From Lepidodermella squamata (lineage: Eukaryota > Animalia > Gastrotricha): a stretch of DNA of 64,000 bases. The stretch lies in NCBI GenBank assembly GCA_047495785.1, contig JBLDXI010000009.1:3844001-3908000 (forward strand), given 5' to 3'. The notes beneath the pieces were generated by a model that saw only the letters and a program-made list of their open reading frames with translations, searched no databases and was not told the origin of the DNA. A program made the translations under genes and the position numbers. Below are positions 1 through 64,000 of the stretch, one piece after another; the first letter of the stretch is position 1, and each line of letters opens with the position of its first letter.

Positions 1-1129
1 CTGTCCCAATGTATTAAATAGAAGCCCTCCGTTTCGATAGCTACTTTTTGCAGGAACCTGAGCTGTCGCTTGGAAAATAGGGCTACCATGAAAGGCACAA
101 CAGAAAAGGTCTGGATGTACTTGCACTCTTCAAGCACCCTCTTCTTATCTTCTTCGCTCAATTCCTCGAAATTGATGGGAACGATCGGGTCCTCAATATC
201 GACCTCCAGATGTTCTCGAATAATTTCAAGCAGCACGTCAATGAATGCGTCTTTATCTAGACGACCAGATAATCGTTTCAGCGACTTCGCTTTATGAATG
301 GTCTGCAAGTCAGGTACAGCAGTCTTGTTACCAGCCTGAAATATTTCCGACTCGCGCTGAATGCGCCTCTTCCTCGTCTCATCCATTGGTCCTTCAATAC
401 CAAAATTATTCAGCAAATTTTCATGATGCACCGTGACAGATTGGCCTCGCAACTTATCGAGCATTTCCGCCCTAGCGCTGCCTCTTAAAGGTCGAGCAAA
501 TTTTTCTGCTTCAGGATGGTTCTCTTTTGATTGAGAAACCAATTTGCCAACGTAAAAATCTTCAACCTTCGAACTTAAATCGACATCGAAGTCAAAGTTT
601 CTGCGGCAAGTCGGCGAATTGCAGTAAGCCTTTCCCTTCATGGTTTTACCATCTGTTGACTTGTTGCCGAAAGAAACACAAATAGCACATGTCAGTTCGC
701 CATTTTCATGAACTCGATCATAAAATAGCTTCGACCATCCTTTTTTCAGGCTTCTCGATTTGGGATCGACAATTCGGGCCTTATCCGCTTCCGTCAATTT
801 GAAATCGTAAACGAAAACTTCGGGTTCAGATACGCTACACGCAACTACGGGTAGTTCTTCGGGCCCGGAAAAATATTTGCCGTATTTGTCTTGATGATTT
901 TTGAAGCGTTGGTAAATTCTTGTTTTGGCTTCAAGGGAGTCATCATTAAACAATGCATTCGAGAGATCTGCATACGATTGATAACTCGGACCTAACGTAA
1001 ACATTACTGGTAAATAAATCATTTTCCTGTCCCGGGGAACACACCTGCACCTGGCGGAATCTTTTCATGCGTCAAAAAATAGTTTGAAATAATTCCGTCG
1101 TCGTAGATAAATTGAGTTTGACGGACCAT
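1..1129 (-). mobile_element. MULE/Mutator-like (NOF-FB type) transposase gene, 5' part; runs off the left edge
   Basis: ATG at 1129, exon 1129-1051 (or 1045), phase-1 intron, then a stop-free frame from 991 to base 1. Translation includes KAYCNSPTC, ARPLRGSARAEM and YIQTFSVVPFMVALFSKRQL...YLIHWD, resembling the region leading to the first catalytic Asp of NOF-type MULE transposases. Missing from the ORF track because no stop codon falls in the window. Confidence 0.7.
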
Positions 1130-3532
1130 TGAAACCTCAGCAAATAACGATTACACCAGGTATCCTAACACAGGGAGAAAATGCGTTATTTCATCTTTAT
1201 TTTCTTTCCTTCGAAAATTAATTTTCAGCAAGTGAAAAAACTACTACTCAGGAAAGGGAATATGTAGCACGAACGAACGTCGCTATTAGCCATATAGCGT
1301 AATATTTTATTGCAGATTTTTCGCTTGCAGTTTCCAGCGTCAATAAATCTCTTTGGAAGTGTACTTGAATAGATATGGCGAATAAAAGACGCCAGGGTAA
1401 TCAGCAGATGTAAGCGTCACGTCGGTATTATAACTTAGGTATAACCGAAGAACTTTTTTATATAAAACATTTCAAAACGATAACTTTTTGCAAATTTTTA
1501 CAGCAAATTATGTATCCTGGTTTCAGCAACATCGTTTCGCAAAAGAGAAGCTATTTAATTTCATAAAAAAAATTGTCAGCATTCGACAAAATTTGCAAGT
1601 TTAGTCTTGTATTTCTTCAGCACGATTGTGAGTCAGCAAATCCAATCGATGTCAGCATCCTCCATAGCTTCACTTCAAAGACACTTCTTACTGCCAAAAT
1701 TGCTGTAAATGATATCGAAATTCTGAACAGGTACATACAGTCTGGCTTGAACTTACCGGCTAGCAATCATTTCCATGTTCATACCTTGCCGTCATCTTGT
1801 AGATTGTAGATAGTAGACAGCGAAATTGAACTGGCTAATTTACTGAGACTGAGATACCCTACAAATCAAGCGCTAAATTTGAGCAGAGTAGTCAGGCGAA
1901 ACTCACCAACTGCCTCTTAGCGAAAAGTCGAGAACGCTATAGTTCCCTTTTGAGAGGTCAAAAGGCGCAGTAGGATAAAATGTGTCCTTTTAACTTTCAA
2001 CCAATCAGCAGCTCGAGCTACTTCAACTTCACTGCAGCTCGACAGAGGTTTTCAATTTGCTCGAACAAACTCCGAACCATTAAGACGATCTAAGACTTCA
2101 ATCCATACTGATGTACAACACGTTGCTTTATTTTCCAATCCGAACCCTTGACTCGAAAATCATCCCTCATGACACAGATTCTTCGGCGAAGAAACTAATT
2201 CTCCAAGCGTCCATGATTATGTCCGAGAAAGCGCCATTGATTAATTATTAAACAACATTCGAGAAGCCGACCCTAAGTAACAGCAAACGATGAAAATGCT
2301 ATCAATTTCTGATAATAGAAGTAATTCAAAAATAGGTTTATGGGACAGACCCAGAATTCAAAAAATTATCGTAGGCCCAAGCCTTTCATGAGATTGACAT
2401 CACGTTGTTTCGAGATTGTCTAAACATCGCAATCAAAGGTGCAGATTAGTTTTCCTGATCGGAAATCGGGTGCCTTGATCGGCCCTTGTAGGGAAAATTC
2501 GAAGCTTAAACTTTCATCTTAAAAAAGCAACAAAGTTCGAATGGTCAAGGCTGATCAGCAGGGTCATACGTAATAGAAAGCTAATTGTTTTGACTCATTT
2601 CTCTACATAACACAGCTTAACTTGTCAGCGCAGCTTACTCCACATGATAGTAAGCTCAACCTGATCAGCTGGTCTGATTTCAACTGTAGCAAGCTGAGCT
2701 AAAAGCTAACAATAGAGCGAATACACCGTGCGTACGAATTGCACGATCACGATCACGATCACGAATTAACCATTTCCCCTCGCCCGGACGGTCTCAACTT
2801 TCGCCATAAGGCAAGGCTAGTGAGATGACGCTCTATCTTGTTGCAACGCGCACGTGTAACAGGCCCCGCGCGAGCGTAATACATAATTAAATATAAATAT
2901 AAAAAAACATTCATCATCTACATGACGGCGAAATTTACATTATTATGATGTACTGCAAATTTTATTACCTTTCACTTCTCGAGGATAAATGAAAAATCAT
3001 TCTCCGGTAGCTGTCAGACAACGATGGGCCACCTGTAAAACGTGCATCTTTGCTCGAAAAAGGCCACCCAAGTGATGCTGATGAAAAAATGAAAAGCGCC
3101 ATCGTAATCAGCGTCATTTGTTACGTTACATAACAAATTCTCACGTTTGTTATGTGCTGCTGTCAGATATAACAAATGGGGTCCCAAATCGATGCACCCT
3201 TTTTACATTGTAAAACCTGAACTTAGCAGCAAAAGTTGGCAGCACGCCAACGGAAGGTGATGCAAATGTAATTTTTGTTTCTATCAACTAGTATTGGTCC
3301 ATAACAATCCATAACAAATGATGAGACTTCCAGGACAAGTGGAAGTTAGTGCTGATGAAAACACGCTGCCAGGTTCAAAGCGGTCGTGAAACGCAAGCGC
3401 CGAGCCGTTTTTCCGACGCTTTTTGCTTCTGGGAATTGTGATGTGGACTCGTTCAAAAATTTTGGCCGGGAGAGACAACTAAGTATGTTATTCAGAAAAT
3501 GGAGAATTGAGCTGGTAATCGACACAGTAGAT

Positions 3533-4026
3533 CAGTATGGTCCACGGTCTGAAAATCGCGAGTCACAAGCCAGAGTCAAAAATAGGCCAAAGAGTCAAAC
3601 CCATTAAAATGCCGAAAAACCAGTGAATATCACGTGTATAAATCACTTCAGTCGCTCTCTATTTTCACCAGTCGCTGCGACTTTTCGCGGGATTCGACTG
3701 GTTTTTCAACAAAATTCGATGTTTTTGCGCCTTTGCAACTTCAAAATAGCCACCTGCAATCGAAGCCAGTTTTAGCTAACGATCATATTTCTTCGTTTTT
3801 ATTGACCAGGAATATATTAGGGCGAGTGTAAATAAGTAGTGTGGAGTCAAAGACAGTTCCATTTGGAGTCAAATTCAGACCCGGAGCAGTCAGTTTCGAG
3901 TGATTGTCTGACTCGTTTCGGAGTCAAAAATATTTAGTATTATTATTAATAAATCGGAGTCAGTCATGAGTCAAAAAGTCTCAAAAGAGTCCAAATGACT
4001 CCGGAGTCAGCCCGTGGACCACACTG
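3533..4026. mobile_element. Non-autonomous hAT element (494 bp)
   Basis: TIRs CAGTATGGTCCACGG (3533-3547) and CCGTGGACCACACTG (4012-4026), 1 mismatch. Perfect 8-bp TSD CAGTAGAT at 3525-3532 and 4027-4034. Many subterminal GAGTCA/GAGTC motifs. Confidence 0.92.
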
Positions 4027-5025
4027 CAGTAGATCACGGTCAGAGATATTTGTAGCTCTCAGAAAAAAACGAACTTTCGACCCGACATATTCATCGAGCG
4101 CTACCTGATAATTGGCGTATTTAGCATGCGGATTTCACGAATGGTCTCTACGTATTACTAGATAGGTTCATGAAAATTAAACAAATTCAAGCCGATATGA
4201 TTGAACGCACCCTGGATCGGAGATCCGATGGTGAACCAATGTTTTGTTTGAATACCAAGCTTCAAATATTTAGAGGGCGAAAAAATAATTCATATTACAT
4301 GAAATTAATGATGTTAATTGAACGGCAACCATGACTAGGCTGTTTCTTGGAAAGACTCCTGCCTTTCCTCGCTGCCTTTCCTGCCTTGGTGTTCAAACAA
4401 TAATGCAGTGGCTGCGAGAAATCAGATCGGCAAGCATGAATCGTTATGCTATATTCCAGCAAAGGTATGATCCAGCTGAGAGCAATTCTGATATTTTGTT
4501 ATAACGGCAATGCGCGCTGAAATGCATCCCACACGCAGCCATAATAATATGAGAATTGTAAATCATCTGCCTTATTTTATGATGAACGATGATCAAGATT
4601 GGCAACTCGTAGCGTTCGCTTCTCTCAACTCTCAGTGTAGGAGGTGTGGTTAAATGTTCCTCAAAAACAGTAGAAACTGGCTGAAATATACCATCGTCTC
4701 GACGTTAGGGTTGTATCAATAATAAATGCAAGTTGAGCATAAATCGCTGTCTTATTTTTATTAAACGACACTATCGACCTACTGCGATACAGGAAATAAA
4801 AACAAACATTAGGCCTGTCACAAATATTTGTGCAACAACAATGCGTTCGCAAATTCCAATTATTTGGACCGATTTTAGAGCAATGATCAAGTTGAATTAT
4901 TCAAGCTAATCAATCCATTGAAGATATTCGACAATAAAGCAGTAGGTAGAAAATGCAACAGAGGTAGAGTTATAAAAATTAGCTAGATTGAATAGTCTGT
5001 TTGAGTGTTTCGGAAAGCGCTATTA

Positions 5026-5426
5026 TTACAACTCGGGACGTTCAGCCGGAGGCCAAGCTACTTTGCTGTAGTCGCGAGGTGACCAGAATTTGTACTGCCT
5101 GTTTGGAGCGAGTGCCTGCCATGGCTGTTCGCCGTGCTTGTGGCGCAAGCTGAAAAAAACCGATTGAAATTACCGGAAAATTATCAAACGAAATTGAACT
5201 TACATCACATCTGGGCTCTTCATTCCAAAGCGGACAAGATAGCCAGCGGACAGAGCAACGCCAAAAGCCGAGCATAAGCACAGGCCTCCCATCTGTGTTC
5301 AAAAATTGTATTGAGATTTCAGCAAATTTAGAAATATTGCCGATGAAAAATCCTTACCGTGAATGAGTGCATATTGCGCCGGACGGCGGAGCGCTGGAGT
5401 GAGGCGGGCAGCCACGATGCGAACAT
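5026..5426 (-). CDS. NDUFA4: NDUFA4/COXFA4-family cytochrome c oxidase subunit, divergent paralogue b (93 aa, 3 exons)
   Basis: join(5426-5358, 5292-5204, 5149-5026) with canonical GTAAG/CAG sites gives MFASWLPASLQRSAVRRNMHSFTMGGLCLCSAFGVALSAGYLVRFGMKSPDVILRHKHGEQPWQALAPNRQYKFWSPRDYSKVAWPPAERPEL. Carries the family motifs YLxR..PDV, PW, QYKF, DYSK, ERP. Confidence 0.9.
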
Positions 5427-5477
5427 TTCGAACCAAGTTAGAGCAGAAGTTTCCAAAATATCCAAATCTACATTTAA

Positions 5478-6337
5478 CCCTCTAAGTCCGGCGGGTGTAT
5501 GTGTAAGTCGCTTGGTGTTTTGGAAAGTTGCAAAAAAATGACAAAAATGTGTGTTACTATTGTAACTTTTAAAATTGCTTGTGTTAACACAAGTCTTAAA
5601 ATATTTTCAACAATTTTTTTCATTTTGACCAAAAATGCCATTTTTACATGTCGAAACACAAGTGATTCGATAGATTGCCGAATTTTTGGCTTGTCGAAAC
5701 ACAAGTGATCCATGAAGGTGATTGACAAAACTTTGATTTATCGATCAGGGTTAGTTGATAAATCAGTGGAACCTTGATAAACCGGCTGGTATTACAGTTA
5801 CTCACCCTAACTACGACCTATTGGCCCATGAAAATCTATATCGAATCGATGGCAATCGAATTTATCGGAATTGGGCCGACAAAATCACTTGATAACTTCT
5901 TTATCAAATGAAAAGTGGCTGTCACAAGGGTGCGTAAGCACCAGATGTTGCTGACAACACATTTATAAGCAGAGCTGCGCAACTAAATTTGGGGCCTTAA
6001 AAACAGTGATTAAATGGATCGCATGTGTTTCCGCATGTAAATTGGTTTCCAAAACACGTTCGTGTGTTCGAATGGCAATCAGAGCGACAAAAAAATGCCC
6101 CACATCGTGTGTGCACACATAATGGTACGTGTGTTTCGACGAGTTTAAGAGGCGAGGGACATTCACCTAATTACTGTGTTGCGTAATCGCACGTTGTGGA
6201 CGCGCCCGCCTGGGTGCTGAAAGCTCAGGTAAGGGGCTCAACCGTGGTATAAAAATTTTTAGCCGAAAATTAATAAGCAATCCACACCTACGCCGAGAAG
6301 TTGCAATTGACGAAAACCCATAGTCGGACTTAGAGGG
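5478..6337. mobile_element. piggyBac-type non-autonomous element (860 bp) in the 5' leader of NDUFA4-b
   Basis: Perfect 13-bp TIRs CCCTCTAAGTCCG (5478-5490) and CGGACTTAGAGGG (6325-6337), flanked by TTAA at 5474-5477 and 6338-6341. Confidence 0.9.
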
Positions 6338-6355
6338 TTAAAGCAAAGCGAAATC

Positions 6356-7023
6356 GAATGAGCGAAATGCGCGCATTACGGCGCTATATATAGGGGCTGA
6401 GTGTCCGAAATTAGGCCTGCGCTATACACTAAACAACAACAAACGCGGCCCGGCCGTCTTCACACTATTAAAGGCAACACGTGAACAGCACGCGCATTCT
6501 GGCTATTGCGCGGCTGCAGTGGCCGAAACTAGTTTATGGCTGTTTGCAGTATGGAGGAAGAGACATTCACGTGGTAAATGCGCGTCCTACTTTGGGACAA
6601 ATTTAGCCGCGGCCAAAATATTGCGCAACGAGATTTGCGTGCGCGTGTCGCAAAGTGGGCGAAACTGGAGCAAGATGTCATTCCACTAAAACGTTGAGCT
6701 GAATAAATTTATGAAAATTGCCAATATTTTTGCCAGATTCGCCTTCCGGCCTCACGTTGACTGGTAAATATAAGTATGGCGGAATATTGTTGCAGCGCCG
6801 TAACAGCCGTAACTGTTGAGCGATATTGTAGCTGATAAACCATATACGCTGGTTATCTAAATTTGCGGCATATCAGTCTTTGACCGGAACTTGAAGCGCC
6901 CTGTGGCAGCGGTTATCCAAACAGCCATGTAACTAGCAGCTCATGTTACTATTTGCATTGAATCTGCGAGGTACACGTTGCAGTCATGTTGGAGTGACTA
7001 AATCGATGGTAACATTAGGCGTG
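6356..7023 (-). promoter_or_regulatory. Putative NDUFA4-b promoter: TATA box, Inr and RCGTG/E-box cluster
   Basis: Minus strand TATATATAG (6392-6384) lies 31-33 nt upstream of a TCATTC initiator (A at 6359). Eight RCGTG sites at 6478 (CACGTG), 6489, 6568 (CACGTG), 6637, 6643, 6753, 6974 and 7019. Confidence 0.6.
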
Positions 7024-7192
7024 CAGTAGCTGCTCATTGCTATAAAGAATTCGCTTCCGCTGACGATATCCTCTTTGTCGCTAAGAGCTTACAAAATATT
7101 TCAGAATTTTTGGGTAAACATCACCCGACGCGATATCGAACGATGAAACTGCAATTTTGATCGAACACGAGCCTCGAGTTAGACCTTAAATA

Positions 7193-7415
7193 CTGTATAT
7201 CTACTAAATTTCGGTGGTCATTAATTTTCGGTTTGATCTTTGAATTCGGTGTTTTTGCGAAAATACCAAAATTAAAAACACCATTAAAATAACTATGTTT
7301 TTTCCTCAGCAGCCCACCTAAAACCGAATTCATATCCACCAAAAATAAGTTTACAGGCCCGAAATAATCTCCAAAACTGAAAATTAATGACCACCGAAAA
7401 TTAGTAGATATACAT
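7193..7415. mobile_element. Tc1/mariner/pogo-type MITE (223 bp)
   Basis: About 42-bp TIRs, CTGTATATCTACTAAATTTCGGTGGTCATTAATTTTCGGTTT versus its inverse with 3 mismatches, flanked by TA on both sides. Confidence 0.85.
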
Positions 7416-8966
7416 TAGGTAGCTATAATTGGCACCACGCCAACAAATTTCGAATTCAGCGCTTTTTTCTGCGTGGAAAAATTGCGCTGTAGGATAATGT
7501 TGAAAAGTTTAGAAATTAAATACCTATATGCTATCTTTATAATTCAAATGTGGCTTCTATCGGCTCTAGGAATTTGGGAAAGGAGCTACAAAATTTGCAA
7601 CTCAATTGGTTATCATGTCAATCTTTTAGCTGTTTAAGGAGCAGTAATATGGGCTAGTAATATGGGAGGCCCCTGAGCTTTCTCCAAATGGCGATCCTCA
7701 TTTCTCAATTTGAGCAATTTCCCAACATTTGTAGAACAGCATTTTCGAATACCCTTCTTCGTTTCATTATTTCTATGTCGGACGTTCGAAATTCTAAAAG
7801 ATATTTCCAAGGTGGCGTCTAAATTTATTGAGTTTCCTAATTCCTCAATTTTCCTAATAAGATCTTTCAAAAGCTAGGTAATATAAATAATATCTTCTTT
7901 TCATTTTTGGAAATTTTCGGCAATTTAATTTGAGCCGATTCTTAGAGCGATGCGAGGATTTTTTGGAGCAGTAAATTCGCACTACATTCCTTGCCGAAAC
8001 CAAAATTGACTGCGGCTCAATCTTAAACCACAGTTTTCGATTCCTTGAATAATTTAATATTACTAATTTATTGAATGGCCATTTACAGATGATAGTTTAT
8101 GAATGCATTCCGGTGACTGTCTGCCTCTGGACTACAGCCCTCCAAGTCCATGTATCAATACGGCCCTCTAGTAACCCTTGATTTTGGGAACTATTACCCT
8201 GGAATTAAAAAGTTAGGGGCGTGACAGGTCACGAGAATCGCCGCACGGAAGTCGGAATAAACACCAGATCCCTCAATTTTGATGCGATTTCGGGCGTTTT
8301 TCAAAGCTTGCCTCACTCGCAGCTATACTTATTAGTAGCTTTGATGCGACCAGCCCGACTTGTGAAATCGAAAATTACCCGTTTTTTTGCTTTCCTCTCC
8401 AGATTCAAACTCTTCAATTCGTCTGTTTCCATCTCTATCAAGAATCAAGACTGCGGTAAATTTAAAACCAGACTAATAGAAACCTTTTTTCCATAAAATT
8501 GACAATCTTTTGTCTCTTCTGCTCTTACACCGGTCGAACGCGAAAAATCCAGACACCAGACACATGACACATTTCATTACTCATGTTTGCAAAAAGACAG
8601 AAAAGTTGTACAGAAACCTTGTCTGCGTTTATTCACCTTTTTATCCATAATTATCAAGAGGCGGTGGCAAATATATTTATATAGCTCAGACGCTCATCTT
8701 TTAAAGCCGTCTTCAGAAGCCGCGTCATCGCTTCAGACTTCGAAAACCAACTAAAAGAGCGAAGAAAAACATATTTCGGTTCGGGACAAGCCGCTATAAA
8801 CGGTCACTAGAGTCGGTCAGGTAACAACGTGCTCTCGCTTTAAACCAGCATGTAAATCACAAGTAAGTACTATGATGTTATAGCAATCGTTATTTTACTA
8901 TATAAGATGATGATGACGAAAAGAGGGAAGTCCTTTTTTAGGCAGTGATGGTCCAATCGCGCGGAC

Positions 8967-9626
8967 TCATAGTAGCGTGCTCTTCGGGATGCGCTCGGTC
9001 GGAAAAGCTGGCACATTATTGGGATTGGGCGGTAGACCAGGTGAAAGTTCGGGAGCCTTGGGCGGGACGTAAGAGTCGACTGGTTTGGGGCGATTGGTTT
9101 CAACAACCCTTTTTTGCAGGTAATATCCGACCTAAAATGAAGACACCATGTAAAATTATGAAAAGCTTATAAAATCAACCTCAGAAATCATGTTTTCAAA
9201 TGTAGCGAGTTACTAATCGAATATCAAATCTTGGAGACTTACTGGAGGCCTAGGAAGATCCATTTTCTCTTCCATGCATGAGTTGAAAGCAGTTTGTTCC
9301 TTCCGACACGGATAGTTGCCAAAATAACGGCTACCGTGGTCGATGCACCGCGTGTAAGCGCTGAACTCAACGGCGCACTTTTGCTTGACCATGCCGTAGA
9401 ATTCGATGGCACATTCCGAAACTTTCTGACCGTAAGGCAGGCAGCGGCGAGGATCGTGCAACTCGCGTTTGCACAGCATATAATCGAGACACTGAGGCTC
9501 GCAGTACTTGCCAAAATGAGCAGCTCCGGCCATCAACGGCGCCGATGTGAGCTTTAAATCGAGTTTCCCATTCGTTGGATCGATTTCTTTCGGCGACGGC
9601 AGCCAATCTGCGTCCGTAAACGGCAT
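8967..9626 (-). CDS. NDUFA8: NADH dehydrogenase 1 alpha subcomplex subunit 8 (182 aa, 2 exons)
   Basis: join(9626-9243, 9131-8967). Four Cx9C-type pairs after LxLTSAPLMAGAAHFGKYC. Exon 2 (VGYYLQKRVVETNRPKP...) matches the NDUFA8 C-terminal region. Confidence 0.95.
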
Positions 9627-9919
9627 CTCTCTTAATTAAGGTGTCCTAAAATAAACAACACGATTTTTTCCATAAAATGTATTTATTTTTGAGGCCTTAG
9701 GCTTAATTATCTGCGATAATACCGGCTTGGTAGTAACTGCAACTACAGGTAGGTCAAGTTTGGTTCCAGAAAATGGAGTTAAACCGTCTTAGGAGTGAGT
9801 AAATCACTTATTCTCGTCTGATCGATTGGCGTCATCAAAAATTATTCGGTTTCAACAAATTAGTTTAACCCTGCAAAATGATGTTATGAACCAGCGGTTC
9901 AGTCAACTTGATTTTTTAT

Positions 9920-10297
9920 TTAGACTTGAGGGCGCTCAGCAGGCCAGGTAAGCTTAGAGTAATCGCGAGGCGACCAGAACTTGTATTGCCTGTTCGGGCC
10001 ATATTCGTGCCATGGCTCACCGCCGCGCTTGGCCCTGAAATATGAGAAAATGATACCATATAAAAAATAAATGATACGTTTTCTCCGAATATCTTACACG
10101 ACGTCGGGGCTCTTAGTGGCAAAGCGGAAAATGTAAGCTCCGCAAAGAACACCTCCAGCGCCAACGATGGCGAACAGTGGGAGGATCTGAAGTTCAAAGC
10201 TTTTGTGAATAGTATTCAAATTGGTAATTTAATTGCTTACGGCGACGTGCTTCTTGAGAGAGGCGAGGCGCAATGATTCCGGAAGTCCCAGCGTCAT
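9920..10297 (-). CDS. NDUFA4: NDUFA4/COXFA4 cytochrome c oxidase subunit, canonical paralogue a (86 aa, 3 exons)
   Basis: join(10297-10241, 10186-10098, 10034-9920) gives MTLGLPESLRLASLKKHVAILPLFAIVGAGGVLCGAYIFRFATKSPDVVAKRGGEPWHEYGPNRQYKFWSPRDYSKLTWPAERPQV. KKHxxxxPLF, PDV, EPW, QYKF motifs. Same intron phases and same 89-nt middle exon as paralogue b. Confidence 0.95.
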
Positions 10298-11273
10298 TTT
10301 ATAAAATTTACAAGTATACTAGAAACAAGAAATTATTGCAAATGAAAATAATGTCCACAGAATAACGGATCCAATATCAACCGCTGTATCGTCAAATAAA
10401 CTATAAGCTGAGATCTGAATAATAATAATAATTTAGCGATGTGAAATGTGAATTAACAGATTAAATGCTATTAATAACTTATGTGCCACGCCAAAGATCA
10501 GCGGAATTAAAACATGTCGTTATTGCTTATTGCTCATAAAAGTGCTGGGGTATGCATGAAACCCAGGAGTCATCTCGTATCGCCGTCGCTGTTCGCAGTT
10601 CATGATGATTGGTAGCTCAGCTGGACTTGATCAGTTCAGAATAGCGAATCCAAGAAATCTAACTTAACAGTAATTTTAAGATACCCGCGGACCGATATGA
10701 TCCCCAAAGATGACGAATATCAACCGTTTTCAAAGATGATGGCAGGATCGGCCTCGTCTCAAAAAGTGTCAAGTGCCAGATTAATGCAAAATTTTAGCGT
10801 GGAACCGCGATAGATGTACAGTGCCAAGGGTGTAGTTCACTGTGCCTTCATGAAATCCATAACACCCGCGGGGCACTTGCATTTTTTGGAGCCCAGTGAA
10901 AAATAAAAATTTGTTCCTTTTATAATATGACCGAATTTATCTAACTCGAACTGAAAATTTAAATTGCCTGATTTTCCTTACCAAGACACCGTCACGTTTT
11001 CAAAAATAATAAAAAAACGTCCTTCATCTGCGACCGCGCACCCACACTTCAGGCCACCCACCTCGAGTTGAACGAAGGCTCTTCAACGCAAAAAATGCTG
11101 CAAAAACTATGGCATGGAATTCAGGCCGTTTACCTGTGTCCCTGATAGGCTAATTTCTTGATATTTGTGTGGATTTTAGAGAATATTACGATTTTTAGTT
11201 CCATTTTTTCAATGACATCTTTTACTTTTTGGGACATTTCTTAGATAACTTTTGAAGTTATATCATCCTGGAG

Positions 11274-12735
11274 ATGAGCTCTCACGATTCTGATTCTGAG
11301 AATGAGGAGGAGCCCACCATCGCCTCCGATGCGGTCGTGACCAAGTATAAAATGGCCGGAGACATCGTCAACGGTGAAATGATCTAGCTTTGATAATCGC
11401 GTTGTCTTAACTTGATTATGCAGGCATTCTGAAGAAAGTTGTTGAGCGATGTGTTGTCGGAGCTCATGCAAGCGAAATCTGCGAATTTGGAGACAACCTA
11501 CTTGCTGAAGAATTTGGTAAAGTTTACAAAAAGGACAAGGAAATGCTAAAAGGTAAGCATCTTATTGTAATAGATGGAGATTTAATTCCAAGAATTGTTT
11601 TTTTTTCAGGCATTGCTTTTCCAACTTGCATCTCCGTGAATAACTGCATTTGCCATTTCTCGCCCCTACGTGGCCAGACTGATTACACACTGGTTGAAGA
11701 CGATGTCGTGAAAATGTAGGTTTTACTTTGTTGACCAAATCGACTTATTATTTTCTTTTTGACAGTGAATTGGGCGGTCATATCGATGGCTTTGCTGCCC
11801 TTGTTGGCCACACCATTGTTGTTGGTGCCAGCAAAGAGCACCCCATTACTGGACGTCGCGCTGATGTCTTACTTGCGGCGCATCACTGTGCGGAGGCTGC
11901 CTTGCGCTTGATCAAGGCTGGTGGAAAGGACATTCAGGTCACCGAAGCTTGCCAGAAAATCACCTCAGCATTCAACTGCAATCCCGTCGAAGGTATTACG
12001 TCATTCCAGATTAACCAGCATGAAATCGAGGGAGAGAAGTACATCATCCTGAACCCCACCGAGGGTCAGAGGTTCGTTTTCTTCTATTGTATGAGGAATG
12101 GGATAATTCCACGATACGTTCTGTAGGAAAGATCACAGGCGTAGCGAATTTGAACAGCATGAAGTTTACGCCGTTGACTGCTTAATCACATCGGGCGAGG
12201 GCAAGTCTCGCCGCGAGGACACTCGGACCAATGTCTTCCGTCACAAAGAGGGCCTTAACTATCAGTTAAAGATGAAAGCTTCCAGACGTATGTATTTTTA
12301 ATAACGGAATTTGATCATCTATGGAGTTTGCTCTAAATAGAATTCTTTGCTGAGGTCGACAAGCGTTTTGGCAATATGGCCTTTTCTCTGCGTGCTTTTG
12401 AGGATGAAAAGAAGGCGCGCGTCGGTGTGATGGAATCAGTTAAACACGACCTGCTGTTGCCTTATGATGTCTTGTACGAAAAGGAGGGCGAATTCGTTGC
12501 CCAGTTTAAATTCACCGTCCTTTTGATGCCCAGCGGGCCTCTTCGGATTACTGGTCTCCCGGTCGACACTACCCTCTGCCAGTCCGGTTTCCAGGTCGAG
12601 GATCCCGACGTGAAGACGCTGCTGGCTCAACCTGTCAGTCTTCGCACTGTTGCGAAGAAGAACAAGAAAAAGAAGAAGAAGGAAGCTGCTGCTGGAGGTG
12701 CTGAGGTGAAGAGCGCAGCTGCTGCGGTTGTCTAA
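11274..12735 (+). CDS. PA2G4: Proliferation-associated protein 2G4 / EBP1 (6 exons)
   Basis: join(11274-11373, 11424-11552, 11610-11715, 11766-12071, 12127-12287, 12341-12735). Motifs [61 protein letters not shown] and a Lys-rich tail. Confidence 0.97.
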
Positions 12736-13125
12736 GGTGCGATAAATCGAATTGCGGAAGCTACATAACAGATGCATTTGTTAACCGTGTCAGCTTTTAC
12801 ATCAACCAGACGCTGATGATCTGTTAAGGCGCTTGACTGTAGTCTAGAGCTTGTGTAGTGTTGAGTTAAGTGATTTCTGTTGTGCTAAAACATTCGTTCA
12901 ATCCAGGTGTCATTTTTTCTCTTCTCTTTTGTGTTGCGATGATAAAAAATGGAAACTATCTGTGCTGAAATGTCTATACAAAGTCTTATTCTTGGTCGGC
13001 TTTTATTAGGTCTTACTCTGTGACGGAAAAAATGAAATTAAACTAATAATTACTGAATATTTTTGCAATTTAGGAAGTTTAATTAATGGAATGATGGCAT
13101 TTACTCAGCATAAATCTTGACCGTT

Positions 13126-16100
13126 ATGGAGTCGAATCAAAATAGCGGCGACAACCCGGTTTCAGTCTCCGCCGCCTGCCGCATGTCACCGCCGATTATT
13201 GTTGATTCGAGCTCAGCTGGGGACGTAGCAAGCCACTCCTCTTCACCAACTGTTGCCCATGTACCTCGAAAAGCAGCCGGCAACCGGCCACCCCTCGCCA
13301 CCGCCAGTCAATCTTCGTCCATGTCGTCGAAAAGTGATCAGAAATCAGGAATGAGGCGGCTTGAAAAGCAGTCGGAGGTCGAAGATGCCGATGCTTTTCT
13401 TCACGAGCAGCATAAACACGACTTGAATGCGACCAGTCCGACTTCGCTTGGCGGAAATTTCCCGGAAGTTCCGCGGACGGTCGCCTCTTTAGATGTACCA
13501 GGTCGAGCGGCGTCTTTCGACAGTAGCTCGTTAACATCGAATGGATCATTACCAACCCCGCAAAATTCGATTGAAAAACAAAACAGTTTGGAGAGACCAG
13601 CCAGGCTGGGTTATTCGGAAAACAGCTCTCCCGCTATTTCTAGGGACAGTTCGACTGAATGCAACCCGTACACGGATTACACTGGTGCAGATCTCGAAGC
13701 ATTTATCCGCGGTCACCTTAATAAATCAGCCAAGGACCGCGAAGTTCTAATGAGTATCGAACAAAAGTTGAGTGATTTTGTGAAGCAGGGAAAAACGCAG
13801 TGTTACTCATTTCCGCAAATGTCCTCATACCACCGAATGTTTGTTCACCGCGTTTCGGCCTATTTCGGCCTCGACCATAACGTGGACCAAACTGGCAAGG
13901 CGGTAATCGTCAGTTTGACCCCGAATACCCGGGTGCCGGACTTCAAATTTCGAGATTTATGTTCTGACCTGCCGCCGTCCTCGAATCAAAATTCCGAGAC
14001 GAGGAAGTTGATTTTGAAACGGGACAGCTCGGACGACCAATCGAGACAGGCGAATATGGCGATGGAAAATACACTGGCCTTTGGTACGATGATGCATGGT
14101 GGCACGCCGGCGTCGAGTGGGGCCGGCTCGCCGCGCGCTGCCTCAGTCGACGGTTCTCTTTTTCCCGGTTCGGACGCGGCCGGCTTTGCGACGCGGAGTT
14201 TCGAAGAACGCGAGGCTGATTACCAAAAAGTTCGGCGGCGTATTTTTAATGAACAAGAGCAGTACACGCAACAGAGCGCGAATACCCTCGGTTCACCGTC
14301 GTCGCACCCTCAGTACCAAAATTGGGGCTCGACTGACCAGCCGCATATTGGACCTGGCCAGCAGTCGATTTCTGGGCCGTATATCGCTAAGGCGAACAGT
14401 TTTGGCGGGACTACGGTTCATCCGAGCTCGTCCGCGCAACGGGCGATACCGATCGGACAGGGCTCGACCCCACCCAATATCGCAACCTCGCCTTCTGGCC
14501 TCGGGACTCTCGTAATACCTCAGCAGCAGCAACAACGGGTGGCTCAACCGCCTAATTCGGGGCTTTTAGGTAATTTTTCGAGCTTCGTGGAATTTTTTAG
14601 TCCAGGTTTTAGCTATTTTACCTTGTTTACTGTAGACGCGTGGATTTTGGTCATTTTTTCTCGGCTCATTAATTTTTTTCGCACTCTGCACGGTGCACTC
14701 GCCACGTATCAAGTTTAATCAAATTTACCTGGCGTGGTAGCCATGCCAATTTGCTGCTATTTTTTTAATATGAAAAAAGCCTGACAAATGGACAAGTAGC
14801 AAGAATTATCCATGAATTATATGAGAATAGGATGTAAATACGCATCCGATTTTTTTATTTCGCCGAGTTGAGCTCTTTGAAAATGTAATTGAAGCAAACA
14901 TCACCTGAAATTTATGTTTACCAGAAATCAGAAAAATCTGAGTTCTGCTGACGTAAAATGATTGGTAAACAAATATTTTTCGAATTTTTTTGGTGACGTT
15001 GGTTTAGTTTAATTTTTGTTTACTTTCAGGTGTGCCATCGGGCGCGGTGTATGTGCTGGCGCCGAGCGTTGATTGCGTTACGGCTGGCAGCGTGGTGGTG
15101 AGTCCGCAGACTGGCGAGGCGTTTCTGAAACGGGCCGACGGCTCGTTGCAACCGGTAATACTAGGCGCGTCGCTCAGCCAGTCGCCGACGAACGCCGGCT
15201 CCCCGGTGCAAGCGGCGCCGAGCAATCAGCAGCAGGCGTACCAGCAGATGGCGCCGCCGCCCCCGCCGCCTCCTCCTCAAAACTCGCAACCCATTCTCTC
15301 GCGCTTTCTCGTGACCGCCGGCGACCAGCAGTACACGATCGTCGGGCAGTCGGCGGACGCGAACCTGCACGAAGTTCTCAATCGCCTATCGATAATCTCG
15401 CCGTCTGATCTCACGCAGCAGTACCAGCCCGGCTACCTGCAGCAGGCCCCCGTGCCCCCGCCCCCGCCTGTCCAGCAGCAGCCGCAAGGACAGCCGATCA
15501 TCCTAACCCCCGTGCAGGCTGTGCAACAGCCGCCGCCGGTGCAGAGCAACGGCTCGTACGCCGCCGCGCCGGTCGCCTCTTTCCAAATCTCAACGAACGG
15601 CCAGTATATCTACCAGGTCGCACCTACAACCTCATTGCTCACTGGACCTCCGCCTTCTAACCAACCTACTCAGGTATTTATACCACATTTTCCTCATTTA
15701 CATTCAAATTTCATGCTGATAACGTGTTTTGGTATCACGACAAAGCCATAATGTGATGTTGAAAAAAATCCGCCTTAAAATGATCATCTCCATTTTGCTC
15801 GCTTTTTCAGCTCATTTCAGTTTTTAGCATTTCCGTTCGCAAACTATGGGTTTTTTTCGATTTGTTAGGGTGGAGAGACGCATTCTAGCAGTCGAAAACT
15901 TGAAAATTCAAAATCTACAGGAAAAACTTATGGTGAAAGCTAAGAATAGTTTTTCTTCAAATCGGCACACTTCGCGATTTTTGGGATAATGCGGATAATT
16001 CGCTAAACCCAATTTTCACCCGTTCACGGTCATATAATTTACTCATCCAAGCTTGACGTGTCTTTTGCGTCATTTTCTATCCAAAAATTATGGGTGTGAA

Positions 16101-17434
16101 GACTAAAATAATTTAATGGCTTCTGAGATTTTCCTGGGAAAATTCTGCATGATAAAAATGGATAAATTAACTCAATCGTTTTGATTTTCTCCCCGACTAT
16201 TTGCGTCTTTGCTAAGTCTTTAAAGCTATTTGAATCAGTGGATTCTAGCCTGTGTCTGTGTTTCTCGGTAAATTTAATTCTGTCAAGCGCAATTACGAAT
16301 CATCAGACCCACACCTGAGGAGGAGTGTGGGTGAAAAAAGTGTAACAGATCAAATTAAAGTGGACAAAAACATTTGCGGCTTGATTAATTGGATTTGACT
16401 TGATATTTTGCAGTCACCTGATGTCGGCTCGCCGCAAATGGGAAACGGTCCCGACGGAGCGTCGCCTCAGGCCACGCAGTGCTGGATCCTCGCGAACCCG
16501 CCGCCGCCTGGCAGTGGCGCGTCCGATGCGGGGCCGCGCCCTGTCATCATCCTGCCGACGTACGCTGCCTCGCCTTACCCGCCTCAACCCGGCCAGCCTC
16601 AACCCGGTGGCGCGTCCGTGGTGCAACCCGGCCAACAGGCGCCGCCTCAAAACCAAGCACAAGGTATACTATACCTAAAAAATGCGTCGAAAAATTCGAA
16701 TGAATAATTAAATGAATCCAATATTGAGCGAGAAGACATAGCTAAATAATTAATAAGAGGCTCTTATACTCAATTTGAGAGACGTAGTGGAAGAATGAAA
16801 TCTCAGCTATTGGTAGGCTGAAGAAACTCAGCCGCATGTCCATTTGCCCCAGATTCAATCGATGTTTTTCACATTTACGCCCCCTGGATCCTGTCCGAAT
16901 TGGGCGAAATGAAAAAATCGACTACTTTTTTTAGCGAGTGGTTTTTGTCATCATCTTCGAACTCAGCGTAAAGTAAACCCCCGCACGAAATTCACGTAAA
17001 TAATTAACCACACCAGGCATTGCTGAGTTCTGGAATCAGGGTGTACTCGATCTTAGCTCACTCGCTCTGGCGCTAATTGACGTGGGTAGAACTATCGATT
17101 TTACGTGTTTTTTTTCCCATTGTTTGTTTTGTCGTCTGACGCATGTTGTGTTTTTTTCCGAGCAGGTATCGATCCGAATGGTTACGCCCGCGGCCAGCAA
17201 CGCGTCTACGGCGTGTATGAACAACCTCAGCAGCAGCAACAACAACAAGCGGTGTCGCAATCGCAACAGCAGCAATCTCAGCAGTCGCAGACCATTCGCG
17301 CCTTTGCGGCTGCGAACCCACCGCCGCCGGTGCCGCCGCGCCACGGCGGCGCCCACCAGCGATCGGCCGTGAGTAACATGCCTCAGCAATTCATCACCAA
17401 CGCGAGTAACCTCAACTCGCTCGGCAACGAATGA
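13126..17434 (+). CDS. R3H-SUZ domain RNA-binding protein (ARPP21/R3HDM/encore family), 4 exons
   Basis: join(13126-14569, 15030-15673, 16414-16663, 17166-17434). R3H: FPQMSSYHRMFVHRVSAYFGLDHNVDQTGKAVI. SUZ: KLILKR...RSFEEREADYQKVRRRIF. Long P/Q-rich tail. Confidence 0.92.
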
Positions 17435-19427
17435 CACAAAATACGGGCGTCGAGGCACGCGAGTGAAATGAATAAAATAGTTTTTTGTCGGTTTAATTTC
17501 ACGTCAGGTGCTCTCCCAATATTCAAGATGGAAGCGTAAAATAATTTCAGGTGGATTTTTTTGAAAATATTAGTGCAATGAGTGTTGAAGTGTGGGAGCT
17601 CTGAAAAGTATTTTGAAGTTGGATAAAAGTCTCTCACCCTTAATACAAATGTTATTTAGCTGCGAATGATCTTCTAGTCCAAATACTATGTTATATTGAC
17701 CTTTCAAGCGCAATTTTTTCCTCTCTCTCTTTCTGTTTTACGATCATACCTCCTTCTCACTTGTCAAATTGTCCTGTAATGAAATTCTACCTACATAAAA
17801 TCGGCCATGACATTGCTGAGCTGAGAATCTGACGCAAACAAACAATTAACCAAAACAACAATTTCACCTGTCATTGTGCCACCTTAATAAATGTTGAGTT
17901 TTGAGATTAGCTTTATATAATATAGTAGAATCCTCGTTTTTATTTGAATTCAGAATGACATACAAAATTACAGACCTATTTATTCGCTCTCTCTCTAATC
18001 AATCGATCGTTTCTTTCACTTGTTGGCTATTGAACGAACACGGAAATATTACATACCACTGACCAATAGCCTTCGTTGTTCCTAGACAAATGTAAATTAT
18101 TTAAAAATTAGAATGAGCAAATAAATTAGGCGAAAATTAGCTAAAAACTTGATTTTACGTGGTATATTTTCAAAAATTCTCTTGATTTTTTTTCTCGGAA
18201 ATAACTGATTTTATCGTCACTCACTCATCGAGAGTAACTGTACATTTGATTTCTTTCCGCGTCGAACAAAACTGAAATTGTGTGCTGTGTTCTTTTTCAT
18301 TTTCATCAGCAAGTGTGTTCGAAATCATTTTTTCCCCATGTTACTCGTGACCCTTGTTGTTCTTGTCTGATGTTGCAGAAAATTATGAGCGTTTTTCTTG
18401 CTTAGATTATACAGAGATGATGGATGGATGTATACTTACTCAACGAAGTGTTCAATTCGGCTAAAACAGTGTCAGAAGAGAAAAATTATTGTTACATATG
18501 AATTGAATATATTATTCTTATCATTAATATTATGACTCGAGATGCTGATGTGCAAAGTATAAGGAGAATAAATTATGAGTTGATCACCGATGAATTTACG
18601 TGTTTTCGCGGGGATGAACCGTTATGAAAAAAGTTAAAAGAACCTGACATGAATTCGTGGAATGAAAGCAGGGCGAAAAACCTGGCGACCATTGCGATCT
18701 AATTGTTCAAAGTAGGACTGTCGGGCATTGCGAAAAATCGAAGGCGGCAAGATAAAGACCTTTGAGTGGGGTACGGTTGGATAGCCTAGGAAAAAGCTAA
18801 AGCGGATCACTGCATTTTATATTAGAAATGACAGGCGGGGTACGGCCCCTTTTCTCAGCGTGCGACTGGGCGTGCCGAAGTCGCCCTACTTTTGCATACC
18901 TATGTCATTTAGGCTAATGCGAATTGGGTTCATCACGACTGATTTATGAGATCAAAATGGAAACAGCATGCATGCGATTCTCAGTTTTAGCCCAATCAAG
19001 AAACATGATATCCAAAGGTACATCACTTGTTACCTTTTCGTCACGATTTTTGCCAGTTCCGAGCCGCATGTTTACGCGGCCCTTAAAAGACTTCAAATTC
19101 TGACCGAGATAAGACGCTTTCATCTATTCATCGCCCATCTTGTTTACCAGCAAGTTCGAGAAATTAAACATTATCTCCGAACCGCCCACCCTGCAAAATG
19201 AACTCACTGAACTCAGAAATCGCAAATGAACTGGTGGGAACATAACACTGTGGGAACAGAAACACCTGCTACATGATTCACCTCACGGAATCGCGTATAA
19301 TTTACTTTATTTTCGTAATAGGTTACTTCCGGAACCTTTCCACAGTATAATAATAACAAGGAAGAGAGAAAAATAGCAGGTACATATTCCGAAACCAGGT
19401 TTGTTTTTGAAAGATAGCGGATCCATT

Positions 19428-20720
19428 TTAATCATTGTACCAGTCGATGAAAAGCAGCGACATGGTCATGACAATGAGGAAGAAGAGCAGCCAAACGCGA
19501 ACACCGGCCCGGCTTTTCATCGCCGTTTTGATCTCCTCATTTGCGAGGCGAACGTCCTCGGAGCTGGAAACGGCTTTTGTAACGATATTTTCGATCATTT
19601 CTTCCTGACTGAGAATTTTTTCGGTCAGGGCCGATTGAAGACGGCCAATTTCTAGCACTTGACCTTCAACCTGACGAACTTCAGCAGTCATTCCGAGTAG
19701 CTCTTCGAACAGTTGCTCGTTCTCAGCAGCAAACTGAAGAAAATTTAAAAAGATTGAGATGAATTAACCCATGAATTAAAGAAGAAATTAAAAATTACCA
19801 TTTGCTCTTCAGCTGCGCTGATTGTTGGCGATTGAGGATGCTCGACTTGATACAGGTCGGTCTGGAAATTGTCTAAAATTTGAAACGCAGATGTTTGTTT
19901 TTTCAGTCACGAAATCATGACAAAGCCGCCCTGTGTGTTTGAGGAAAGCAATAAAATTCGAATAAATCTGAATTTGATTGTTAGGCGGTTTTCTGTTAAT
20001 TTGATGCAAGCTTGTGAAATTCTACACGTTTTTGTTCCTAATCGAAATAAATCGGAAGACTCACCTATCCGAACAAGTTTCGCCGAATTTTGCACAATGC
20101 GAGCGTTCTTCTTCTTCTCGACCTGATACCGCAGCCTGATAGCCTTCTGCTCACTCAGCTCGTTGCACACATTTTTGAGATAGGTTCGAAGTAGCGAAAC
20201 AACAGCTAAGCGGTGGTCGTAGAACTGGCCTGATGTTAGCGGCAACCCGGTTTGCTCGTGGCTCGGGTCGTCCTCAACAGCCCGCGATGACACGTTCATT
20301 TCAAGGAGCTGCAACAACCGATTGCACGACATGACCATCTCATCGGCTTGAGCATCCATCGCATCACGGTCTTTTTCCGTCAGAGGAGACGGGTAAGGAC
20401 TAGCAGGAAAAAATTAAAATAAATTCGAAATAAAATGAAAAAATCTACCTTAAAAAATCTAGATATTCAGGCTTCCGATCTGTAAGCATTTTTCGAAGTT
20501 TGCCAACGAAATTCACCTTGGAAAAATATTGATGAAATAAATTTGGAAATTTGAATGAAGAGTTTCTTACAATATCGTTGGCCTTATTTACAAATTCAGT
20601 TCTGCGAGGTCTGTGCGGGAAAATATCTGGTTTGTTGGCATCAGTCGAAGTCATTGTCGCCACCTCAACCGCCAGGCGCTTGCAATGGGCCCGAAATAAA
20701 TTAGTAATTTCAGCCGGCAT
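19428..20720 (-). CDS. STX18: Syntaxin-18 (ER t-SNARE), 5 exons
   Basis: join(20720-20571, 20516-20449, 20399-20065, 19872-19799, 19733-19428). N-terminal EITNLFR, SNARE motif EVRQVEGQVLEIGRLQ, C-terminal TM ending LLFIDWYND. Confidence 0.93.
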
Positions 20721-21043
20721 TCTTCTAGAAAAAACCAAAAACTTAAATTATTATCGCGCGAGAAATGTCGTAGGTAATTTATTATTCTTTTCTCTTTTAC
20801 GTTCAGTTATAGAAACAACAATTACAAAAACAGACGAAATACATGGAATGAGCAGTTAGCATACTGAAATTTCTGCAAATATCACGACCAAAAGTAGTTA
20901 TCATCAACTGAAATAAGCGCCTAATAGAAAATCAAAACCGGAGTTTCAAATGTTACATCTCATCCACATGTTACAAATCATGTATTTTTTAAGGTGGCTA
21001 AATTACGTATCAATACTAATAAGTGCGTAGGAAGAAAGAATTT

Positions 21044-24000
21044 TCAACGGGACGAAGCGCCAGTGGCACTTTGAGACGACGCGCTGCTCAGCGTTGTCTC
21101 GGACTGCGAGGCGCCTGGTGGTCGCTGGTTCGAGGCCGGGGGTCGTTGCAACGGGACACCCGTGGCGGGTCGAACTTGGGCAACGGCCGGTTTGTTAATC
21201 GGCGGGACAACAGTGCGGCCGCCGGGCGGTCGGACGATTTTCTGGTTAGCCGCAGCGGCTTGCTGCAGCATTGACGACAACAGGCCGGCTGAACCCATCC
21301 CGGCGGCGCCCATCGCTGCGTTTTGATTCAGCATGGCGTCGCGTTCGTACGGCGCGTACTGGCGAATTGCGGACATGGCGCTGTTTCGCTGTTGCGCGGC
21401 GAGGTTCAGCTGCGGCGGGACTAGGGCCTGTCTGGCGGCGTTTGCTTGAGCCAACATCGAACGCATCACTTGATCGGCCGTAAATTGACCGTTCGACGAA
21501 GCCGCAATCTAAGAATACACGATACAGGATATTTAAAGACAAAGTCATGGAATTATTTTTCCGAGTAAACTTGTAAGAATGCTACAGCGAATCCGTTTTA
21601 GCCTTCGTAAATCCTCAGTTTTTATTTATTTTTTTTTGAAAATTTTGGTTGAAACTATTACTGAGCTAGCAGAGTCTAGCACTGGGACAAACCAGAAGTG
21701 CCATGTGGCGACACAAATGTCCCCGGGGCTGTGGAAGTAGTGGAACTGCAGTGGAACTACCACCCCTAGTGCGCCAGCAATTCACTGATGACTTCCTCAA
21801 GATGATCGCCCACGACTTTCAGCCCTTCTCCATTGTTAATGATCTGGGTTTTATTTCGATGATGGATAGTGCTCTCCGCATTGCGGCTGAATACCGTGGT
21901 ATCGCTGCGAAAAATTTAATTCCCGAGGCAACAGCGCTGCATCGCCTCGCTGCTGAATGTCGCAAGGTGGTACGGAGCATGGAGCAGAAAGCTGTCTTGG
22001 GTTCCAGTTATACGTCAGATATGTGGACGGATGACAACAACAAGGTAACTTAATTTCCCATGGGGCCTTCAATTTAGAGTTACATTTAACAGGACAAGTT
22101 AATAACTATTACAGGCCACTTCGCGACAGTAGAGGCTTGAACTAAATCCAGCTCAGTTTCAATCACTTTCCAGAATCTGCGACTATAGCCGCTGTTAGCG
22201 AGTACATCCAGGCAAAGGTGCCGGCCAATGCTCTGGGTATAAGCGATGTGGTTTACTACCGTGTTCTTTGATCGCTAAGGTGTATAGAAAAGGTCCATTT
22301 ATTTATATCGCCCATCAGGTTGAACCATTGCTGTAACCGACAAAGGTTCCAATTTCGCGCTTGGCTCAGATTCCGATATTGCGCAGGTTTTCTGTGGCCC
22401 TTATGGTGTGCACCTTACTATCAAATGGATGATCAAGGAGGGCGGCCCCATTGTAACTGAACGGGTATGGAATCGAGATGCGAAAAATGTCGTGAAATTG
22501 TTACCCCATGATTAATTCAATTTATTTTTATTACGTCAGGTAATTGCCATTGTTAGGCAGTCAGATGTCGCGCACCAGCTGGAATACAAGGTCAAACGCT
22601 CTGTGAAACCCGCTGGTCGTATCTGTATGACTCTCTGCGCTCGATCTACGATAACTACGACCGATTAGTGACTATTCTTCACGCGAAGGAACAACGTGAC
22701 TTGATGGATGTGCATCGCAGCCTGAGGAAAACGGATATCGAAAAACTGATGGCATTCCTATTGCCACTTATCGAGTATGCTGTCATGTAAATTGGAGACA
22801 AATCGTTCTGGTATAAAACAGGATTACCTTGGAGAAGTGGATGTTCCCACGTTTCACCGCGTGTTGGTCACTAAAAAATTCCTGCAAATTCATCTGTCGC
22901 GGCCGGCAGTAGACGAAATCCAAGCTGTGCGAGACATGCTTAAGGTGCGCAAACGTAAAATTAGTTCATTTCTTCATTTCTTGGCTAAACTCTGCAGCAG
23001 GAGCTGGACAAGTATCTGGCCATGACGGCTCCTCTAAAAATCGATGATCTGCTCAACTGGTGGTGGGAGAAGCGCTATACTTGGCCCACACTGGCGTATG
23101 TCGCTGTTCTGTTGCTACAAACTCCGGCTTCTTCATTGCGCGTATTATAGGCTGGTCTTGGTCCTTCTGCTCATCGCTTAAATATTGCCGGCTAAATGCG
23201 TTTTCCAACAGATGACCCAGAAAACACGAAGCTAGACTATTCCTTAAAACAACGGCAAGAGAATGCTCTCCAATTGGACCCCATATTGTATCCTACTATG
23301 TTTTTTCTCCGAACTCGTTTTGAGTGCTTTTCGAAGTCTAGTATCTTTGAAAGTTCTAAATCTTTACAGTTCAAAGGAAAAGTCTTTTTAATAAATTATT
23401 TGTAGTTTTTGGTCAATCTTGCAACATTACTTTTATGCGAAAATCGCTCTCGCCTTAAAAAGATTTGGCTTTCAGAATATCGCTTTCAGAATACCCAGAA
23501 ATGTCTGAAAATGTATCGGCTGGATATCATCACCCAGCTTGCAATCGTGGATTTTGACCACTCCAAGTCCCAGCTCAATTTGATGACTAACATGCTGATC
23601 GAATCGAGTAGGACAATTTCATATAAGTTCAATTGGACCCATACTGATTTATCTGGAATTTCAATAACCAATCCCGAAATCCCGTCATAATGGCGGCGCT
23701 GGATTATGACCGTGCTGGCCGGATTCTGATTCGTGAATCATTTGAGCATATTTGGTGTTTGCCCCGCAATCCATCGAATAGGTTCGATTCAAAGAGGGCG
23801 CCCACTATTTTTAGGAAATTATTTGGAAACTTGGTTATGCCGCTTTTGCACGCCGGGTTCCGACTTCAGATTTTTCGAATGCTGACATGGATGGTGGCGA
23901 TTTGAAAACGTTGGCGGATATATCTGCAATCATGCTTCAGCATGGTTTCATCGACAAACTTTGGCAGCGAAGAGCGATTTTTATTGACATTTTGCTCGAG

Positions 24001-27000
24001 TCTATGGAATACGGTTGCTTGATTGCAAAATATGTCACTAGCATTTCGGTGAAAAATTCAAAGCCGATTTATTCGATGGACTACCGCGATCCTTCCAAGC
24101 TTTCAGTCGAACTGCAATTTTGAAACGACTGCCTGTAGGGTTAGCTGCTCGAAACAATCTCTAACCTCAAACTTGACCGCATTTCGAACCATTTTGGATA
24201 CATGTTCTCAATAAGTTAATGAAATCAAACTGGTTGAAATTCAAAAAAGTTGTCTGAAATTTATATTTGCGCCATTTTATGAGCCCAAATTCGTAAGCTT
24301 TATGAAAAAAATGTCATTTATTTGAACACCGGCAGTTCCCTCCGATTAGATTTTGATTAAAATCCTCAATAAATAAGATATCGAAATGTGCATACCCGTT
24401 GAGCTTCTTGGGCCCACTGCTCCTGCAGCACCTTCTCCTGCTGCGCCCGTTGCTCAGATTCGCGAGCCTTCGCCTCGAAATGCGGCATGTACTGCTCGAC
24501 GTACTCCCTAACAACCGGCCGCAACGGTCCGAATTGATCGCGAAGGTAGCACAGCGCATGATACGCGGCCAAATCTTCACTCAACCGATAATCACGCATG
24601 TAGGCCATCGTCAACTGTCGATGACTGTGATCCGGCTTCTCGCTATCAATTCGAATGCCCTTCTGCTCGTTCTCATACTCGCGCCACGCCGCTGTTTTCT
24701 CCGCATCGTCCAGCGTCTGATCGGCCTGATGGGCTAGCAACGAATCATGGTCAAGGTACGACTTGACAACATGCGGAAATTTCCGCAACAACTCGGCGAA
24801 AATGCGATCTTTCGGCACGACAAACCGCGAGAAATCGTTCTGATCCCCAGTCGGTTGACTAGAAGGCCCAGCCGAATCGCCGGCCAGGGGCAGCGATGAA
24901 TCCATGGCAGATTGGGGCCGGGGCGAGTCTTTGATGACGTTGTCATTGAAATCAAACTCGTACAACTGCGCGATATCCTTCGCGCTGAAATGACGCAAAA
25001 TTTGCTGCTCATCAACAACTCGTTGCGACATTGACTGTTTCAACACTTGACGATCGTAGATTCGCTCTTCCATCGTCCCAGCCGCGACCAGTCGGTAGAC
25101 GTAGACCGGTTTCGTCTGGCCGAATCGATAAGCGCGAAACAGGGCCTGCAAATCGTTCGAAGGGTTCCAAGATACATCAGTGATAATGACTCGATTCGCG
25201 CCGACTAAATTGATACCCAACCCGCCAGCTCGAGTTGAAATCAGGAACAGCCTCGCCCGCAGATTTCTCGGGTCGTTGAAGCGTTTAATCAAATCACTGC
25301 GATCGGACGCGCCGACTTGGCCATCGATTCGGAAGTAGTCCTTATCCGGCTCCCAGGTTGAGAACAGATCGTCCTCAATGTCAATCGGCTCGCCCGATTT
25401 TTCGCGGATCGATTTCTCCTCTTTACGCCGTTTTTGTTCGGCGAACAAAATTTCTTCGAGTAGGTCGAGGAAAAAGAGGGATTGCGAGAAAACCAGCGTT
25501 TTATCACCCACAGCTTCGAAAGACCGTAATAGCTGCATCAGGACGATGAATTTCGATGACGCCTCGACGCTTCTCGCCATATCCTCGGTGACTAGGGACA
25601 AAAACCAGTCGAGACGAGCCGCGTTTTCAGTCTGAGGAATCGCGATTTCCTCCTCGTCGACTTTCGTATTCCGAGTATTCCGGCCCTTCTTACTGCCGCT
25701 TTTCGAGGTTGTTGCCACGTCCTTCTTCGGTTTCGATGACTTGGTTTTGCTTTTCGAATTCGGCAGTTCCTCCCCATCCGGGCCAATCATAATGACGCAA
25801 TCTGAGTCTGAATCAGCCTCCGACCCGCTCGACGCCTCAGGCTCCTCCTCGGCCGAGTCGTCATCGGCTGAAGACGCGCTTTTTCGGTCGGCTACGTCGA
25901 GGTAATCCCGCATTTCATCGCGAGCTTCTTTTTCGTCTCGTTTGATTTTAGCCGCCATGAGAAGATACGGATGAGTGGCTACGTATCTCAACGTGTGGTA
26001 GTCGGCGAAAAGTCGACGCCTGAAGTTGTTCGCCTCGCGTTCTGTCACTTTTAGGGTGCATTGGACACCGACGATGTCCGTGAGATACTTCACGTATAGA
26101 TCTGATTGAATCGGGGTCAAGCGAAGTAGCAGCACGTATTCGAGTTTTGTGGGTAGGACGTTTGAGAGGTGCTCGTAGCCGCGACGGTGAACGCAGCCCT
26201 GGAGCAGGCGGTGAAGGACACTGATTCGGCGTTTCATCAACCGCTCGTCGGCTGGGGTAGAATCTTTACATTCGCCGGCTCGAATCGGGTTAGCAAATCT
26301 GGCAAAAAGTAAATAAATCCAATTATCCAATTAGAGCTTTGACTGATTTTCCCAAAATTAGGATGTTCGATTTTAGAGTTTTCCCTAAATCTGAATTTTT
26401 ATTACAGGTAGATCTTACTATTATGCGTATTTTACGCTAAGAGTGGTCCGTTTGCCGAGTTATATCGATTTTAGAAATCGAGGAAATCTCCGATAACCGA
26501 AGTCTTGGACTTATGTGTTGAAATTGAACCACTTGGGTTAATTAAATAATTTATTCATTTAGGTAATTAATTTATCAATTTATCAATTAATTAATAACCA
26601 GGATCACGGGGGAGAGGGTAGGGTCAATATCAATAAAGAAATTAAAATCGCCAAGAATCAGAAAAATTTGGTGTTGTAACTCAAAAACTCAAATTTAGTC
26701 GTACAAATAATTTAAATCAATCAAATGAAAATTATTTTCGAGGGGAAAGGGAATGCTTTTTAAGTTATTTATATAAGGATTCCGAATAACTCTGCAATTG
26801 ATAATCAAAAATCACCCTTTTCGATCGGGCCCTTGAGAACTCAAAACCTTTAAAATCCGAAAATTGTGAGTTGGAACAGCCAAGTAGCGATAGTCAATTG
26901 TGCAAATTTTTAACGACTTTCAAGTCCAAGCTAATACGAATCATTCCGAATAGCAATGATTTAACATTGCTAAAACTTTCAAATTGTATTTTTGCCTTAC

Positions 27001-30000
27001 CGATTCGCGAATTCTTCCTTGTTTCCAAGAAGAGCAGGCTTGACGAAGGAGACCATGCAGTGGTACTCGAACAGATTGTTCTGCAGCGGCGTGCCAGTCA
27101 GCACAATTCGCCGCTTCGTTCTCACCAAATTCGCCAATTTCGAAATCGCAGATTGGGACGACTTCAAAATATGACCCTCATCGCACACGACAATGTCCGG
27201 GCCCGGCGAAATCAACGCCTCGTGAAACACGTTCGGCCTTTTCGACGGCGACGTTTTATTCGGTTTATAATCAGCCGTCAGCCGGCGATACATTTCGTAA
27301 CCGAGAATCATGACGCCGCCATCGCGTTGCCACCCGGCCATTTGGGCCTGGCGAGCTTTCATCAACTTGACCGCAGACATCTCACGAACGTCAATTTCAT
27401 CCTCCTCAGGTACCCATCGCCGGAATTCCTGCTGCCAGTTCAGCACAGTGTTCAACGGCGATAAAATCAAACAAGTTCTGATGCCGGTTAAATGGTTATT
27501 TGCGATGATTGTGTGAACGAAGGTGATGGTTGATAGCGTTTTGCCGAGACCCATGCAATGCGCGACAATGCACCCACTGCCCGGTTCACCGCGCTTCAAA
27601 TTATCCACAGATTCACACGTGGTTTCCCACATGAATTTAACAACTTCAACTTGATGCTTTTTCAACTTTTTAGCAATCATCGGGTTAACTTGCAGCAGCG
27701 GTTTGCCGGTTTCAGGCTCCATTTCGAGAATCAAAGCATCGGCTGTTTCTGTCCCGCCTTGCGACATGTTTAAAATCGCGGCATTGTAAATTCTCTGCCG
27801 TTCTGCGATACGCTTTTGCCGCTCATTCTCGGCCTTAATCGCATCTCGAGTATCTTTCCCAAGCTCGCCAATCGCCTTAATTCGTCGAGTTTTTTGTTTC
27901 AATTCTGAAAAAAATGAGAAATTAAATAATGAAACTCCTTCTTAACTCTTAACTCACTCTCTTCGGAACCTTCATCGACAATCACAGTTCGAGAGTTTTT
28001 CTTCGAGCTCAGCGTGCTGCGGGAACGGGTGACTCGTTTCGGCTTCGGTTTAGTCTCAAAATCGTCGTCATCATCATCGTCATCTTTTACATCGCTATCA
28101 TCGTCCCCCTCTTCTTCCTCTTCTTCATCGTCATCGTCATCATCGCTCGCGTTTGATTTCTTCTTCTTTTTAGCCATAATAGCTCGACGTTTTGCTGAAG
28201 GTTCGAAATCTGAGTCTGATGGTTGGTAAGAGTCTTCTTCATCGTCGGAGTCGCCCTTTTTCGTCGACTTCCGACGACCCGATCGGCGAACCACAACTTC
28301 GCTATCTAAAATAATCCCCGAAAAATTGAGAGAAAATTTATTTAATTGAACTTCGCACCTTCTGAGCCTTTTTCACTGCTAGTACTTGGGTCGCCAACGC
28401 GAGTTCTCAGCAGTTTTTCAACATCATCAGGTATGTTACCCTTCTCGCCCTTTGAAGGCTGTTGAGGTGGCTTCTTTTTCGAAGCTTTTGTTTTGAAGTC
28501 GTCATCATCCTCAAACTCGTCCTCATCTTCATCCTGTTCCTCGTCATCTTCCTCTTCTTCGTCCTCGTGATCTTCAAAATCGACTTCTTCTTCGTCAGAC
28601 ATTATCTGGTGTCTACCAACAAGCTCCGGTTCCGTCAAAAGCGAATTATCGTCCTCGTCGGAATACTCTTGTTCAGAGTTTGAACTCTAAAAACAAGCAG
28701 CGAACAGCATTTAGTAGATGAAGTAGTGGATTTGGTGGTAGTGTTCAATAAATATTAATGATAAACCTAATGGTGGAGAATAATATCGAATTTAGGCTAC
28801 ACTTCATCGAATTTATGCAGTCAAATGTTAGATGATGACGACAGGTGGAAATTTAAACCAATGTATAAGAGCAAAACTTTATGTTTTCAACCAGAGTTGA
28901 GCAACAAAAAAAAGCAAACTTATCGCGGCTATATTTACAAATCTACGTAGAAATCGTAAACAATTTGGAAAAAAACCTCGCTGCTGAGCCAACAAATCTC
29001 ATACAGCTTCATAGAAAATTAAATTGTCAATTTCTTTTTACCGATTCGCGTTTCTTCGCTGACGATGACTTCTTGTTTCGAGCACTTTTAGGACCGCGGT
29101 AATCACTTCGTTTGGAAGTGTTCGGCATCCTTGAAAATGAAACAAACAAATAATCCAAAACTATAGTGAATTCGCTCCCACGAACCTAGTCAACCTAGCA
29201 ATCTCTTCATCTGTATCAGTTCCTTCGAATTCGAACGACTTAGACACTGCCGCTTTGTTTTTACGAATGCTTTTAATATCTTCCGAGGCGAAACCCATTC
29301 CGACGAGTTCGTCGAGCGAAAACGAAGTCTGGTTAGAGGGCGGAAGCTTGGCAACAGTGACGATTGGGACGAGTTGCTTGAGCTTAGGGTCAACCGCCAA
29401 ATCTCGCCACTTTTTAAAAGGGTACGAAGCGGAGCAAACAGGCTCATCACTTCCCGTTGAAACGCGTCGCTATATTCGAACAACAATAAATATTTACTTG
29501 AATTTACTAATTCACCTTCTGAAGCTACCTTTCTTTTAGGAGCAGCGCTAGTACCAGCAGACTGCAACCTTTTGCTACTTGAAGCCTCCGATTTTCGATT
29601 GGATTTCTTTTTATCTTTAGGGGTGCGCAAACCTTCAACGCCAACAATTAAACAAGATTCACTGGAATCGCTATCTTGATGCGCGACATTTTTAATGGGT
29701 TTAGATGACAGTGAAGGCTCAGATTTACTACCAGCAGCTGTGCTGCGTTTCTGAGAATTTTTAGCACTAACGCGCTCCTTCTCTGCAGCTTTCGCATGAT
29801 TCGAGCGATCAGGACTTCCAGCGTTCTTATCAGCACTAGCAGAAGCACCAACATTTTCAGGTGAGCCGTCAGCTGACTTTTTGCCGTAAACTTTCCGCGC
29901 CGATGTTCTAGAGGACGATTTTACCGGTTGTTCTGGGCTGTTTTCAATGCTCTCATTCGACTTATCTCCGACATTATCCCCATTTGAGGCAGCGTGTCCA

Positions 30001-30434
30001 TTCGACATGGTAGGCTCTTCATCGTCTGAAATTCGATCTTCAGTATTCTGAGCAACTTCGTTCGAAGCTTCATCTTGAAGCAACAATTCAAGATCATCAT
30101 CGTCGGCCAGCAATGCTTCTCTTTCTGGATTCAGTTCCTTGGCCCCATTTTGGGGGCTGGCGCCATTAGTATGTAATATCGCGTTGCTGCTGATACGCAA
30201 CGGCGAGCGAACTGGAGAAGCAACGGGCGCAGGCGAAGCTCTTACATCAGCTGAAGCCTCTGGCAATGAAGTCGAAGGTGTTTTCGATACTTTCATCAAC
30301 AAAGCCATGAACTGGAAAGCACTATGGAGCAACTTAGACATCGCATCTTCATCACCGGGTGATCTTTCATAAGATTCCAGAAATTGATGCCCATCTTCCA
30401 GAGCTTGGGCCAGAGATTCAATGCGGCGAGCCAT
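21044..30434 (-). CDS. ATRX: ATRX/XNP-type SNF2 chromatin remodeller lacking an ADD domain, 8 exons
   Basis: join(30434-29529, 29469-29186, 29129-29042, 28686-28359, 28305-27958, 27904-27001, 26298-24396, 21508-21044), all phase-compatible. ATRX-type motifs GCIVAHCMGLGKT, GPDIVVCDEGH, LTGTPLQNNL, LFLISTRAGGLGINLVGANRV, PKDRIFAELL. The exon 1/2 donor and the last exon are inferred from splice phase. Confidence 0.92.
21690..23140 (+). pseudogene. Decayed hAT (Hermes/hobo-like) transposase inside the last ATRX intron, antisense
   Basis: Fragments across frames: DFQPFSIVNDLGF, TSDMWTD, AVTDKGSN, RW..LYDSLRSI, and the dimerisation-domain LLNWW...WPTLA...PASS. Stops and frameshifts present, with several GT-AG intron-like gaps. 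Confidence 0.85.
26408..26680 (+). repeat. Dispersed intronic repeat (degenerate MITE) shared with the G6PC-a intron at about 36294-36710
   Basis: tagatcttactattatgcgtatttt (about 26409) versus tagatcttcatattatgcgtatttt (about 36420), and aaatcgccaagaatcagaaa versus aaatcgctaagaatccgaaa. The G6PC-a copy has degenerate inverted ends. Confidence 0.55.
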
Positions 30435-31285
30435 AGGGCTATTTGTCAGAAAAAAGCCACCAATTTAACGAAAAATGTTGACCATCTAAATATGTTGCAT
30501 GGAATCCCAAATTAAGGCATAAGCGAGATGCGAGAGCAAGTCTGAAGCCCTTCATTACAACGTTAAAATAAGAAAACAATGGACTGTCAATATTTAAGGC
30601 AGCAGTACCAAGATCCAGATTCCACGTGAAACGGCATAAGTTAGCAGATGAGAGGAAAGCTAGCAGCTCATTAAATCATTAAACTACGCTGATGAAATAG
30701 AAGAAGACAGAAGGGTGAATGAAATATGGCCGATCGGGGTAGGAAAATAATATGTGCCACGTAATCATCAGTAGTAATCATCAATCGGTTTTCAGCGAGT
30801 CTATCCACCCCGCGTTTTCTGCCGGGCTTTTTCAAAAAATGCTATAGCCAGGATATTTGTGACTTTTATTTGCAGTAAAATACTGCTAAAAACATCCCGA
30901 ATTATTGAGCAAACTTTTTGATTTGTAAAATAGCGTAATATGCGCTTATATTTTTGGGTTGACCTTGAAAAGCTGAAAAGCTGAAAAGCGCGCGAACAAA
31001 CGTTTTCAGCTGAGAGATCGAGCTTGAGTCGATGTGGTGCAGGCTGAAGTGGGTGCTGACGCGCCGTTGCGGTTTCTAGGCCTTTCGTGACGTGGCATAG
31101 TTACTGGTGCGATATGAGTTGCGATATACCCCTTGATTCGCAATGGATGATGAGTTGTTTCGTGGGAATATTGAGCTCTTTTTCTGATTTGCATTTTGCA
31201 GTATTTGGTTATAAAAGTCGGTCTTATTTTTTTATAGAGCGATGGCTATCGGATTTAAATCACTTGACGGCGCGCTTTAATTGAA

Positions 31286-34200
31286 ATGCCTGGCTTCCAA
31301 GAAGAATTCAGTAATAAGCTTGGCCTCATTTTGTCTCAGCTAAATTGTGCTATTTGGTATTATATCTCTAATTTTACGCGCCCACCCCTATCTCAATCCA
31401 TTGTTTTACTTTAGTTTGGACATATATTCAGATCCTGTGACTCTACCTTGTGGTAATACCTTCTGCAAGTAAGATTTTTCTCGCATTTCCTGGTGGAAGT
31501 TACAATTTATAACTTTAGGGCGTGTATCAGTCAATTCCGAGACTCCATTCTCAGAGGTCGCTATCAGAGTGCTGTAGATGAGCCTTCGAAATTTGTTTGC
31601 CCGACATGCCGGATGGAACTCGGCCCAAGGTAATATATCTACAAATATGCATTGCATACGTTCATCTTTATATCTTAGGACGGCCTTGCCTGAAAATTGC
31701 GCTCTTCAAGAATTAGCTGAACTTGCACGACGCACAATTAGGCGTTGGGAACTTCTGTTTGGTCGCCCCTGTATGTTGACGTTGCGTTATCTTTTGCTTT
31801 GATTATTTAATTTCTTTATGTGCAGATCAACCGCCGAAGGTTAATGTGCCTTTGTCGCAATCAACAGTTTCGTCATCTGTTTCTTCTGTAAGGCATTATT
31901 ACTGCCTCATTGTACCAAAATAGTATTGTTTGTTTCAGTCTGGTGACCGCTGTCTGAATCGTAGCAACGAAAATGGTTCGATTAGCTTTTATATACTTGA
32001 CTTGATTTTAAAGAGCCCTATTTCTAGAGCCACCTCGGTTATCGCTATTCGGAGAGCAAGGATCCCCTGGAATGAAACCACTAGGTTTGTGTATTAATTT
32101 CAACTTCCAACGAGCATTGAATTGTATTTTGATAGATAGTTTCAAATCTCCGCCTCAGCTGTCCCCTGCTATGCCTATGGCAGAATCTAGCATGAATTCC
32201 GAGCTCAAGAAGCTCATATCACCGCCTAAAGTTTACGGCCGATCAATGAGCGTTCAAAATGCAATCCCATCTGCTCCATTCAGCACAAAGGATATGTTTA
32301 AAAAGCCGGCGTCAAAGGATCCTTACCAGTTTCACGGAAGTCAGAGTCAAAGTCAAGAGGAAGAGGAAAAGGCTGCGAAAAAGAAGAAGGAAATGGATTC
32401 GAGTGAAGTTATGCCACCTCCAAAGGTCAAGAAGGTAACAAAGTCGGCGAGCAAGGCGAAGTCGACGGAGCAAAGTAAAAACAACGTTGTTGAGGCGTTA
32501 TCATCGCAAAATCCGATTATTCAACACATGAGATCAATTGTCGAAGCTGCTGAGCAAGTCCAGCTTGTCGTTGAAACCGAAGCCCAGCGAAGTGTTACTC
32601 CGACTGAGAATCAAGTCGCTTCTAAACGACCTTTACCTGACGACGGAAACGTTACTGGCAGCGGCGGCAAGAAATTGAAGCAAGACCAAGCGAAACAAAG
32701 TATTAAAGATAACTTCCCTATGTTGGATTTTATGCTTCCAACTAGTGAGACTGAAATGTCGAATTCGCCCCCGAAGACAGTGAATAGCCAAATGCCAGCT
32801 GAAGTTCCACCGTCTTTGATTCATGTGAATTTATCGCTTTCAGCAAGCTCGTCAAATAGACCTAACATCGGTTCTGCTGAATCACGTAGCTCAGATATAA
32901 CTCTTTCGTTATCTTCGGGAAAAGTTGCGACTCCGAAGAACCCGGAGCTTTCGAGTAGTTTGACAGCTTCGTCTTCGGCTAAATCATCTACCCTTGTTGG
33001 CAAGAGTTGCGTTGAACCATCGATCGTTGATCAAATTTCCAGTCAGGCCAGTTCAAAGCGCGCGCAGCTTGAAACCATCGATGTTTCGACCGAAACACCC
33101 CGTCCAGCGGGTTTTATCCTGATTTTCCCGGATGGAAACGTATCTATGTCCGCATTGGTTAAATACATGGTTCATAGCTCGGTAATTTTCTGAGTTAACT
33201 AATTTTCTCGTTCCTAAAATGAGTTTTTACAGGCTCAAACGGACCCTTTGCCAGAGCCGGAGCCTAGGATCGAGGTAGTGAGACAGGTAATGGGGGTTGA
33301 AACAATTCGAAAATTCTTAATAATTTTTCAAATTTTAGTCGGTAAAGGAAACTGCGAGTATTGAAGTTCAAACAGATAAAATCGAAGTTCCAGTCATTCA
33401 TCAAGCTTCAGCTGAGGTCCAAACAGACGAAATCGTAACCGAAGTTCCGGTACCGATGGAAACCAATGATCAAGGTTTGCCCCAACCTGCCAATAATGAT
33501 GAAGGAACTTCGACATTCTGGTCTTTACCTCAAGATGCTAACATGCCTCCACCCGAAGAGCCGCCCACCTCGCGACCAGAATCGCTAAATTTGATCCCGT
33601 CTGCAGCCTCGTTGTGCCCTGACAGTCTCGCAGTAGCTGCTGCACTATGCCGGGCTGATGAAGACGACGCTGATTTGGCTGATACTATGGTCGCAAATTC
33701 GAATTCTGGCGACTATATCGTCGCGAATACTCCACCTCAGAACGAAGATTATGTACTGCCTTCGCCGAATAAAGCGTCTCCTAATAAGCAGCAAAGCTCG
33801 GCCGATTTCGTGCCGTCCTCAGTTCAATCGTTCCTTCGATCGCAAGACCCAGGCACAACGAATATGCAGCTATCAGTTTTCGACGAAAAACCAGCATCGG
33901 AGAGCCCGGCGCCTGATTTGACGAAAACCGTCATGAATATCACGGAGATAACACCAGCGACTGAAATGACTATGAAATCAGGCGATGGCAAGTCGGCGTT
34001 GACTAATTTTATGAATCGAATGTCTAGCCAGTTCGGCAATCAAAGTTCAACCCCGTCTGGTGCTACGCTGAAAAAATTCACCTTCACGACGCAAGACCCG
34101 TTACCTCCCCCACCGCCACCGCCGCCTGAAATCCCGTTGAAACCAGCCCCTGTTGTTATGAAGTCGGTTTTACCGCAGTCCCAGGCTGATTTGCCTCAGT

Positions 34201-35084
34201 TATTACGAGATGCTAGGAGTGAACCATCGACCATCTCGCTAACTTCATCCGGCTGTTCGGGCTATGAGCCATACACGACTGCGTTACGCGGGTTCTGTGA
34301 TTTGTTTTCATGCCGGCAGACTGGGAATTTCCTGGTAAAATCGACCACTCACGTCGTTTTGAAAACACTGCCTGGTTACGAACCTTTCCGAGTTTGCGAC
34401 CGTACGATGAAGTTTTTGATGGCAGTTGCAGCGAGACGCTGGGTTGTTTCGATTCAATGGGTTTTGGACTCGGTGAGAGAGCGGCGAGTTTTGCCTGAGG
34501 AGCAGTATGAAATCACTGGCGATTCATCAACGGCACCTGACCACTGCGGGCCGTCGAAATCGCGGTCGTCTCGAAGCGGGCTATTCGCGAATATCGAAAT
34601 CTGTTGCACCGAGAATTCGTTGACAAACCCGGTTTTCACGCGTGAAGATGTGTTCCAATTGATTGAGCTCTGTGGCGGTACGAGGATTGATTCGCCGGAC
34701 GCGTTTTCTTACAAACGGGGTACGAAACGTATTATTGCGATAGAAGAGCCGGTCACTGAGAGCGGACAAACTATCCCGCCAACGGCTGATGAGCTGAAAC
34801 GCCGTAAAGGTCAGTTTTCATTTTCACCAGCGTAAAAGCTGGAAATTACTTGAATATTAAGGAACTAAGAACTTCTAATTTTGATCTGAGAGAATTCTAA
34901 TTCAACGTTTTTTTTCTATATTTTAGACATGCATCGCAGATACAAGGCCGTGCTGCTCTCTGTTGATTGGATTCTGGATTCGATTTCCCGCAGTTCTCGA
35001 ATCGATGCTTCACATTCCGCGAATGCTGCTTATGTTCTTTTCGGTTCACCGTCCGAACTTGCTGCTCTCGCTTCAGCAAATTAA
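31286..35084 (+). CDS. BRCA1: BRCA1 orthologue (N-terminal RING, C-terminal tandem BRCT), about 11 exons
   Basis: RING assembled from micro-exons 31286-31356, 31415-31468 and 31519-31629: LNCAICLDIYSDPVTLPCGNTFCKAC...CPTC. Further exons to 33339-34809 and 34927-35084. BRCT1 has TSSG, TTHVV, CDRTMKFL and WVVSIQWV; BRCT2 has WILDSI. No ankyrin repeats, so not BARD1. Confidence 0.9.
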
Positions 35085-35306
35085 CTGATTTCATAGCTAT
35101 AAAATCTCTTTCAATTATGATAGATCTTTTTTGTTGCTGATCTTTCTCAATTTTGCACCTAAGAATTTGATCAAAAAATGAGGCTTTCAGGCTTTGATAT
35201 GAATAATAATGAAATTTGCTCAATTTATTTGTTATTTTTGTAGACATTATTTTACCACAATTTTTATACAATAATTACATATAGTTGCTCAAAATAACCG
35301 ATCACA

Positions 35307-37003
35307 ATGCTAGCAGAAGTACTCCACTCCTACCTCTCGTGGGAAATCGCCACAATTTCTTGGCTACAGACTCTGTTCACAAATATCGGCCTCATCGAGC
35401 TGTTCTACTACATCAATTTCTTAGGCGATCCTCGGTATTGCTTCCTGATCCTCTCGCCGCTCGGCTACATTTTCAGCCGTAAACTCGGCGAATCCGCCTT
35501 AATCATGACCGCACTAGCTGAACACATCAACACAATGCTAAAATGGGTCACATTCGGCCATAGGCCCTACTGGTGGGGCCAGGCGTTTATCCCAGAAGAA
35601 ATCCGGCCCGAACTGCAGCAACGCCGTCTCACCTGCGAATCCGGCCCTGGTCTACCCTCAGGTCACGTCATGGTCTCAATGGTGTGCTATTTCGTCCTAA
35701 TTTCTTACTTCATCCGTCATTTGGGCGGGCTTAAGAAACACGTTATGGCTGTTGGTTTAGCCTATGCCTTTGGAATCGCTTGCGTCGCGCTGTCTCGGCT
35801 ACTCCTCGCCGCGCATTTCATCCACCAAGTTGCGATCGGGTCAATTGTTGGCACTTGCATTTGCAAAATCGCGCATTCGACCAAGCTCATTGAAAAAGTG
35901 CGGTCTGAAACTGTTCTAGCCGGTCTTCTGGTATTTTTCACTGGCTCGCTGGTTTACACCGCGCTGTGGTTGAGCGGCTTCGAGCCGACCTGGACCGAAG
36001 CGTACGCCCTGAAATACTGCTCCAACAAGTCGTGGGTCCGCCTTGATACAACCACCCTACATGCGTTGGTTCGTGATTCTTCGTCGATTATCGGCGTGTG
36101 GTTGACGCGTATGGTTGCGGAGAAACTCGAGGATGTGCTGCCGTCGGATAAGCAGCTGTCCTTCAGGACTAAGCTTCTCAACTGCTTCATCATCCTGCCG
36201 GCTCTGTTCATTTTCGATCGAAGCTTCCATCTGCCACGTGCATATTTCTACCAGGTGATTTTTCAACTAGATATTTTGAAAGGGTGTGGCTAGTTTGCAC
36301 CCTAAATTTAGGGTCTCAGCACTAATTATGAGACTTCAGCACTAGATTTCCACTAAATATGGTTTTTCGAGTTTCATGTCTTCACTAGAATCTAAATTAT
36401 TTGCTATCAGGCCAACCGATAGATCTTCATATTATGCGTATTTTTAGCTATAAGCGGCAAGTTAAACTTTAGTCGGTCGAGCCAATATCCATTTTTAGTA
36501 TCGATTTTACAAATCAGTTTCCGATATCAGCCGTGTTGGAACCCAATATCGATCATTTTCTACATCGGCGCCAGTTAGCTAAATAAAAAATCGTAGGTTC
36601 AGAGAGAGCGTCAGTATCGATAAAAAATGCCGAAATCGCTAAGAATCCGAAAGATTTAGTGCCAGGACACTTAAATTTAGTGCTGGAACCTCATTTATAG
36701 TGTTGCAAATATTTTGGCCCATTTTCAAAGTCGGTATAAAGAAAGCCTCTAAATTATTCATCTTGTACTAGCCAAAAGTGTGGCTCATTGAGGAACAAAT
36801 TGTGGTTTTACCTGCTAGAATTTTCGTTATTTTTCTTATTTGGTGATTTTCGATCGAATTTTATTGAATTTTGTGATTATTTTTAGGCTGCTTTCGTCTA
36901 TTGGTCTGCTATGCCAGTGATTGTTTGGCTGGCTAAAGGCGGCATTGTTTTGGCTGAAAACGTCACAGTCAAGGCTATTGGATCTCCACAAAAATCTCGC
37001 TGA
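35307..37003 (+). CDS. G6PC: Glucose-6-phosphatase (PAP2 family) paralogue a, 2 exons
   Basis: join(35307-36254, 36887-37003). Catalytic motifs KWVTFGHRPYWW, TCESGPGLPSGH, SRLLLAAHFIHQ. Multiple TM helices. Ends QKSR. Confidence 0.93.
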
Positions 37004-37486
37004 CTAGGCTCTAGCAAAATTCACGATGTTTGAAAAGCTGCTTTCTTGTGTAAAAAAAATAGCTCCTTTAGATCGTTGCCAATTGGAATTGAAATGAAAA
37101 TTGTCCACATGCACCTCAACAAGTATTAAATACCGTAATAATCAATTTGAATAAATTAATAGTCTTCTGTTGAACTTCTCATAACATTATTCTTCTACAG
37201 CTTCATCTCATGATGCAATGTATAGCGCAATTTCTAGTTTCCAAATGTACAGCTATTATAACTTATTCATCATTATTCTTGTATCTCTATCGCCTGCGTG
37301 CTAACGGGAAGCTGTTGATTTTAAGCACGGTGATTTGAAACGTAAAAAAACGTACCCTGCTTGCCTTTGTTTGTTGTGAGCAAGACGAAAGCGATTTCGA
37401 TTTTGGGGACAAAAAGCGAATAAAAATCCGCCTTAATAATTTTTCGATTTTTTCCGTAGCTCGTGCGACGATTATTTTTTATACAA

Positions 37487-38071
37487 ATGTATTTATACGT
37501 ACCGTACGCCGTGAATCCGGGCGAATTTTATGCCTTTATATCGCCCGATCGCTCTATAGCCGAGGTTCCGAAAATGATACGTGAAACCTGCGAAAAACTC
37601 CTATCGAATGGCGATGGAAAAATCGACCTGACAGAGTCGCCGAGTCAGAAAAATTTCATGGTGAAAATGGGTAACTACTGGTTGCGATGTGCGGACTCGC
37701 ATCCGTGCCCTGACAAGCCGGGCTATGTTCTAGTCACCCTAACCGATGCAGGCCGTCGGCAAATCCCGATTTCGAGCAAAAATAGCGCTGTTCGCATGAC
37801 TAAGGCTATTTTCGACTTCAAATCTCACAAATTTTCGCTGGCCGATGCTGAACCAGTAATTGATAACAAATTTTGATAAAATAGTTTTGATTATAATTTT
37901 TATCAGGTTTTAAATAGCTGGACGAAATCTGCGCGAGAGCTGTTTTGCGGTCTAACGACTGACAAAGTGTTTTACTCGCCAAATTATGGAAATTCGCGAA
38001 GTATAAGCCTTGTTGACCTGAAGTCGAATTTGAACATTGCGGATGAGCTGATTTCGCTTGGACACGCTAAA
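37487..38071 (+). CDS. Single extended-Tudor (Tudor-SN fold) protein, copy 1; 3' end unresolved
   Basis: Exons 37487-37855 and 37907-38071. VNPGEFY, YWLRC, VTLTDAG, FSLADAEP..SWTKSARELF, NIADELISLGHA follow the eTudor consensus. A terminal exon may end near 38235. Confidence 0.7.
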
Positions 38072-39138
38072 GTATGTTTTATTAGCTTTCAAAATAGGCT
38101 TAGGGTGTTTCTGTTCTGACTTGACTCTTGCATATAAAGACGTAGCAGGCACATCTTTACCGCCCTTCCCTTTATGGGGAATTTGGTTTAGAAAGCCGCT
38201 CCGCTCGGCCCCTTCAGCTTCTCTGTGATTGTTAGTAACGCGCCTAAGTCGTTACAGACACGAGTTGGTCGGACAAAAAATTATTGTTGTTTTTCTCTCG
38301 AAACGCTAATGTTTACTATGGAAAATGAAGCCATTTTTCTCATTATTCGACTTTTATTCAATTTACTTCTTAACAAATAGCTAGTGTTTCATTGCGCCCC
38401 GTCTTTCTTCTTTGCTTTTCCACCAGATTCTTCTGCCCCATCGATCGGGGCACTCGTTTTGACCCTTGGGCCGAGGAACTTCCGGCCGGGGCTGCAGCAG
38501 CTGCAATACCTCGTTTCCCGCCTCGAGACTACATGCTATAGTACCGGTTCGATTTCATTGAGATAACCGTTATAGGCAGGTGTAATAAATGAAAATCTAG
38601 ACATGCCGAAATTAGTTTCATTTTGTGATCTACGTTAGTTGCATTAGTAGCCGTTGTAGATGATGTCGATGAGAGTAGCGATACAAAAATGCGTTTGCTA
38701 AAATAGTTAAATGAGTTATTGAGCCGATTTGTTAGCATTAAAGAAGGCGTGAAAGGTCGCATGGCATGTGATCGTGAAATGGCGAGAAAATTCGCGTGCC
38801 AGGTCGCACTACATAGAAGACGGAGCTGTAGCCGCATGTGTTCCCATGGGTTCTTCAGGTCGGGGTTCCACTATTGGCCTCACTGCTTGGCGATTGGATT
38901 GTTCGTTTCGTGGCCACCCCAATCAACTCTTCCGAACAAAATTTCAAAATTATCGTCCAGATAAACAAGGCCGTCGATTTCATCATGGCAGATACCAACT
39001 TCGAGAATTGTGAGCTTCTAGAGAAGTAGCACCAGCCAATGAAGTCCGCGGGTAACAATATCGTGATCGGCAACACAGCAAGTACGAGACTTCACCTTGT
39101 TTATGAATTGCTCCTTTGTGACGCATTATATCCGTGCG

Positions 39139-40107
39139 TCAAGTCGGCTTAAATATTGCAAGGGAGAAAGGGTCGATTGGTCGATTGGCTGGGCAGTTGA
39201 AGCGATAAGCAAATCTTACTGGCGAGCTGGTCACTGTCAAGGAAAATTGATGGTTCGCATTCGGAAAGACAGTATTCACAAGCAAGATCAGAGATAGATG
39301 TAATAGGATCGAAAATCCTTGGCTGACCAAGACTAGTAGTAGAAGAAGCTGAATCACAGTCTTGAAAGTCCCATTCGAGAGCATCCAATTCAAAATTTCC
39401 CGATTTATAAATGTTGGTGTAGTGCTCAAGATTTGCATGGCGTAGAAGGCCTGGTTATCAGAAATGGCGATTGTCAGCTGTCGAATAGCGTTGCCTTCGT
39501 GGTCCACAACTTGGAGGCCGTCGGACCGCAGCGGGCTGCACGTCTGGAACTCACGAGGATTAGTATTATCGACCCTGGCGAATCGCCGAATTTCGTCGAT
39601 CGCAACGGCATCAGCAATGGTGAGGATGACATGATTCACCGCAGTCGGCACATGAACCCTGGTCATTTCTATGCATGGCGCACAGAAGAAAACGGTACAT
39701 TGCCGACAAAACACGACGGCTGATTGTTTCCTCGGTGGTGATCGCATGTGGCATGCAGTGCAGAAAACGACCGGCTCGCTCGGTTTTACGTACTTGACTA
39801 GTCTGTGAAAGACATCGGGTGAAGGCTCGTCGAGGTACCACTCCTGATCAACGTAGCGACAGAAGACCACTGGGCATCGCCTCGCGGGAAATGTCGACAA
39901 ATCGCCAGCGCAGCAGTTAACGGCGCACATCGGGCAGATGCAATGCCGGCATTTCGGATATTTGATGAAGTAAGCACGCAATTGACCGCATTCGGAGCAT
40001 CGTCGCTCGGTGACGTCGACGTCGCCTGCCTCCGGTAGAGGTTCCAGCTTGGCGTCGGCATCAAAGTCGAGCCGGCGCGTTGCTGAATCGACTTGGGGTG
40101 CATGAAT
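39139..40107 (-). pseudogene. Start-less TRIM-like RING + B-box1 gene fragment
   Basis: The frame of ORF 39139-39981 stays open upstream to about 40107, completing a C3HC4 RING (CSEC..CRHCICPMC..CPVVFC) followed by a B-box (CTAC..AVVFCRQCTVFFCAPC..H..H). In-frame TAA upstream and no ATG before the RING. Confidence 0.7.
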
Positions 40108-40208
40108 TTAAACTCGTAGAGTTCAAGACGCTTGAGCTTTTGAAAATTCCATTCGAAGCATCGAATTCAAAATTTCCCGATTTATAAATGTTGGTGAAGT
40201 GCTCAAGA
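39362..40208 (+). repeat. About 70-bp direct repeats (39362-39431 and 40140-40208) bracketing the RING-B-box segment
   Basis: ttgaaagtcccattcgagagcatccaattcaaaatttcccgatttataaatgttggtgtagtgctcaaga recurs with 4 substitutions and 1 indel. Confidence 0.9.
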
Positions 40209-41122
40209 CGAGCCAGTGAAACGATCGAGGGGTTCGAACCGCCGACAACGTTTTTTTTCGCGGAAAAATATGTATCTATCGACGGCGGCGGGCGTCATTT
40301 CGCGGCATGGGGCGCGAGGGGACGGCATCGAATCAAGATTCAAGATTCAAGGCTGGAAAAACAGCAGCGGTTCGACTTGATCGAGCGTCGAAATCGCAGA
40401 ACGCGAACACTCGAATTGCGAGGCCGTGATTGGCCCGCGAGAATCGCTTGAGAGCAAATGAGTGCCCTAATTCGGGCCGCCCAATTTAGGGCGGGGGTCT
40501 AAATGATTTCGTAGATGGTAGAATTTGTTCTCCATTTTTATTTCCGATATAAGTAATAGGATAGGAAGAATATCCTTGTTGAAGGTCATGGGCGATGCCG
40601 ACTAGATCATTATACATTCTGCTTGATAGCAACATGAATGTGAAATCCTCATATTATTGAGCTTAACTATACGCCACCAAAAATGAATTATCGATCATTT
40701 TTTTCTGATTTTTTTTAGGGCAAAAGCGCCAGTCAATCACGCACTACGGCTTCGAATCTCCCAATCGATGCTCAAATTTTTTTCGAGCGGAACGGCGGCT
40801 TCCAGGCAGACACATCTGAAGTCGAGTCATCGCCAGTCGAGATTCTCAAATGTCTTGCCAGTGCTCAGAAGAAATTTTGACGAACTGTGTTGTTGTTGGG
40901 GCCCAAGTCTCGAATTTTTCGGTTTTTTATTCAAGTTTCCGGTTTACAGGGAAATTTTAATAATTCACGAGGCTTTTCCGCGATGTATTTATCGGCGTCT
41001 TCGTTGTTTTTTGTTACTTCCATGAAATCTCATGGTACTTGCATTTTTGCTTTAAGAGTTTATCTCAAAACAAGGCTCATTGTTTAATCTAAAATCCGGA
41101 TATTTGTCTTGTACATACATAG

Positions 41123-44100
41123 ATGTATTTACTAGTATCAAATGCCACATCTCCGAGTGAATTTTACGGATTCACATCGAGCAGTCCGTTTTTCCTCCAA
41201 GCCCCGCATTTAATCAACTCAATCTGCGAAGAGCTGTGGAAACGAGAGAATGACGGCCGGGTTGATCTCGCGAAAGTTTTCTCCCTGAAAAAACGCGGTC
41301 TCAGAAATGTGATGGTCAAACTGGCGCAAAATGCGTGGATCAGGTGTGAAGTTGTTGAACGCAGCGATTCGGCTGGTGGCCAGGTAACAGCGACGTTGTA
41401 CGACAGCGGCCGGCGGCTGGTTCTACCTACTACAACCCCAGCGGTTAAAATGGCTCAGTCCATTAAACAGCTACAAGCAAACAAGTTTTCATTATCAGAT
41501 GTTGAGCCGGTAAGAATTTTTTTAGCTGAGGATTCGAAACAGATATTGCTATAAAATGACCCAAATGGCAAGGTTTTCGTCTCTAAATAGCCAAACAAAG
41601 CATCCGCCGCTCTTCTCTTTCCCTAGCTATAAATTCATCCAATTCCTACTCGATAATTAAACCATTTGATCGAACAATAGAAAGGTGCTGGTTGGCGAAA
41701 TATCCGGTTGGCCTTGACCGAGCTAAAAAAGCTCAGCGAAATTGCTACTTACATTGAGAGGCAATTTACACTTAATTTACGGGTATAAACTCTCAATTAA
41801 AATAACTTGTAAATATTGCCTAAATTTACGCTTGAATTTATTTTAAACTTCAATGTTTACCTCAATTTACGCGTCGTCAAACTACGCCGACCACGGACGC
41901 CCTGACCACGTTTTCCACCACGGCTGTCTCGACCACCAAGGCTCTGTTTGAATTTCTTCTGCCGCAGATTACGAAAGATTGTGTGTAACAGACCTTTCTG
42001 AAAAATGTAGAATGTAAATACGACGAGGCTGTGGATTCAGCAGAAACGTGTCCAATTTTCGAGCGGGTTAGAGTTGTCTTCGAATAACTGACTTCCAGGC
42101 CATGCCTCGGCCAAATATGTTGCCAAGTGGACACTCAAATCCGATTTGATCTTTGTGTTTTCGGTACAAGGTAGAGCACTGATTGAGCATCGAGATTTCG
42201 CCAGTGCCGCGTGTAAATGGTGTAAACGCGCGAGCTAAATATTTCATTGATTATGCGAATCAGCCGCGATTTCAGTAATATGCGGAGTGGAAGGAGGGGA
42301 AGCTTTGACTTTGAAAATTATCGCACGTCAAATAACAACACAGTGAATTTATTCCACTATAAATTCTGAGAAAAGAGTCGGTTGCACTGCCATTTGGTTT
42401 CATTTTCTCCAATCTTTTCAATCATTCGCTAGCTGTATGACTCTGATTTCGCGGAGCCTAATAAAGTTCATCCAACTGTATGACACGTTGGTCACCCACA
42501 CCAAGGCATTACGCTATGGTTATTAACATCCGAATTCTTGCCGCCGCTGTAATTGCGGTAATTGCGATAATCACAAAAGCCGATGTGCCGACGGCCAGCT
42601 AAATTTTGGCCATTCGTATGGCCAAGCCGTCGGCTACAGCGTTCGCAACACCATGCCAAGGGCTCTTTTTACCAATAAAGTTGAAATTTATTTAAAATAT
42701 AGTAAGCTTTCGGCGTTTTTAAAGAGTGACTTTTCGGCCCTCTCGCGAGCCATCATCAGACTAGAAAAGAAAGAAATCAACAAAGAAACTCCACCACAAA
42801 ATTATGAATAGCACTCAAATTTGATTTAATCTGATTGCACGTTTAGGCTCAATGCTAATCTGATTTTCTTTTTTTTTGAAGTTTTGAAATATCAATGAAA
42901 CTTGACATTTTTTAAATTCCTATTCGTGGCGAGATTTTTCCACGAACTGCTCTTAATTATGGGTCGATATGTAAGCAAAGTGGTACAAACCCAGCATCAG
43001 GGTCATAGTCAAGCTCAAATATCGCCACGAGTGCCACCGGCCATGCTACAGTAGAGTTATACCCAGCCGCTAATGCAACAACATCAAGTTTTATCCGCGT
43101 TCTACCATGGAAAAAGGCGAAGAGGCAGAGTTACCTCCTTGGCGAAGCTTTCATCTGACCACGATACGTTCAGAACCATGATATTGTTGAACTCTTTAAC
43201 TGACTGCGATTTGCCCGGTCTCAGAGATGGCGATGAGCCCATTTCGAGCATTTTTGTATCAGATGGTCGTATCACGCGAGTTGCCAGACGGCATGTGTAC
43301 CGAGTTCGGTTTTCTACCTCGTATTGGATTGAAAGAAATCAGGTTTTATATAAATGAAGGCGATATGGGGCAAACTGTGTCCCTCTCCTCATTGCGCATA
43401 CGCTCCGACAGCATAAGATTCTTTCGCATTAGCCTATTTCTTTACAAACCCAAAATCAACATCGAAACTGAAAAAATTGAGTCGCTGCCGACCGTCATGC
43501 TGCTGCAACGGACTCCAACTCTCACGGTGACGTAAACAGACTATCCAAAAGCCAAAATCTGCTCGAAAAGAGTTGCCTTGCACGAAACGCAATAGCAGTG
43601 TTGACTGACAAATTAAGGCGATGGATTCCAGAATTTCATGGAAATATAAATGAGTGAGGAATTTTCGGAATATTATTTTACGGAAGTTATCTAAGCCGGT
43701 AATTTAGAAGAAACGTGCGTAGTTTGGGCTGAATTAGCCATATCCCAATCATTCAAGTCAGCAAATGCCCATCCATCGCTCAGTAAGGCTCGAGCAATTT
43801 GAGGTATTAAAGTGTCCGAGCTGCGGTCAATTGGTCCGATAAAACTGATCTGTCAATTCTGCTATCTTCGGAGAATTTAACAACTAATCTACGGAGACTA
43901 GCAACTTTTGACATTTTTTCTTAAGTTTAAAAAAAATCAAGCTTTCACATTCATCGACAAGAATCGAAAATGGAACTAATACGTTAGATGTTAGCCGGGA
44001 AAGTTAGTTGGCTGCTTGGATTAGGGTCTGCGAGTTGGCTCGCTGTGATTTGGCCTGTGAGCTTCGCTTTTACTGATTTCGACTCGACTTCGAAGTTGGC

Positions 44101-45551
44101 GAGATACTTGCTTGCATTATTGCTTCCAGTTCGCTTTGTCATACTTCCATACCGCCAGGGTTCAGCTTGGTTCGAGGTGTAAAACTACACCTCCTTGAAT
44201 AACGAGTCGCGTATTTGTTCACATATTGAGTTACGGTCCGTTGAGTTACGCATTTGCTCATACAGTCGGTCGACTAATTGTTTTGCATTTTCGAGATCTT
44301 CTTGGGCGTTTCGTAGAGCTTGGTCCCTTATGATTGAAAAAGAAATGCATTTGTTATTGATCGAGGGTTCCTCCACTGATGTGGGTCGGCTCTTTCACGA
44401 TTTTTTTCATCCCAAATTGCTTTGTAGTGCGGCATAACGACGTGTAGGAGTGCCGATTAAGGTCGCCGATGACCAGGTTGCAAACGGGCACGACCTTGTC
44501 TTGAATCCGACAGAGCGAATCTTCGAAAAGACTGTGGCGCCATGTAGTCGTTCGATCACGCCCTCCCATAGCGGCGGGACGTGGCACCGGTCCGGCAGAA
44601 ACTTGTTCCGCGGACGAAATTCCACCGTAAACTGGGTGCCGTTAGGATCCGCAGCCGAGGGCTCGGGCAAGATGACCGGGCAACAGGCGTTCGGCGAGTT
44701 TCCGGGCTCGATCAGGCCCCGCTCGCGCAAATCGGAGGTGCTTACGCAGTTCAGAATTCCTGGGTGGGCCCATGTTATGGGTAGGTCAGTCGGAAGTGTG
44801 AAGTCGGAAAAAGCCGAAACTCAGCGGGATAACACGACCCGCCGACGAGGTCTAACCTACCTAATGAGGCGCTTACTAAGTCAAAATCAAACGAATAAAT
44901 CGCGTAAATGTTGATAAAAGTTCTTAATTATGTGCTGAGCGGTTTATTAACTATATTAATTTTTTTCCTCCGAATTTCATAACATCTGAAAATTACGTAT
45001 GAGCTTGGAACCACTTTTTCGAGAATTGCAAACTAAAAATCGTTGGACTCAATGGTTACTTGTTAATTTTATTGTATATTCTTTTAGATATTGGGCGAGA
45101 AATCTTCGTGGACGAAGTCGTGCAAGGATATATTCTCGACCATCACCTTGAATCAAGTTTTCCTCTACGAAGTTGTGTCTAATCAAGCTGGAACCGCCCA
45201 AGTATCGCTTATCGACCCGAAATCCGGTGAAAACGTCGCGTCGAAGCTGATCAAATTGGGCGTTGCAAAGTCTTCAAAAGCGCCTGTTTATTCACCCGAG
45301 ATCGAGGTCAAAAGTAATAAAATAATTTTTATTTTGTTTGATTTTTATTAAATTTAATGTGGGCTAGATTTGCCTATCGAAGCGCAAGTTTTCCTCGAGA
45401 GATCCGGCGGGTTAACCTTGAAAAAAGACACCGGTGTAACTGAAGTATCTGTCACTGATATTCTACGCGCTGTCAATAGTAAGCTTCCCATTGGCCAGAA
45501 TTTGTGAATAATTGAAATTATTTTCTTTCAGCTCTTAACATTCGTCGTTAG
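41123..45551 (+). CDS. Single extended-Tudor protein, copy 2 (4 exons; 3.6-kb TE-filled first intron)
   Basis: join(41123-41509, 45088-45313, 45369-45478, 45532-45551). ATSPSEFYG, AWIRCEV, TLYDSG, FSLSDVEP..SWTKSCKDIF, NVASKLIKLGVA. First intron is at the same position (after EP) as in copy 1. Confidence 0.8.
44350..44984 (-). mobile_element. Degenerate Gypsy-like remnant: LTR, PBS and RT fragment, abutting an APE/EEP endonuclease fragment
   Basis: TGTTATG...CATAACA inverted termini define a 212-bp LTR (44773-44984), followed on the minus strand by PBS-like TGGGCCCACCCAGG. Then RGLIEPGNSP..PV / LHGATVFSKI (RT), and in another frame VIGDLN...EPTHISGGTLD (EEP). Confidence 0.7.
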
Positions 45552-46775
45552 AGGGGGACTATCATTTCGTGAAGAAGAGAAGAGAATTCTCATTGTTTGC
45601 CGCCTCTGTGGTCATTCCATTGTTGTCTGTTGTCTGACTATTTTTCTCATTTTTTAACTCGTCATAATAAAATTACAAATACTACTTACGAATACCATGG
45701 CAATACCGTTAAAGTGCAGTTATAGCTTTTTATATTGCCTCTGTTATAAAATCTGATATTACCCGTGAAATTCATTTCGAAGTGAATGAATAAAAAATAT
45801 GGCTTCTTTCGGTGAAAAATGGGCGTTTTTAATCCTTTAAAATAAAATAGCGTTCTTCAACTTGAACGTCTGAAATTCAACAGACAGAAGAAAAAAATAT
45901 TTGGAACCACGCTTGCGATATTTTTCAGATGCCTAGAAAACGACATTAAGCAAGAGGGCGTCGTTAAAGTTTTAATTGTAATGGGCTGCGGTCGGCCGAA
46001 AAATGTCAAAAGCTGTCTTTCTGCCCCCTGCATGTATTCATTCATGTTAATTCCGACCATAGCTCACGTATTCGTGAAAAAAGTGGTGCTTATATAGTTG
46101 CGGTTTTTACAAGGCCTCGTTTATACGAACCGGTTTCACGTATGAAAGCCTCAACAGCAGTACTTCCATTCCAATTCGAACATGAAGCATCAATCCACGC
46201 TGGGCGCTGGTAATTACAGTTGTATATTGCTTTTATTCCGCTATTTAATATATCGCCGAACAACCTTGCATGCCGATAATTCCTGTGCTACACGATGATC
46301 AGGAAGCGCGAGAAAAAACGCAGCGCAAATAAAAAAATCCGCCTTAAGATTATTGTGCAAGGTAAACAACTTTTTCATGCAATTTTTTCGGCAAAAAATT
46401 CTCATACTCGCCGAAGTACGCATTTTATCGACATTACGCTGGCTATTTGAATAGCTGTTTCACCACTCATCGAACACCTTACCATGCTTCATTTATAAGC
46501 AATATTTGTTGAAGGCTATAAACGCAACATTTAAATTGTCTGGATTTTGTGAAATTCTGACCTTTAAAATTTTATGAGACACCTATCTGAAAAGCCAAAG
46601 GATTTTTTATCTTATCTATCCCAAGTATAATGTCTGAGCGTCTTATCTTTTGAGGAGAATTGAGAGCACCGATCACATGTATATAGTATAATAGGGAACT
46701 TACTTTTTACACCGCAACTGCCTGATAGAAAGCCGGAACATTTACTCAGTAGCTAAAGACTCGGCGAGAATCATC

Positions 46776-48158
46776 ATGTTTGCCGAAGTTATGTACTCCT
46801 ACCTGGCTTGGGAAATCGGCACTATCTCATGGCTGCAATCACTTTTCACGCAGTATGGCCTCTACGAAGTTTTCCCTTACATCACCCTGCTGGGTGACAC
46901 GAGATACTGCTTCGCAATCTTCTCACCTCTCGCGTTCATTTTCAGCCCGGGCCTCGGCGAATCTGTGCTCATGATGACAGCGCTTGCTGACCACGTTAAT
47001 AACGTGCTAAAATGGCTGCTTTTTGGACATCGGCCTTACTGGTGGGGCGAGGAATTCATACCTGAGGATATTCGGCCTGAAATCAAGCAACACCGGTGGA
47101 CATGCGAGTCTTCACCCGGATTCCCCTCAGGTGAGCAGCAATTATTGTCCATTTTTCCAGGTTAATTTATTACCTTATAATTAGGTCATGTTTTGGTTTC
47201 TATGGTGTGCTATTTTGTGTGGATTAAGCACGTGACAAAAGGCAAGCCGAAACATTTTCGGATAGTCGCGACGTTGTTCTTCCTATTCATCACCTTGATC
47301 GCTCTTTCTCGCATCTCACTCGCGGCGCATTTCATCCATCAAGTCGTTCTCGGCTCATTAGTCGGCGCCGGGTTATGCCTACTCATAAAATCGACTGATT
47401 TCACGAAAAAAGTGCGCTCGCACACCCTGCTGACAGCTGGCATCGTCTTCACGTCTGGGTTCACCATTTTTCAAATCCTCCACTTTTACGGCTTCGAGCC
47501 ACACTGGGCTGAGGTTTTCGCGCTCAAGCATTGCTACGACAAAAAGTTGGTCCGCATCGATACGGCGCCGCTTTACTCGCTGGTTCGCAATTCATCATGC
47601 ATAGTCGCAGTTTGGATTGCGAGGCAAATCGTGAAGCGGAGTTCGGAATCGAGAATATCTCGCCGGGCGGAGTTTTTAATCAATCTTCTATTTTTGCCAA
47701 TTCTATTTCACATTGACCGGACAATTCACTTGCCAAGAAGCAGCCCATATTTCTACTTGGTAAGCTATTTTCAAAATAAATTTTTGAACATTTCTTTCTT
47801 GAAGATAAATTACCCAAAATTTGGGAAAAAACTATTTTTTCGATTTTTCGAAGAAAAAATCAGAATTTTTAAGCAAATTTCGCAATTGTATAACAGTTGT
47901 ATGATTTTTTTTTTGTTTTTAAAACAAATTATTAAAAGTTCAGAAAAGTCATTCTAGTTCAAAAAACTTAAGATTGCGCCAAAACTGAAAAACGGAAAAT
48001 TAAAATTAATTGTATTTCTTAATTTTTATATTTAGATTGCCTTTGTTTATTGGTCTTTGCTACCTGGCATCACTTTGCTGCTGAGAAATTTTGTTGAATT
48101 AGTTATCAGGCAATTTACGTCGGGCAAACCGGTTGGATCTCTGAAGAAATCCCGATGA
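46776..48158 (+). CDS. G6PC: Glucose-6-phosphatase paralogue b, 3 exons
   Basis: join(46776-47130, 47185-47759, 48036-48158). KWLLFGHRPYWW, TCESSPGFPSGH, SRISLAAHFIHQ. Ends KKSR (KKxx ER-retrieval signal). Confidence 0.93.
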
Positions 48159-48494
48159 TTCTTGTTGAAGAAAAAATAGAAAAATAGCTTGAGATTTATG
48201 AGTGAAAATAATTATTATCTATTAATATTCTTTACTTTTGTTCTTTTCTGTCGCATCAATGCGACTCGTGCACGTTGCTGTTGTCCATTTTACCTGGTTG
48301 AAATGCAATTGTTCCAACTTCCTTTGTGCTCTTGCGGGACATTAACTGAAAAATTCTTTCGCCAAACGCAAACGAGACTTGCAAACTCCACGAAAACGCT
48401 TGCGTTGATATTGTGTTGGTTTATCAAAATTAAAAAGAAATAACTTTTCTACAACGTTCTGACTTGTAGTTTATATTAGGTTTAATAATACAAC

Positions 48495-49581
48495 ATGAAT
48501 AACCAACTTTATTTCGTGATTTGCGCCGGTGGCATTTTCGTCTGCTATTTCTACTTCGGAATCGTTCAAGAGGACATGTAAATTATTGTTGATTAAATTG
48601 TAATTTTTTCGAAATTTTCGAAATTATTTTTAGAACTAGCCACAAATATACGGATGCCGACGGCAAGGTGGAACGATTTACATTCACGCTATCGCTAGTA
48701 TTTTTTCAATGCCTTGTGAACACCCTATTCGCAGCTTTATTGACAAAACTACGAGGCAGTGAACAAAGCGAAAAACCGGGCGCCACTTGGTCCAACTACG
48801 CTCTAATGGCCATCTCGTACGTGGGCGCGATGCTCGCGTCAAATCACGCCCTCCAACACGTTTCATACCCGACTCAAGTGATAGGAAAATCGATCAAGCC
48901 AATTCCGGTTATGATATTTGGAGTAATTTTTGCTCAAAATCGATACCCGATTTCGAAATTTTTCTACGTGCTGACCATAACAGCTGGCGTTGGCCTATTC
49001 ATGTATTCCGGCAAGGCTGTGAAAGCGCCTCACTCCAATGATGATTCATTCATTCCTTACTTCGGCGAATTGCTGCTCTTGGTCTCTTTGGGCCTCGACG
49101 GCGTCACGGGAGCGGTTCAAGATCGAATTCGGCATAAATTCAAACCATCTGGAATGACTCTGATGCTGAAATGCAACTTTTGGGCCACAATTTACCTTGG
49201 ATTAGGTAAATAAACTTTGGAATTTTACCGAAATTTAAAAATGTTAATTTTTCGATAGCTATGGTAATTACGGGCGAAATCGGAGTATTTTACGCATTTT
49301 CGCAGCGTCACCCAATTGTCGTCTACAAACTCATGTCATTCAGCTTCGCCAGCGCTCTGGGGCAAAATTTCATTTTTATGACAATTTCACATTTCGGACC
49401 ACTTGTCTGCTGCATCATCACAACGACGCGGAAATTCTTCAACGTCCTCGGCTCAGTGCTACTTTTCGGCCATCCTCTTGCCCCGCATCAGTGGATTGGC
49501 GTTTTTTGTGTCTTTCTCGGACTTGGACTCGACGCAGTTTTTGGAAATCAACCAAAAAAAGATGCGAAAAAGACAAATTGA
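48495..49581 (+). CDS. SLC35B1: Solute carrier family 35 member B1 (ER nucleotide/ATP carrier), 3 exons
   Basis: join(48495-48577, 48634-49205, 49259-49581). GIFVCYFYFGIVQE, ALQHVSYPTQVIGKSIKPIPVM, DGVTGAVQD, ITTTRKFF. C-terminal KKTN. Confidence 0.95.
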
Positions 49582-49658
49582 TATTTTCTTCTTTCGATTT
49601 ATTCTTGAAAATAAATTTTATTGAATCTAGTAATCAGCAATTATATAACCGGGCTGAT

Positions 49659-60927: not shown

Positions 60928-63730
60928 CTAGCATTTGAAGACTTTTATAACGTCTTTGATTGGCTCGCGGCAGATCGGGCACAAATTGTCGGATTTGCGA
61001 ACATTCTGCGCACAAGAATAGCACAGACACAAGTGCCCACACGAGTAAATGGCACAGTCGACCTGCGCGGCTAGGCAAACTGTGCACTCATTTGACAACA
61101 ACTCATCCTTATCCTCGCCGCTGTTCGCCGCGTTGTTATTCAACGCGTTTTGAGCATTCTGACGGAACGCGTCCATAACGGCTGGCGATGGCGCGCTGTC
61201 AGGCGTGGAGACATTCGGCGATAACGAGTTGAACCCGGACGAAGAAGCCGGGCTTTTGTTAGCCAGCAGTTGCTTCGGCGGCGAGTGAGATTGTAACTTC
61301 GAAGTTTGACTGCCGGTTATTGGCACCTTATTCGGCCTGGCTGGCACAGGAGGTGGCCGCAGAGGCGGGGCTGCTTGGACGGGCACTAGTGGGGGTGGTA
61401 ATCTCGGCGGGTTTACAGGCGGTTCGATCAGCAAATCGATGTGGTGAGGGTCTTGAACCGGGCTTCGAACCGCAGTTGGCTGGCTGGCTTTTGTGGGTGA
61501 GGTCCGGTTCGCGCCTCTCGCAGCGGCGTCTTGAGCTATTCTGCGTTGTTGATTATGGCTATTATTCGAAGTTTTATTTACGGAAGCATTTTCGGGCGGC
61601 AGTGAAACCGTAGTAGGATGCGAGTTATCGACGGTTCCTAGAAGGGAAAGAAAAGAATACCAAAATTAAGAATGAATCAGAAATAAGAAAATTTTATTCA
61701 ATTTCCAACCCAGCTCTAAATATCCAAAATAAAGTTTTTTCATTGTATCTTGGTGCCTATGAGCCAAATGTTCAAATGTTGAGTTAGACCGAAAAGGACA
61801 GAGCAAACAATTTTGAATTTTTTTATAACTAAGCAATGCAATTTTGCATGCAGATTTGTGACCCACATCTATCTAACATTTTTGGATGGAATTCGGCATG
61901 GGCCTTACCTATACGTTGTTCTCCCTTTAGCCGAAAGAAAACAGAGATTGGGCAGGGCATCAAACTGAACTTCAAGTGTAAAATGGGTAATGTTGGACCT
62001 TACCAATAATTATGTCCAAGCTCTCAATTTTTTTAGACCGGCCGCAATTTTTCCAAACTGGACCCAAGGTTTTATAAAATATCTGCGAACGAACAAGGAA
62101 TTATATGTATTACTTGGTAATTTTCCCATTTTATGCAAAAAAATGTTAAATTCCCAAAAATGAGGTGAAAATCGTAAAATCGAAAAAATTCATTAATGCT
62201 TTAAATCGCTAGACCCTTAAAAATCTCCAGTTAGATAAATTGGCTGAGGTAGCAAGAAAAGCTCAGTCACTCACCTAGCAAGCGAAGGCATTCAATTGAG
62301 CCGTACAAATCGAAGAAGAACGTCAACGATAGCGAGCCGTCGACGTACATTAGCGTAGTGGGTGGTTGGTTATTTCTGCTGATTTGAATCGCCCCAGGCG
62401 GTACAAAGCTGAACAGAATCTCATCGCCACGGGTCGGATTTGTACATACATCTTTGTTAACAACCCAATATTCACTTCGATCGAGCAAATCGTCCGAGTT
62501 GCTCGGCAGCGAATCTTGGCTGACAGAGGACAAATCAGCAGCAGTTATACCAAACGTTAAACCGCCTCGATATTCTCCTGTCACACTTGCTATTTGAATA
62601 GCAACTTTGGTTCCTAAAAAAAAATCAAACACTCAGAAACTTCCAGAAAAATCTAGCAGAAAAATTACCCAATGGAATCGGTCGAGAGGTGAAAACATAA
62701 GCATTACAAAATTCGCCATGTGATCTGACTGCAACTGACCCATCTTGCGCTAATGAAACATTCTTTCCAGTTAAAACCGTGCTAAAGCTCAGATTTCGAA
62801 CGATGGACAATGAATTGAAGTGATTTAGAGGCGGTAAATTAGGCACTTTAGGCGCGACGCTTGGCCTGGCAGGTGGCGATGTATTTGGTACTAAAGATTG
62901 AGATCTAGCTGGCGGTAGCCCGGTTCCTGATCCGGGTAATTGTTGATAGGTTGAAGAGTCAAAAGACGGCCGTGGTGTAAGATTGGAAGACGAATTACTT
63001 GTACCTAGTTCGACGTTAGCTAATCGCATAACCTCAGGTGGCAATCCTTCTCTGCTATTTGGTTTGGAATTTCTACCATATTTCGCACCACGCATTGAGC
63101 TTCGAATTGAAACAGCTGTAGTATTCCCGTAGACGTCGACAATCGCCCATAGCGGTTTCGTCGTCTCTAGGCCACATATTAATGGAGCCAAGTTGTCAGG
63201 GTTTGAACCAACAAAAACTGTCCCGATCTTATTGAAGTAGAATATCAGTTCTTCGTTCTGTCTTATCATTGTATTTTCAGGCAACGCTTTAACCCAAAAG
63301 CCTGCGTGATTGGCAAGATCAGGGCATGAATAGCGAGGCAAAAGTGAAGAGTCGAAATTGGAAGGATCCCATGTAGTGAAACCGATACGAATCGAGCCAG
63401 ACCAAGCGTCCGATGACCGCATACAACGAACGTGAATTCTCTCGCCCATCGCAACTGGTCGGCTAGAGAAGCATAAACCATTGCAAAAAGATTGGAATCT
63501 CGTGGCTTGTGCCATGTCAGTAGACAGCCGAATGCAGGTTCCGTGGATTGGATGGAAAGTGAGCGGAGCATTGGCGTAATAATTCCGCACAGCTTGGGCC
63601 GAGTCCAACGGTCGACCTGGATCAACCATAACATCATCTCCCTCTGTGGTGATCGAAATTAGTTTAATTGATGAGAAAGCGAACATGAAGTTAACTTACC
63701 ACCAAGACGCGAGCCTTGTTGATTTCCCAT
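60928..63730 (-). CDS. neur: Neuralized E3 ubiquitin ligase (2 NHR domains + C-terminal RING), 4 exons
   Basis: join(63730-63700, 63643-62669, 62613-62275, 61637-60928). Starts MGN (myristoylation-type). NHR1 FHPIHG..SFCNGLCFSSRP, NHR2 FCNAYVFTSRP..LLDRSEYWV, RING ECTVC..CGHLCLCYSC..CPICREPIKDVIK. Confidence 0.95.
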
Positions 63731-64000
63731 GATGAATGTTACCGGCGAGTCATAGCAATAAGTTCAATAACGTTCGTATTAAGCATCTACCAACTGGAGG
63801 AAACAAGAATTTTTAAAATGCCTCTCAGCATAACAATCATGTTTCGAAATATTATCAATCTTCAACAATTAGCTGTTATTTTCTTCGGTAAGCTTCCCGA
63901 TAAAAACTGCATCGTTATGACCCTCGCGGTTCCTTGCAATTTCGATGGCTAAAAGCTGGATACGGGGGGCTATATACAAATAAGTTAGCATCTGAACTAT

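Follow-up and report, generated by a model that had tools for sequence, protein, structure and literature searches.

A second, divergent COXFA4/NDUFA4 gene in the gastrotrich Lepidodermella squamata, probably a separately regulated isoform

Two COXFA4/NDUFA4 genes, here called copy a and copy b, lie 4.5 kb apart in the 64,000-nucleotide stretch of Lepidodermella squamata DNA that was analysed (the window), with an NDUFA8-like gene between them. Copy b is probably an old paralogue that selection has maintained and that serves as a separately regulated isoform. Its protein would most likely occupy the same slot of cytochrome c oxidase as that of copy a, as an alternative isoform. Copy a receives a spliced leader and is abundant, and it precedes NDUFA8 by 17 nt in an apparent two-gene operon. 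Copy b stands by itself 3 kb further downstream, preceded by a TATA box and an initiator with a block of E-boxes and AWTGCGCG motifs above them; its transcription is weak and differs from sample to sample. The pair would most likely follow the course common among duplicated respiratory-chain genes, in which one copy is housekeeping and the other is limited to certain tissues, stages or conditions or to one sex. As it stands, the locus appears to be an ordinary OXPHOS duplicate with diverged regulation, the claim of hypoxia induction amounting to a motif count by itself.

Structure and splicing of the two genes

The initial annotation had proposed two intact three-exon NDUFA4 genes, and direct reading of the 64-kb window bore this out. 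Both genes are on the minus strand, all four introns have GT-AG boundaries, the intron phases are 0 and 2 in each gene, and the middle exon is 89 nt in both copies. The exon sums give proteins of 93 aa for copy b and 86 aa for copy a.

5358-5426, minus strand: copy b exon 1, by direct reading; ATG at 5426-5424, 23 codons
5204-5292, minus strand: copy b exon 2; 89 nt, encoding the transmembrane helix and KSPDV
5029-5149, minus strand: copy b exon 3, with the stop at 5026-5028; contains the motif NRQYKFWSPRDYSK, common to copy a
4740-5025, minus strand: copy b 3′UTR, lower end approximate; AATAAA about 263 nt past the stop
5427-5473, minus strand: copy b proximal 5′UTR, the segment from the MITE to the ATG; covered by an X2 contig up to 5459
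9920-10297, minus strand: copy a; exons 10241-10297, 10098-10186 and 9923-10034, stop 9920-9922

The gene models were compared with RNA-type contigs from three runs of three studies (X1, X2 and X4), of which X2 derives from a relative about 2% divergent; a further run, X3, is DNA. Spliced contigs in X1, X2 and X4 confirmed all four introns. Both introns of copy b were removed exactly where predicted, with the joints 5292/5358 and 5149/5204 present in three runs, and the copy a joints 10186/10241 and 10033/10097 were likewise found in three runs. Exon 1 of copy b was covered in contigs of X1, X2 and X4, with 5358 joined to 5292. Copy b is thus transcribed and spliced, which settles the question raised in the initial annotation of whether it is transcribed. 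The X2 contig continued past exon 1, uninterrupted, up to 5459 in the proximal 5′UTR, which includes a minimal out-of-frame ATG-TAG, and in the 3′UTR the X1 contig extended at least 106 nt beyond 4900.

Family identity and divergence of the copy b protein

Profile and structure searches were run with single exons as queries. Exon 2 of copy a matched the Pfam family B12D/MLRQ (PF06522) with an E-value of 2.5e-8 and 33.6 bits, above the cut-off of 21.5, and exon 2 of copy b, a 29-aa piece tested alone, matched the same family below the cut-off (E 1.6e-3, 18.2 bits). Exon 3 of copy a matched the NDUFA4 chain 5z62_N of a solved cytochrome c oxidase (E 3.3e-5), and that of copy b matched the NDUFA4 chains 9w2z_N and 5z62_N (E 5e-4 to 7e-4). 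Indeed, the significant structure matches of exon 3 were exclusively NDUFA4 chains for both copies. Both copies fit the NDUFA4/COXFA4 family in their small size (about 80-95 aa) and in having a single hydrophobic helix; over the first 20 exon 2 residues, hydropathy averaged 2.11 in copy a and 1.71 in copy b. A word-based homologue search with the 57-aa frame holding copy a exon 3, for which proteins of 31-99 aa were eligible, returned none with three common 5-residue words.

Copy b retains the KSPDV turn along with the transmembrane helix and, at the C-terminus, the segment EPW...NRQYKFWSPRDYSK...ERP. Its N-terminus and helix start are rewritten and its C-terminus is conserved, as had been claimed, and the peptides quoted for that claim, like NRQYKFWSPRDYSK, are exact. 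Identities between the copies amount to 5 of 19 aligned residues in exon 1 and 11 of 29 in exon 2; copy b lacks the IPLF-type helix start. Such divergence could be explained if the protein had left complex IV for the role of another small mitochondrial membrane protein. This is very unlikely, however, as the part of copy b that can be aligned with solved NDUFA4 chains is also its best conserved and includes 14 residues identical to copy a.

Age and origin of the duplication

The two proteins are 48% identical, with a dN of 0.44 and a pS of 0.70, which is saturated. Six codons within the identical 14-residue motif differ by synonymous changes only, including TCT versus AGC. Both copies are under purifying selection. 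The local duplication suggested in the initial annotation stands insofar as copy b duplicates copy a and the two have NRQYKFWSPRDYSK in common, but the event was ancient rather than recent because the synonymous sites are saturated. Comparison of the window with the X3 genome revealed at most one difference in the coding sequence of copy b, where the intergenic rate would predict 5.6 (P 0.024). No DNA-level similarity between the two loci was found outside the exons, so the promoters are not shared relics.

Copy b was also considered as an orthologue of NDUFA4L2. This identity appears to be excluded: copies a and b have in common a 14-residue motif that differs from the human one, and NDUFA4L2-type homologues are reported to be absent from protostomes (PMC7793259). 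The comparison supports copy b as a duplicate of copy a, and the proposal that the isoform arose independently of NDUFA4L2 is upheld to that extent.

Copy a, NDUFA8 and relative expression

Leader sequence and polyadenylation placed copy a in a compact arrangement with the gene that follows it.

10319-10320, minus strand: trans-splice acceptor AG of copy a; loose letters TAGACACAAAT (plus strand) behind 10320 in X1
9646-9664, minus strand: junction of the copy a 3′ end and the NDUFA8 acceptor; poly(A) at 9664, leader acceptor at 9647/9646
8609-9626, minus strand: NDUFA8-like gene; ATG at 9626, intron 9132-9242

The leader letters TAGACACAAAT also occurred at the 5′ end of NDUFA8, and the same leader tail was present in X2. 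In X4, a T-run preceded 9664 and leader letters followed behind 9647; the poly(A) site of copy a is 17 nt from the leader acceptor of NDUFA8. With the same leader and this short gap, copy a and NDUFA8 look like a two-gene operon resolved by the spliced leader. The downstream gene, which we take to be NDUFA8 from our own reading of its translation, gave CHCH/CX9C Pfam matches that were all below the Pfam cut-offs for the piece tested. It was joined at 9129/9241 (cut +2) and covered by contigs reaching down to 8609.

Contig depth, a poor measure of expression, was 25 for copy b against at least 2,800 for copy a in X1, 3.6 against 122 in X4 and 3.3 against 7.1 in X2. At the splice joints, the depth of copy a was 20 to 700 times that of copy b in X1 and X4. 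Relative to NDUFA8, the depth of copy b ranged from about 2.5% to 90% across the runs. Copy a is the highly expressed housekeeping copy.

In insects, duplicates of OXPHOS genes nearly always end up without the housekeeping element and with expression that is restricted, in many cases of the testis type; the housekeeping NRG element is found in just one paralog in 214 of 215 cases (PMC2241641). A changed expression, for instance testis-specific, has been suggested to help fix such duplicates (PMC2241641). Like those duplicates (PMC2241641, PMC551531, PMC2995371), copy b arose at the DNA level, kept its introns, lost the parental regulation, shows weak expression and encodes the faster-evolving protein. 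Unlike them, its parental gene is part of a leader-trans-spliced, operon-like pair with NDUFA8, a pair that insects lack. In a more specific form of the preferred explanation, copy b would be an isoform confined to the germline (for instance the male one), to one sex or to a particular stage. The low depth of copy b in whole-animal-type runs, a promoter architecture far from that of copy a and the fast divergence of the N-terminus beside a conserved core would all agree with it, but the precedent comes from insects, and this form of the explanation is put forward tentatively, as possible and rather doubtful.

The core promoter and the RCGTG cluster

A candidate core promoter, a block of repeated motifs and a cluster of RCGTG sites lie upstream of copy b.

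6356-6392, minus strand: copy b core promoter; TATATATA at 6392-6385 and initiator TCATTC at 6361-6356, with A+1 at 6359
6366-6647, no strand assigned: promoter-proximal motif block; six AWTGCGCR and two CACGTG E-boxes
6478-7023, no strand assigned: RCGTG cluster; eight distinct sites in 546 bp

The TATA box is at -33/-31 from the initiator A. The initial annotation had described a correctly spaced TATA box and TCATTC initiator; the spacing and the sequences are exact, but in this assembly the promoter is 933 nt from the ATG, with a MITE between them that the annotation had overlooked. The match is on the strand of copy b and, with the MITE taken out, is 69 nt away from the ATG. The pattern TATAWAW-N19-25-TCAKTY matched twice in 128 kb (the window, both strands) against 0.39 matches expected. 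A chance origin thus seems unlikely, and the TATA box and initiator are probably real; their use is deduced from geometry alone because no read or contig shows the start of copy b transcription. RNA contigs gave no depth over 6583-8452 except at one repeat, and copy b is therefore not simply read-through from NDUFA8.

The count of eight RCGTG sites in about 550 bp, with an inverted pair ACGTG-N5-CACGC at 6479-6493, was reproduced exactly, and no 550-bp span of the window contains more. The three sites found upstream of copy a (10298-11200) equal the approximate number given before. Dinucleotide shuffles of 6478-7023, a region with boundaries chosen post hoc, predicted 3.1-3.9 sites (P about 0.01-0.03), and local composition accounts for roughly half of the eight. 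Among these sites are two palindromic E-boxes (CACGTG) of the kind classic for Myc/Max/USF/TFE, and two others (6489 and 6643) overlap the repeated motif AWTGCGCG/GTGCGCG. None of the eight is TACGTG, the only nearby instance of which (6126) is inside the MITE. The RCGTG core also serves AhR/ARNT, Sim and other bHLH-PAS factors.

Within the promoter-proximal block, AWTGCGCR is located at 6366, 6370, 6491, 6505, 6577 and 6620, and CACGTG at 6478 and 6568. These six copies of AWTGCGCR are among 16 matches in the window, in a block found post hoc at a single promoter. The most enriched 5-mer was GCGCA (9 against 0.9 expected). All eight RCGTG sites are unchanged in the X3 allele, an uninformative result given that about one change was expected. 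X3 variants numbered 3 across 332 bp of the proximal promoter, compared with 15 across 565 bp, which is only a trend (Fisher P 0.086).

In the initial annotation, these sites led to the inference of a HIF-driven, hypoxia-inducible isoform acting through RCGTG, an independent analogue of the switch from NDUFA4 to NDUFA4L2. The cluster is indeed the densest of the window, at about twice the local shuffle expectation, a TATA-type promoter apart from the housekeeping operon suits a regulated gene, the ratio of copy b to copy a depth differs between samples, and a stress-driven replacement of NDUFA4 has a mammalian precedent (PMC7793259). Against these points, the P values were only 0.008-0.026 with post hoc boundaries, and the inference was drawn from a count of which composition explains roughly half, two members are E-boxes, two belong to another motif and none is TACGTG. 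The hypoxia inference is not supported, and we consider this reading unlikely. HIF would be only one candidate trigger for copy b, with nothing that specifically supports it.

Relation to known subunit exchanges

Oxygen-regulated isoform pairs of complex IV include Cox5a/Cox5b of yeast and COX4-1/COX4-2 of mammals. The idea would be the same here, a small nuclear-encoded subunit being swapped to tune cytochrome c oxidase, but copy b concerns a different subunit.

The mammalian NDUFA4, NDUFA4L2 and C15orf48 (COXFA4, 'MISTR', PMC7793259) are of the same small, single-helix family. As in that set, an abundant housekeeping copy is accompanied by a second one that has diverged and whose transcription is controlled separately. 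Unlike NDUFA4L2, copy b was duplicated within its own lineage and keeps the QYKF...DYSK motif. A further difference from the mammalian set is that no miR-210-type seed site was found in the 3′UTR of either copy. The MISTR circuit has been called vertebrate-specific (PMC7793259), and vertebrates are so far the only group in which the exchange of NDUFA4 isoforms has been worked out. If copy b swaps with copy a on cytochrome c oxidase, it would represent a second, independent origin of this exchange. The locus would then be a convenient object of study in that the copies are 4.5 kb apart, have contrasting modes of expression and include a natural insertion polymorphism in the 5′UTR of copy b.

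A polymorphic MITE in the 5′UTR of copy b

The segment separating the predicted promoter from the proximal 5′UTR is a transposable element.

5474-6341 including the TTAAs, no strand assigned: piggyBac-type MITE; element 5478-6337, 860 bp, with inverted ends and TTAA on both sides

Its inverted ends are perfect over 18 nt, TTAA included, and the terminal repeat CCCTCTAAGTCCG adjoins the TTAA. In the DNA run X3, position 5473 is joined directly to 6338; the joint leaves out 864 nt and has 4 letters common to both sides. This is an exact empty site with one TTAA, and the insertion is therefore polymorphic. In X3, depth over the MITE was 580-1900 against about 110 in the flanks, a 5- to 17-fold excess, and contigs bearing the MITE with foreign flanks were present in X1 and X4. 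No open reading frame of the element exceeded 84 aa. The MITE is thus non-autonomous and multi-copy. An Rfam scan of 4000-12000 gave just one match, at chance level and within the MITE; the CpG-rich block that precedes copy b is therefore no known RNA gene.

The element would have landed in the copy b 5′UTR at about +19 to +22. Measured from the predicted initiator, the 5′UTR is 69 nt without the MITE and 933 nt with it, and the insertion adds 13 upstream ATGs. The MITE-bearing allele is probably weakened, unless a leader is trans-spliced downstream of the element. Its existence might also mean that copy b is dispensable, a point against the preferred explanation. The long 5′UTR and upstream ATGs of the reference allele, together with the low depth of copy b and a second exon that as a piece falls under the Pfam cut-off, might suggest that copy b is redundant, weakly expressed and being lost, with the MITE as an early step of decay. 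Such decay is improbable in the face of a frame, splice sites and phases that are intact despite saturated synonymous sites, a dN far below dS and a coding sequence that differs from that of the X3 genome at no more than one position. Moreover, three studies show copy b spliced, among them the one with the divergent relative (X2), and the MITE is missing from another genome, that of X3.

The preferred reading of copy b as a maintained, separately regulated isoform could be extended to an independent complex IV subunit switch. COXFA4 would be locked in an operon, an ancient duplicate with a TATA/E-box promoter and a rewritten matrix-side end would be used under low oxygen or another stress, and the segregating MITE would make weak and strong alleles. 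We regard this extension as speculative and not likely to hold as a whole.

The MITE itself resembles other members of the piggyBac superfamily in its TTAA duplication, CCC...GGG-type ends, lack of a transposase open reading frame, many copies and exact empty site. Nothing about it is unusual by comparison, and its significance here is its position in the 5′UTR of copy b.

Structure and age of the two NDUFA4/COXFA4 genes

The initial annotation had claimed two intact three-exon NDUFA4 genes, which were recovered as follows.

5358-5426, 5204-5292 and 5029-5149, stop 5026-5028, minus strand: copy b, three exons, NDUFA4/COXFA4 family
10241-10297, 10098-10186 and 9923-10034, stop 9920-9922, minus strand: copy a, three exons, NDUFA4/COXFA4 family

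The claim was borne out by the introns, by matching phases and by family matches. All four introns were GT..AG, 54-65 nt in length and in phases 0 and 2, common to both copies; exon 2 was 89 nt in each, and exon sums gave products of 86 aa (copy a) and 93 aa (copy b). With single exons as queries, exon 2 matched Pfam B12D/MLRQ at 33.6 bits in copy a, above the cut-off, and at 18.2 bits in copy b (a 29-residue piece alone), and the only significant matches of exon 3 among solved structures were, for both copies, 'Cytochrome c oxidase subunit NDUFA4' chains (E-values 3e-5 for copy a and 5e-4 for copy b). The peptides quoted earlier, including NRQYKFWSPRDYSK common to both copies, were exact in the sequence.

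Of 85 aligned positions, 41 had the same residue in both proteins (exon 1, 5/19; exon 2, 11/29; exon 3, 25/37). Synonymous sites were saturated (pS 0.70, dS about 2 or more) and dN was 0.44; a 14-residue identical stretch contained six synonymous codon differences, TCT versus AGC among them, and the loci did not align outside the exons. The duplication is therefore old, not recent, with no recent gene conversion, and purifying selection has maintained both copies. Compared with the window, the genome of X3, a DNA run, had 18 differences across 901 bp upstream of copy b and at most one in its coding sequence (282 nt; 5.6 expected, P 0.024); the listed X3 differences within copy b fell in introns.

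Copy b retained the QYKF...DYSK segment of the NDUFA4 type, in a lineage-specific version common to both copies. No large-database protein of 31-99 aa had three 5-residue words in common with the query, a 57-aa open frame that includes exon 3 of copy a. The common lineage-specific segment and the lack of a database match thus mark copy b as a duplicate within the lineage rather than as the orthologue of any vertebrate isoform. In protostomes, homologues of the NDUFA4 and C15orf48 types have been found, and none of the NDUFA4L2 type (PMC7793259).

Transcription of copy b and its neighbours

The possibility that copy b is not transcribed was contradicted by contigs of X1, X2 and X4, RNA-type runs from three studies, in which the joints 5149/5204 and 5292/5358 coincided exactly with the predicted introns. 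Copy b is therefore expressed and correctly spliced, including in X2, which is ~2% divergent. The same runs held both copy a joints and the intron of an NDUFA8-like gene lying between the two copies. By contig depth, a rough guide to expression only, the copy b transcript is a minor one, and its share varies considerably among samples.

Contig depth (rough guide to expression) in the RNA-type runs
X1: copy b 25; copy a 2,800 or more; NDUFA8-like gene about 1,000-2,000
X4: copy b 3.6; copy a 122; NDUFA8-like gene 24
X2: copy b 3.3; copy a 7.1; NDUFA8-like gene 3.6

Copy a carried a spliced leader, seen as loose letters (RNA sense ...ATTTGTGTCTA, then AG) before the acceptor at 10320. Identical letters preceded the acceptor of the intervening gene at 9647, and the same leader tail was present in X2. 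The Pfam matches of this gene were of the CHCH/CX9C type, all below cut-offs, and on our own reading of its translated sequence it is probably NDUFA8. Because the leader is common to both and the copy a poly(A) site at 9664 lies 17 nt from the NDUFA8-like acceptor (9647/9646, minus strand), the pair looks like a spliced-leader operon in which two respiratory-chain subunit genes are combined. Divergent from copy a on the plus strand is a gene that we read from its translation as PA2G4/EBP1-like (about 11270-12500); the intergenic region common to the two, about 950 bp, had no TATA/initiator match.

From the 3′ end of the NDUFA8-like gene (about 8609) to the copy b promoter, the only depth in the deepest RNA-type run lay over a second repeat, so simple read-through from upstream does not account for copy b. 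A second short MITE-like element with inverted ends of about 40 nt lies at about 7190-7430; it showed 20- to 30-fold excess depth in X3 and variant copies with internal deletions. The best argument that copy b is separately regulated is the contrast between a housekeeping copy with an operon and leader and a copy with a TATA/initiator promoter.

A polymorphic insertion between the copy b promoter and gene

The core promoter and the element next to it comprise the following.

6392-6385, minus strand: TATA box TATATATA
6361-6356: initiator TCATTC, initiator A at 6359
5478-6337: MITE, a piggyBac-type insert with perfect inverted ends (CCCTCTAAGTCCG...) and TTAA on each side

The TATA box stands at -33/-31 relative to the initiator A, as expected of the correct spacing claimed for it, and the TATA-spacer-initiator pattern had 2 matches on both strands of the window versus 0.39 expected. 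The promoter was thus present, but not directly beside the gene: the MITE, overlooked in the initial annotation, lies in between, within the 5′UTR. It held no ORF longer than 84 aa, had 5-17 times the flanking depth in X3, and occurred with other flanks in X1 and X4. An X3 contig represented the exact empty site, joining 5473 to 6338 and skipping 864 nt, with four letters (TTAA) common to both sides of the joint. The MITE is therefore a polymorphic piggyBac-type insertion between the copy b promoter and gene, an important addition to an observation that was otherwise confirmed.

The initiator-to-ATG distance is 933 nt in this assembly, with 13 upstream ATGs in the 5′UTR, and 69 nt, an ordinary geometry, without the MITE. 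No contig from copy b exon 1 extended past 5459, so the start site is predicted from sequence in either allele. A minimal upstream frame, ATG-TAG, lies at 5468-5473 (minus strand) in the 5′UTR, at the TTAA target. In a low-depth X1 contig (6341-6513), the MITE end at 6341 was joined to opposite-strand sequence at 6451, and position 6488 had the X3-type variant; this contig may represent another locus or a chimera of the assembly.

RCGTG cores and repeated AWTGCGCR

Vertebrates swap NDUFA4 for NDUFA4L2 in hypoxia or C15orf48 in interferon responses and inflammation, a circuit called vertebrate-specific (PMC7793259). A comparable hypoxia/HIF switch had been proposed for copy b, the one line of evidence being the count of RCGTG, an HRE-like core. 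The count itself was reproduced: eight distinct cores lie in 6478-7023, including ACGTG-N5-CACGC at 6479-6493, more than in any other 550-bp span of the whole window, versus three upstream of copy a over 900 bp. Genome CpG is not depleted (observed/expected 1.24), and the CpG content of this stretch is somewhat high. Dinucleotide-keeping shuffles of the stretch itself gave 3.1-3.9 cores, about half the observed number (P 0.008-0.026, for boundaries that were set post hoc). The sites were of these types.

6478 and 6568: CACGTG palindromic E-boxes
6489 and 6643: tails of another motif
Remainder: AACGTG, TGCGTG and GGCGTG

None of the eight was TACGTG, the sole nearby instance of which (6126) lies within the MITE, and the sites would be of poor quality as a hypoxia element. 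Composition and other motifs thus largely explain the count, and nothing beyond the count indicates a hypoxia/HIF switch; what stands of the interpretation is a real, old, expressed and separately promoted paralogue. Unless a stress response emerges from expression data, the locus is only modestly interesting.

In insects, duplicates of OXPHOS genes have almost always lost the housekeeping regulatory element, and changed expression, for example testis-specific, is suggested to help fix them (PMC2241641). This pattern is the strongest prior for copy b.

The proximal 300 bp of copy b have a more striking feature than RCGTG in repeated AWTGCGCR, with 6 of the 16 window matches within 6366-6627 (262 bp). 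The motif presumably resembles half of an NRF-1/Ewg-type site, which we take as a lead only. The most enriched 5-mer was GCGCA (9 versus 0.9 expected), and two of the AWTGCGCR copies together make up a palindrome that falls exactly between TATA box and initiator.
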